DNA of 63,413 bases from Girardia tigrina. Lineage: Eukaryota. Location: positions 1 through 63,413 of the forward strand of contig MQRK01234264.1 of the NCBI GenBank assembly GCA_001938485.1, read 5' to 3'. A program made the position numbers and the translations under genes. The notes under the pieces are model-generated. The model was not told the origin of the DNA. It was given only the letters and a program-made list of their open reading frames with translations, and did not search any database. Positions within the stretch are counted from its first letter, which is position 1. Each line of letters starts with the position of its first letter. Positions 1 to 63,413 of this stretch are shown here, one piece after another.

Positions 1-676
1 TAATTAATTATTTATTTTTTTATTAATTTAATTTAATAATTAATTTATTCTTTAAGATTAATTATTTATTTAATTACCTTATTTAATAAATTAATAATAA
101 TTAATTAAATTTATTTTAATTAATTAATTTAATTCATTGAATAAATAAATTAGTGAATCAATAAATCAATTATTACATAAATGAATAAAAAGTAAATAAA
201 GTAAAGAATAAATTAATTATTGAATGAATAAATTATTTATTTTATTAAATAAATTATTAATGTTGATTTCACTGATTTAATTAAATTTCAATCAATTAAT
301 AATTAATTATTTCATTTTTTATTAATTAATTAACAATTTTATTCATCCATTCTAAACGAAATTATAATCTATACAGATTACATAATATATGGGGGCAGTA
401 TAACATTCGTTCCCTCACCAAATGATCTGCAGCTGCATAAAGTTAATTTACATTGGACGATGCCATTATAATTCTATTTTTAGGTGTAATTACATAAAGG
501 ATTTTAAACATTGGTAAAGTAGGTTCAACACAGTGACATAAATATTCACAACACAGCGAAAGACAGTATATATAACCCCATTGATTATCGCATCACAATC
601 GATAGAAGACAATAAATTCGAAATTATTTATTTCCCAATAACACATCAATCTCAAACAACATCTCTCATCGCTCCA

Positions 677-928
677 TCATCCGACTTGCCATTTCAGAGC
701 GTTGTCCTGGTTACCAAATTGTCTCTGACGCTCGTCCATCGTTCTCTCAGCGTCTCTCATTCGCTGCTCTTTCCTCTTCAATTCCTCAGGATTCTTGACG
801 CCGCGCGACTCCATTTCTCTTTGTCGTTTCTCGGCAGCCTCTAGCTGCAATTTGCGCCGTGTTTCCTGATCGACTGGATCGATCTGGTGATAATCATCTT
901 TCGGGCAACACGAATAACATAATCCCAT
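677..928 (-). CDS. SVIP: Small VCP/p97-interacting protein (SVIP), single-exon ORF, 83 aa
   Basis: N-terminal MGLCYSCC (myristoylation Gly2 plus Cys cluster), VIM-like RRKLQLEAAEKR, ESRG motif and C-terminal LKWQVG*, the hallmarks of SVIP. Confidence 0.9.
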   Translation of the reverse strand: MGLCYSCCPKDDYHQIDPVDQETRRKLQLEAAEKRQREMESRGVKNPEELKRKEQRMRDAERTMDERQRQFGNQDNALKWQVG

Positions 929-2249
929 TTCGAGTCGATTTATTGATCTTCAAATAACACAAAATCGATAGTAAAAATACTAATTCCAAGGAAATTTTGT
1001 TATTGCGAGTTGATTTCACTTTTTTCACCGAAAAAAAAACAAATTCAACTTGCTCGATTAATTTAAATTTGATTTCAAGTTCAATTTACAGTAAATATTA
1101 AAACAAAAATAACGACAATATTCGAGTTTTCAAATATAAATTTTAAATTAATTATATTGATAGATAATTAAAAACTTGCATGTACAATTATTTATAGTCA
1201 GTTTTGTAAAAGTTATTTGGAATTTTGAAAAAAAATTGTTTTTTATTACATAAAAAAGTTGAAAGGTAAGTTGTTTTTCTTGTGTACGCAAGACAAATGT
1301 TCGCATTAGATAAATGCACAAGACTTGCAAGACAAAATTTATGATCATAATATGTTTTAAACAACATAAAAATATTGTTCTTGATTCAATAATGAAAATT
1401 TATTATTCAAAATTTGATTGAGCTATTGTACGATAATTTAAATTCAATTTAGTTGTATATACAGAGAAAAATTTACATTTAAAACAACTATTTAACTGTA
1501 TTGCATGAATAGTGCCACTTTGTATTCATTTTTGCCGGGTCGTTTTGTGAAATCGCTTTGTTGATTATTGGGGAAACGTATTAAATTATTTTTATGAACA
1601 ATTATTTGTTTGAGTATTCTTTACATTTGAAAAAATATTTTGAATTTGAACTATTTGGAGTTAATTAAAACTAATTTTGGAGTTTTTAGAACAATTTAAT
1701 GTAAATACATTTTGTAGTTATTGAATAAGTAATTCGAAATGATGGCGGTTATTCATCCGATAGAGGACGTATTAATGTTATTACCATTTGTGCTAAATTA
1801 ATCTGGTCTAATTAATTTTATATGGAGCATTTAAAGCAAAATACTTAAGTTTTTCAAGCTTTAGGTAATGCTTACGGTTCGGTATCGATGTAAAGCGTAC
1901 AGTAAACTGAAGAATATAAAATTATCCAATTTTTATGCAATCGTTAAATGCGATTCTAGAATACCTTCTATGGGTAAAATATTTCTTAAGTAGGTATCGT
2001 TTTGACTTTTTTTCTTAATATATAATTCTCATTTTGTGATATTTTATTATTGACAACGCCAAAAATAAATGTCTTTCATGTATTTGTATAAATTTTTTGA
2101 ACTTAGATTACATAATTCATTGGGAGTATTCTCTACTAAATATCGTTCACAACCTCTGAACTATGAATCGTTTACTATTCCAATCACTGGCACATAAAAG
2201 ACCATCTAAACTCAAAATGACCACAAAAGATTTTGCTGTTCATTCAGTG

Positions 2250-2800
2250 TTAGTGGTTCGTTCAATTCTAACACTTTTAGGATCTCACTGATATCTAAAT
2301 AGGTTTTCTGTCTTTTTTAAGTGCCCAGAGTCTCTGCAACATTTAATGCATTTAAATATTTACATTTGCTTTTTGCAGCCTTTGTTCCAACTTGCTTTGT
2401 GATACATTGTACACACAGTGAATCTACTATTCGTGAAATTCCTTTTGCATTTGAATGTTAATATCTCTTCCTGAATAACATTTGGAAATTCAAAGGAAGA
2501 TAAATCTTCCAAAGAAGTCTAAAATTATCGACTGACTGACTTACTTGCCACGTTTGCAAAGACCAGAGATTTGAGATCAGTACAAACGATAAATTTTCTC
2601 CCATTCAAATAGTTTATGTGCCAAAACTACTTTTCAAGTAGTACAATAGCCTTTTTAATAATCACTCAGAGTTCAAGATACATTAACAAGTACTTAATCC
2701 GAACCAGTGTTCCCGCCAGAACTTTTCTTTGGAGGAAACATAAAAACATGGGTGGACCACGATGTGCATGCACGTTCTTCTACTCTAAATCCGAGAGCAT
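2250..2800 (-). mobile_element. Highly degenerate Ty3/Gypsy pol (RNase H) remnant
   Basis: Minus strand reads NYLNGRKFIVCTDLKSLVF and HSNAKGISRIVDSLCVQC, paralleling HFLYGKRFLLQTDHKAITF and HSNADAMSRNSC in the Gypsy at 38-38.6 kb. Boundaries approximate. Confidence 0.6.
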
Positions 2801-3406
2801 GCTGATGAGGAAAGAAGGTGATATTCTGGTAATTTATCATAATGTAAAAAATAAGGGTTTCAAATTGATCGAACCTCAAAATACGGCAATAAAACGTAAC
2901 TTTTTATACGTGTTGCGTTCCCCTCTCTCATCTTGTGGATTCTCAGTCCCCAGTCACTTTCTGAGATAAACGACCGTTCTTAATTTACACATTTTGATTC
3001 TGTATTTACACTCTCAATGTATATGGCGAACGGAGGCATCTCCTCCATGCTTATCAATAAGTTTTATGCATTTCTATTTGTCCAGATTCTCTGTAAATTG
3101 AGAAAAACTGATAATTATACAAATTTATATTTTAAAGTAACGTTCGATGCTTACTCGTTAAAACAATAGAATAAATTAATTGTAAATATAGTATAGTATT
3201 ATTAAAGTAATAATTAACTGCCCTTAAATTGTATTCTTATTATTCATGTAATATTTTTATATATTTTTAAATTATAAATTAAAAGAAATTAATTTCTAAA
3301 ATAGTAAAATAATAGAAAATATTAAATATTGCATCAAATATATATTAAGAATACAATTTACGGACAATTAAATTTTACTTTAATAACAATCAAATATTGT
3401 AAACTA

Positions 3407-5040
3407 CAGTCAAATTCGTGTATTAGCAATTCGTCTAATAGCAAAATTCACCTAATAGCAAGTTGTTACAAAGCACTACACAAATGAGTTTGCGGTTGAC
3501 CCTAACCCCTTACTTAGTGTGGTATTAATTGTCATCACAACATGACTGCTAAACGTCCACGCAATGACCTCCAACTACAACAAAAGCATGACATGGTGAA
3601 ACTTTTGCAAAGTGGATGGCAGCAAAAGCAAGTGGCAGACAAATTTGATGTGAATGAATCGACTGTCTCAAGATTGAATAAGCAGCAGGTGGAAATTGTG
3701 GCACACTTCGAGCAGGGAAAGTTGAACATGACAGTTATGTCTAACAAGCCATTTGGCCTAGAGAAGGTTGACACAGATCTTCTGGAGTGGTTAAGAACTG
3801 TGGCTGCCGGAAAACTGGGAATATCTGGAGCTGTACTCAAAGAGAAGGCACAAGATTTCGCGAGAAAACTGAAATTTCAGGACACTAAAGTCAAGAAGAT
3901 CGACATGAATTGGATTAATCGCTTCAAAACACGCCATTCCATTGTTGTAAAAAACTTTATGGCGAAGCAGCGGCTGTTGGTAAAGGAAATGTGGTAGACT
4001 GGCGAATTAATCTTCCTTCAGCAATGTTGAGTCAATGGCCCTTGGTGACATTTTCAACGTTGATAAGATGGGATTATTCTGGTGTTTCTTACCAGATAGC
4101 ACTCATGCCTTCAAAGGCGCAACATGCAGTAGAGGAAAGCGGTCAAAGGAGCGGAGAATAGTCCTATATGGTGCAAGCACATTAGGAGAAAAATTACCGT
4201 TACTTGTGATTGGAAAGTCCAAAATGCCATGCTGCTTCCTTAGAGAACATGTCCCAGTAATGTTTGAAGCAAACAGCCGTGTCTGGTTGACTTCAGAAAT
4301 TTTATTTCAGTATGTTCGACGACTTGAACAACGCATGGCTACAAACAAGAGTAAGATTGCATTGATCCTCGATAATTGTCCTGCTCATCCGACAATCTAA
4401 GGGTGAATGAACATTACACTGTTCTTTGTACCTCCAGATACCACGTCGCATACGCAGCCCATGGATGCAAGGGTTATTCGCAACATAAACTACCACTACA
4501 AATTGGTGTTGGTTCGACGGATGACTGCAGCAATCGACAACCAGCAACCCTTCCAGATCAATCTTCTGCAATCAATACACATCCTCAAGGACTTCTTGGA
4601 AAGTTGATGGAGAGGACCATAAAAAACTGTTTCCACCACGATGGATTCAATGCCATTGGTGAAGAACCTGCAGCTGTGGAGCCTGGGAAGAACAACCCAC
4701 AGACAACATCTTTGAGAGGATGGCAGCTCATTTTGAATTTGTGGATTACAGCAAGTATGTCAATGTGGATGCTGACCTTATCCCCTGGGACTCACCATCA
4801 GAGAAGGCAATTTTGACACTGGCAGGTGGAAGGGAAGGGCAGCCATGCAGCCAAGGGAAGAAATGCCACCATCTCGTATAGAAGCTCATTTTGCCTTGTA
4901 AACTCTCCAAAAATTTCTGGAAGCACAGGATAATGGCTTACCTGCTTTGCAAAGTCTGCGTACAGTGAAAGAATTGTTAACTCAACTTTTTTTACAAAGA
5001 AGTGATAAACTACCATTCCAGATTTTTTAAACAGTAAAAT
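3407..5040 (+). mobile_element. Tigger/pogo DNA transposon remnant (CENP-B HTH + DDE_1), frameshifted, right TIR not found
   Basis: TA|CAGTCAAATTCG start at 3407. ORF pieces: HTH_psq/CENP-B (3542-3997, WINRFKTRH), IFNVDKMGLF, ALILDNCPAH, PPDTTSHTQPMD. Confidence 0.9.
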
Positions 5041-5113
5041 AAAATATATGATTGAATCCCGTATGAATGTTGGATTATTAAATGGTGTCTGTATTATTAC
5101 AATTACATATTTT

Positions 5114-5194
5114 GGGATCTGTGTTACCCTCCTCCCCGTGGTGGATCCTGGGAAACTAGATGGGTTAAAGTCCGTCTCTAGGCGAATGTGGTAA
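5114..5194 (+). ncRNA. HDV-like self-cleaving ribozyme at the 5' end of a LINE
   Basis: P1 GGGAUCU/GGAUCCU with G1-U wobble, L3 UCCCCGU, P1.1 CC/GG, J1.1/4 GAAA, P4 CUA-GAUGGG/UCCGUC-UC-UAG, J4/2 GCGAA with catalytic C5183, P2 UUACC/GGUAA. Confidence 0.8.
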
Positions 5195-5684
5195 AGAAAC
5201 TTACAGGGCTAGCAATCTTGTCTGTGGATATGAAGAACGCTTTCAAAACCCAAACAAGGGGTCTGGAAGGACCCGAAGTCAGAGAATTTTTATCAGAAGT
5301 TGCAGGAGGAGATCGAGAAGGAGAAGAAATTCGCTAGAGAAAAGAAAATGGAACTACTAATTGGAGGAGACTTTAATTGTAGGTTGAAGAGCATCGAAGA
5401 GTGCAAATCGGTTGTAGGTATCTACGCACCTGGAGTTAAGACGTCGGAGAACGGAGAGCTGCTTACCGAGATGGCGATATCATGTGGACTGCGTGTTGAA
5501 AACACCTTTTATAGGAAACAACTTAGCCAGAGAACGAGCTGGACTCATCCTGCAACATCCAGGAGGTCATTACTTGATCTCTTTCTTATTGAAAGAAATC
5601 GAGCTAATAGGTACACGGATATCCGAAGCTACCCAGGCTTTGACTGTGGTTCCAACCACGATCTGGTAGTTATAACTGCCAGAA
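5114..5684 (+). mobile_element. RTE-like non-LTR retrotransposon 5' fragment (5' UTR plus partial APE endonuclease)
   Basis: ORF 5300-5710 carries LIGGDFN, ENGELL, NTFY, SWTHP, LDLFL and GSNHDLV, the APE motifs. No RT follows. Confidence 0.85.
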
Positions 5685-5989
5685 TTTACAGTTTTGAAGA
5701 AAAATTTTGACACATCATGAGAGGATAGTCACTGAGGCATTATTAATAAAGCATTTAAAACCATGCTTAAATATTCAAAGTGAATTATCCAATCCTATTA
5801 AAATTTTTTAATATTAATTAAAAAAAGATTAATTGCGTAATGGTCAATGTGCCATATAAATGACTTGTAATTTGAAATTTACTTCTCAACTGATGATGCC
5901 GTAATGGCGAAACATGTTTTGAGAAATAAAAAACTTTTTAAATGGCGTTTGTTATTCATTTTCTTTACAAATAAATTGCCATTAAATCT

Positions 5990-5990
<1 letters not shown>
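5685..5990 (+). mobile_element. Penelope-like element 3' end (GIY-YIG tail plus pLTR)
   Basis: ERIVTEALLIKHLKPCLNIQSELSNPIKIF* closely matches the GIY-YIG tail at 13164-13288. Followed by a hammerhead and an AATAAA signal. Confidence 0.85.
5883..5925 (+). ncRNA. Minimal type I hammerhead ribozyme (Penelope-associated)
   Basis: Stem I UUCUCAA/UUGAGAA, core CUGAUGA, stem II GCC/GGC, GAAA, palindromic stem III ACAUGU, GUU cleavage triplet (cut after 5918). Confidence 0.85.

Positions 5991-5993
<3 letters not shown>

Positions 5994-6027
<34 letters not shown>
5994..6027. repeat. (TA)n microsatellite
   Basis: Direct reading. Confidence 0.95.
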
Positions 6028-6030
<3 letters not shown>

Positions 6031-6445
6031 ATATAGAAAGTAAGCTAATAAAAAGAATGGAACAAATTTAGGTCAACTAAATAAAGGTACCCTTTTGAAT
6101 AAACGTACTATGTATGGGCTGCTACAACTAATAAGCGCACCGGTGCGCGTATTTCAATAAAATACAGTATGTCAAACATAATAAGATGTAACAATTAATT
6201 TTTATTACAAAAACAAAATTTACAAAAAGAAAATCTATTCATTTTTTAAACATCATCCAAATGTCACTGAAAATTTATTACAAATAAAAGATTGAATGAG
6301 ACAAAAAATAAATGATTCGAATAACTGGTAGTGTAGAAAAACAACCCGTTTACTATTTATAAAAACATGGTCGAAATAGATTAATAAGAATTGATAAATA
6401 TCAATTTCAATTTCCAAACACTGAACGGCCATAAATAAATATAAA

Positions 6446-6928
6446 CTATTGTTGAATACAGCTAAATCGATTAGAGCTATGAGATCTGGTATGTGCGGAG
6501 CGAGAATTACCAGGTTCCTGCTTTGAATTTCCTGATCTTTTCCCTGTCGTTGAGTTTCGACTTCCAATTCGTCGTCTGGGCTGAACAAATCTCGGAACAA
6601 CTGTTTTCGATGGAGATGTCAAATTCGTCGAGGTTAACTTCTTAGTAGTGACAGTGTGTGCATTTTCAATGAATGATAGACGATAGCTCCTGTTTCGCTT
6701 GCTGTTTGGCTGTCGAATTGACTGATTTTCGTTTTGATTATCGTTACAATTGCAACGTTCGTGGAAAGTGGGATCAATTTCTGCAATTAAATTTGGTGTG
6801 GAACTAGGAAGATTATTAGCCAGATAAGACTCCTGAGACATTAGTTTAGTTCCACCGGAAATGTCAGGAGGAAGATGCTTGCGCGCAAAGGGAGGCACAC
6901 TATAGAGAAAGTCACTGGTAATGGAACC
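6446..6928 (-). CDS. Terminal exon of a large host gene; ends in CaaX-like RFSCIQQ*
   Basis: Acceptor cttaaacag|GGT at 6928, phase 0, 160 aa open Ser/Arg/Asn-rich frame, GC content above the flanks. Confidence 0.7.
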   Translation of the reverse strand, partial: GSITSDFLYSVPPFARKHLPPDISGGTKLMSQESYLANNLPSSTPNLIAEIDPTFHERCNCNDNQNENQSIRQPNSKRNRSYRLSFIENAHTVTTKKLTSTNLTSPSKTVVPRFVQPRRRIGSRNSTTGKRSGNSKQEPGNSRSAHTRSHSSNRFSCIQQ

Positions 6929-8257
6929 CTGTTTAAGATAAGAGATTTCAAATATCATTAAGAATTTATGACGAACTTAAAACTAATCTTTTAGTTTTTT
7001 TTAGATTTTACTATATAACAACATCATTCTATAGTTATAGTTTTCAAGTTTCTAATTTTTTTTCTTTATTTTTAAAAAATATTTTTAGCTTAGAGAATGA
7101 TATTCCTCTTGTACCCGCTGGGAACACATATGATAATATTTTTTTTTATTTTTAATGAAATAAATTATTTTATCAATTAACATATTTTCAATACCTTTTT
7201 TAAATTTATATTTTTAAAAACTATTATTTTTGTTATCACTTATTATTAACGACTTCATTTGTTTTAGTAATTAAACATATTTTCAATACAATTACTAAAT
7301 TTATATTTTAAATTTTTTATTATTTTCTAGTATAGAATTAATTAATTTTAAAAATTATCATTTTTATTAAGTTTATATTTTAAAAAAGTTATTATTAACG
7401 ATTTAATGTTAAAGCGAATGTGTTTGGAGTCTCTCTGTTTTTTACAGGATTTGAAACAAACATCTCATTCGCCACAATTTAAATCTATAAAAGAATGTAA
7501 CATATAACTACACTCTTCATTATTTGGAAATTTCTGCTGGAATTGTACTCTTTTTATGGGATACCGATATAATAAAGTTAATTTCAATATGCATGCCTTC
7601 CCTAATGAAGCTTGGCTTGAATCTCTCTTTGCTCTTACCCGTAAATTCAACATTTTTTAAAAGCATATTCAGTCTGAGTTCCATGTATTAAATTAAGATT
7701 TATACAAAAACAAATTTTCTATTGGATAAAGTTGAAATAAATATGTGGATACGTGGAGAGACAAAAATAGACTCTAAGGGTTGCTTTTGCTTTTGAATTA
7801 AATTATTGGTATTCGGAATTTAAATATGAATAAGTATTATATTGATATTATCATTATTTATATTCTTTATCATCTACCCTCAAAACAAATTCAAATTGAC
7901 ATTATCAGACAATCAAGATATCGTTGAATGACGATTTCTGAAAATTTTATAAAGTGATTTGCTTTGCTTGCGCTATATATATTTGATATGTAATTTAGAA
8001 ATAATTAAAATAAAAAATATTAAATAAATAATTAAAGAAAAAAGAATTAAAATCAAAGAAAGTTAAATTAAAATTATATAATTAAATAGAATTTAAATAA
8101 AAAATGAGTTTTAAACAGTTATTAATTGTGATTATTATTTTGAATTGATTCATGTGACTCGTTTTTTTGTTCGAATTTCGAACGTTTTGTTGTTGTTGTT
8201 ATCGACCAGAGCGAGTTTGTGTAAGTGTGAACCAGTACATGTATGCGAATCGATCGG

Positions 8258-8311
8258 CCAATATTGAGGAAGATTTACTATAAGACTTGTACTGATTGGC
8301 TATCCAATCAG
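8258..8311. promoter_or_regulatory. Cluster of three CCAAT boxes, including the inverted repeat CTGATTGG-ctat-CCAATCAG
   Basis: CCAAT at 8258, ATTGG at 8295 and CCAAT at 8304, in a CpG-retaining island. Confidence 0.4.
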
Positions 8312-8541
8312 AACGAATTTCTGACTTGATAAAGAAATTTTAAATTTCTCATTTGTTCAAATTTTTGTGTAAATTCTCGATTCTGATTATTAAAAAAATT
8401 GTCAGATTTACCAATTTAAATTTCATTCTCTGTTTACAAATAATGGAAGTTCATTTTCTCGATTCGATATTTTGATTTTATTGTTGCTCAAAATTCAAAG
8501 ATCATTTATTGTTTCTAGAACATAAAACAAACATTTATTAT

Positions 8542-8638
8542 GGGTTACTGAACTAATTTCAACAAAAGAACATGAAATCCCCTTAACCCTAACCCTTTGT
8601 TGAAATTAAATTTTCTGTTGAAATTATATCTGCACCCC
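8542..8638. mobile_element. 97-bp MULE-type MITE
   Basis: Imperfect TIRs (GGGTTACTGAACTAATTTCAACA / TGTTGAAATTATATCTGCACCCC) and a perfect 9-bp TSD ATTTATTAT (8533-8541, 8639-8647). Confidence 0.7.
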
Positions 8639-9066
8639 ATTTATTATTGCTCGAAATTGAAGGATCGTTAGTGTCTTGAACTTTTATCAATTAAATTAAA
8701 AAAAATTATTTGTATTTGTCTCGAAAGTTTTGCGGGTTGTTATGGAAAATAATTTTTTAAGAGCTTTTGTGTATTGTCGATTTTTTTATTTTAATTCGAT
8801 TGAAATATCCATAATAAAGTTTTTATTTTTTGATGTTTCAAGTTGATCTCTTAAAAAATATAATTTGATCTTAAAAAAAAGATGAAAGAGAAATTAAATT
8901 CTCAATGGGCCCAGCACACTTAGACCGATCTCGCAGAGCGCTTCTGCTGCTACCGTCCGGTCTTCGGGCCAACTCAGCGATCAGGCGGAACACTTGGTTT
9001 CAAATCAGTTCATTTATAATTCATTCAACCGTTTTTTTACTTAGTAATACTTCAAACAAATAGGAG

Positions 9067-10113
9067 GGATGCGGAATTAATTTCACTTTGGAACTGTGAG
9101 GAATATTTGTACTTTAAAAAAAACAGGTTGAATTGGTTGTTTTTTGTGTACAAGTTTTTCAATCCAAGTTCACCTAATTTTCACACAACTGCCTGTTTGA
9201 AATGAAAATTGCAATCCTGATAATTTATTTCATTGAATTCTTCACGAAATGGAAGTATAAGTGATCTTTTAAAGTTACTTATAGCCATAAAAGAATTAAA
9301 TTGAAGAATCAGATTTTTTATTTTTGCAATGACCAGTTGTAATGGTAATATTGGCGAGTCTTCATGAGAACACAAAACGTTGGTAACATTGAAAAAGAAG
9401 TACAACGATAGTTTATCCTTCATTGATTATTCGAGCTTTGAAATGAGTTTTCAGTAGCTCATTTGCCTCGCGAGCGTGAACGTACATAAATGCTGTTTCA
9501 GAAGTAATTGGGTTGCGGTGATGCTTCTTCAGCAGCATAAGAGATCCTTGATAAAACTTCATTAGGATGATTCCTGGAAATATTATCTAAAATATCCCTT
9601 GAGCTACACGAAGAAGCCTTTGTCTTGTTTTTAAGTTGGATTTCGAACTCCTCATCGGTTCATTCTGAGCTTCAGTGAAGTGATTATGTTCAGCGTTATC
9701 AATTATCGGCTCATTAGTATTTTTCATTATAGAGGCAGTAGATTTGCACGATGTATGCGGATTCACTTGACACATAAGGGTAATTCTTGAGAGGTTTGAG
9801 TTATTCTTGTAGTACAAGTGTTCCACAACTTTATATAGATTTTATCATTTTCGCAGGCCTTCGACAATTTCATATACTATAAAAATAGAGTAATTTTTTA
9901 TTCAAGAACTTACTTTTATATTTTCTTGTAAAAATTTTTTAAATAAAAAAAAGTTAAATTACATACTAAATTATAAAAATTAATTAAAAATAATTCAGTA
10001 ATTCATAAATAATTAATTATCAGTGATATTAGTCCAAAAACCAAATTGAAAATTATTAGAGAAATTAATTCCAAAGCAAAATTAATTCTTACGCGAAATT
10101 AATTCTGCCATCC
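9067..10113 (-). mobile_element. FLYWCH-type MULE remnant
   Basis: TIRs GGATGCGGAATTAATTTC / GAAATTAATTCTGCCATCC. FLYWCH-like C..C..EHNH (9587-9826) and the MULE motif DCNFHFKQAV (9181-9423). Confidence 0.75.
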
Positions 10114-11849
10114 AAACGGGAACTAAAAATTTTGAAAAATTAAACAAATATTTTTTGATCTGCTTGGCACTTTTAAAGTTGTTAATATATTTTCAAGGTA
10201 AATAATTTTTAATCTAAACATTAAGATTTTCTACGATTTCGCTATCTTTGAAATTTTTCCAATATATTACTTTTTATGGATTCACATATTTATTAGTAAA
10301 ATTGCAAGGGAAATCCCTGACTTGTCCAATGGCCACACTTCCTATTTTCTTTGATAAAAAAGTACTTTACATTAAAACAATTAATTCACCAAAACATTTT
10401 CAAAAATAAAATATTTTATATACTTTGTCACATTAAATATTGTTTTATGTAATAAGAGATTGTAAAAAATAATTAACTTATAAACAATATTATATACCAC
10501 TTTGAAAAGGAAATAATTTGATTAAGTAATAACAGATAAATCTAAACAAAATCTAAAACTATCATTCAAAATGGAAAACTGTTGCTTAAAAAATTATAAT
10601 TTAGTTTAACAAATATGTTGTTGTGCAAAATCTCTTAGAGATATCGTTTGCATCGCAAGGTTATAGAATGAGTTTTTCTCCAGAAACTTAGAATAATAAA
10701 ATTAACTTTCAAAAAATAAGAAGCCCTAAGGACCAAGAAATTTAATTTATTTTTTCCTGAAATATTTTCTTAATAATTTTTTATTAAGAGTTCATATTTA
10801 ATATATATTTCATATTTAATATTCTTAACATATTATTCTACTGTGTTTTCTTATTATAACTTGGGAAAGAAATAGGGTCCGACTGATCTTAAAAAGAAGT
10901 TGATATTGTTTTTTCTGATCATTATAAATGTTATTGATACTGCGCTACTAATGATATTTTAAATGAGTATTTATAAATAGTATTAATAACCTGAATATAT
11001 AAATAACCTACAAGTACTGCTCCAATACATGAATTTGTTAATTTTATCAAACCAAATGCACATAACAGATAATAATAGACTCTGAAGAGATAAATTTATA
11101 CATAAATAAAATTTCTTCAATTAATTTTTTCATAAGATTAATTGTGACGAGCAAATTAATATTTGACGACATTGGATCGAATCTTAATACACATTTCAAA
11201 ACCGTGAAGTGAGATAAAATAGACGCCCACCGATGACTGTTTTATATCAGTAACAAAAATTTATTTAATGTAATGAAGTTGAAACAATTGAATGTCTTTA
11301 AATTATCTAATTTCAACAAAATTTCAACAATAGAAAAATCAATAATTGATGACATTTGTAAGCGATACCCAGAGTAACAAAGATATTTGAACAAATGTAT
11401 TTTAAAAATCAAATTATAATCACACAACAATACACTTATTGATGATTATGTTTGATGGACTGTCTACCTCTATGAACGTTTTTTTCTTTACAGTTCGACC
11501 AAAGAGACATTTTATTACCAATCATAGGAATATGTATCTATATAATAAAAAGAATAAAAGCATTGTGCTATACTAAAGTTGACAATCAGCCAATTTTATT
11601 TTTAACGAAGTACAGATCAATATTCATGATTGATAAAAGGGATATCGGAAAAATGTCATTAGCCAAACACAAAATAGAAAACACATAGAGAACCAATATT
11701 GGTAAAACTTTATCGACAAGCAAAACATTTAGTCAAATGACTGTAGTCAGACGACCTTATTCGAATCCACCTAGAACCTGACTTTCGCTACTATAGATAT
11801 ATGCATGATTCAACTTTAATCCGATAATTTCAGGAAAGCCGACAACGTG

Positions 11850-12660
11850 GAGACGTTAATTCAATAATTTTGCGAGGATTTCCAAATCTAAACAGAAGAC
11901 CGCGGAAAGAGATTTGAAAGATAAATACAAAAAGCTCCATAATACCATAGTGGGCTAAAAAGATCGATTACGGAAAGCATTTGTTTGGACATTCTCACTA
12001 TTCGAAGACTTAACAGAGGCGTGGTAGTACAGGATGAAGGACGATATAACGGAGACTTTCTATGAAAAACTGAGAGATTCACAAACATGATTTTTAACAT
12101 AAAATGAGAGGCTTTCAAGGAAGCACCGTTGTGACGATATGGATATAAAAGAAAGTGTGGCTAAACAAGGTGAAAGGAATAGAGGAGATAAAAGAGAAGA
12201 TAATAGCAATAAATGACATCAAAAATGTAACAGAAGAAATGAATGTAGTAAGAGACAAAGGGATCTTGGAGTTATCGAAATGAAGTGGCAGTGAATAGCA
12301 GTAGATACGGACAAAATCGAACAGAGTGAAATACCCAAACTATTAACGAATATAGGCACGGAATTGATTAAATGTCAAACTGGACAGAAAGAAGGTCACA
12401 AAAGTGAGGCGTGTAGACAACGAGAATCAATCAGGTGTTTTGGATGTAGAAAAGAAGGAGCCGTTGTAAAAAAAATATCTGAAAGGAAATCAGTAAGATG
12501 CTATAGTTGTGGTTAACTGGGACACGTAAGAAGAAAGTGTCCGAACATAGAATGTAAGATATTTCAAAATAGAGGTCACAAAGAAAGTGAATGTTATACA
12601 AGACTACATGGAAGAATAAGAGAACAAAGTACAGATAACAATAATTACCAGGAATGGGTG
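11850..12660 (+). mobile_element. Degenerate LTR-retrotransposon gag with three CCHC zinc knuckles
   Basis: CQTGQKEGHKSEAC, CYSCG*LGHVRRKC and CKIFQNRGHKESEC at ~12370-12600. Confidence 0.7.
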
Positions 12661-12799
12661 TTCGCATTATTCTGTATTGAAATTTTTTTAATTTGTATTT
12701 TGTTAATTACTTTATTTTTAACAAAAAATATTTTATAAAATTTTTTTATAATAACAAATTACCATGTAAACATTATTGTAGAATTATTTTTTTATGTCT

Positions 12800-13530
12800 C
12801 AATGTCACACAATCTACCAACCCTACTTATTATGAGCAGTTACTCTCGGTACCAAAGCACCAGAATCAACAAATTGCAGAAATATATATCCAGTTCAGTA
12901 AGATTGTTAAAATTTACTTCTATGCCGATTGTCTGACAGTGTTGGTTGTAAATGCAAGTTTAAACCTGTCAAAATTATTTAAAATTATCAATTAAATTAT
13001 CAATTCAAATGTCACAAGTGCGAAGCCTTGTACATTGGAGAGACAAGTCGTCATCTCCGCACTAGAATTGCTGAACATACTCAATCGAGTAGAAATAGTT
13101 CGATATTGAGCCANNNNNNNNNNNNNNNNNNNNNNNNNNNNNNNNNNNNNNNNNNNNNNNNNNAAGTGATTTTAAATAATTTTGACACAAATTATGAAAG
13201 GATTATTGCCGAAGCATTGTTAATAAAGCATCATAAACCATGCTTAAACGTGCAAGGTGATTCATCTAATCATATTAAAGTTATTTAAAATATCATTAAA
13301 AATATTTTTCTTTTTTTTAAGAAAAGAAAAAAAAAGAATGTTTTTGAGACGTATGATGTAATAGTTTTTCAACTATATAAATAGCAATTAATCACTTTAT
13401 TTCATTGCACTAAAGATGCCGAAATGGTGAAACGCGTTTGTATTGGGAATAAATTTAATATTAAAAAATGGCTTTTCTTTTCATTATATAGATTCCATCT
13501 CAATGAAAACAACTACAGTCGGCTACTTGA
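12800..13530 (+). mobile_element. Penelope-like element 3' fragment (GIY-YIG endonuclease plus pLTR)
   Basis: YQFKCHKCEALYIGETSRHLRTRIAEH...EALLIKHHKPCLNVQ, followed by a hammerhead-like fold. Confidence 0.9.
13403..13445 (+). ncRNA. Hammerhead ribozyme with mutated core (CUAAAGA)
   Basis: Stem I CAUUGCA/UGUAUUG, stem II GCC/GGU, GAAA, palindromic ACGCGU, GUU. The conserved G5 is A. Confidence 0.75.
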
Positions 13531-13619
13531 ATAATTTTATAACTTCAAGCTATATACTTAATCAAAATAATCTAATTTCAATTATCAAATTAAAATACAC
13601 AAAAAATAATTAAAATTAC

Positions 13620-14381
13620 TCTTTTTCGATGAATTTTACTATGTCGAAAGTGAAAACTAGATTTATTGGAAGGAAACAAAAACTTTTTGGACCCGGAAAA
13701 CTTTTCTGATGCCGTAACATTTTTGAAAGCCATGAAAATATCATTTAAAGATCTTTGTAAAAATCCGGAACGCTTGTGTTTATCTTTGCTTTCAATACTG
13801 GTATTTTTCAAACTGAAAGAAACTTGAGTTTCTTTGAAACTTTCTGAACTGCTATAATGAACAATGTTAATTTCTGATGCATAATTATGAACTTTAGGCA
13901 AGTTTTGTAACTGATTCGATATGGAACAGAGAGCGCCTGGTTCACACGATGACTGTCTACTGAGATATTTTTTATCTGAAGGCAAATCTCCTGAAGCTGA
14001 CAGTAGTTCAAGAGAGCTGAGATTAAGATTGTTTTCCCATTCGATCAAAGAGCGGGTCGAATAATCACCGGTTGAAAAACGTTTACGCATGTGTTCCTCA
14101 AGCATTTTCCTTTTTGTGCGTCGAATAATTGTTGATTGTGTGTTATTGGAATTTGGCGGAGAAAAAGATGACGAACAAGGTTTAGAATCTTCACTGATAT
14201 AATCAAGATTCGGTTGTGATAGATGTTTGTCGTCTTGCAAAACCGTACTAATGGGACTTTTAGAAAACGGCTTATGCCGAGGAACTGCAGGAGGCTTACC
14301 ATGTGGTATTTTTGGAACATCCACTAAATAATCTACTTCACCTGCACGAATTTTGTTATCGATTCTCACCACCGGGCTACC
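13620..14381 (-). CDS. Internal exon (254 aa, Ser/Pro-rich) of the host gene
   Basis: Acceptor ttattcag|GGT at 14381, donor AGA|gtaatt at 13620, 762 bp, phase 0-0, fully open. Confidence 0.75.
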
Positions 14382-15697
14382 CTGAATAATTTTAACACGT
14401 CAAAAACAGATCCGATGTTAAATAATAAATAATTTAAATTTTATGCATTACTAATTAAAACATACATTACAACAACATATGTTGAGAGGATTTTAGAAAT
14501 ACTGTAATATGAACAAACCAAAAGACATGATAAAATAAGATTATGTTGGCATGAAATCACTTCTAATTTATGAATTTGATAAAATTATTTATTTAAGAAA
14601 TTAATGCCATAGTTGAATCTTTATAATTATATACATATATTATATATATTAAAAGTAATATTCAGGAGATTCTAGACAAGGTAAGAATATTTTGTTTTCA
14701 GTGTAGTGAATAAATACCCTCCCATCGGTTTGGATAATTGGCACAACAGCCCCACACAAACATCTGTTATCCCTTGATAATTTATATTATTTTTAAAAAC
14801 AATCTCTCCTAGATGCTTAATTAAATTTAAATATAATAAAACACTAAACAAATTTTAGATGTTAATTAATAATAAAATATGCAAAAATAAATAATTTTAT
14901 AAAATAAAAAGCATGGTTAAAATATTTGATATGAATTATAGTAAAATAAATATATTCTGTTTTCATTTATATTTGATATATTTGATTTTACTATATTTGA
15001 TATGGATTATAATAAAATAAATATTTTCTGTTTTCATTTATGTAAATTTATATTTTTTGGTTTTCCTTTTATGAATTTCCCAAAATATTATTAAAGAATC
15101 AAAAATGACATTTAAATGTGGAAGTAATAAAATAATTAATGCAAAATCGTCTAGATAGAAAATTAATATTTTATCGTTGAAAAATAAACTGAATAAATTG
15201 GTCGAGAATATCTGACGAATAAATTATGCGAGCGGCATTACTGCTGGTGGAATATTCTGCAAATTAATACTACTAAGTTAGTAGTTAAAATTTATTAAAA
15301 TTATTTCATGATTATTGCTTTATTTCCAAACTAAAGGAAATAGAGTAGGTTTAGGCTGAGGATCAACGAATGTTCATCATATACCTTCTTCAAGTGAGGA
15401 CATAGAACTATGTCTATAAGAAATTATCTCAATACTTATAATTTAAAAATTTTATTCATCGAAAATAAGATAATATTTATTAGTCAAAAGCAATTTAAAT
15501 AAATCAAGCAAAACTTAAAAGAAAACTTAAGGATGTGTATCATAAAATGGTAAAGTTTATCTTGACATCATGAAGATCAAATTGCTAATGAGTATAACCC
15601 TTCACAATTTTAAACTATAAAATAATGTGAGCATTGTATAAACAAGGTTCTCGCATAGATCTTATGACACTTTTAAACATAAGGATATCAAAATATA

Positions 15698-16609
15698 CCG
15701 TAGTTTCATACATATAAACCGCACAGTTTTTTCCTCCAAAGATCCATTTCGAGTAAGTAAAATTACAGAATACCCGTTGGTTATTGTTGAAATTACTTTT
15801 AGTATATTTTATTAATTAAATAGTAAAAAAATATAATATTTAAGTATAATTATAATTAAAAAAACAGGATAACTACAAAATATTAATAGGTACTTGATAC
15901 AAATAATCAGTTAAGGATAAAGATAATGTTGTTATTTCGTTATACTTTCGTCGTATAGCTTCTTTTTTCTTCTTGTATTGATAGGAAATAGAGCTTTGAA
16001 ATTAAATCCGGTAAATTAAATCACAAAAGACCACTGTCCAAAGTATTCCAGTTAATAATAATAATTCGTGGTAATTAAGTACCTTAATCTATTTGTTTAT
16101 TGATTTTATATATATATATATATATATATTCTTTTGTTATTTAATTTTCCAAGATAATCCTTTAACTTGTTTTTTCCCGTTTCTTTTCAGATTTCTTTTT
16201 TTATCTTTAAACTCTGTTTTTTTAATATTTTCTTTTGATTTTCTTGGTTAGATAAAAATAAACACCATAAAAATAAGCCAAAATAAAAATAAACACAATA
16301 ATAAAAACGATCGCTACATAAAATGAATAAAAATACACAGAACAATATTCAGTAAAAAAATAAATAAAATAAAAAATATATAAATATAACTTAGTTTATT
16401 TTAAATATTAATAAAATATAAATAGAAATACTAATAAATTTATTTTATATATCAAAAAAAATTCGAGCAAGACAGTTATCATATTGAAATGTTATTTTTT
16501 GTCGTGTAAAGTACTTTTAATATACCCGTCCTACTTTTATGATCTGTGGGTAGAGTGCAGCGTAGATAAAATTACACGTGACCCGCGGTTTATATGCGTG
16601 AAAATACTG
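15698..16609. mobile_element. Non-autonomous pogo/Tigger-type element
   Basis: TA|CCGTAGTTTCATACATATAAACCGC ... GCGGTTTATATGCGTGAAAATACTG|TA imperfect TIRs. No coding content. Confidence 0.7.
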
Positions 16610-16951
16610 TAACTGATAAGAATTAAAAGGCAATATGCACTCAATATAAAAGGTTCTAAATAAATTATACTACATTTAGTAAAAAAATACCGATCAATCA
16701 TTTCTACTACTTTTGGTACTTATCTATATAAAAATGCATGTAAACATTAAATTTAAGGCAATAAATATAAGACATAATAAAATAAATATCAAATATATAC
16801 CAAAGTCAAAATATATGTGGATTACCGTCAAAGGGCACCAAAACTTTCTAACAAAATATATTCCGCTTTTATCAGAAACTATGAAAAATATTTTTTGATT
16901 TGCTTCCATAATATTTGAAAGATGAAAGTGATGAATATTCTTATTATTGTA

Positions 16952-18285
16952 CAACTGTGGACAAAATGATTGGGAAAAGAACAAATTTTTGAATATTTAA
17001 AAAACCTTTTTATTTACAACCCAAACTATGCACATTATTAGAGTATTTTGACAAATGTATATGATATTTAAGTCTAGTGTTAATGAGTGTGAGCATTGTA
17101 TTAACAAGGTTCTCGCATAGATCTTATGACACTTTTAAACATTAAACACACTTAATGAAGTAAATTAAATCTTGTAGGCTATACGAATGATGACTTCTCT
17201 TTCTCTTAACAATTTTCTATGGGGTTTAGATCATGAGAGCTTCCAAACTATCCCATAATCCGAATCCCATTAAAATAGAACCAGCCCTTCACAAGTTTGC
17301 AGGTCTAAACAGTAGTTGAATCGAGTTTAAATACACTCAAATTGTGAAGGGTTATACTCATTAGCAATTTGATCTTCATGATGTCAAGATAAACTTTACC
17401 ATTGACAATGGTTTTACTTGGTACAAATGGCCCAGAACCTCGACCTGATGCAGAAAAACTATCCAAATAACATAACTTTTAGAGAATGTTTGGCAGTTTA
17501 GACTATGTAATGGGGTTGAACCTATAACATTTTGGGCGCCTCATTGAAAGATGGGCAAAGTTAAAAGAAGATTCAAACTGACAAAATTTCGAATTATCGG
17601 ATAAAAGAACTTACCATCTGTAGTCATCAATCTAATATTGATATTGTTTGCAAAAGGCAAGTCATTTGAACAACTGTGTACAATTTAGTGAAGGCTTTTG
17701 CTTAGATGCCTAGCTTTTATTCCCAGTTCATTCATCAATCTCCTTATTCTTCATGTAATTACCTCAGAAGATGCTACATTTTTTATTTCCAGGCTTGTTT
17801 GGACAGTTCGCCTAATCAAGTGATCCTGCCATTTTCTAGTAGTGCTCGGTCGCCCAGATGGCTTACTAGAATCAGATGACTCTATTAACTTGGACTGCTT
17901 GACAATATCATCTACTATGGAATTCGTAAATATAAACATGTTCGCAATTCCCCGCTGTGACAACTCACCTTTTGGTACTGAATAATGATGATACACAATC
18001 CTGATGAAATTTGCTTAATTCTAGTCATTCTGAGCAACAATTTTTGAAAACGTTAAAATTTTGATGGAAAGTTGTTAATATATGCTAATCGACCCTTACA
18101 AAGATTACGTTTAAAAAGTAAGAACATGAATTTACGATTATAAATTAAAAAGGATATCATAAACATTCAGATTACTATAATTTTCACCAGTTATTTCATT
18201 ATTATTATGAAAATATAACTTCTAATTGTGATTCAGAAAAATTTCAAAAACAGTTGTGCTGAAATCATTTTCGTCCCAGCTCAAT
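16952..18285 (-). mobile_element. Degenerate Tc1-like transposon
   Basis: SGRPSTTRKWQDHLIRR (Tc1 GRPR/HTH), FSDNSKF-like first Asp region, VNGKVYLDIM. TA|CAACTGTGGACAAAATGATTG terminus. Confidence 0.7.
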
Positions 18286-20359
18286 ATATAAACTCATTAT
18301 ATATCAACTGATAGAAAATAAATTTCATGCAAATACATATTGAACTCAAAGGAAAAAATTAATTAATTTTATATTTATGTTTCCCATTCGTAATTTCACT
18401 TCTCTAAAGAATATCTATCATGAAACAATGGAAATGATATAATCTGAAAGAACTAGTAAATACTACATCAGTTGCTTGTCTATACCAAATTTTTATCTAA
18501 AAATCTTCTAAAACATAAAAATCATTCATAAACCTCGTACAAATGTTGTAATAAAGCGTCAGATTGTCGACAGAATCCCATGTGCTTCAGTCCTCAATTG
18601 AATGGCCAATGAATGATGGGCGACTCGAACGAATTTCATAACAAATACGTTCATAAATCTAACACATTGATTATTATCGCTTTATGCATTTTAATATTTT
18701 AAACTTATTGTGAGAAATTCTTTAATGTTAATAAAACTTATCCCCATTATTCTGTGTTTTAAAGAAACTCAAATGCAAATTTACAATACCTTACGCATAA
18801 AAAATATAAAAATCGTTTCAATTAATAGTCATAAATGTAGTTAATTACCAGACTGAATATTCACAAAAAAATAATTAATTTATAATATGGATTAATCAAA
18901 TGCATGCAATCTATTTTTCTTTTTCAGTAATTTACATCAATTATATTAAATAGGGGCATTATAAAATAATATTATTAATAAAAAATTTTTTATAAAAACA
19001 ACCACGTTTTTCAAGCATTACCAATGCACTAAAAAGAGGAAAATAATTTTTTTTCTAGACATGTGAGAAATTTTATACCTNNNNNNNNNNNNNNNNNNNN
19101 NNNNNNNNNNNNNNNNNNNNNNNNNNNNNNNNNNNNNNNNNNNNNNNNNNNNNNNNNNNNNNNNNNNNNNNNNNNNNNNNNNNNNNNNNNNNNNNNNNNN
19201 NNNNNNNNNNNNNNNNNNNNNNNNNNNNNNNNNNNNNNNNNNNNNNNNNNNNNNNNNNNNNNNNNNNNNNNNNNNNNNNNNNNNNNNNNNNNNNNNNNNN
19301 NNNNNNNNNNNNNNNNNNNNNNNNNNNNNNNNNNNNNNNNNNNNNNNNNNNNNNNNNNNNNNNNNNNNNNNNNNNNNNNNNNNNNNNNNNNNNNNNNNNN
19401 NNNNNNNNNNNNNNNNNNNNNNNNNNNNNNNNNNNNNNNNNNNNNNNNNNNNNNNNNNNNNNNNNNNNNNNNNNNNNNNNNNNNNNNNNNNNNNNNNNNN
19501 NNNNNNNNNNNNNNNNNNNNNNNNNNNNNNNNNNNNNNNNNNNNNNNNNNNNNNNNNNNNNNNNNNNNNNNNNNNNNNNNNNNNNNNNNNNNNNNNNNNN
19601 NNNNNNNNNNNNNNNNNNNNNNNNNNNNNNNNNNNNNNNNNNNNNNNNNNNNNNNNNNNNNNNNNNNNNNNNNNNNNNNNNNNNNNNNNNNNNNNNNNNN
19701 NNNNNNNNNNNNNNNNNNNNNNNNNNNNNNNNNNNNNNNATTATCAATTTAGAACGATGTCGAATGACGAGAGTTTCGCTGAGAGTTGTCCAAAAGACAA
19801 TTCTGATTGTAATGAAAATAAAAGTTTGAAAAGCCATGTTGGTGTTCTTAATAAAAACCAAAATAACAAAGTCTTATTTTAATAAAAGCAAGTTTTATTT
19901 CAAAATAATTTTTAAACCTAATTTTAATTCTTCTATACTTAATTATCACTTGATTTTCACAATATTTATTCAATTTATTAATTTTTTCCGTACATCCGTA
20001 AAGTAAATGTTTTAAAATATTGTATTGTCATCGGAAGCAAGCCTGTATAAAAAAATTCAGCTCAATTGGATGACTGAAAGTGGTCCAAAAATCAATCGCA
20101 AGATTTGTTCCAGACAGACAAACAGACAAGAAACCAAGCTAAGAAAAACGTGGTAAAATAGAATATTTTGCGTAATTATAAAGCATATATTTTTTTGCTG
20201 ATATATAAAACATGGAATGCTTTTTTGCTTAAATATAAAGCATAGAATTTTAATTAATATAAATATAAAAATAGATATAAGAAATAATTTTGTTTAAATA
20301 TGTTATTATACAAAGAAAGAGTTAAAGATATGTCAGTGAGTTTTTTGTAAAGAATCATT

Positions 20360-21591
20360 GGATCTTGTTAAAAATATGCCCCCACGGGCATATTTTTTAG
20401 TTGTGTAATTTTAGGGGCGTACTTTTTAGTTGTGTAATTATATCTCATTATAAATACATGTTATTTATTTTAATGTTCATAAATATTTTTTGGATCACGT
20501 CACCTAGTACGTATGAAACAATCATAAGAAGACTAATGAATGCTGATTTACAAGACACGATAGCATTTTTTAAAACAAAGGGGATTTTGAAATCATCNNN
20601 NNNNNNNNNNNNNNNNNNNNNNNNNNNNNNNNNNNNNNNNNNNNNNNNNNNNNNNNNNNNNNNNNNNNNNNNNNNNNNNNNNNNNNNNNNNNNNNNNNNN
20701 NNNNNNNNNNNNNNNNNNAGAACTAATTCTTTTTTGGGCATTTCCAGAATCAGTCTTCAAACATGGATAGATTTGCTCTACAGATGGAGCAATGAGGAAT
20801 CAATTGTGACGATTCAACGGTCTTTGACTGTATCAACGCCCACCCTTATTAAAATATTCAAAACCATAAGAAAATGCACTTTTAAATATTTTGAAGCTAA
20901 TCCTGTAAGACTGGGGGGCGAAAATGTAATCTGTCAAATCGATGAAAGTCTTTTTTGCCACAAACAAAAATATCATCGTGACAGAGTTGCTAACCATCAG
21001 GTATGGGTATTTGGTATCGTAGATACATCTTTTATTCCGGCGAGAGGCATAATGCGAGTGGTTTCAAACAGATGTGCGGCTATTTTGAGACCCATTATCT
21101 GTGAAGTAATATTGCCGGGTACAACTATTCACAGTGATGAATGGAGAGCATATTCCAATTTAAATACTCTAGGATATTATCATGGTACAGTTAATCATTC
21201 GATTAATTTTGTAGATCCTAGAACCGGGATTCACACACAAAATGTTGAATCTTATTGGAATAAAAACAAAACACGGTGCAAGAAAATGAAAGGAGTCAAA
21301 AAAGAATTTTTGCAGGATTACCTTAATGAGTTTATGTGGCGAGACAACATTTCTGGAGATTCTTTTGAAAAATTGATGAATTTATTGAAAAATTATTTTA
21401 ATGATTAATAAATTTCATAATTTTGTATTGTGTTTTTATTGTATTATTACACGGGGCATATTATTTAGTTGTGTAATTTTAAGGACATATTTTTTAGTTG
21501 TGTAATTTTAGGGGCGTACTTTTTAGTTGTGTAATTTTAGGGGCGTACTTTTCAGTTGTGTAATTTTAGGGGCGTACTTTTAACATGATCC
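20360..21591 (+). mobile_element. Merlin (IS1016/ISXO2-like) DNA transposon, complete
   Basis: TIRs GGATCTTGTTAAAAATATGCCCC / GGGGCGTACTTTTAACATGATCC, perfect 8-bp TSD GAATCATT (20352-20359, 21592-21599), subterminal 29-bp tandem repeats. Confidence 0.95.
20401..21408 (+). CDS. Merlin/IS1595-family DDE transposase (start uncertain, N-gap inside)
   Basis: CQIDESLF, WVFGIVD, IHSDEWRAY, HGTVNHS, HTQNVESYW, YLNEFMWR. Confidence 0.9.
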   Translation: MCNFRGVLFSCVIISHYKYMLFILMFINIFWITSPSTYETIIRRLMNADLQDTIAFFKTKGILKSXXXXXXXXXXXXXXXXXXXXXXXXXXXXXXXXXXXXXXXXXRTNSFLGISRISLQTWIDLLYRWSNEESIVTIQRSLTVSTPTLIKIFKTIRKCTFKYFEANPVRLGGENVICQIDESLFCHKQKYHRDRVANHQVWVFGIVDTSFIPARGIMRVVSNRCAAILRPIICEVILPGTTIHSDEWRAYSNLNTLGYYHGTVNHSINFVDPRTGIHTQNVESYWNKNKTRCKKMKGVKKEFLQDYLNEFMWRDNISGDSFEKLMNLLKNYFND

Positions 21592-21699
21592 GAATCATTT
21601 ATTTAATAAAATGATAATGGTTTTAGTCCTTTAATATACAACCAGCAACTTTAGCCGTGACCAACAGTAAAGCTATGAAGTTAGCATCCGAGTTTTCTG

Positions 21700-22222
21700 A
21701 AAATAGTACCCGTCAATACAGGAATTCATGGATATCTTCCCTGCATCTGCTGCTCTCAAGAACATTGGTTATAAAGATCTGCAGCGAAATAAAAATGTGT
21801 TAAGCTTGGATGTAGTGACGAAAATTGCAGATTTAATATCAATGCTCATATAAAGAATAGTATAAATGCATGCATTATTACAAAAATTAATATGGTTCAC
21901 TCATGCGAGAGGATCTGTAGATTACAAGCCTCTAAATGGTATGATAAAATAGGCTTTGACTTGACAACGAAGCCAACTGACCTTGTTGAGCACATTAGGA
22001 TGAAAATGAAGAAAGAATCAGTTATAATACTGCAAATAAGGCAATTAATACTACTAAAATAGGAAACAGGACGGTATTGACAGATCTTCAAGATCTTATG
22101 CAGAACCAATAGTTCCAATATCACCGAATTGTTTAACCAAATACGATGTTTTATCACCCTTAGCTAGAAGAGCTAGAGGAAGACCAAGAATAGCTAGATT
22201 CAGAGCAACTGCTGAGAATTAA
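21700..22222 (+). mobile_element. MuDR-type MULE C-terminal remnant
   Basis: SYAEPIVPISPNCLTKYDVLSPLARRARGRPRIARFRATAEN*, similar to the end of the MULE at 33903-34202. Confidence 0.55.
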
Positions 22223-23981
22223 AAATCATTAATTCTGTAATATTCTGTTATAATATTAATTCTGTTTTATATTAACGTCAAATAAAAATTCTGTTTTATT
22301 TCAGCAATAAAAATTCTATTTATTATATTTTCCCTATTGAATAATATTTTATTTTAATAATATCATATGATTTATATCGTAAGGTATAATGTGTATTAGC
22401 GTACAATCTCTTAGTGGAGTGAAAAAGTGATGATACGCAGAAATAAACAAAACAATTAATTAAATTAATCATCAAATAAAGCAGGTTGTCAATTCCATCC
22501 TAAAATAAACAAGACGTGAGGCAGCGGCAGCATCTACGGCCATACGAGTCTGGTGCACTTGATGCAGTCATACAGTATTTGTTTTACGAATACCGATCAA
22601 GAACACTTTGCACTATTAACGTACAATTGATTATTCATTATATTATACAAGAACATTGCAGTCTATTTCATTCACTGTTATAAAATTAGAAATAAAAGAT
22701 AATGAATTGCCAGAAAATTGCCAGACAAATCAATATTTTCTAGAGAAAGAGAGATAATAATAATAATAATGGATAAACATAAGCGCATTAAGTGCAGCTT
22801 TAAAAAAATTTTATTTGCATTCATTGAGACGAGAATTTCAATATAAAAAGGGAACAGATTTCTTAACTGACATCATTTGAGTTGCTGGGCTAATGAATTG
22901 CTGTCGACAGAGTTTTATTAACAACTTGGCAATGTTTCCCTGTTACACAACGACTATTCTGCATCGATTGCTATAAGATTATATCACAACTTTCTTTTAC
23001 TAAGATTGGAATCACTTTTAATTATTAATCTAACTGGACCACAAAATACGAAATATATAAAAGAGCGTAGGGTGTTCATACAAAGACAAATAGTTTCATA
23101 TAAACAACTTATAATAATATATTACAAGTATGTTTCTTAGATCACATTTGATAGATGAACATTGATGATAACTCAATACACGAAATAAACTTTTAGATCA
23201 AACTATATTGGTAATTTAGAATGGAAAAATATTTTTTATTGAAAATGAATGTTTTGTAGCGCAACGAATGATTAATAACTGATTTCATAGTTTTATATTT
23301 GACAAACGCAATTGTAGTAATTGAGGACTGGAGGTGGTCTTTGTGAACGATGATTAAATGGGAATTCTACATTCTTTCTATGATGAAAATTACCTTATAT
23401 CCTTATAATTTACAATTGATAGCTTATAGAAGGATCATAACAGTTCATTTACAACAAACAATAACACGACTTTATTCACAGTTAATGTTCCTAAATTTTT
23501 AAAAAACTTTGAGACGCAATTTATAATATTTTATTATTTATTAATAATGCTACTTTTCATCATTAAATATTTCAAAATATCATTTTAATTTTGAGTTTTC
23601 CAATTTTTAAGCTTTTTAGTGTTCTATACTTTTCACCAAATGATAATTCTACAGGTTGAAGCATCCTTCAAATCACGGGTCTCAAACAAATGGCTAGCGA
23701 TAGCGAAATTAGAAATAATATTTTCTTAGAAACGGAACTTACATTAAAAAATATATTCTTTCAATCGATTTATTTTATTTCAACAAGCGTCACCGTAAAG
23801 TCACTGAATATTTTTATTCATTTATATAAAAGTAGATCTTATAAGTACTCAAAAGATCTTGTATTAATTTAATGGGTAAAGATTATTATCATTGCATATT
23901 CATTGTCTTATTTTGCACAATAGTTACAGAAATAATTTTCCAAACTCCGTCTAGAAAATCCTAGTTATTAATAACATCAAT

Positions 23982-24375
23982 ATGAGGTTTACAACATTTA
24001 TTAATATCACAAGCGCATTCACTATTTGACATCTCTCTTGATCAATATATTTCTGAGTTCAAACTAATTATTTTCAATAAATGAAAATCTGTTAATAAAA
24101 ATTATTAATTATAAAGAATTTAATTGGTTGAAATTAAATCTAAACATTTTTTAAAAAAGAACATATTAAATTAATTTATTAAAATTTTAAATTACATTAA
24201 AAAATAAATAATACAATCAAAAATTATTTTAAATCTTTTTACTTTAAAATTAAATTAAATTATTTTTAATTAATAAGAATCAAAGCAAATATCAATCATC
24301 CATCTGTGCAGGAGAGGCACAATCCGAATCAACATACAACATGCACAATATCAACACACAATATAAGAAGTGCTT
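23982..24375 (-). mobile_element. Diverged solo LTR related to the Gypsy LTR at 39716
   Basis: Reverse complement contains TATGTTGATTCGGATTGTGCCTCTCCTGCACAGATGGATGATTGATATTT, aligning with ~39760-39810. Confidence 0.65.
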
Positions 24376-26131
24376 TCATATCTGCAATTAATGCTTTCAT
24401 AATAAATGGAGTTATTAAAACATACTTGTAGTTTTGCTTTTCTACATAATTTACATACCCTACTTATCCTAATGACAGAATATGAAGAAAAGAAGCTTAT
24501 CTTTAACATCCAATCGTCTGGTTAATTTAATATAAGGATGAAGATGAATGTTAAAATGGTACCATGGAGGATTGATTTCTGAATACCAAATAGATATAAT
24601 CTACTTATATATCTAATAAAAGAGATTTTTTATTTTTCGATATGATTTTAAAGATAATTCATAAAAAAATAATGTCAAAGTTAGTGTTAATAGAGAACCT
24701 ATTGAAACTTCATATTTTTGAATGTGACATCGATCATTTTGAGATATGCCTAATTTTTTATTGCAAAATTTAAGAGGTTCTTTAAATACCTACTTGTTCA
24801 TTATCTAATTCAGAGACAAAGTTGTCTTCCAAATATTTTCCACGCAAATCAATAGTTTAATCGATGAGCACATTCGTAATAAATACTTATATCAAGAGAC
24901 AAAATATCAGTAGATATTTTGTTGAAACAAATGATAATTGTCAACTAAATTAAACTCAATCGTTTAGTGCGTTATTTCTATGTTTGAATTGCAGTTACGT
25001 CTTATAATTATGGTAAAGTGCATTATATACAAGATTAAAGAACAGTGATGAACTAAACTATTATTCTATGAGGTCAATGTGAGAAAAAGATGAATATGAT
25101 CAATAAAATCAAATTTGCACTATTTGGAAGAAAACTCAACAATTTCAATTAATAATTAAAAATTAAGTCTGTTTGAAATTTGAAAGATATTATTAAGTTT
25201 AAACTAAATAAATAAAATATAAAAATAGTCAATATAATATAAAATAAACAAGACACCAGGTATTAATTGTATCGCTGTCTTACCCTCCTTCAAATGTCTG
25301 AGTAAAGGGTATCTACGTCAAGGATAATTTATGAGTAAATTAACACTCAAACCGTACGTGTTTCACATTTTCTAAACTCAATTAATGATATTACTAAATA
25401 TGAGACTGTTTAAACTTTAATTTATTTGATAATTTGCAATTAATTTATTGACAAATAGATATTAATAATTGTTTGACTATTAGTATTGTAATGATCAATA
25501 CTGATAATGAAAAACACTCGACGCAACTTCATTCACACAACAATTTGTCCTTCAATAACTCTTGGAACACAAGTTTATGGAACTTAATTTTAAATAGAAA
25601 TGGATTTATTGTACAGGAAAATAAAATTAAAAAAAATATGGATCCTTGGTGGTTAAATTCTGATTTAATTATGGCAATTGAACGAACGAAAATTTAATAA
25701 CATTAATAATGAATATAATAAAAGGAAAATAACATTAACAACTTAAAGTTGTAAAACAACTGCAATATTTGTGTTTTAATATTTTAATTTGACGAAGCAA
25801 GTTTCGTGAGATCCAGACTGTGGAAAGAAGAGGGAGGATATTAAATGCAATGAGACAGAAATAATGTTATCAGTGGCGGACAGATTGCAGAGCTCACGAA
25901 ATTGACTCGTCTGAATTATTTATGGAGATTAAAATACATGAGTCGAATGAAATCTATTAAACTCATTCCACTAATATATGCAAACAAAATAATCAAAGGG
26001 TCTTTCGTTAATTAATTTGACCTTAACAGACTACTTAGAGTTACTTTTCAATGGCAATGATACACTGTATAAAACAATTCAAAAAATAGAGACAATATCA
26101 ACATAATATATGTATATATAACAGAAATAAC

Positions 26132-26422
26132 TTGATATTTATGACTTATTAATGGGGACCCAGAAGGATAGAATAGGACTGATGAACGCCTATTACAATT
26201 GTTGTCAAAATCTACTTCTGCTTGTGCTTCACCAACAGTTTTTGTATCATCAAAAAGTTTACTATTGTCCTGAAAGTTTCGACTCAAATGACTAGAGTTA
26301 GTTGTGTTGTTTGACGATGAGGTAGCTGGATAAAACTGGCAATAATTGGATGTGTCTATCTCTCCACTTGATGAAGATGACGTTGCAAAACTTGAATTAT
26401 GATATCCGATTCTGTTTACATT
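26132..26422 (-). CDS. Internal exon (97 aa, Ser-rich) of the host gene
   Basis: Acceptor gtaaacag|AAT at 26422, donor CAA|gttatt at 26132, 291 bp, phase 0-0: NVNRIGYHNSSF...PSGSPLISHKYQ. Confidence 0.65.
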
Positions 26423-28329
26423 CTGTTTACAACAAATAAAAAATAAATAAAATATAGCATATCATGTAATATTACATAAACCAAGATTTCATTACAGATG
26501 AAAAGATTTAATTACCAATAGAAACATTATGAGGAATAATTTCAAGTGTTACTTTATAGGATGTATTTCATATTTTAATATTGTTTTTAAATGGGTGTCT
26601 CTTATACCGTAATGATTAATTGATAAACTTTAGATTATTCGGTTATTAACTAAATCAAATTTTCTTTGAGAAGACGTTCGAAAATTCTGCTGGAATTTAA
26701 ATTATAAATAAATGGGAAATGGATTTTGATCACTTAGAATATTTTGTTTAAATATTCGAATATCGGATGATCATTAATTTATGAATTTAGAAAGGTGAGC
26801 AAAGACGAATGCTTTTGAGAAGATTTTGATAATTCTAACAAAATCATGTTAAACAAACATGTCACAGTCCCCAAATTCGATCATCTACCCGAAACACTTT
26901 TTTCCCGGTTCAATCATGCACGGATTGGCGAGAGTCGACCGTACTTAGAGTTAACATTGCATGGAAGATTTTGTTTATTAGTTGCTTGCTTATAAGTTGA
27001 ATTCGCTTTCAGTTGCAAATAATGTGTTAATCTTTTATTTTGAGGCGATTCATCATAATCTCTAAGATTGAAACCATTTTCATGTCAAACATCTTTTTTT
27101 CTGGAACGATGAGTTTGAGATAGTGAGATTGCCCTGTTTGCATAATATAAAGTATATTATTTTAACAGATTATTACGTTATTTATATATGATTAAAATTT
27201 TATTAAATAATTAAATTTATTTCAATTGAAGTTCAGTAAATCAGATTGTTTGATTTTATGATGTTGAAATAAATTATGCTAAAAATAAATATCAACAATA
27301 TAACAACAATATCAACAATACTTCACATAATATGTAAAACAGCAATTTTTGTTACTAATTTTTCAATAATTGAATTTGTCTTTAGTAAGTTTATTCCAAA
27401 AAATATTGTTTGTATCAGTTGTATTCAGTATACTACTTTTTAAAAATAGACACGCTATATATTATAAAATTAAAAATAATACTTATAGTATGCCTTACAT
27501 TTTTTATTTTTTTGCTTTTTCCACAATAAAAACTTATTCTTATTATTCATGATTTAAGGCAAGGGTAGTTAACCTTTTCATAACTACCACCCACTTCACC
27601 TCAAAAGGTTATAAAATATTATTACCGCCCACCTGCTTTACAATATTGATAATTAATAAAGTAGGAAGGTTTAAATAATTTATAAAGTACATTTTTAGAA
27701 AATTAAAGCATACAAATACAATATTTTAGTACACTGTATAACCACTTACTGCATTAAAAAAGTACCTTATATACACAGTATTGTATGTAAATGGAAAAGT
27801 TTGCCTATTTTTCCCTTAAAGACATAAATTATGGTTTGTTTATCTAAACCAGACAAACTAATTCCGAACGTGCATAAGAAAAACGAAATTCGTAGTACCC
27901 TTCATATTAAATTTCTGTAAGTTATTTATTCTATTGACCTGCAGTAATGTAAAAGGATTTTTAGTAGTGTAAAAAATAATAGCAAACGATGTACTTTTAA
28001 CTCCTTTTGTGTGATGATTAGTAAAAATTCCTATTTATATGAATACAAAGAAGCAATAAACACCTACACCAACAATAATTTGGGCGATGAATACAAGAGC
28101 AAATAAAATGCCAATAATATTCAAGTATTTTTATAGCTTTGAATCTTTGTACATCAAAACGCAACTTATATCTGAAAAACTGGAAATCGAATATGCCTAC
28201 TAAATAAAAATGTTCTTAAATAATATAAAAGTACATAGTTTTAGTCTAATCATATCTTTTCAACGGTCTCTATGACCTGTAGTCGATTATACTTTTTTAT
28301 ATTAATAAGATTTTGTAAATAATAGATAG

Positions 28330-28830
28330 ATTGCCTGGAAAATGTTGGATTCTATTCATTTCCTCTTTAATATTATGATAAGACTATAACTTCTGATTGC
28401 TAACTGGGATTCTTTCATTTTTTTGCATTTCACATCGTATGCACAGGCAAATACCTCGATTACAACTATTACTGGTGATAAATGTACTACCGAGATAACA
28501 AAACTACTTTATCTATTCTATGATGTTCTCTTCACACTTAACTCACGGTATTCGCATCTTCAAATCATTGATGAGATACACAACTTTCGTCTCGGTGGTG
28601 CTGAATTTTAATCTGAATTCGGAAAATGCGTTTCTATGTATATCTAGATTTCTACCGTTACAATCAATATCAGTATCAATAATGCATAGGTCTTCCGCAT
28701 ATGCTAGCATATTGACTTGTATTTTAGAATCATTGTTAATTTATGAGTGCTACCTTACTTATGAAACCTTTCCGTACAGTCGTATGAACAGTATGAATGA
28801 TGATATCAATGTATTTACAATATAACCTGA
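28330..28830 (-). mobile_element. Degenerate non-LTR (RTE/CR1-like) reverse transcriptase fragment
   Basis: VNMLAYAEDLCII (YADD motif), LKFSTTETKVV and FCYLGS on the minus strand. Confidence 0.75.
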
Positions 28831-29388
28831 ATATAGAATGTTCTTTTAAAATTTCGACTTTTATCTATACAATGTATTAGAAAAATAATACTAAAACAAT
28901 TTATATTTTAAATTAAAATAAATAAAACTAGACATAAAGAACTTAAATATACAGAATATGTAGAACTTACAGAAAATTAAAATAACTCATTATTATTTAT
29001 TATATTAAGTCCTCTATTTTACCATATAACTTAATCCCCGTCATATGGCGGTAAATCACACACAAGCTTAAATTTTATTGTTGCTAAAAACATGAAAACA
29101 AAACATTTTACTTTTATCAAACATTTAAAAAAATGTGTTATTTATAATTTCGAACTACAATTAGAAACAAATTAATCGCTATTTTTAATTTTTTTCAAAT
29201 TATTGCAAGTTAAATTGCCAACGATATTTCCGTTTTACCTTAATAGTTTTATAATAAACACTACACTTTTATTTAAGTCTCTATTTAATCATTAAACTCT
29301 TGATAACTAAGCAAATATGTTAACGGTCTAAAAAGGTAGCATAACACAAAAAAACTCAATAAATGTTTCATATTAGAACATCTATAAA

Positions 29389-29635
29389 TCGTCGCCGTCG
29401 AGTCAATACCTCGTAAGTACAAATATAAAAATAAAAATATAGACTAATAAGTAAAGACATAACATACGAGGTTTTAAAAGTAATGAAGTTTGATGCGTTT
29501 GTCTCAGCCTGTGCGTATGAAACTTTTACACCATGAAAACATTGTTTTTCAAGCCGTTGTTTTCTACCGTTTCAAGCATTTAAAATGAAAATGTGAAAAA
29601 TTGTCACTTACGAGGTTTTGACTCGACGGTGACGA
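29389..29635. mobile_element. MITE with 30-bp TIRs
   Basis: TCGTCGCCGTCGAGTCAATACCTCGTAAGT versus ACTTACGAGGTTTTGACTCGACGGTGACGA (28/30 inverted match). Confidence 0.75.
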
Positions 29636-29879
29636 AATGTTATCAAAATTCTGAAAATCCATGAATTAACGAGAACATTTTGTTGATATTCAACATACGT
29701 TCATGGTCTTATTTGACACATTTTCTCAATTGGTTTACTATAAAAAACTTAAAATGTATGTTTGGCCAATACCAAGACTTAGACATGTCTTTATTATCCT
29801 TTGTATCGTCTCAGGATAGGAAATTAAAAGAAGAAAAGAGTGTTTTTTATTATACAATAAATGGATATTTACTAGGGAA

Positions 29880-30955
29880 TCTCCCGAACCAGCACATCCC
29901 GATTTCGATGAAATTTGGTACATATATAGAACTCGCCGCGCTGAATAGGATACACTTTGAACCACCTGCTCTTAAAACCTAGAACTCAAGATATTCGACT
30001 TTTAGGTTTCAAAATTTTTTTTTGAATTTTAAGTCAAAAGATAAAAAAACAAAGGTTGAATTTATTATTTATTCATCAAAGTCATCACAAAAATGATAAT
30101 CAATGTAAAAATGATTAAAACAAAGTGGTGATCTGCACCAGGAACAAATAAGAAAAGGTATCTCTCCGCATGACAACTGCGAACATGTTAGAGGTACATT
30201 ATTGAAACAAATGACACAAATGACACAAAACAAATGACATGAATTGACACAAATTCAAGCCGAAAAGCGTTTCGAAACTTGTCAAAAATTGCTTGAAAAT
30301 CCGCGCGATGACTGTTTCATCCGTCGAATTGTAACTTGCAATGAAAAGTGGGTTTACTTCAGTAATCCAGACCAACAAAATCAATGGTTGGACCCCGGAA
30401 AAATGGCGAAACCGGTAGCGAAACGAGATCGTTTCTCAAGGAAGGCACTTTTGTGTGCTGGGTAGAATTTCGAAGGCGTGATTCACTTCGACCTTTACTG
30501 CGTCCAAATTGATCGAATGTATGCGGTACTTGGTGAGAAATACCCAGCTTTGATCAATCGAAAGCGAGTTCTTCTACAATAGGACAATGCAAAACCGCAC
30601 ACCGCCAAACAAACAAAGGCAAAAATCAAAAATCTCGACGCCTTTGAACTTTTTCCACACCCACCGTATAGTCCGGATCTTGCGCCATCCGACTATCACC
30701 TTTCCCGCTGTATGGTACACTTTTTTACACTTTACACTTCAATAATCTGGCCGAGGTCGAAAACGGGTGTCACCAGTTTTTCGCTTCTAAGAACAAGGAT
30801 TGGTACCGCAACGGGATCGCACAACTTGCCCATAGATGGGTTCAAGCTATAGATTCAAATGGCCTTTACTTTGAAACTTAAATGTTTTTTATTTGTTGTA
30901 AAATTATGTTTAAATTTTTAATAAAAAATATGAAAAGACTTTTGGTTCACCCTAA
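29880..30955 (+). mobile_element. Mariner (Mos1-like, DD34D) remnant
   Basis: RIVTCNEKWVY, *DNAKPH and HPPYSPDLAPSDYHL. Right TIR ...TTTGGTTCACCCTAA|TA; left end unclear. Confidence 0.9.
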
Positions 30956-31742
30956 TAGTATAATTTGAAGCTTTTGGGCAATATTGAGAAATAAGAAAGT
31001 CTATTTATTCCAGTGATAAAATTTACTAAATATGATATTCTTTAAAAGATATTTTACATAAAGTTATGAAGCAATCATCTGTAAAGAACTTTGATATTGA
31101 ATTATGTAGCCTTATTTGTAAAAATACTGCAAAATAAATAAAACTAGACATAAATAAACGTATCGACGTTTTCCGTAAAGAGACTTGTGTGCTTGATTTT
31201 TATTTATTATTGAGTTCTGAAACTGTCTAAAATAGATGCCCACGGGTCTTTTTTACATGGGCTTCTATTAGGAAAGTGTGCATAAGACAAAAATATCAAA
31301 ATATGACGTATTTTCAAAACATATTATTCATTATCACTATTATACAATAGAGTTCCGTATCGTATAGTACAAAGTGTGCGTAACACAACAAAATACCAAA
31401 ATGTGATAATATTCAAATCAAATTTCTTTTACTGTCATTAATATCATACTCATTTTATTTACTATTTGACTTGTTATTGTTTTCAATAAATTCTTCTGAC
31501 CTCCAACTTCATCATTTTCAGCATCTTATGTTTAATTGACATAAAGAACAGTTTTACCATAAATAATCCATAACTTATGATTTAGCTTCCCCATAGAAAT
31601 TCCTGTCATTGAAAGCAATAGTACAGCAACAACTATCTCAATAATCTTCTTGAAGGAGGGTCATTTTGTGAAACCTTTATGATGTATTGAAGTGGATCCT
31701 CTCTAACCTATTTGTTCCATTCATTATATATGTCAGCTTTAA

Positions 31743-31992
31743 CCCTTTCAACCCTGTTGGGACATATTGTGCCAGAGCATATCCTTTCAACACGATTTAT
31801 TTATTTCAGTAATCCATGCAATATTATAGCCCAAAATATTTTTTTCTAATTTATTTTGACTAGATTGAATAAAAAAAGATTATTGCAAAATAATTACTAA
31901 GACATATTGGTCCAGAGAACACCAGAAAAAAATATTTTGGGCTATAATATTACATGGATTAATGAAATAAAAAAATCGTGTTGAAGAAAGGG
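31743..31992. mobile_element. piggyBac-type MITE
   Basis: TTAA|CCCTTTC ... GAAAGGG|TTAA, with ~60-bp internal inverted repeats (31786-31847 / 31924-31985). Confidence 0.85.
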
Positions 31993-31998
31993 TTAAAT

Positions 31999-32193
31999 CA
32001 GTGGTTTCCAACCTTTTGTACCGGCGCCCCCCCTTTTAAAAAAATGGTGCGCCCCGCTTTAAAAAAATTGGTGCGCCCCCTTTAAAAAAACAAATTGTTG
32101 ATTCATTTTTTGTGACATCTATTCGACTTTTTGGTTTGTATTCGAAAATGATATTTTGCAACAGTCTCGCGCCCCACAGGTTGGAAACCACTG
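31999..32193. mobile_element. hAT-type MITE
   Basis: Perfect 16-bp TIR CAGTGGTTTCCAACCT and perfect 8-bp TSD GGTTAAAT (31991-31998, 32194-32201). Confidence 0.92.
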
Positions 32194-33158
32194 GGTTAAA
32201 TCAAGCATCAATGCTGATATCTTAGGACCACAATTTTCGAATTATATGTGCTTTAAAATAACTTCTTTCTTGTGAGTCCCATAAAAAGTCCAGATCAGCC
32301 CAGATGAAGTGATTTTCAAAATAAGCACCTCTTTTCTAGAATTTATTATCCATCCAAAATTTAAACAGTTTTGCATTCATTGAACCACTCTTGTGATAGT
32401 GATTTATGGAACTTTTTATTACCCTAAAATAGGTACTTATATTTGAGCATTGATGAAATTTTTAAGCAACCAGTAAAGGGATATTTGAGGTACTCCATGT
32501 CAGAACTCTTCATGTTTTCCTGAAAAGTGAAACGATCAATCCCTCACCATGTTCGCATAACAGGGTATTTCATCCAAATTGAAGTGCCTTTCTAACTGTG
32601 GCAATGTGTTGTAAATTAAATATTCCTCTACGACTTTTAGCATCTCTTTCGAACTTTTATCAAATAGACCATGGTGAATTACCTTACGAGAAGTGATGTC
32701 TTTGCTAGATCGAAACAAAAGTTTTTCACTCATCTTGAAATCTTCTGGTAAAAAAGTGCCAAACTTTGAAGACGCATGTCATTTCAGAGGGCGTTTTAGA
32801 TCACTAATCGGTTGTCTTCCTTTTCTTTTTTTGAAAAATGAAAATAGCTTTTCTTCAAATTCAGAATAAAATGATTTTCATCCACTCCTTTACAACATTA
32901 TGTCAGACATTACAACATGTATGATAAGCAGTGAAAAATACGAAACAGATAAAATGTTGCTGATTGCATAAGAAGAAAACAAGATTTAATTTGTTCGTTG
33001 CAAATATGTTTGCAAAACTAAGATAATAAACAGGTTATGTGGTGAAATAATGTCCCAAAATGGACCTCTATACGGAAAACACCAGCAACAATTGAAATTA
33101 ATAATAAAACCTTTAGAAATGTTAAGAATAATAGTTAAAATAACTAACAAAAACTAAC

Positions 33159-33311
33159 ATCAACGGAATTAAAAAATATTTCTTGATTATTATTTGGGCT
33201 ATGAATGTCATTCTTAATGGAAAACTCGTCACTGTCCAAATTGGTCTCTGGTAAATCCTGAAAAGACAAATACGCACAGCTTTTACTGATGGATTTCGTT
33301 GCAATCTTCAC
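33159..33311 (-). CDS. Internal exon (51 aa) of the host gene; not in the ORF track
   Basis: Acceptor tttttttag|GTG, donor GAT|gttagt, 153 bp, phase 0-0: VKIATKSISKSCAYLSFQDLPETNLDSDEF...FNSVD. Confidence 0.6.
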
Positions 33312-33699
33312 CTAAAAAAATGAAGAAGTGTAAATAAACGAGAGATGCATTTTTGTAGAATGCAAAAATAAAATTCCTCCTAAATCTATTGTACCAATAA
33401 AATAATTATCCAATCAAAATTTATGTTCTGACAAAAATATATTTCATTTTTCACATCACAATTTCTTTTTTGAACAGACACTTAAAAATATGAATAAAAA
33501 CAGTTGCTAACAATGCTGTCTATTCATCTCTCGTGCAACAAGAAGTATGAGCTGATAGAATAATGAAGTTCCCAAATGGAAATTCCCAACATCATCATTG
33601 GGTTTGAGCAGTTTTATATTTTATAACATTCAAACTATGTGAATATTAAAATATAGTTAATTTTTATTTTTAAATAAATCAATAAATTAAGGGGGATTA

Positions 33700-36600
33700 G
33701 AAAAACAAGAACTTTTTTGCTGAAGTATGAATATATCAGTACATATCAGGAAAACATGAACTTTTTTTAAAATTCGGAAAACATATTAACTTTTTCTTCA
33801 AAATTGGACAATATTAACTTTTTTGACAAAAGAATTAATAAAAAAATAACAAAAATTAAAAAACAATTTTTATAGACCACATTTATTTAATAACTTTCAT
33901 TGTCATTTATAAGCAGCAGTATTTCTTCTTATCTTCGGTCTGCCTCTTCCTCTTCTTTGGATTGCAGCTTGAATATTCGATCTTACCAAATTAGCTGCAG
34001 TCAAAAGGAGTACGTTATTAGAATATGAACTACAATACTTTTGAGTAGTATACATATCAGGAACCAAATTAATAACATTTAAACTATTATGAGAAATGAC
34101 AGCACATAAATGAATGTAAGGAATCTTAGAATTGATCCATTCGAAGAATTCACAAGTATCTTCGGACAAGTTGTTATTTGTTGTCAACCAAATAAATCGC
34201 ATCAGTAGAAGCTATTATAGTCAGATGTGTAGTTTTTAGATTAATTTTATTCAAGATTTTTAAACAGTTATTGACCACAGAAGTTGAAAATCTCAGAAAA
34301 AGTTGTCATTACATAATTATTTATTGAAATTATTAAATTGCAAATATCTTTATCAATGTAACAACGAATCACAAATCTATTAAAATTTATTATTCACTAA
34401 CAAATACTTTTAAAATAGATATTATTTAAACAAATAATTATCTATATTTTTTCATGTTAAATATTTCATTTAAGAAATAAATTTAACATGTAACACTCCC
34501 CCCAGATTCTTCATCACAAGAATCTATATCTACCACATACTCGTTCAAATATTTCGGTTTTCGTATTTCTCTTTGGGGTCTGTTGCTGATTCCCGATTCA
34601 CTTTGCTTAACACTCGGAGCTGATTCATTGTTATTTTCCAACATGTAATCCGAGTAAGAGTTTCGCGGCAGGTCTGGTTGTNTTGGTCGAATATCTGCTA
34701 TATGCCGTGGACCGCAAAACCATCACAATTTATTAAGTACTTTCTTTGATCCAATTTTCTAACGACAACGCCTCTTGTCCATTGCCTTGTGCATGGCATA
34801 TTATTTTCAGGCTTTACCTTGACTAACGGTTGCTCTACGAAGTCTGTCTTTAACTTATTGTAAACCGGTTCCTTTTCAATTCTTTCGATTATCTCCAAAC
34901 CGACTGGAATGTACTTGTAAAGTGCTGAACTAGGGGTCTCCTTTCCGTCGGATGGTGTATTGTTATACCACCATTTAGATATAATCGGTAGATAAATCGG
35001 CGCTTCATCCTTCCACTTCCATTTAACCGTCCAATTATCCTTAAATCCAATCTCATAATTGTGTTTGTTCAGGCTAACTCTTGGCACAACAGCCGTGACA
35101 CAACTCATATTGTCACCAGCCTTCTTTTGTCCTTCTCCTACACACACACCAAATTCGATAACACCCTTATTCATTTTCACACCCCCAAGTTCACTTATAA
35201 CATCCATACCAATTAAAATTCCCAAATCATATGGTAAGTATTTCATGACAGAACATTCTACTTTCATAGTTCTAGTGTCTATAGTCAATTCCACATCACT
35301 AATCCCCACACATATATCATCGCCATTAGCCAAAACAATTCTTTGCTCATTTGACTGGAACGAGTTTCCCTTGATCAACCATTTCAAAACAACAGTTTTT
35401 GAGCAACCTGAATCNNNNNNNNNNNNNNNNNNNNNNNNNNNNNNNNNNNNNNNNNNNNNNNNNNNNNNNNNNNNNNNNNNNNNNNNNNNNNNNNNNNNNN
35501 NNNNNNNNNNNNNNNNNNNNNNNNNNNNNAATATTTTGCAATATGTCCAACTTGCTTACATTTATAGCAAATTATTTGTCCATTAGATTGCCGCTGAGAA
35601 TTTTCATTACGGTTTACCCTTGTTTGTACCAGATTTCCGTCATGTGGCAAACGGGGTTTTGTAAAGGAACTCCTTCTATCGCCGCTGACCTCACCTCGTT
35701 CTTTAGAAACGATCTTTCCATCACCAACGTTTTGTACCGCTGACATTGAACTTTGTGTGACGCATTTTTNNNNNNNNNNNNNNNNNNNNNNNNNNNNNNN
35801 NNNNNNNNNNNNNNNNNNNNNNNNNNNNNNNNNNNNNNNNNNNNNNNNNNNNNNNNNNNNNNNNNNNNNNNNNNNNNNNNNNNNNNNNNNNNNNNNNNNN
35901 NNNNNNNNNNNNNNNNNNNNNNNNNNNNNNNNNNNNNNNNNNNNNNNNNNNNNNNNNNNNNNNNNNNNNNNNNNNNNNNNNNNNNNNNNNNNNNNNNNNN
36001 NNNNNNNNNNNNNNNNNNNNNNNNNNNNNNNNNNNNNNNNNNNNNNNNNNNNNNNNNNNNNNNNNNNNNNNNNNNNNNNNNNNNNNNNNNNNNNNNNNNN
36101 NNNNNNNNNNNNNNNNNNNNNNNNNNNNNNNNNNNNNNNNNNNNNNNNNNNNNNNNNNNNNNNNNNNNNNNNNNNNNNNNNNNNNNNNNNNNTCACAAAT
36201 CTATTAAAATTTATTATTCACTAACAAATACTTTTAAAATAGATATTATTTAAACAAATAATTATCTATATTTTTTCATGTTAAATATTTCATTTAAGAA
36301 ATAAATTTAACGTGTAACAATCAACATATCTTTTCAGGGCAGAATTGAGTGATTCGGCAGTATTATTCGTATTTATACAAAATCTAGGAACTGGAAATTT
36401 GGAATTGGCCCAGAAAACATGGTTTATGGAGCTCAATCTACGGCAAAATGTTTCATTAATTGTCCTTAAATTTGACATTATCTGGTTAAATTCTGCACCT
36501 GAAAATGTATTCACAACTCTCCAAAAATGATTCATAGTATTCGCATCCCTAAATTTGAATTTTATATTTTTAGTAATGTGCCTGATACAATATGAGCTTG

Positions 36601-36970
36601 AGTAGTTTGGAGCCATTGATTGCAAAGCATTTAGAATACTCTTGTCTCTGTCTGAAAATATTATGACATCAAGTGAATTCAAGCTTTCTTGTGCGTTAAT
36701 TAAGCTAAGAAACCAAGACCAACTGCTAGAATTTTCACTTTCAACTACCGTAGCTGCAATTAAAACGAGTTGATCGAGGCCATCCTGAGAAACTGCAATT
36801 AAAAGAGTTCCCTTGGATGGTCCAGATAAAAATGTTTCATCAATATATAAAAGCTTTCTCGATTTATTAAAGAACTCGTTTGAAGCTTTCTACATTATGA
36901 AGAATCTTTCAAAATGTCCTGTTTCAGAATATTTCACATGAGCAAAATAACATTTTTTTGTTATATTATC
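33700..36970 (-). mobile_element. MuDR-type MULE transposase remnant (DDE + SWIM), split by an LTR element
   Basis: YIDETFLSGPSKGTLLIAVSQDG...ESENSSSWSWFL, FSDRDKSI, CIRHI, TNNTAESLN. Continues after 34356 to the SWIM-like TCEFFEW..IPYIHLCAV and RRGRGRPK. Confidence 0.85.
34357..36319 (-). mobile_element. Short non-autonomous Gypsy-type LTR element (gag knuckle, protease, integrase tail; no RT/RNase H seen)
   Basis: 139-bp LTRs (34357-34495; 36181-36319, partly N), TG..CA ends, 5-bp TSD ATCAA, PPT GGGGGGAG. Protein motifs CYKCKQVGHIAKY, (D)SGCSKT, LIGMDV, WYNNTP. Confidence 0.9.
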
Positions 36971-36974
36971 TTTC

Positions 36975-39900
36975 AAAGATAAAAGAAAAGAGTAAGAATT
37001 TTCGATAAAAGGTACAGAAAACAATGGAGTTTTATGTTGTCAAAGAAATAGGTCCGGAAATGATTGCTGGTATAGATTTTTTGGATAAATTTGGAATAAA
37101 ACTGAAGAAAGAAGCATCAAATATCGATAGGATATTGGCAATTAGAGATAGCCTTTCTGATGAAGATATATTAAAAAAAATAAGAGAATTGTACATTACA
37201 AGTGAAAATGAGCTAATGGAACTTTTAACAAAGTACAGATCAATATTCATGGCTGATAAATGGGATATTAGAAAAACTTCATTAACCAAACACAAGGTAG
37301 AAACTCATGGAGAACCAGTACTGGTAAAACCGTATAGACAACCGAAACATTTTGAAGAGAAACTAGATGATATTATAAAACACTTTGAAGAAAATGATAT
37401 TATCGAAAAGTGTAGTTCTCCTTGGAACTTTCCTTTGGTATGTGTTTGGAAAAAAGAAAAGCAAGATATTCGAGTATGTGTAGATTTTCGTCAGTTAAAT
37501 AAAATAACCGTTCGACCAGCGTTTCCAATGCCAAATGTAGACGATATGTTGGCTAGACTAAATGGGGCAAAATACAATCGATTTGGGAAACGCTTACCAT
37601 CAAGTAGAATTAGAAGATGAATCAAAGATTAAGACGGCATTCTCAACAAAGTACGGTCAATACTGTTTCAAGAGAATGCCTTTTGGAATTGCTGTGGCCC
37701 CAGCAACTTTTCAGGAGCTAATGGTGAAAGTTTTGGGAGATTTGAATTGGAAAGAAGCAGTCATATAATTGGATGATATTTTGATTTTCGCAAAAGATAA
37801 GAAAGAACATCTTCAAAGAGTAAATAACATATTTAAGAAGATTAAACAATCAGGTTTGGGAATAAATCTGAAGAAATGTCAATTTTTATTAGAAAAGACT
37901 AAATTCTTAGGATATATCATAAGTAAAGATGGTATTGAAACAGAAAAATAAAAGATTGATACGATAAGCAAGTTTCAAAGCCCATCATGCATTAAACATT
38001 TACGGAGCTTTTTGGGCTTGACAAATTACTACAGAAAATTTATAAAGGATTACGCAAAATATGCAAAAGTATTGGAAGGTTTATGTGGTAAAAATAAGGA
38101 TAAGAAACTGATTTGAACTAATGAATGTGATGAAGCTTTTCAAAAAGATTAAAACTCCAATTTTGTCATATCCTGATTTTGCCAAAGACTTCATACTTGA
38201 TACAGATGAAAGTTTTGATAAAATAGGGGCGGTGTTATCACAGAAAGACAAATGTGGAAGAGAAAAGGTGATTGCGTTTGGATCACATAAAATGAATAAA
38301 CATGAACTAGGCTATTGCATCACAAGGAAAGAACTACTTGCGATTTATTATTTCACACAGTATTTTAAACATTTCTTGTACGGAAAAAGATTTTTGTTGC
38401 AAACAGATCATAAAGCTATTACGTTTATGATGACCACAAAGAACCCTATCACACCACAGTTCCAAACATGGATAAATTTTCTGAGTAGTCTTGATATGAA
38501 AATGGAATATCGAAAAGGTGAAAAACATTCAAATGCTGATGCAATGTCAAGAAATTCGTGCTAACTATGCAATCAGTGTCAAACAATGCATGAAGAGGCA
38601 AGAAAGGAAAGATTAAAACAAGAATAGTGGCATTAAGTGAAGAATCAGATGGTTTTAAATGGCAGAAGAATAATAATGAAATAAAACAAATAATCGAGGA
38701 CATAAGTACAGGTAGAATAAGAAAATGGGCATTAAAGAATGATATCGTCATAAATCAAGAAAGTAAATACTGGATACCAAAGGCAGAACGAGCTAATTTT
38801 ATTGAAGAAATGCACAAATTGTTGTGTCATGCAGGTTGTAAAAAGGTCCATAACTACCTTCAAGATGATTTCAACATGGAAAATATGAGAGCATTTATAA
38901 AAGAAATCGTTCAAAGTTGCATAAATTGTCAGAAAAGGAAGACACTAACAACTAAAACGAAATAAAAACATATAAAGCAATTAGCGGATGAACCTTTCTA
39001 GAAAATATACATTGATTTATGTGGACCATTCAAAAGAAATATAAATGGATGTCAATATATATTTGCAATAATTGACAAGTTTAGTAGATATATTAGCCTG
39101 AATGCAGCAGCTAGTCAAGATGAAAAAAACAGTTAGAAAATTGTTATTGGACAGATGAATATGGAAATTCGGACCACAAAAAGAAATCCACGTAGACAGA
39201 GTAAAAACATTTGAAACAAGGACATGGCGAAAAAATTTAAAGTTGGGATATTCTATTCGAGTCCATATCATCATAACACAAATGGAATCGTGGAAAGACA
39301 GTTTCGCACGATCAGAGATGCTTTGAATATTAGAATGAAGGATGGAGATCATAAAGATTGGACAGATGTCTTATCAGAAGTCGAGTTTATGTTAAATAGT
39401 ACTGTACAAGCTAGGACAGGCATGTCACCGGCCGAGATAGTATTTGGAAGTAAACTGAGACATTGGTGGAAAAACAATTACGAAGATAACAAAAATTTGA
39501 AAGTAGGTGAACAAAAACAGAGACAAGAAGAATTTTTGAAGTCGGAGACAAAGTATTAATTAAGAAGGAAAATGTCTCAAAAGAAGATGACCGTTACATG
39601 GGTCCCGCAACAGTGGTGAAAAGAAATCATGAGAGAAGTTACGAGTTACAGCTTGAAGATGGAAGAAATTTTATTAGAAATGTTGAATGTCTAAAGTCAT
39701 TTAAATCGAGGGGGATGTGAGGAATATTTTGAAAGTTTGATGTTTTGTGTTTGAATGTGTATGTTGATTTGGAAATGTGTCTCTCCTACCAAGATGGATG
39801 ATTAATATTTGAATTCTTATTATCTAAAAATATGTAATGTTTAAATTTATTTTTAATTTCAAATAATTTTACAATTTTAAATAAGTTTATTAATTTTTAC

Positions 39901-40139
39901 AATTTTTAATAAATAAATCAAATTAATATTTTTTAAATAATTTATTATCCTTTTAATTATTATCCAATAAGTTTAAAGTAAATATTTTAATAAAATATTT
40001 ATTTCTCCATTTACTAAAAAATAATAAGAATTAATTTATTAATCAATTTAGTTTAGAATGCAATCGTACGAAAGCTTTGACAAAGATTGTCTTAAGGACA
40101 ATCAAAATTGTTGTTTAAATAAAAATATGAAAACTCAAA
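36975..40139 (+). mobile_element. 5'-truncated Ty3/Gypsy element: degenerate PR-RT-RNaseH-IN plus 3' LTR
   Basis: SSPWNFP, RVCVDFRQLN, RMPFG, I*LDD, DTDES, TDHKA, HKLLCH..CINC, SPYHHNTNGIVER. PPT GAGGGGGA precedes the LTR start TGTGAGG at 39716. Multiple stops and frameshifts. Confidence 0.95.
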
Positions 40140-40899
40140 TTGGCGTTCTTAATAAAAATAGTATTTTTATTAAGTATATTAAAACAACTTGGCCTAATTA
40201 AAAAAAGTTAATGTGTTTTCAAATTTTTATAAAAAAAGTTCGTATTTTCTTATAAATAAAATGAGTGGTGACATTCACTAAAAATCTTTTCGATTATTTC
40301 AGAGATCATTAATACTGAATTCGGATTCCGATGGACCCAAATGATAGTGTCCTCGGGTCCTGATTTCATTGAGATTTTTAATAAAGATATTTCAATTTAC
40401 ATTGAAAGGATAATGGTTAAGTATTTATAATATTGGTTTTGATTAATGATAAATTCTGGATTTGGATGTTGTTCGAGCATAATTAAATATTGTTAAATGT
40501 AAACAAGCCTATACAATTTATGAAAGACTTTATGGTACCTATAAAACTAAATTTTAAGAATCTTGATTGATTATACTAGAACAGAAGCTGTAACTTGTGT
40601 TGTAACGCATAAAAGACAATATACTGTATTTACAGATTATACTTAATATTATTTATACATTACCTTGAAAGAAACTTTGGGATAAAAGTGCGAATAAGAA
40701 ATAAATTTTCAATTTTTAGGTATTCAGATTTGTGTAAAAATAATGGAATTGGAAACAAAATGGAATGATAAATAATTAAGTTCTGACAAAATCAGTTTCG
40801 TTTAATAGTAATAAAATATTTCTTATTAATATTTGAAGTGTTTAAAATATTTTTGATGTGATTTTGTTAATAGAATTCCAAAAATTTAATTACCAACAA

Positions 40900-41460
40900 A
40901 ATAAACTGACATATTTTGATCAAATAATTATTTTCATTTAAGAATTATTAATTGGATTTAGTCATTTTCTCCTAGTTTTCCATAAACATATTTAGCCGAT
41001 AATATTTTAGATAATTTTTGATATTGTAGAATTTACAGTACATTATGCTCATTCTCAATAATTTTTGATCCTAATGAATTTGTTTAATGCTTATTTTTGA
41101 TTAATTTTTAAAGAATCTATAACTTTTTGTCGATCATTACACTCAAACTTCTCAGGGTTACTGATTCTAATTGTAAATCGTCCTGAAGCATTTAATTCTT
41201 TTAAGAAAATGGGCTGAAGATATATTAAATAATATACAAAAACAGTTAAATAAAATATTTTTACGATTTGATCCAACAAGATTTGGACAAAAGACAAATT
41301 TGTTAAGATTCCTTTTATTATAACTAAAAAAAGCATCTTCATGAAAAATTATTTTTAATTGATTATATATTCTAACAACATTGATTATGCGTATTTTTGT
41401 TGAAATATAAATGTAAAAACAGTTAGGGCAAAAATTTAATTTATCTATGAGTCGCAGCAT
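40900..41460 (-). mobile_element. Possible very old Penelope RT thumb remnant
   Basis: RKNILFNCFCILFNISSAHFLKRIKCFRTIYN*NQ*P resembles the post-RT K..I...R...IS..EL..L..N.YP helix. Weak. Confidence 0.35.
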
Positions 41461-42792
41461 GGATATACTGAAGTTCCTTGGATCTGAAAAAGAAGTAGAA
41501 AAGTTTCAAGAAATTCTAAACTAAAAGAATACGGGAAAGAATACATGACATTGATTAACAAAAAATGTTACTACCATGTGTATCTACGATTGCTTGTACT
41601 GTCTGAGAGTATTCTAAAGAATACACTGAGCAGAAGGAACTGAATAGGCACATGAGACAAGTGCAATTAAGAACTGTAAATCCCATAACTAGTTGTGGTT
41701 AAAGGATATATTCAACAGATAATTGCAGTCAGAGTTATAAACGAATGAATGATTAATGAAATATTTGATCAGAGATCATAGACTAGAAATGCAGAACAAC
41801 CAGTAGAGAAATGGGACAAATCCATTAAACTCAGTAAATGAAGAATACATAGTTATGGATATCTAGTTATGGAGTTATCTAGTGAAAGACCGGAAGAGAT
41901 ATCGGATAAAGTGAAAGCTTTCCGATTGACAAGTGAAAGGAATCTTTAAAAGTTTTTGTCGTTGTTGTACGAAAAGTATCAGTTAAGAAAAAAAGACAGA
42001 AAAATCATGGAACCCGGGAATAAAAATAAACATAAATGGACCAGAGCTCTGAAAGACCGCTAATCTGTATCTGTAGCCGTATATAGCGACCATAGTTACC
42101 ATTCTATCTGATTTTAAGGTTTCACGCGGAACAAAGCCTGGTGCGTTTAGATAATTCTACTTTCAATGGAGATGTTTCATTCAAGAAATATTTCAATAGC
42201 AACAACAGTCATAAATTATACAATAAAATGAGATTTTACCATCGATAAACTAAAATATAAAATCTGAATATATAGTTACTTTTTAAATTTCTATATAGTT
42301 AAAATATTTTTAAAAAAATTTCCAAAATATATATGAAATTGTTGATTTATTTTACTGACACAAATTACTGAGTAGTTCCAAAGTTAAGCTCATTCAATAT
42401 TAACATAGTTAATTTCGGACATATTTAACGAACCCTTATTGAAATCAAACTGAAGATCAGACATGATTTCAAAATTTATTTCATACTATTTTAAACAAAT
42501 TTCCGAATTGTAGTACAATATCATAGTACAATTATTAGGTTCGTGGTTGTGTTCTGATGAAAATTCAGAAGACATTTGTGAAACTTTTATTTAATAACAA
42601 CAATAAAAATATTATTTAAACAATCTTTGCCCATGTAAATTTCTGAGGAATAATTTTTAATTTTTCTTACACAAACCAATAATATCAAAATAATTGTAAA
42701 TCTAAATATACTTAAATTAACTATTTTCGAAATTTCGTATTGAATTTAATTTTTTAATTTAAAACTATTTTAATTATAAACATAAGCTATTT

Positions 42793-42891
42793 TCAAATAT
42801 TTATATATTAATTTTGTATTTAATGTTACATATATTTATATATTATATATTTATATATCAAATATTTATATATTAATTTTGTATTTAATGT

Positions 42892-42939
<48 letters not shown>

Positions 42940-42989
42940 NNNNNNNNNNNNNNNNNNNNNNNNNNNNNNNNNNNNNNNNNNNNNNNNNN

Positions 42990-43036
<47 letters not shown>
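42793..43036. repeat. Short tandem duplication followed by (TA)n with an assembly gap
   Basis: TCAAATATTTATATATTAATTTTGTATTTAATGTTACATATAT occurs twice, then a (TA)n run. Confidence 0.9.
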
Positions 43037-43042
<6 letters not shown>

Positions 43043-43338
43043 TGTATTTTCTTTTGAAAAAACCTTTTATTAAACTTCGTTAAAATTTAATATTTATGAT
43101 GATGTTTAGTTTTTTCATATTGTATTTAGTATTTAAAGTTTAATAAATTCTGTTAAACTATTTTTCAAATCTTATATTTAATTCGTTTCCAAGTCGATTT
43201 TATTTACAAATTTTATTATTTTAAATTTAATTCGTTTTGTTTTAAATCTCTTTAATTATAAGTTGCATTTTATGTAAAATATTTATTTTTAAATATTATT
43301 ATTATTGAAACTTTCACGTATTTTACAATAAATATCTA

Positions 43339-44608
43339 CTCCCTCTGTTCCGAAATAATGTTTACATATTACCATGACTTTTTGTTCCAAAATAATGTTT
43401 ACATTTCCAAACTTTTACAGCCAAGAAGTAAATCATACTGAAAAGCAATTATTATAATTATATGAAAAGCATTTATAATCATTATTGAAACGAATTTTAA
43501 TACTCCATTATTTACAATATTTTATTTAAGATGAGGGGTCAGTATTCATATTTACAGGGTCTGCTCATCAATATTTTGCCGTGCCATGATAATCGCTTCT
43601 GGTCTGCACGTTAGAGATGCTAGTAGAGCACCATTGTTGCGAAGCTTTGCTTTGACGATATGCGGCAACTTATAATAATTTCCCCCCTTCGCAAGCATCG
43701 TCTCCTACATGCATTGCTGAAGTGTTAAAAATACATTGTCCAGCTTATCTGGGTGTAGCTCATCAAAAGCATTACTCACGCAGCTAATCAGTTCGTCAAT
43801 GGTCTTCGGAGAATGCTGATGTTGAATTGATTGAATGGCATTGAAGAACCCGAGATCCAATACGTTCATGTCGGGAATAGGTGGTTGGTTTTTAAACAAA
43901 ATGGAAAACCCATCTCTTGATCCCTCTTCCAATATATCTGGATCATCTTTGTTGAAATGTGGTTTCGGATTGTCTTGTTGAACGTAAATGACATCATTTG
44001 ATTGGGAAAGCTTTGCCCTGATCGCTGTAAGCACATTTTGCACAATCATTTTTTGCATTCCTGCGCATTGATCGATTCAATACTTTTGTGACGTAAGTAC
44101 CCTTTGTTCGGTTCTTGCTACTTCTTTTGGCTGCCTCTTTATATACCAACGGCCAGATGCCAATCTTATCATTAAAATAATCCTCAGAACCAACAATCTG
44201 GGCCTCCTAACAGCTGCCATAAACATCACCTTCGTGATGAATCTTTTGCTTTGGCATGTTCTGTGGGGAACCTCTTCATCTATGGTCAAGTAATAGTACG
44301 CTTGACCTTCGAAAGGTAGAACCATTTCTCATCAATATGAACATGATTGCGAAAATTCTCGAAGCACACATCTGGTTTTACATAGGACAGGCAAAACTTC
44401 AGGCGGTCGATTTTATTTCTATCCGTTAAGAATGGCTTTGTAATGAAGTGTCGAAAACGAGAAAAGGAAAGCATGACATAAATGTTGTTAAAAAATGCGA
44501 CTTGTAACCATGGAAATTTTTGTAGGTCCTGACGTGCTAGATCGTTATCTATCCTGATAATCGGAAAGATTTATCCCAAATGTAAACATTATTTCGGAAC
44601 AGAGGGAG
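43339..44608 (-). mobile_element. DD39D ('plant-type', Stowaway-partner) mariner-like transposon, internally deleted and frameshifted
   Basis: Perfect 29-bp TIR CTCCCTCTGTTCCGAAATAATGTTTACAT with TA TSDs. HVHIDEKWFY, SKRFITKVMFMAAV.RPR, QQDNPKPH...PDMNVLDLGFF. Confidence 0.95.
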
Positions 44609-46092
44609 TATTTTTTACTATTATAATTTAATATTACTTTAAAATGTTTTTTATCTTTAATTCAAAAATTTAAAATGCGTAAAAATCCTCACCACAATAA
44701 TTGTCTATTTTGTAGCTTTCGAAATAAAAAATAGCTAATTCAATGACGATATAATCAAGAATATTTCATTGATCAATGATTGCGATTGATTAAATTTGCG
44801 AGAAATTATTTTGACAGAATGATATATCTATCTAAAGCCATAATACACAATAGTACATGATTGAATTTGGGATCACAAACTCATTAAAAATTGTAAGAAT
44901 GAATCAGTCTGACTCATTAGCATCCAAGGCTTCTTTTAAAATGTTTATAAAGTAATCGTAGTGCAATTTAAATTGACGTTTATGTTTTAACTAGTAATGC
45001 ACTGAACAAACAATTATTAATCCGTAGATTTTAAGGTAAGATATTGCTGATCAGCTGAAACATTAAAAAAACAACAAACTACTTTCTCATAATGATTTAT
45101 GGACTTGCGTGAGCGATCGTTAATCACGCATTACAACATAAGTAATTGTTCATGTCGAATAAGATATATCATGATATTTCAAGTAATGAATCAGGAAAAG
45201 TAGAATGGACACAAATTAACAATTCTAACATAATAAAAGTTTTTAAGTTGCGACGAAAAACAAAAACAAAAAAATGTTTCAAACAACACAACAACGATAT
45301 TTATACAGTAAGAGAGATAACAAAGTTAATAGTTTAAATTAAAAAAAATAGATTTTTCACGCATCAAGAGTCCTCTATCATTGAATAGACACTTACAAAA
45401 ATTAAATACATTTTGTTCCAAAGAATTATATGTAAAACATGGAAAAATTTGACAATAAGATATTACGCTGCTTTCAATTTTTAGAGTCCAGAAAGCTCTC
45501 GATTTATTACATGAAGCTCAGCTAATAAAATAACTGCGGATTTTTGGCATCATCAATAACCGATATTAAGAAGTTCTAATTTCATTCCGTCTTTGTTACT
45601 TCATAAAGTACAGTACCATATGATATTTCAAAGGTATAATTTACATATTTGTATTAAACCAATAGGTACTATCTTTCCCTATATTGAACACCTATAGGTC
45701 ACCAAAAGGAGACTACTAAATTAATGAATTTTATTTTTCTGTAATGTTGCTTATATAAAATATTCAAGCGTTTACATAAAATAATGAGCATTTTTCTTGA
45801 AAGAAATGATGCCAGATAAACAGACATTGTCTGAGCGAGATTTTCCAATGTAGTCTTAAATTGTCTTTATCGAATCTGAAAACCAGCTTCTTTATCTAGT
45901 GAACTACTTCATCTACTTTAGCGAAGCTAGTTTATCGAAACTATACTTAAGACGTTGATCATTTTACTTATGTTATAGAAACACTATTGGATAAAATTAA
46001 ACCATAATTGTAAAGATCGAGTAATTGGAAAGTTTTGAAAACGTTTAGTTTCATTAACTTTAGTGAAGGATAGTCATATTGAACATGACTTG

Positions 46093-46430
46093 AACCAGTT
46101 ATATAAGTACTGAGATATATAACAATGGCACTCTGTATGTGAGGGACACTAAATATTGAAAATGGAGTGTCTGAATTTATATTTGGCAAACAAGGAAATG
46201 AGTATTAGCGCTTAAAAGACAAAAGCAACCAAAACAAAATAAAATAAATTACGTTTAGGACCTGTTTTATAAGTACTGCGATATGTAACACTAACATTAT
46301 AAGTGTGAGGTACACAATATAAAGAATGCAAATGGAATGTCTCCATTTATATTTGGCAAACCAGGTAATTGCCTTTCAACAGATCAATGAAACCAAAACA
46401 AAAAATATAATAAATTATCTTAAAGATCAG
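46093..46430. repeat. Diverged ~165-bp tandem duplication
   Basis: Shared blocks TATAAGTACTG.GATAT, ATTTATATTTGGCAAAC and AACCAAAACAAAA in both units. Confidence 0.7.
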
Positions 46431-46467
46431 TTCGACTAAAATTTTGAATATTTTTATGTATTACAAA

Positions 46468-46507
<40 letters not shown>

Positions 46508-48504
46508 TATTTATATATATATAATTATTAATATAAAGATATTAGCTTGATAATTACAAATAAATTCATTGTAACAATTATATTTTCGAAAAAAAGTTGA
46601 TCATTTAAATTACCTTTCTTACATTTATTATGATAAAAAAAATTATTATTTCAAAAAAATATAAGTTTATTTGCCCTTTTTGAAACAAAAGTTAATAATA
46701 TATTAGTAAAAATGTAAACCAGAAATTAATTCACTGTTGAAAAGAAAAATATTTAATATGAATAAATTAAAAATACGTTTAAAGTGTTTCAATAAATCAA
46801 TAAATCACTTTTCATAAAAGCCACAAAGTAAGTTTTAGAAATATTGTTTTAATTTTAATATAAATCCGTATTTTAATGGATTATTAAGTGAGTCTATTAT
46901 CATTAAAATACATTAAATTATTATTTTTTTTAAAAAAAATGTAAGAATTTTATTATTATTATCTAAATTGATTGACAAGATTTTTTTGATATTCTTCAAC
47001 ACAATTAATGGCACTGGGATTTAACTTAAAACTTTGGGATTAAAGAAGACGTTATTTCTAAGTTAACACAATACCTCATTGTGTCCAATTAGAAATTATC
47101 TGTAAAATAAAACTTTTTGACAAGGTATTTATGTCATTCAAAAGATAATTTTTTATAAATGTTTTTGCTCTTTATGACTGATTTAATTTTAAAATGGAAT
47201 TTTAACATACATTTACATACCTTGATCATGACGGCAAGGATACAAGACTAGCCAAAACTACTATAGAAAATTTTCTGGGTACAGTAAAGTGGATTTGTCA
47301 GAAAGAATGAGTTCGTTGTGTTTTCCATACCTCAAAAATGATAATTTCGACATAGGGCGCAACATGTTACTGATTTGTAGTTGAATTTTGTAAAGATCAA
47401 TTGAACTAGGTTCTCCACGCAAATCCGTTTTTATCAACCAACAAATTAGATGAACATTTTGCGTTTATCAAAAGGATCTAATGAAACATCTTCCTTCGAT
47501 TAGGAAAGTTCACGTAAACTTTGAGTCACAAGTCTACTCATGACTAAAAGTATTTATTTACCGTATGATTATTGGCGACGAAAATTCTGAAGAAGTAAAA
47601 AAGACTGACTCAGTCCCGATGAACAAGCAATAGTCAAGTAAAAAACTTCATCCTCGATGAATTGAACTTATTGTGAACAAAGAATTGGTCAATGAAGATT
47701 TCGAATTTGGAAAAATGCAATCTGAACAAATTTATTTAACAAAAGCAATGTGATCGGTTTTAATAGGTCCTTCTACCCCACAACAATTACATGACCAATA
47801 TAATAAAAGTCCATCCAAAACCTCAATAAAAAGTTCTAATTTTATTGAATTTCCAATTATAAAAATTGCTATTCCAACAATTCACATAGTCTTTCGTTTA
47901 ATAATTAAGTAGAATTTAGAACCTGTTTTAATGAATAATTTGAGTCAAAATCTAGGTACTTTTGTAACAGAGGAGTTGAAAAACTTGTTAATCGTTGGGT
48001 AGAAGTTTTAAATAACAAAAAAAAGAATACAGTATTGTTTTTAATTAAAAAAGTTTTTTTTAATTTTCATAAAAGCAACAAAAACTTATTCCTAAATTTA
48101 ATATTTTATATTAAAAAAATTCCATTTAAGGACTAAACGGTTGAATTATTTTCTTTTATAAGCTTTAAAGAAATTAAAGTCATGAACAAATATTTCTGGA
48201 AAATAAACTAAATGATTTCATACTTAAAAAAAGGAAATTTGAAGATATGTGACACCAACTTTGGAAAGGTACGTCAAATTTACCACTATTATCTGTGACT
48301 AATAAAAAATTATTATCTATGAATTTATGTCCACATTTTTTCTTACTGATTTTACATTTAGTAATCGCGGTTTAATTTTTAATTCATAAATAACCTTCTA
48401 TTCTAAACCTTTCATACAATACAATATTTTTTTACAATTTTAATCTTTTATGTCTAAGTAATTTTCGTATTGTACACTCTTACGCTCAGAAACGTCTGAT
48501 ACTA

Positions 48505-49838
48505 TATGGGCTGTCTAATAAGTTCCCGGAATTGTTTAAAAAAACTGACTTCTATGAAAAATTCCAAACAATTCTATATTATATTTAAACTACATAATTT
48601 CCAGGATTAATTACAACTAGTCTGCAATGTTCATACAATGATAACAATTCTTGACGAAACTACTTTTCAGGGAGACCGCGGAGCACCTGCACCGCTCTTT
48701 CTTTCACCTCATCACCGTCCACGAATTTCTGCCTTCTAAATGAATGTTTTAGGTGCTTGAACACCCATCGATCACACTGATTCATGTCAGGGTTATATGG
48801 GCTTTGTTAGATGAGTGTCACTCCATGATTATGAAAGAATTCCATTGTTTCTTTTGATGTGTGAGGGCGTGCGTTATCGTGTTGCCACAACAATTCTGTG
48901 AGCTTTTTGGGATGTCTGCGAACATGTCGCCATTTTTCCTCAGTTGAACGAACAAATACCACATAACGCTCTGAGTTCACAGTTTCTCCAGGAGAACAAA
49001 TGTCAGCACTTATCTTTTGATCACAAGTGAATGCCAGCAAGAGAAGAGTTTTCTTGTTTGTCAGCTTCGGGCGGACAACAGTGAGTTTTGGTTGTGTGGC
49101 ATGACGCTATGCCTGATTCTGCTGTTTCGTTAGTGCTGTTTCATACAGAAACCAACTCTCATTCTCTGTCGCCCAATGGGGTGTAACAGATAATCGATGG
49201 AATGGTTTTCAAATAAGGCGATGATGCTTTGTGCACACAAAATCCTGTTCCGTTTGTTTGCTTTTGAGAGGTGATGTGGAATCCATGTCGAACAAATCTT
49301 TCGCAATTCAAGCTGATTTGTGATAAACTGTCTAACAGTATCTTTAGACAGGCCAGTCGATCCACTCACTGCTCTAAGAGATGTCCTTGGTTCTTCATCC
49401 ACAATCGCTTTGATAATCTGCACATTTTCAGCGGTTTAAGATGTGGTTGGGCGGCCGCATCTTGGATCATCAAGGAATTGTCTTCCCTCTTTAAATCATT
49501 TGTACCACTCGAATACAGTTGTCTGTGAAGGAACATCCAGGTTAGTATCTTGCAGCTGCTTATATATTTTACATGGTTTACGTCCCAGTAGCATTTTTAA
49601 GTAAATGTATGCACGAAAATGTTCTTTCTGTAAATCCATAACGTGTCAACGGTGCACCGTACATTGTGTTAGCAGTAATACTGGGCTGTCACAATGAGAA
49701 GAGAGTGGATAAGTGTGTGACTCTATGATTGGCCAAAGCAGCTGATTGGTGGCTTCATTCTAATACAATATTTACGTGTATTCATGTATGCATGTGTGTC
49801 TGCATGACATATTCCGGGAACTTATTAGACAGCCTAAG
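48505..49838 (-). mobile_element. Full-length but disabled mariner (DD34D) element
   Basis: TIR core GGCTGTCTAATAAGTTCCCGGAAT at both ends, TA flanks. MDLQKEHFRAYIY start (49639), WIPHHL, HDNARPH, PYNPDMNQCD. Stops and frameshifts present. Confidence 0.92.
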
Positions 49839-51779
49839 TATAAAACAAATTAATAATTTCAACATGATGAATGCATTATTATACACACATGATATAAAAA
49901 CAGCAAAAATAATGCATGCATCATATCTGATATACGGGGAAGACAGAGGGTTAAATGACCTTGATACATCATTTCAGAGACAAAAATACAGAATCCTAGA
50001 CAGAGTATGGTTGAAATAAATGAATTTAGAATGTTGAACAATGCAAAACCTATATCACGACAAGCATTTCTAAATATTTAAATAATAATTATTTTCGATT
50101 TTAAAAATATTGTATCAAAGAGATGATCTCTAAATAATCGATAATGAAAAGCAATATAATAAGTGCTTAAAAAATATTTAAAAAGGGAAATAATTGAGAA
50201 ACTCGACTTAAAATGCAAATTACAAATAAATTAAAACAAATGGAAGTATTGGGCTCTACTTAATTTATGATTATTTAAAAACTGAGTGTATATGTCACAA
50301 TAATACTCTTATGGAAAGCACCATCCTCAAATATTTAAAGTTTCCAATGTCGCCTATCCATAGATATCATTCAGTTAAAATCAGATAGAGTACATTCGCA
50401 TCAATAAACTATTTTTAGAAAATCCCAAGAGAAAAGAAAACTGTAGGAGATCACAGAAATTAAACAAATGAGAAGTTTTTTACCGGATAAAATATGTTTA
50501 GGCTGCACTTTTGATGTTTATATTTAACAAAATGTTTGCTGTCACTCCAAAAAATTTTGGGAGTATTTTCTGCAAATTATAAATAATAATAACTAAATTA
50601 CATTTCATGAAATTCTAATATATTTGTTAATTAGGAAGCATAATACAACTTGTCTTGATCAATGAAAATATAAACAGAACGGAATTCACAAACACTCAAC
50701 GAAATATGTCGTAACAGTAAAAAAGAATCATTAGGTAACAATATCTTTTTCTCGTGTAAATTAAAAAATCTAATAGCATCTTTGCAAATTCCGGCCTAGA
50801 AATAAATGCGACTCTACATATTCATCATACCAAACATCGACTGAGAGCATCGACCAGAACCCATTTATTAAAATTTTGACCTGTTTATATGAACTTAATA
50901 AAGTGATTAGTTACTAAAGTTGCATGAAATGTGCCCAATAATTCATCAAAAAGTGACCACCAAATCAAATACCAATCGCAAAAAGAAAAATAGATAATAA
51001 TCATATTTTAATTTGCTAGAACTAAACATTTAAAAACAAATTTGAAAACCTTTTGTATGAAATGAGTTAAGAAACACAATTTGGTATTTTTTTTGTATAC
51101 ATAAAATGTAAATCAATCAAAGTTGAAATTTCAGTAAGAATAGTTATTAATAGAGGCTGTCACAGCTATTTCAAACACGGCTGTTATTTTTCTGTCCTTT
51201 GCTTAAGAGGATAAATCTACTTGGAAAAAGACAAATAGGGGAATCGCCATTGAATTTAACTATGAAACTTTATCAAAGAAAACGAGCTTAAGTTACGAAG
51301 AATATTTTGAATGATGTGGTATGTATTGCTTTTCGAATGATGCTTGTCTTGTTTTAGAATTGTCTCTCTAACCCAGAAGGTAGATTGATATTTAAAATAG
51401 TTGGTAACTAAAATTCTTCAAACAGAAATTAAAATTTTGGTTTATAATTTTTTTAAAAAGCGAATTAAAAAATAATTGCGAAGAAATATGAAATTAAATT
51501 ATTACTAAAATAAAATAATTTCTAAAATCCATTCCTTTCCATTCTCATTCAAATCCATTCTCTTCCATTCTAAAATAGAATGGAAAATTTGAATTTGTTA
51601 AAACCTTCAGAAAAGAAAACAGTTAATTTTAGTCACAATTAAGCTTTTCATTGGTTCTTTTATCGGGTTTTAAATCATGCTTTCCTTCAATTGTTTTATT
51701 TACACCATCTTTAATCCCTTAAACGACGATTTTTTTCTGAAAAATGGTCACAATTTGACTATTTTTTTACTATGAAAAT

Positions 51780-52380
51780 CGATTTGTCAAACAAACTTTA
51801 TCATGATTCAAAATAATAAGACTTTGAATTTAGAAATCGTATCGAAAACATAAAATTCAGAACATTCAGTAAGAAATCGACATATCTCTTGAGTTTATGC
51901 TCTAATTTTGTTTATAAATTTGAATATAATGGGTGCAACGTTACATACATTAGAAAGAGGTCATCAACAGTGTAAACGTCTTCGTGAGCATGAAAAATTA
52001 AATGGTAGTAGTAAAACTGCTGAACATAAAAGACTGTAAAACTATTGTTGATACAAATATTTTTTAACCAATATGCAACCATTTTACAAATTATCTGGAA
52101 AGAGGCTCGTGTGAGACATTAATAATTAAAGTGGTTGATCCAGCAATTAATATCCAATTAAGTGACTCATCAATTTTGTTGAAAGTTTTTAGCCATAACA
52201 GCAGTTACATAATTAATTGCGCACTTGTCAGTGAACTTACATAAGCTTAACAGCTAAGATCCTAAGAGCCAGATGATGAAACATATTCTATCGAAAAATA
52301 CTGCATTAATAAAATAGTTTCTTTAAAAATGGCGTTTTTGTTTACTAATTATGAAATTGCTGCTTCAATGATATAAAACA
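51780..52380 (+). mobile_element. Degenerate Penelope 3' fragment
   Basis: LCSNFVYKFEYNGCNVTYI, KRLREH, CETLIIKVVDPAINIQ..LKVF*. The downstream AAAATGGCGTTT motif is shared with the other copies. Confidence 0.75.
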
Positions 52381-53680
52381 TGCTAATTAGAAAGTAAAAT
52401 ACGACTGCGTTAATTTTTGTATTATAGAGAATATGTTTATAAATCCCAGGCGAAATTTAATGACGATTCTGCGATTAAGCAATAATTATTCAATAAGGAA
52501 ATTATTCATTAATTTTAGAGTACCATGCAATATTTACAAACAATTCATGCACGATTTGAGTTGCTATATACAAATTATAAACAAACTTATAATATCTGAA
52601 GACTTTTTCAACGTTTTTGTGCTTTCTTAAAACTTTTAAGTGATATGTCAAAAAATTATATTATTCTACTTTTAATTTGACTAATTTATCTAATTTAATT
52701 ACGAAATGAGACAAAAATTTAATATTTATACTTAAATATTTAATATTTATAAGTAAATAAATATTATTCCGATAATGACAGAATAACTCGAATAAATGAG
52801 TTTAGTTTTAAATAGCAATGTTCAGTCTTTAATAACACAAAAATATGTAAAATAACTCCAAAAATAAAAACTTTTCAAATTTCAAATTTGAATCAAGCAC
52901 AGGTTTTAGATATATTTTTCAATAAGCAGACGTTTTTTAATGTTAAAATGAAGAAGATCAGCAGATGATAGTAGAATCATTGATATTTGTTCAGAGTTTG
53001 ATATTTTGTGATAACAAATAGTAAAATACAAACTAGCTTCAAGTAACTTATTTTAAATCCTTTGTTATAAAACTACAAAAATGAAGAAAATATTCTGTGA
53101 ATTATTTTCTAATTAATAAATATAATAATGTAAAAAAATCATACAACATTGAAATGATTTATTATTAACGCATGATTAATTTAGACGGATCGTCTGTCAT
53201 AATTAGACGAAATAAATAATAAAAAAAACTATGTACATTTATGTTAGTTAAATAATTAGTTGAAGTCATTGAAAGCATAATCCCAAATTTATTATAAACA
53301 AAATTCGAAATCTTCTACTTCGTATCCTACTTTAATAATCATTTCGCCGATTTATATTATTTAAATTTATTTATCAAATTAAAAATTCTTTTTTTTAAAT
53401 TTTTTTTAAAATTATATTTTAAGATTTTAAATTATTTAAATCTCGATCAGCGAAATAGAAATTCACTAACTCCTCATAATATACATGAAAGTAACAATTA
53501 TGAATTATCTATGTAAAATTTTTTTTTATTTAGTTATTATTACTATTTAAATATTTTTAACGAAATGAATGAGTGTCAATGAGATTGTGTATTCTCCCCC
53601 AGAGTAATTTCCTAAATTAAAGCACAAAATCTTTAAATTTTTTATTTCAAGATTACGTCAACATTTCTTTTCATGCTCAT

Positions 53681-54124
53681 TGTGAGGAATATTTGGAATG
53701 TTGATGTTTTCGTGTTTGAATGTTGTGTGTTGATGTGGTATTGTGTCTATCCTACTCAGATGGCTCATTAATATTTTAAATTTTAGTACCTGAAACTAAT
53801 TTTTTCATATTTACATTTTAATATTCAAAATTTTTTAAATTTATTATAACTGAAATTTTAAATGCTTTTATTAATTTTAATTTTAACGTTGTAATTTACT
53901 AAATCAAATTAATATTTTTAAATGTTTAATAGTAATTTTACTTTAACCAATAACATTTGTAGTAAATATTTAAAATAGATTATGTAAGTTCAAATTAATC
54001 CATATTTTTGGATGAAAGGTATAAAACTCTGATCGATAAATACGAGCGAAAGCATTACTACAAATTGTCACAAAGATTATTTAAATTATAATAAATGTTG
54101 TATCAAATGTTGTAACACTCAACA
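53681..54124 (+). mobile_element. Solo LTR related to the Gypsy LTR at 39716
   Basis: Starts TGTGAGGAATATTT like 39716, aligns along its length and ends CTCAACA. Confidence 0.8.
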
Positions 54125-54299
54125 ATATTGCTACTAACTATATCTTCAATTGGATTCTTGAAGTTGTTTGAACAGATAACGTGAAGTCTTGCCACAAAAA
54201 TAAATCACTGTACAACTTATTATTAAAAAAAACTCAAAAACTATAAACGATAAGCAAATAATTCTTTTTGTAATTTAAAACTAATTAATATAAGTTTAT

Positions 54300-55433
54300 G
54301 TTGAAAAATATTCGGTTTATATAATTATTGTTATTGCGCTTTATTTAAAACGGAACTAAACAAAAGAATACAGATAGTATTGCTGATGACCAAGTTAGAT
54401 TTGCCGAACATTGGTTATTCTACATTTGAAAGCTGAAAATAGAAGAACATTCCACACAGAATCAAACTTTTATAATAAAGTCAAATAAACTAAGTGTTAA
54501 GGATAAGCAAAGTGTGGAAGACCTTGTATTCATAAACACTTCTAAAATCTCCATACGGCAAGATGCTGACGATGTTGGCGTATGATACAGTTATGTTCGT
54601 AGAGTGGTAAGGAACGATTTGAATTTCTTCTCGTACCAAATTCAGGTAACAAGTTTTACATAAGGAGGATCAAGCATTAAGAGGCCACATTGATAATTCA
54701 ATTTAGAAAGAAATCGACAATGACTTCACCTTTCTCGATAAAGTATGTTTTTCTGATCAAAGTACCTTTAGGTTAGATGGGACAGTCAACCAACACAATT
54801 GACGTATTTGTAGATTCAAAAAACCAATATAAACGCTGCAAACATGTCATACTAGCCTAAATATTAATGTCTAAATTGGATTTTCATGTAAAAAAGTTTA
54901 AGGCCCTTCATTATTTGATACGAAAATCTGCGGTCAAAATTATCTAGATATTTTAAATTGATGCTTCATTTCTTAATTATCCCGACTGTAGAAAAGAAGT
55001 TCATCTTATAAAAAGATGGGGCTCTTTCCCACTAAGCATCGGATGTCAGGAAATAATTAAATGAATAATTTCTAGGACGATGGCTCATTCGACGTGGACA
55101 AATGGTCTTGCCTGTCAGATCAACAAACTTATCTCCTTTGGATTTTGTTGTTTGGAGTAATTTAAAAACCAAGTTTACACAACGAAACGACAGAAAATAA
55201 GCAGTTGAAAACCAGAATCAATGATGAAGCCAAAAATACTACTCGAGAAATGTGCCAAAACACTATTACCTGCCTTAATGAACGCCTAGTAGATTGTGTT
55301 GACATTAATGGAAATGTTGATTCTAAATAATTTTTAAAGCAGTTTTAAATTACAAAAAGAATTATTTTGTTTATCATTTATAGTTTTGACTTGTTTTAGT
55401 AATAAGTTACATAACTATTTTTTGGACACCCTG
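54300..55433 (+). mobile_element. Degenerate Tc1/mariner (Tc3/maT-like) element
   Basis: FSDQSTFRLDGTVNQHN*RI, DGALSH, PVRSTNLSPLDFVVWS. Right terminus TTTTTGGACACCCTG|TA. Confidence 0.8.
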
Positions 55434-58400
55434 TATGTACATGTAGTTTTTTCATTACTTGTTTTGTCTAGTGAATGCAGGTGATCCGCCAAAATTAATC
55501 ACCTTATGTTGATAAAAAATCATTTCAATTGTGTTATAAAAGTAATTTACCGTTATAATAATGTATGATGGTGGCTTTAAGATTGCATTTAAAAATTTTA
55601 ATTTAGGTAAATATGTATCCCGATAAGATGTGGAATAAGAATATTTCATACACTTGTGTTATGATTTGCGTTCATATAATTAGTATTTATGTAACAATTA
55701 ATATTAATTTTCGATTTATTTGATAATCCGTAATTCGAAATAGATATAATGTAAATAGATAAAACAAAACTATTCAATTATATGTTATCGTATAATTTTC
55801 ACTAAACTTTAAGTGTTTTACTTATATAAAAGACTTAATTAATTATGTCGTGCTTAATTCTTCACATTAATTTTTGTATTTTGAAATCCTTTTTAAGACA
55901 AACAATCTTTCATTAATACTGTGGATATGAAAAAAAAATCAAAGATGCTTAGAAAAATTTAAACTGTCCCACCAAACTCAAAGATGTCAGTTTAAGATAT
56001 ATTACATTATGACAGAAGAATATAGTAAATATATAGACAGAATTGTATAGTAAATAACCTCTTCGATCAAACCGACCAACTGTAATGTACATATCGTAAG
56101 CGCCTTTTCTCTACAATGGACTAAAATTTTATTATGCCATGAGTCTACAACTCCTGAAACTAATCTATCTAATTATAATTGTAAACCTAAACTATTGTTA
56201 TGATAAATCAGTTAACATTCTCTATGTATAATTTATAAAGATGTGAAAACACATCTCCCGAAAGCAAATAAAATTAAGGAACATTATTTATCTGCTAATT
56301 TTGAAAACTTTTTAACCTTGTGATTCATTTTTATCTTTTCTTTTTTTCCCTCTCTCTTTGTCAAAATATATTTTAAACAATAATTTTATTTGCCACCATA
56401 TTCTTTGAATTAATAATATTCTATTTTTATTTACACAATTCTCGTTTCATCTATGAATTTTACTTATTGTTTGAACCAACACAAGAAAATCGATAATAAA
56501 ATACAATATGATCAAATATAAAATTGTGTCAAGTCCCAAGCGAATCTCTGCCCACAGAAGCCACAAAGTCAACCAATTCCACTGAAGGAAACTCTCGAAC
56601 CAATCCCAAGCGAATGTTTTCATTTGATTTTATTTATAATTTATCGATTTTTATTAATTATTGAAATTTTAATGATTTTCTTACCTAATTAAACAAAAAC
56701 CGTAAAATAACAGGAAAAAATTCTTTAATTGATCATTATTTTATACGTTTATGAAATCTTAGTTTTAATTAAGACTTGTTATTGGGAATTAAACCAAGAA
56801 TTTTTTCAACAATTTCTACAAATTAATTTAAAGCGAAAGTAAATGTATTGTTATAAAGGCATTACTTTAGTTCATATTAGCATTGACAAAATAATAAATA
56901 AAATCCCAAAATATTATTTCTCTTTATTTAACGTTATTCTCTCTTCGAAAGAAAGTTGTCACTTGGATGAAGGAATGGTCCATTAGATTGCAGAAGTGAT
57001 ATATTCTATCTTACTGACAAAGATTCGATACAACTTGCGTTATCTATCAAACTTTAACAAATAAAAATATATTTCACTGAAACATAAATTAAATTAACTT
57101 AAATTGCCTAATATATCGCATCTATTCATTCTCTTTTGCATAAAATCAATAAGTATTTTATATTTGTTCTTTTTAAAATATACATGCCCTTACCGTTGTG
57201 ATATTTAGGCAAACGAAAAGTAACCTCCGCATAACAGAAAGTTCATTTTAAACATAAATAAAGTTGACGCTACTTTAATACAACTTGTTTGAATGTAAAA
57301 TAAAAAGACACATTCAATTGAATTAATCAAAATATTTTTGGTATTTTTTAAATATTTCAAAGTAAAAATTAATTGAAAAAAAACCAATATTCGCATCATT
57401 TTTCTTTGGTTCTTTAACTGTTTCAGCTTGGTCATTCGTGTATAAAAGTTCAAATAATATTATATAAATGAACCATATGAAATTTGAAGGACAATTGATA
57501 CATTCTGTAGATATTAATCTACTTTGAAATATTTTCTTAAACGATTTCGAGAACAATTTAAACAAAATAAAAATGTCTTATAATTTGTTATAATTGACAG
57601 CAAAACATACTTTTGAGTAAGAAACTAGTATAAAAGGGTATAATATAAATAAGTACGAAAATATATTTTTGGAGTTTTTTATGCTTATTACCTACAGAAG
57701 AGAAACAGAACTGACGACTATAACTGTCCACAAAAATGTTTAAAATATTAAATATGTACTAAAAATTTTTCATTTTCATTTTTTATTGACAGAAAAAACA
57801 GGCTTGTATATTTGAAATACATTGAAAAAAAAAATGATTGTAAATGTTTACAAAAATCATTGCTTAGTAATTTTTGGTAAAGAAAAACATTAAATTATTT
57901 TATAAATTCAAAAAAAATAATTAAATCTGGAAAAATCTTTTTGGTGAAACTAACATGGTACAGAGGAATAACCCGTGCTTCTATTCAAAATTAAAACCAC
58001 TACATGTTAATCAATAAAAAAATCATTTTATTGTTCAAATTTAATTACCAATCATAGTAGAACGCAATTCAATAAATATAAAAAATCTTAAAAAAATAAC
58101 ACTGAAAATAGCGGATATTGTATCGACTCGTATTTTAATATGTCCTGGTCGAGTCTGTGGTCACTGTGTGCCAGCACACCCCAATAATAATTACATTTAG
58201 ATAAATATTAATTATTTAAATATTTAATATTCACTATTAAATGACAGGCATAATGTAATAATATTTATTTATTGTTTTATAAATCTGTTGATTATATTTC
58301 TGTTGAATATATTTTAGATAAGTAATTATTAATTAATAAAGGTTGTTACTCATTTTAATGTTGTAAATTAATTCGGTGGTTAAAATGCCACAAGTAAATA

Positions 58401-58499
58401 ACAAAAAATAAACTAAATTTCAAAGGTTAAAAAATTAAAATAAAATAGATAACACAAAATGATGGTTTGAAAAGAGAAAAACACATACAATGATAAAAT

Positions 58500-59180
58500 T
58501 CAATTTAAAATGCAAACCCCTAGTATCTTTTGAGTCGAACGTTTAGTTTTTTCTACGTCGTTTTCGTAGTCTCAAATGTTACTGAATAGGTGATATACTG
58601 CTATATATCGATAATTCTATTTCTAATTTTATGTACAACAATTTAGATGCAAAAAAATTTTAAAGGATGTTAGACCAACAATTTCCTAATCCAACTTGTC
58701 AAACAAAAATCAACTGTTAATTCACCTCAATTAAGATGTTATATTTATTTAAAATCAAGAAAAATCCATCAATCTCAAAAGGTAATTTGGACACAGACGT
58801 CTCGGATGAAACTCTTCCAGTCCACCATTGCACGAGTAACGCATTTATTTTCTCTCGATAAAAAATGAAATAGAATATGATCGCAAATTATCAGTACTAT
58901 GACTCTTTATTGAGCATCTTAAACACATCTATCTTTTAACCTTATCATATATTTCTCAGATAATAGATTTCTTCAACAATCCATATGTTCATTGGAAACC
59001 AATAGTCCCTTCCAAAATTCTTGTCTGATAAAACAATTCATTCAAATTAGAATACAAATAATGCAACTAATATCAATTGGCCATTGTTCATGGCTACCTT
59101 CTATAGATAGAATGATTTCGATATCTGCAGCATGTTTTGTGTTTTGAGGAAGAAAATTTTGTATGCTATGCAATACTTAT
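58500..59180 (-). mobile_element. Old Merlin-like transposase remnant
   Basis: RAMVDWKSFIRDVCV resembles the Merlin T.VDW.NF.REVC helix upstream of VEIDE. Heavily decayed. Confidence 0.45.
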
Positions 59181-59186
59181 CGATAA

Positions 59187-59490
59187 CTAAGATCATAATT
59201 AAAATTTTTCGGGGGGAGGAATTTTTAAATTTTTAAAATAATAATGGTTTTTGATAGTTCTTAATTTATAGCTCAAACATTTTAACTTATTCTTATTAAA
59301 TATTAAAACTTAGATGTAATTAAGATCATGATTAAAATTTTTGGGGATGGGGAGATTTTCTTAAATTTTTAAAACATTTTAGAGAGTTTACAATTTAAAC
59401 TTAAGAATTTTAAATTATTCTTATGAATATGCTGTTACAAAACTTAGAGCTGCTAATAATCGTAATTTAAAAATTTTTTTAGGGGGGATT
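59187..59490. repeat. Three diverged ~130-bp tandem units
   Basis: TAAGATCAT.ATTAAAATTTTT.GGGG recurs at ~59188, ~59321 and ~59455. Confidence 0.65.
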
Positions 59491-59844
59491 TATTTATACG
59501 TATGCACCTGATTCAAAGCTCATAGTTCAACACCAAAATTTTATTAATATCATAACTCGAACTTTTCAAACAAATTTTCGTTATGTAAAATTTTTATCTG
59601 CCCCGTCTTTAATTAGTTTCTTCATAAATTTTATTTTACTGCAAATTTTATCAAGTTAACTTTTTTTTGAAATTTTTATTTAATCCAACTCTTTATTGTG
59701 TATTTATAAAATATATTCTAAGCACAAAAAAATTAATATTTCCATTTATATAAATATCTAATTTTAAAATTAATTTGTAAAACTATTTCATTTCTTAAAA
59801 ATACTTTTGTAGTAGCTTGATATTATAAATTTACACAATAAATT

Positions 59845-59892
59845 TTATTTATTTAATTTCGACGGTTTAACCGTCATCATCAGAACAAATAA
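59845..59892 (-). ncRNA. Hammerhead ribozyme-like fold with truncated stem III
   Basis: UUAUUUGUU-CUGAUGA-U-GACGG-UUAAA-CCGUC-GAAA-UUA-AAUAAAUAA. Confidence 0.7.
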
Positions 59893-60184
59893 TTTTTCAA
59901 ACGAAATTTACTTATATAGATAATTACTTATATAGTTAATGATTGTGTAATCAATGCGTTATAAGTACATCATTTAAAAACTTCCAACTACGTTGTAGAG
60001 AATTCAGTTTGAACGTTAATTTTAGGATCCGAAGATCTTATATATAACGCTTCACATATCACTGCCCCCCAATAATTTTTAAATTGAGTGTACAGAATTT
60101 TAAAGTGTTGTGAATTTATTCTCCTTTACAATGTCTTCTGTCCTGCAATGCTACTTCCACCTTCATTACAAATGTTTTCCTGTA

Positions 60185-61675
60185 TACCCCGATTCAATTT
60201 TTTTGCAATTCACAAAATATCTAGTTTCTCAACAATCTATATATAATGTTATATATCATGCGATAGGGAATTTAAAACTGCATATTAAATATTCAACAAA
60301 TCTTTGTTTTAACGTATTACTTTAATTGTCTTTCCAATTTTGCATTTTTGAAAGTTGTAAATCGATTCAAAATTTTTGCATTAGTAATAAAAGTAAGCTG
60401 TTGTTTTTAATTTTAAAACTATATTAGTAATTTCACTTTTTACAAATCTTTAGATGACTTTATCATCTGAATTACGAAATTTAATTTATGAAAAATTAAG
60501 GGAGAACATGACCAAAGTCGACATTGCTAAGGCATATAATGTAAGTTTAAGGACCGTATATGGCATTCAAAGGCAAGGAGTAGAACCCAAACCTTCTGTT
60601 AAACGTTCGAAGAACGCTAGGAAATCAAAAGAAATTGTTAGAAGGGCTGTTAATGCATTCAAAATGAAAAATGAGCGCACATCTTGCACTAAAATAGCTA
60701 ATAAAATTATTACACCTTTCTCTAAAATTACTGTGAGACGAAACTTAATCTCACTAGGTTATAAATATGTTCCTAGTGTATGTTCCATAATTTTAAGTGA
60801 TGCTCAAAAAAAAACAGCGCGTGAAAATGGTTAGAAGCTACATAACGCAGCGCATTGATNTTCATAAAGTAGTATTTACTGATGAATCTCGTTTTTCTTT
60901 GGACGGTAATGATAATTATCATACCTGGTCAAAAAACTCACGACCTATTGTCAATAGGAGACCTTACAAAGGAGGATCCATAATGGTATGGGGTGCTATG
61001 ACTTTTACAGGTCAATTACTACTGCGTATAATCGAAGGAAACTTAAACAGCGAGAAATATTGTGATCTTCTCAGAGATGATATTTTCCCTGTCTTAAAAT
61101 CATCAATGGAGTCATTTATATTTCNNNNNNNNNNNNNNNNNNNNNNNNNNNNNNNNNNNNNNNNNNNNNNNNNNNNNNNNNNNNNNNNNNNNNNNNNNNN
61201 NNNNNNNNNNNNNNNNNNNNNNNNNNNNNNNNNNNNNNNNNNNNNNNNNNNNNNNNNNNNNNNNNNNNNNNNNNNNNNNNNNNNNAGTCTCTTTGGTCCA
61301 AAATCGAAAGTGAGGGAGAAAAGTTGACCACAAACGAACCAGATCTTTTTCAAAGGTTATATGCAAGATTTTACGAAAATATGTGTGATATATTGTGCTC
61401 AAATGGTGAACTTATAAAATAAGTGTATTTTATAATAATAAATGTCATTTATTATTAAGTTGAGTGCCTTGAAGTATAGTGCAAAAATAATGAACCGTTT
61501 TTAATGACCCAATTTTATAATAAAGATATTTCAAAGAAAAATATGTAAGTAAAGAAAAGGGTAAATATAACGTCTAATAGACATTTAAATTAGCTATTGA
61601 ATGACATATAACATTTCATATATAGCGTGATGCAATTAGATAATTTATCAATTGCAAAAAAATTGAATCGGGGTA
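60185..61675 (+). mobile_element. Tc1 element with IR/DR-like ends; transposase 60454-~61415 frameshifted at an A-run
   Basis: TA|TACCCCGATTCAATTTTTTTGCAATT ... AATTGCAAAAAAATTGAATCGGGGTA|TA. Inner repeats at ~60361 and ~61480. VFTDESRF, GGSIMVWG, NSEKY. Confidence 0.93.
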
Positions 61676-61999
61676 TATTCTCTTACAAAGATGACGTGAA
61701 GTCTCTCAAATGTATGTGGCGTTACACCCATTACATGGATATAGGTAAATGAGATCCAAACACAATCTAATTGGCGTTGGATGTAAGTTTAATATTCCTT
61801 TAACTATTTAACAGAAAATAATGATTAATTTAATAAACTTCGTTTTAAAAAAACAATGTCTGCGAAAAAGAGAAAAACATCATGGAGTGATAAATATTCA
61901 AATGAATTTTACTTTTTACAAAACGTTAAAGAAGATTGTGAGATTCTAGAACAAATAAAATGAGACTTTCTAATTTTATTTTCAAAAACAATTCTGATG

Positions 62000-62620
62000 C
62001 CGACTTTTGATAATTTAAAGAAACGACATTTTATTTATCCCACAGAGATGAAGGGAAAGTATTCTCCAATATTTGTTCGTCAGCTTTCTCAATTGCATAT
62101 GTAATTATATCAAAAATTATTGATCACATGAAATAGAAACGACATCACTCGGGCGTAAATGCTGGAAACGTAAGCAAATAAGTTTCAGATTTCTTTAATA
62201 AAATCGAAAGAAGTTCCACTGAGTTTGATATGGCAGCGAAAGAAACGATATTTTCATATCATAGCTAAACATAATTTCTCCTTTAAATCTAATGATTGCT
62301 CATTGAACCTTATTCGATTATTTTTTGAACCTAAATTCACTTTAGCCCGTTCTAAATCAGCGGCCGTTGTGAAAAATGTTCTCGCACCCTATATCCCTTC
62401 CAAAGTCATCAACATTCTAGAAGTAGCCAATTTTATTATTTTGTCACAGATACATGAAATCACGGAAATATAAAACTACTTGCTATTGTTGTCCCTACTT
62501 ACAATCCAACTCTTGGAGTATTAAATTAGAAGATCTCAATTTTTTCGATTCTTGATGAAAAATCTGAAACGATTGCCAATGATATCCTCAAAACACCCAA
62601 AGAACTCAATTTAAATGAAA
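62000..62620 (+). mobile_element. hAT-like transposase remnant
   Basis: KHNFSFKSNDC..FEPKFTLARSKSAAVVKNVLAP resembles the H..SF.S.DC...F...RTK...V..VLAP segment of invertebrate hAT transposases. Confidence 0.6.
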
Positions 62621-63150
62621 AAAATTTTAACAGAGAAAATTGTTGAACAATATAATAATGATTTAATATGCTCCGAATTCAACAAATACGTAAAAGCAAA
62701 TTATGACGTCTTTCGTAAAATTATCACAATAAAAATATCTAAATGAGAAATAAATTTAAAAATCTGATATTGTTACAGATTTATATATATATAGAGAGAG
62801 TGAAACCTCTTTATTTACCACCCTCCAAAATTTACCACTGTTTCTTTGTACGTCATATGAATATTAAGAATTATATTATGGACAATGTATTCAAATGAGA
62901 TATAAAAAGGAGAAATAAACTGTTGGAAGGTTTAAAAAATATTGAAAGGTTTTTATTTGACGAACAACACTCGAAAAAATTCAAAAAAAATAACTGATTT
63001 TTTTAAATAAATCTTATTTGGATTTTAAATCAAGATTATTAGGATTTCTTCGTTTTTTGTACTCTTATTATACATTATTAATTTAAAAATAGAGATGATA
63101 TTAATTTTTGATAATTGTCCATTTCACAAACTGGCATATACACCAAAATA

Positions 63151-63413
63151 CAGTGCGTTCAGAAAGTCACTGTGCACCTTTCATTGTCTGGTTTATTTTT
63201 AGATAATCAGCGTTGTAGCAGACTTTTTAAATGCAAATTTCTATGAAATCGAACTATGAAATAGATTCGTGAACAAAAAACATACCTATACGCATAAATT
63301 TTTAAAAAAAATATCATTTTGATATTCAATCTAATCATTGACGAAAGTCAATTTATTGCGAAGTTAATTCCAATTGAAAATGGTTTTGTCAACGGAGGAG
63401 AGAATATTTTTGA
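63151..63413 (+). mobile_element. Left end of a Tc1/mariner element, cut by the window edge
   Basis: TA|CAGTGCGTTCAGAAAGTCACTGTGCAC terminus and ATG at 63380 (MVLSTEERIF). Confidence 0.6.

Follow-up and report, generated by a model that had tools for sequence, protein, structure and literature searches.

The window, that is the whole 63,413-nt stretch of DNA that was analysed, is AT-rich (mostly 23–33% GC) and full of transposon debris. Its forward strand carries an HDV-like nested double-pseudoknot fold at the start of a short composite of retroelement pieces, and the features at and next to the fold are as follows.

3406..4990 (right end approximate), + strand: Tigger/pogo-type DNA transposon fossil, frameshifted and not part of the LINE (CENP-B_N, HTH_Tnp_Tc5 and DDE_1 matches)
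5114..5196, + strand: HDV-like nested double-pseudoknot fold and 5' edge of a repeat (pairing check, Rfam, descriptor and run depth)
5197..5281, + strand: remainder of the retained leader (loose ends at 5238/5239 and at 5281; peak in depth over 5248–5276)
5281..5683, + strand: middle of the APE endonuclease region (P0299 residues 114–248), without its start and without RT
5682..5993 (right end approximate), + strand: Penelope-like 3' end, comprising a GIY-YIG-type ORF end and a terminal-repeat region
5883..5925, + strand: minimal type-I hammerhead, its core read against the traits given in an excerpt of PMC4209133 (folding z -3.34)
5994..6035, no strand: (TA)21 microsatellite that closes the composite on the right

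The Tigger fossil has a left terminal repeat at 3406 and no right terminal repeat was found in the window; a 72% inverted repeat (3199–3386) lies directly before it. Further debris includes an IS1595/Merlin-type transposase at 20386–21581 (E 2.5e-23), whose right end has tandem repeats of 29 bp similar to 20386–20442 on the left, and, within 36290–39559 and 60454–61327, a MULE transposase piece, RNase H and integrase pieces of an LTR retrotransposon and a DDE_3 transposase piece.

The fold was checked pair by pair over 5114–5194, and every HDV element was present where the original prediction had placed it. P1 (5114–5120/5143–5149) forms 7/7 pairs, with wobbles at G5114·U5149, the G1-U wobble that had been proposed, and at U5120·G5143; it starts at the predicted cut site, and its length of 7 bp is within the range of 6–7 bp for the HDV-like class. 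P2 (5124–5128/5190–5194) forms 5/5 pairs and so reaches the class minimum of 5 bp. P3 (5130–5132/5140–5142) forms 2/3 pairs owing to a U5130·U5142 mismatch, the U-U that had been noticed at the base of this helix, and C5129 is left over between P2 and P3, where it may pair with G5188 if U5189 bulges out; in the HDV-like class a 3-bp P3 stacks directly on P2. L3 comprises the 7 nt at 5133–5139, two of which form the P1.1 pseudoknot (C5134-G5151 and C5135-G5150), and is followed in the nested core by J1.1/4 (5152–5155) and by P4 (5156–5181), a helix of 9 bp with five outer and four inner pairs and a 2-nt bulge. C5183 lies in J4/2 and is aligned to the J4/2 C of the Rfam model, a position from which a catalytic role is predicted; cleavage is predicted 5' of G5114. 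None of the 40 variants listed (of 129 between run contigs and the window) lies within 5114–5194. Among the structural features of HDV-like ribozymes that can be tested here, all are present with the exception of a clean P3.

When the 63,413-nt window was searched with 4,227 Rfam families, the only matches with E≤1 were two on 5114–5194, to RF00094 HDV_ribozyme (33.9 bits, E 0.4; gathering cut-off 50) and to RF02682 HDV-F-prausnitzii (26.6 bits, E 0.81; gathering cut-off 44). Both span the full models with the core aligned. The covariance-model check suggested at the outset thus returned full-length HDV matches at the site, with both scores below gathering, and the fold is not a curated member of either family. 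An HDV descriptor, which had also been suggested and was composed post hoc with the site already known, gave a single match in the window, at the 5114 site, versus one match in 6,073 doublet-shuffled windows. Nested folding stability was ordinary (z 0.75 and 1.37), which is unremarkable because pseudoknots lie outside the folding model.

Contig depth over the window was obtained from four runs (X1, X3, X4 and X10) of the 24 listed. For X1 the depth in bins 5074–5102, 5103–5131 and 5132–5160 was 653, 145,397 and 417,866, a rise of about 640-fold from approximately 650 over 5016–5102 to approximately 415,000 over 5132–5189, where summed contig depth is not equivalent to copy number and the edge is resolved to one 29-nt bin. 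The corresponding values were 1.8, 117 and 653 for X3, 10, 103 and 322 for X4, and 0, 36 and 178 for X10, so that the step falls in the bin containing G5114 in 4/4 runs; the alignment of one X3 contig stops at 5115. The step in all four runs indicates that the fold heads a high-copy repeat, and the proposal that it marks the 5' end of an element agrees with a repeat edge in bin 5103–5131.

The same contigs identify a base change next to P2. At 5195 the window has A, whereas in X1 C makes up 296,846 of a total depth of 300,785, and in X3, X4 and X10 it makes up all depth. The family C pairs with G5123, and P2 in the LINE family therefore extends to 5122–5196, with 6 bp and a wobble, leaving the window copy one pair short; the suspected erosion is confirmed by this lost pair. 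The P2 duplex has a predicted energy of -4.7 kcal/mol in the window copy versus -8.3 with the family base, and a competing helix, in which the upstream flank pairs with J4/2, one of -5.4 kcal/mol. The family form (C5195) and the window copy offer a one-base contrast for the effect of P2 length on cleavage. Contigs of X4 and X10 over 5147–5190 contain a related HDV-like ribozyme in which the spacer from P3 to P1.1 is one base shorter, with indels in P4 and other downstream sequence, which on sequence grounds likely represents a sister family.

Downstream of the leader, a frame at 5234–5710 matches an endonuclease domain. Tracing of homologues led to three ORFs of 1,188 aa (P0290, P0295 and P0299) with APE, RT and three C-terminal C2H2 fingers, to residues 114–248 of which window 5282–5686 is 94–95% identical (95% for P0299). 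In an Asp-His motif whose Asp is nearly invariant, the window copy reads Asn-His. Run contigs have loose ends on the upstream side of 5281 and on the downstream side of 5683 that, when translated by hand, give exactly the flanking residues of P0295/P0299, which shows that the window has just the middle piece of the ORF; about 113 codons and part of the leader are absent at 5281, and no continuation of P0299 after 5686 was found in the window. A decayed short RT fragment at 28420–28740 (minus strand), 34% identical to P0299 residues 697–800, belongs to another LINE family.

The contigs that encode P0290, P0295 and P0299 are 3,889–3,925 nt in length, with both non-coding ends together amounting to 322–358 nt, and a single ORF with APE and RT between short non-coding ends is the layout of the RTE type. 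RNase H after RT, which characterizes Ingi/L1Tc, was absent, there being no RNase H family among the 13 Pfam matches of P0299 at E≤1. One APE match of the family is named craniofacial development protein 2, a name that we take to be linked to RTE, and the RT motifs of the family presumably resemble those of RTE. A DUF6451 match was dropped as a basis for clade assignment, P0299 matching it at just E 0.22, and no literature on DUF6451 was found. In a quick tree of 53 of 54 rows, which did not include labelled RTE references, the family was placed on a distinct branch with good support; this comprises 29 rows, and 1–4 C2H2 patterns occur in 28 of them. The label 'RTE-like' is therefore a fair one by domain layout and nearest relatives, as judged from sequence, yet it applies to a C2H2-finger group of its own, for which membership of the RTE clade is putative. 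The original prediction of an RTE-like LINE is upheld as regards a single-ORF APE-RT family with a fold-bearing relative (see below), and has to be narrowed to this group.

The window copy does not preserve an intact LINE start but consists of leader (5114–5281), mid-APE (5281–5683) and a Penelope-like 3' end. What had been described as the 5' end of a LINE is thus correct for the repeat edge, while the element is truncated at 5281 and its LINE sequence ends at 5683 against the Penelope-like end. Sequence from 5682 is 78% identical to 13175–13302, which lies inside a GIY-YIG frame (E 6.7e-6); 5701–5790 alone gave no Pfam match. Stem I of the hammerhead is formed by 5883–5889/5919–5925 (register read by hand) around a core of 5890–5896 and 5909–5912, with a bulged U5897, stem II at 5898–5900/5906–5908 and a palindromic stem III at 5913–5916. 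Its folding z is -3.34, with 0/200 shuffles equally stable, and no Rfam hammerhead match at E≤1 was present in the window. Cleavage is predicted after 5918, and predicted to need a partner copy. The traits of minimal Penelope hammerheads are all present, namely conserved core, bulged base following the core, G-C closing pair of stem II and palindromic stem III (PMC4209133, excerpt), and together with the GIY-YIG similarity they point to a Penelope identity for 5682–5993. The hammerhead at 5883–5925 is a single copy behind a LINE fragment and does not stand in a tandem Penelope array. Elsewhere in the window, 12983–13500 (plus strand) is a second Penelope-like 3' end, with the GIY-YIG frame and a broken-core hammerhead near 13410–13440, and at 59883–59857 (minus strand) there is a third core of hammerhead type, in which one base is bulged and stem II has 6 bp, without a clean stem III or a cut triplet.

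The two joints of the composite show overlaps of 1 nt and 2 nt, the latter at the LINE/Penelope joint (5682/5683). Loose ends occur on both sides of the 5281 and 5683 joints, depth dips at 5277–5305, and among the 32 contig pieces listed (of 2,945) none bridges 5281 and none bridges 5683. Loose ends to the left and right of 5682/5683, and no listed piece that spans it, indicate a one-off composite. No target-site duplication of 7–20 nt was found between 5108–5115 and 5680–6400; the copy shows neither the target-site duplication nor the LINE 3' tail of an intact retro-insertion, and it is probably no longer mobile.

A full-length relative of the LINE (L057) was identified on a 3.7-kb contig, NZ_JBOFKN010000043.1, of a bacterial MAG, where a eukaryotic-type LINE likely reflects host contamination. 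It is distant from the window family (28% identity in the best segment) and was the only clear locus of the C2H2 group among 80 fetched, with one more borderline. At 93–171 it carries an intact HDV-like fold of the C1 type that matches RF01787 drz-agam-1 with 26.7 bits (gathering 37), in an Rfam search that covered 13 of the 80 loci, and that was the only descriptor match in 726 kb. Its P1, P2, P3 and P1.1 form 7/7, 5/5, 3/3 and 2/2 pairs, the second P1.1 pair being A-U. Compared with the window fold, 6/7 P1 pairs and 1/2 P1.1 pairs are changed with pairing kept, in what is a comparison of two sequences from distant relatives. The fold lies 260 nt upstream of the APE start motif of this element, with no in-frame ATG between the two. 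Of 24 LINE loci that include the APE start (17 of them with at least 200 nt upstream), this relative alone had the fold; the others are nearer to other RTE-type rows. The expectation that the site reports a ribozyme-bearing LINE family is supported by a relative of the same group with an intact fold before its ORF, and the window family and this relative together suggest, at the level of sequence, that the whole C2H2-finger, RTE-related group uses compact 80-nt ribozymes. At one of 56 loci found by pattern (L028, 1735–1817, minus strand) an unrelated HDV-like fold lies approximately 95 nt downstream of a tRNA-Leu gene and resembles theta ribozymes (label after the listing of PMC10879173). Both HDV descriptors missed it, and they therefore give false negatives.

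The window itself does not join the leader to an ORF start, other copies running on beyond 5281 with sequence that is missing here, and a separate origin could then be proposed for the leader, as a short non-autonomous element or as the 5' part of a sister LINE family, with template switching fusing it to the APE piece as with the Penelope-like piece. This is in keeping with a copy that is already a three-part composite and with the lack of a bridge over 5281 among the contig pieces listed. It is also in keeping with the sequence of 5239–5281, which is common to several subfamilies and has a depth peak of about twice its neighbours. A GC-rich hairpin may form within this sequence at 5260–5275, although it is not the predicted lowest-energy fold. 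Subfamily sequences differ before 5239 and diverge again approximately 12 nt after 5281, and because this segment is shared the leader may come from a sister family; the related ribozyme of X4 and X10 likewise precedes other downstream sequence. Against such a fusion, X1 depth is alike over leader (332k–474k at 5132–5247) and APE (233k–587k at 5306–5682), and a second X1 contig has a leader-APE joint at other breakpoints, 5158 to 5360, although this is a single contig with a 21-nt side and is weak. One X3 contig carries parts of both leader and APE, on opposite strands. The 322–358 nt of non-coding ends in the full-length contigs leave space for a leader like the 260 nt of the relative, which itself has such a fold before its own ORF. 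A separate origin for the leader is on balance unlikely, and continuity from leader to ORF in intact copies is the interpretation that we infer from these data.

Pattern and protein scans of viral contigs, prokaryote genomes, JGI metagenomes and plasmids did not find intact DNA of the family; the plasmid scan returned one distant RT, and none of 56 pattern loci matched the window (blastn) or P0001 (tblastn). An overlap of the ribozyme with APE coding sequence, in frame 5101, which by eye is APE-like over P4 and beyond, was rejected because the true APE goes on upstream of 5281 with other sequence, the loose ends there corresponding to P0299. An RT-like motif in the same frame near 5210–5245 was put down to chance, since the true APE upstream of 5281 differs.

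The presence of two ribozyme folds raises a further reading, in which 5114–5918 is a working two-ribozyme unit whose RNA of about 800 nt could be circularised by a ligase and spread by the RT of a Penelope element or of a LINE. The two folds share a strand, follow each other in the order required and have their catalytic cores. HDV cleavage leaves a 5'-OH and hammerhead cleavage a 2',3'-cyclic phosphate, and the unit would have ligatable ends. The composite nevertheless seems unamplified, given that 0/32 of the pieces listed bridge either joint, that depth dips at 5277–5305 and that loose ends flank both joints; in addition P2 is eroded, the nearest second hammerhead copy lies at a distance of 7.5 kb and its core is broken, and for single minimal Penelope hammerheads no cleavage was detectable in vitro (PMC4209133, excerpt). 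This reading is very improbable; if true, 5114–5918 would be a hybrid of LINE and Penelope that seeds a circular RNA of the retrozyme-like kind. Even less credible is a chance fit of GC-rich leader or coding sequence to the HDV pattern, for which Rfam scores below gathering, ordinary folding z-scores, a post hoc descriptor and the 30-bit chance matches to be expected from scanning very many windows could be cited, but which is countered by just one match in 6,073 shuffled windows, by a fold that begins at the repeat 5' edge and gains P2 length from the family base at 5195, and by the independent intact fold in the equivalent place of the relative.

Taken together, 5114–5196 holds an HDV-like fold where a high-copy repeat begins, and this fold is likely the self-cleaving head of a family of single-ORF APE-RT-C2H2 (RTE-like) LINEs. 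Precedents for the mechanism are found in R2, L1Tc and RTE elements (excerpts of PMC6765202, PMC5786205, PMC4035085, PMC3774820 and PMC4908430). By analogy with these, intact elements would be transcribed along with host sequence from host promoters; cleavage by the fold would take place 5' of G5114, with C5183 as the putative catalytic cytosine, and would free the RNA of the element from read-through host transcripts. This RNA would have G1 as its precise 5' end, so that new insertions would start at the ribozyme. Being uncapped, it may rely on the fold for cap-independent initiation of translation. In the window copy, a deletion or template jump at 5281 would have removed the remaining leader and about 113 codons, and the joints may have arisen either by DNA deletion or by template jumps in reverse transcription.

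This copy itself probably cleaves weakly or not at all, a prediction based on its short P2, the P3 mismatch and the competing flank helix. Very low activity with a short P2 and a mismatch, and effects of flanking sequence, are described in an excerpt of PMC4035085. A P3 mismatch is found in a studied R2 ribozyme, that of the jewel wasp (PMC3774820, excerpt), so some residual activity of the window copy is possible. Cleavage and a translation role in the family as a whole are predicted by analogy with R2, L1Tc and RTE.

R2 elements use a restriction-like endonuclease, and the LINE in the window differs from them in its APE endonuclease. Their ribozymes have the same fold, with P1 of 6–7 bp, P2 of at least 5 bp and the jewel wasp mismatch noted above, and they insert in 28S rDNA (PMC3774820, excerpt), whereas the window element adjoins a Tigger-type fossil. 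L1TcRz/Pr77 of trypanosomatid L1Tc/ingi elements is likewise a compact HDV-like fold of about 80 nt that heads an APE-type LINE, and among these LINEs and the short elements derived from them there are eroded copies, with a short P2 or with mismatches, and activity that depends on the flanks (PMC4035085, excerpt). Ribozymes of that type start with C1, as does that of the distant relative, whereas the window fold starts with a G1·U pair; L1Tc encodes RNase H (PMC6765202, excerpt), for which the ORF of the window family has no Pfam match, and in contrast to trypanosomatids the window host is an AT-rich, transposon-rich eukaryote. There is also a likeness in architecture to the 5' ribozymes of RTE, in which an APE-RT element with one ORF begins with a nested double pseudoknot (excerpts of PMC5786205 and PMC6765202). 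RTE is also among the clades in which a 5' ribozyme is accompanied by internally deleted derivatives that keep the 5' end (PMC5786205, excerpt). The window family differs in its three C-terminal C2H2 fingers, which are called rare in RTE (PMC9115989, excerpt), and in its own tree branch apart from other RTE-type rows, and the window copy differs in having a Penelope-like 3' end instead of the missing LINE 3' end.

The known picture is left unchanged by these data, as RTE, ingi and R2 elements that begin with a ribozyme, together with deleted derivatives of them, are already described (excerpts of PMC5786205 and PMC4035085). What the locus would add, if the favoured reading is right, is a high-copy LINE family, found in runs from several organisms and habitats, to the retrotransposons headed by HDV-like ribozymes.

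Follow-up and report, generated by a model that had tools for sequence, protein, structure and literature searches.

Two ribozyme motifs of different parentage in a composite, most likely dead, retroelement insertion of Girardia tigrina

An HDV-like ribozyme fold and a minimal hammerhead, both real motifs, lie on one strand of a 63,413-nt stretch of Girardia tigrina DNA (GenBank assembly GCA_001938485.1, contig MQRK01234264.1; hereafter, the window). Their predicted cut sites enclose a unit of 805 nt (5114-5918), the length originally predicted. The unit is most likely a composite insertion that is now dead, and its anatomy matches that of a hybrid SIDE: the ribozyme-bearing 5′ end of one element, here a LINE, is followed across an internal deletion by the 3′ end of another, here a Penelope-like element. 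Each parent belongs to a high-copy family, and each motif is an established feature of the element class concerned. The coordinates of the unit, its parts and its neighbors are collected in Table 1.

Table 1 Features of the window that bear on the composite unit
Feature	Position	Strand	Remarks
SVIP	677-949	-	PF15811, E 2.3e-12
Decayed Tigger/pogo-type DNA transposon	3407-5091	+	Pfam CENP-B_N, HTH_Tnp_Tc5 and DDE_1; broken frames
HDV-like ribozyme fold	5114-5195	+	Predicted cut before G5114; sub-threshold Rfam scores and descriptor
Rest of retained LINE 5′ head	5196-5281	+	Parent copies go on with other sequence after 5281
C-terminal half of LINE APE endonuclease	5281-5683	+	About the first 100 residues, including the ET motif, absent
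5′-truncated Penelope-like element	5682-~5990	+	Frameshifted GIY-YIG tail, 3′ untranslated region with hammerhead
Minimal type I hammerhead	5883-5925 (core 5890-5918)	+	Predicted cut after 5918, GUU triplet
(TA)17 microsatellite	5994-6027	.	Abuts the Penelope 3′ end
Second truncated Penelope-like copy	12983-13490	+	GIY-YIG, decayed hammerhead
Decayed Penelope-type hammerhead	~13409	+	Core changed; other stem III palindrome (copy near 13432), also perfect
Minimal hammerhead of another family	59845-59892 (59883)	-	Intact-looking; 9-bp stem I, long stem II, no stem III

The HDV-like ribozyme had been predicted to cut before position 5114, and this predicted fold is supported by sub-threshold Rfam scores, by its pairings and by a descriptor search. 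In a scan of positions 4900-6100, RF00094 scored 33.9 bits (E 0.0076) and RF02682 scored 26.6 bits (E 0.015), both below the gathering score; a scan of the whole window at the gathering level gave no match. As read from the sequence, the P1 helix is complete (5114-5120/5143-5149, 7 of 7 pairs) with a G.U pair at the cut site, P2 has five pairs (5124-5128/5190-5194) followed by a bulge or mismatch, and P3 retains two of three pairs, with a U.U mismatch at 5130/5142. The P1.1 pairs are C5134-C5135/G5150-G5151, P4 spans 5156-5164/5171-5181, and C5183 in J4/2 is the putative catalytic cytidine. The features of the HDV-like class are thus present: a P1 of 6-7 bp with a G.U pair, P2, P4, P1.1 and the catalytic C. 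Descriptors for this fold and for the hammerhead were written after the motifs had been seen and were tested against 100 block-wise shuffles. The HDV descriptor finds a single locus in the window and was matched in one of the 100 shuffles, and the hammerhead descriptor finds two loci and was matched in none. ViennaRNA probabilities for P1 and P2 were dropped as a test of HDV folding, as pseudoknots lie outside that model. For trypanosomatid HDV-like copies, the accessible text of PMC4035085 describes fold defects and upstream sequence that altered or abolished cleavage.

To place the unit among its relatives, contigs from four of 24 public runs (X1, X2, X3 and X8) were aligned on positions 590-5990; the summed depth of these contigs does not equate to copy number. 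At 5115, depth rises from 2,198 to 451,393 in X1, and by 154-fold, 195-fold and 41-fold in X2, X3 and X8, respectively; identical unique pieces in X1 have a depth of 114-207. Summed over all its positions (2,198 x 181), the X1 bin 4934-5114 does not reach the depth of a single position in the bin after it (451,393), which places the start of the shared family sequence at 5114/5115. It is a solid observation that this genome contains a high-copy LINE family whose first nucleotides lie at the predicted HDV cleavage site. Position 5195 is a C in 99% of the X1 depth and an A in the window copy; a C would add a pair to P2. Run X3, in which a SVIP piece with no differences ends in poly(A), is probably an RNA run; none of the runs is catalogued as RNA. 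The three X3 pieces listed in the unit differ from the window by 24-45 letters and so come from other copies, and the empty X3 bins upstream of the unit do not count as evidence.

Within the unit, the contigs come loose from the window at two points. Among the best 24 of 1775 rows, loose ends behind 5281 were counted in 47 (X1), 41 (X2), 4 (X3) and 5 (X8) contigs, and loose ends before 5281, leading into the APE sequence, in 17 (X1) and 15 (X2). In the same rows, 21 (X1) and 12 (X2) contigs end loosely behind 5683, with the LINE continuing, and 63 (X1), 39 (X2), 9 (X3) and 13 (X8) do so before 5682. With loose ends at both points, the unit consists of three pieces that overlap by 1 nt at 5281 and by 2 nt at 5682/5683. 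The anatomy of the original prediction, a LINE 5′ UTR and partial APE endonuclease ahead of a Penelope tail, is therefore borne out in its parts, and its junction near 5684 is placed by the contig ends at 5682/5683; it counted two pieces, however, and missed the 5281 junction, at which the remainder of the UTR and, of the APE domain, the N-terminal half are missing. Splicing as the source of the 5281 deletion was rejected, as the joined letters, judged by eye, misfit a GT-AG cut.

No crossing of these junctions appears among the contig pieces listed. Among the best 32 of ~12,300 contig pieces, 14 fall in the unit and 10 reach a junction; all 10 diverge there. The pieces listed are the longest and are therefore biased to diverged copies; a young, near-identical chimeric family would yield short contigs, outside these best 32. 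The ratio of head to APE to Penelope depth varies from run to run, being ~1.1:1:1.9 in X1, ~1.6:1:3.1 in X2, ~1.8:1:19 in X3 and ~3:1:23 in X8, and the head and APE bins of X1 come out near-equal (451k, 426k and 421k). Among the 15 of 65 joints listed, further family copies with deletions or inversions have about single-copy depth; 5380-5528, for example, stands at 160 and 77, against the 114-207 of identical unique pieces in X1. A search of JGI metagenome contigs with the junction 22-mer gave no matches, a result that is uninformative for this eukaryote.

The APE fragment matches PF14529 (E 1.2e-5) and is 55-56% identical to the APE-RT ORFs of two relatives (P0001 and P0002). By tblastn, it aligns only to residues 94-236 of P0001 and residues 106-245 of a third relative, P0003. 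In these relatives, APE and RT lie in one ORF with three C2H2-type motifs, P0001 combining PF14529 with PF00078. Judged by its motifs, the LINE parent of head and APE is presumably RTE-like, and the two pieces probably derive from one LINE family. In the PDB, the RTs recovered were limited to those of L1, R2 and group II introns. Protein searches found two near-identical copies of the family (P0004 and P0020), but both shift frame before 5683 and so are silent on the junction; junction peptides were found in none of the 166 relative proteins examined, and the window's own ORFs are absent from the protein collection searched. With the APE query, viral and prokaryote contigs gave no confirmed locus, which is uninformative for this eukaryote. 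A distant LINE locus (43%) has an intact 1282-aa APE-RT-zinc-finger ORF, at 909-4757 of that locus, with ~900 nt upstream, and the locus gave no Rfam ribozyme match at E<=1. A candidate RT motif at 5185-5250 was set aside as chance-level (E 0.55). Elsewhere in the window, the minus strand carries at 28459-28740 the decayed remnant of an RT from this broad group of LINEs, 37% identical to P0001.

The Penelope tail is 78% identical over 128 nt to the second copy in the window (13175-13302), whose frame matches GIY-YIG (PF01541, E 6.7e-6); the tail alone (31 aa) gave no Pfam match. Its frame breaks near 5713 and reaches a stop at 5806-5808, and homology to the Penelope family runs to ~5989. The 5713 frameshift is shared by most of the family depth, and the chimera was rejected as its source: the in-frame form makes up 15-24% in the four runs and the APE:Penelope ratios differ ~tenfold, so the deficit is unrelated to the chimera.

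In the 3′ terminal region after the GIY-YIG ORF, which is its position in the Penelope type, lies the hammerhead. The features given for the Penelope minimal hammerhead in the accessible text of PMC4209133 are present: the core, stems I and II, an extra base after A9, the G10.1-C11.1 pair and a palindromic stem III. Stem I has 7 bp (5883-5889/5919-5925), stem II has 3 bp (5898-5900/5906-5908), a single extra U follows A9, and positions 5912-5917 form the stem III palindrome, with a fold z of -3.46. The core, the stems and the descriptor search against shuffles uphold the claim of a hammerhead with a predicted cut after 5918, on the same strand as the HDV-like fold. Its activity is another matter. 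Stem III, with a 2-nt loop, cannot close in the monomer, the palindrome duplex has a calculated energy of -4.6 kcal/mol, and a 2-bp palindromic stem III predicts cleavage in the dimer only, at low activity. GUU triplets, moreover, are cleaved more slowly than GUC. When a minimal Penelope hammerhead from Schistosoma was tested, the monomer showed no activity and the dimer cleaved weakly (accessible text of PMC4209133), and in the accessible part of a study of Xenopus retrozymes 8 of 9 dimers were uncleaved (bioRxiv 10.64898/2026.07.22.740005). Penelope-type hammerhead tails are common, as the window holds two further ones, the decayed one at ~13409 and the minus-strand one at 59883. The palindrome at ~13432 differs from that at 5912 and yet is perfect, as dimer pairing would require. 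No hammerhead pattern was matched in viral contigs, a collection that is uninformative for this eukaryote.

The window has a GC content of 28%, contains 1,581 N and is repeat-dense, with several broken transposases and Penelope tails. The Tigger/pogo-type element ends 22 nt upstream of the HDV cut site; its ends are TA-flanked, its right end weakly matches the left as a terminal repeat, and the left end contains three 17-nt sub-repeats. This element is a possible source of plus-strand read-through into the unit; LINE RNA within read-through transcripts is released by HDV-like motifs. At the other end of the unit, the (TA)17 microsatellite is the likely target site of the insertion; two X3 contigs also enter a TA tract after 5989. 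The unit had been placed between SVIP and the last exon of a host gene, antisense to both. For SVIP, on the minus strand, this placement stands; on the host-gene side, there is a downstream minus-strand ORF ending at 6446 without a Pfam match, and neither of the minus-strand ORFs of the presumed host gene (6446-6976 and 13590-14399) gave one. In the SVIP region (771-1132), a T>C difference at 842 accounts for 3,676 of the 3,884 X1 depth and for all of the X8 depth, and X3 has mostly the window's version. These values mark a paralogue of higher depth and suggest that SVIP-like sequence is multi-copy.

For the origin of the unit, we favor a single integration in which reverse transcriptase jumped between templates and left a dead, single- or low-copy, three-piece retroelement insertion, an account that we hold to be about as probable as its negation. 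The jump mechanism, the low copy number and the inactivity of the unit are what we infer. Penelope RNA would have been primed at the (TA)n site and ~310 nt of it copied, after which the reverse transcriptase would have switched to LINE RNA at 5682/5683, where the overlap is 2 nt. It would have reached the 5′ UTR by jumping again at 5281, with a 1-nt overlap, and would have run off the template at G5114, the 5′ end left by the ribozyme. On this account, the two ribozyme motifs are passengers, each inherited from its parent. In agreement with this sequence of steps, the two parent families part from the window at precisely 5281 and 5682/5683, no contig crosses either junction among the best 32 of ~12,300, and the depth ratios are uncoupled across runs. 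The unit also starts at the 5′ end of the LINE family and finishes at the Penelope 3′ end, in one polarity and with no spacer DNA. Searched for in the window with up to three mismatches, none of four parent-continuation motifs was found. No target-site duplication was found around the unit, and, according to the accessible text of PMC8557442, Penelope-like insertions at microsatellites often lack one. Template jumps and hybrids of a ribozyme head with a foreign tail are documented for R2/R1 of Drosophila (accessible text of PMC3414825), but the authors of that study prefer DNA-level recombination for their hybrids, and overlaps of 1-2 nt fit recombination equally well. The near-equal head and APE bins of X1 are what a shared unit would give, and the three variant rows inside the unit, among 40 listed of 939, fit a young copy; both observations speak against a one-off copy. 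The reading as a dead passenger has to accommodate an 805-nt RNA that folds better than its shuffles (z -2.8, 0 of 20), as it does when shuffled piecewise (z -2.2, 1 of 30).

The same anatomy could have been assembled at the DNA level, if a full-length LINE inserted, a Penelope-like element landed in its APE sequence in the same orientation, and deletions then removed the middle of the LINE and all that lay 3′ of the Penelope piece. We regard this history as rather unlikely. It is in keeping with a repeat-dense window of broken transposases and Penelope tails, with the many internal deletions among family copies and with a near-palindrome (5662-5683) that ends at the junction, but it needs four events, including the loss of ~3 kb of LINE without residue. 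Neither the continuation motifs (0 of 4) nor a duplication around the Penelope piece was found, and the few variants in the unit, among the rows listed, suggest that little time has passed. The simpler alternative given with the original prediction, a chance Penelope insertion that truncated a LINE, holds up but is incomplete: the window lacks the LINE continuation, and the LINE piece has an internal deletion of its own. That the unit is an artefact of assembly, in which high-copy repeats were collapsed and mis-joined, is very unlikely. The 1,581 N in the window, the high depth of both families and the lack of a contig spanning either junction among the best 32 of ~12,300 would suit such an error. 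The overlaps of 1-2 nt, however, are presumably far under the word lengths that cause mis-joins in graph assemblers, and the flanking pieces are identical to X1 (0 differences).

At one locus, a mobile hybrid would look identical to the product of template jumps. In this case, the unit would belong to an amplified, non-autonomous, SIDE-like family: the HDV-like ribozyme would trim read-through RNA at 5114, the Penelope tail would recruit the reverse transcriptase and endonuclease, and a linear RNA of ~880 nt would transpose. The ends of the unit are both functional family ends, the core HDV residues are intact, and the head and APE depths are near-equal in X1, all as such a family would have it. 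In the accessible parts of the respective studies, R2/R1 hybrids follow the same logic (PMC3414825), RTE/Vingi 5′ parts occur with exchanged tails in SINEs (PMC5786205), and Penelope terminal repeats have founded non-autonomous elements (bioRxiv 10.64898/2026.07.22.740005). Nevertheless, we consider amplification unlikely: none of the 10 listed junction-reaching pieces crosses, the depth ratios vary by run, no second copy occurs within 63 kb, and the unit would carry a dead 402-nt APE piece without evident use.

The original prediction went further and read the unit as a candidate circularizable RNA, which the weak hammerhead type, the DNA past the cut and the lack of a tandem copy do not favor. 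In this reading, an 805-nt RNA would be cut by both ribozymes and ligated by RtcB, and the circle would be the functional or replicating form, making the unit a retrozyme with two different ribozymes; we judge this highly improbable. Its chemistry is sound. Cleavage leaves a 5′-OH at 5114 and a 2′,3′-cyclic phosphate at 5918, ends that suit RtcB, as the prediction stated in agreement with established knowledge. Penelope-family transcripts with the same palindrome, whose bins in X3, the probable RNA run, have summed depths of 10,189-13,875, could supply a dimer partner, and the 805-mer has the modest excess of folding given above (z -2.8; piecewise z -2.2). Ligation of the circle restores a nucleotide 5′ of G5114, so that the HDV fold could cut it again; a predicted helix of 5114-5128 with 5610-5624 could block this re-cleavage. 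As a selected feature, this helix was rejected, being matched by 48 of 1000 shuffles and, when any 15-mer of the ribozyme was allowed, in 96 of 100. Stem III, in contrast, is impossible in the monomer, and the Schistosoma and Xenopus results above (PMC4209133; bioRxiv 10.64898/2026.07.22.740005; both from accessible text) show how poorly such hammerheads cleave. As Penelope sequence follows the cut site at 5918 for another ~70 nt of DNA (5919-~5990), an 805-nt circle was not the template of the insertion. A circle would also lose half of hammerhead stem I, and its progeny would lack an intact hammerhead. No tandem or permuted copy was found by self-BLAST of 3400-6100, and no 5918-to-5114 joint appears among the 15 of 65 contig joints listed. 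A broader version, in which the unit is a young, amplified, cross-order retroelement with a LINE HDV head on a Penelope tail, is copied by the Penelope machinery and yields 805-nt circles through the HDV cut and through hammerheads of abundant Penelope RNA that dimerize in trans, strikes us as decidedly doubtful.

Among known systems, the hybrid SIDEs of R2/R1 in Drosophila are closely comparable in their parts: in the accessible text of PMC3414825, they have an HDV head before a foreign 3′ end, an internal deletion and no promoter. In them, however, both partners are LINE-type, the hybrids sit in rDNA as multiple copies flanked by target-site duplications, and cleavage by their ribozymes has been shown. 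The present unit differs in that its tail comes from the Penelope order and bears a second, putative ribozyme. HDV-like ribozyme heads on LINEs are known (PMC6765202). In RTE, Ingi/L1Tc, R2 and other LINEs, as in this family, the fold marks the exact 5′ end, whereas the unit, set beside these LINEs and their bipartite derivatives NARTc, RIME and SIDER, is without the LINE's own 3′ end (accessible text of PMC6765202, PMC4035085 and PMC5786205). Minimal hammerheads in Penelope repeats are likewise known (PMC8557442), and the unit shares with Penelope elements a GIY-YIG tail followed by a hammerhead, the extra base after A9, the palindromic stem III, 5′ truncation and a microsatellite neighbor (accessible text of PMC4209133 and PMC8557442). 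Compared with Penelope elements that have pseudo-LTRs, it is a solo truncated tail joined to a LINE, with no tandem partner in cis. Non-LTR retrozymes have a Penelope-type hammerhead too, and the size of the unit falls within their range of 51-972 bp (accessible text of PMC7761336 and bioRxiv 10.64898/2026.07.22.740005); they consist, however, of tandem repeats, every unit of which has its own hammerhead (PMC7761336). The present unit is single, has one hammerhead and an HDV-like fold, and extends past the cut site; in keeping with this, self-BLAST of 3400-6100 gave no tandem copy. No LINE-head/Penelope-tail element was found in the literature searched, which took in few subscription papers.

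What the unit signifies depends on its copy number. If single-copy, it is not much more than a neat fossil, one which suggests that a reverse transcriptase can change templates between a Penelope RNA and a LINE RNA. If it were amplified, a Penelope 3′ end of ~310 nt would be enough to mobilize a foreign ribozyme-released RNA. The unit would then serve as a naturally occurring minimal substrate for Penelope integration, a reaction that is poorly understood, and as a test of the role of the Penelope hammerhead.

Some smaller observations concern the LINE head and the two junctions. Other upstream sequence leads into the segment 5239-5281 in 16 X1 contigs, among the rows listed, and in one X8 contig the ribozyme core before 5147 is a variant; these contigs mark sister subfamilies of the LINE that differ in their heads. 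The nine letters across the 5281 junction (5278-5286) are identical to the first nine of the LINE continuation after 5683, as given by the X1 loose-end consensus, and eight of the nine agree in X2; the chance of this match is ~1e-5 for one fixed comparison at a single offset. It may reflect a microhomology bridge or a circularly permuted APE piece of ~406 nt. Finally, the palindrome at 5662-5683 is near-perfect over its 22 nt, and its position at the LINE/Penelope junction could mark a polymerase stall or a cut site.
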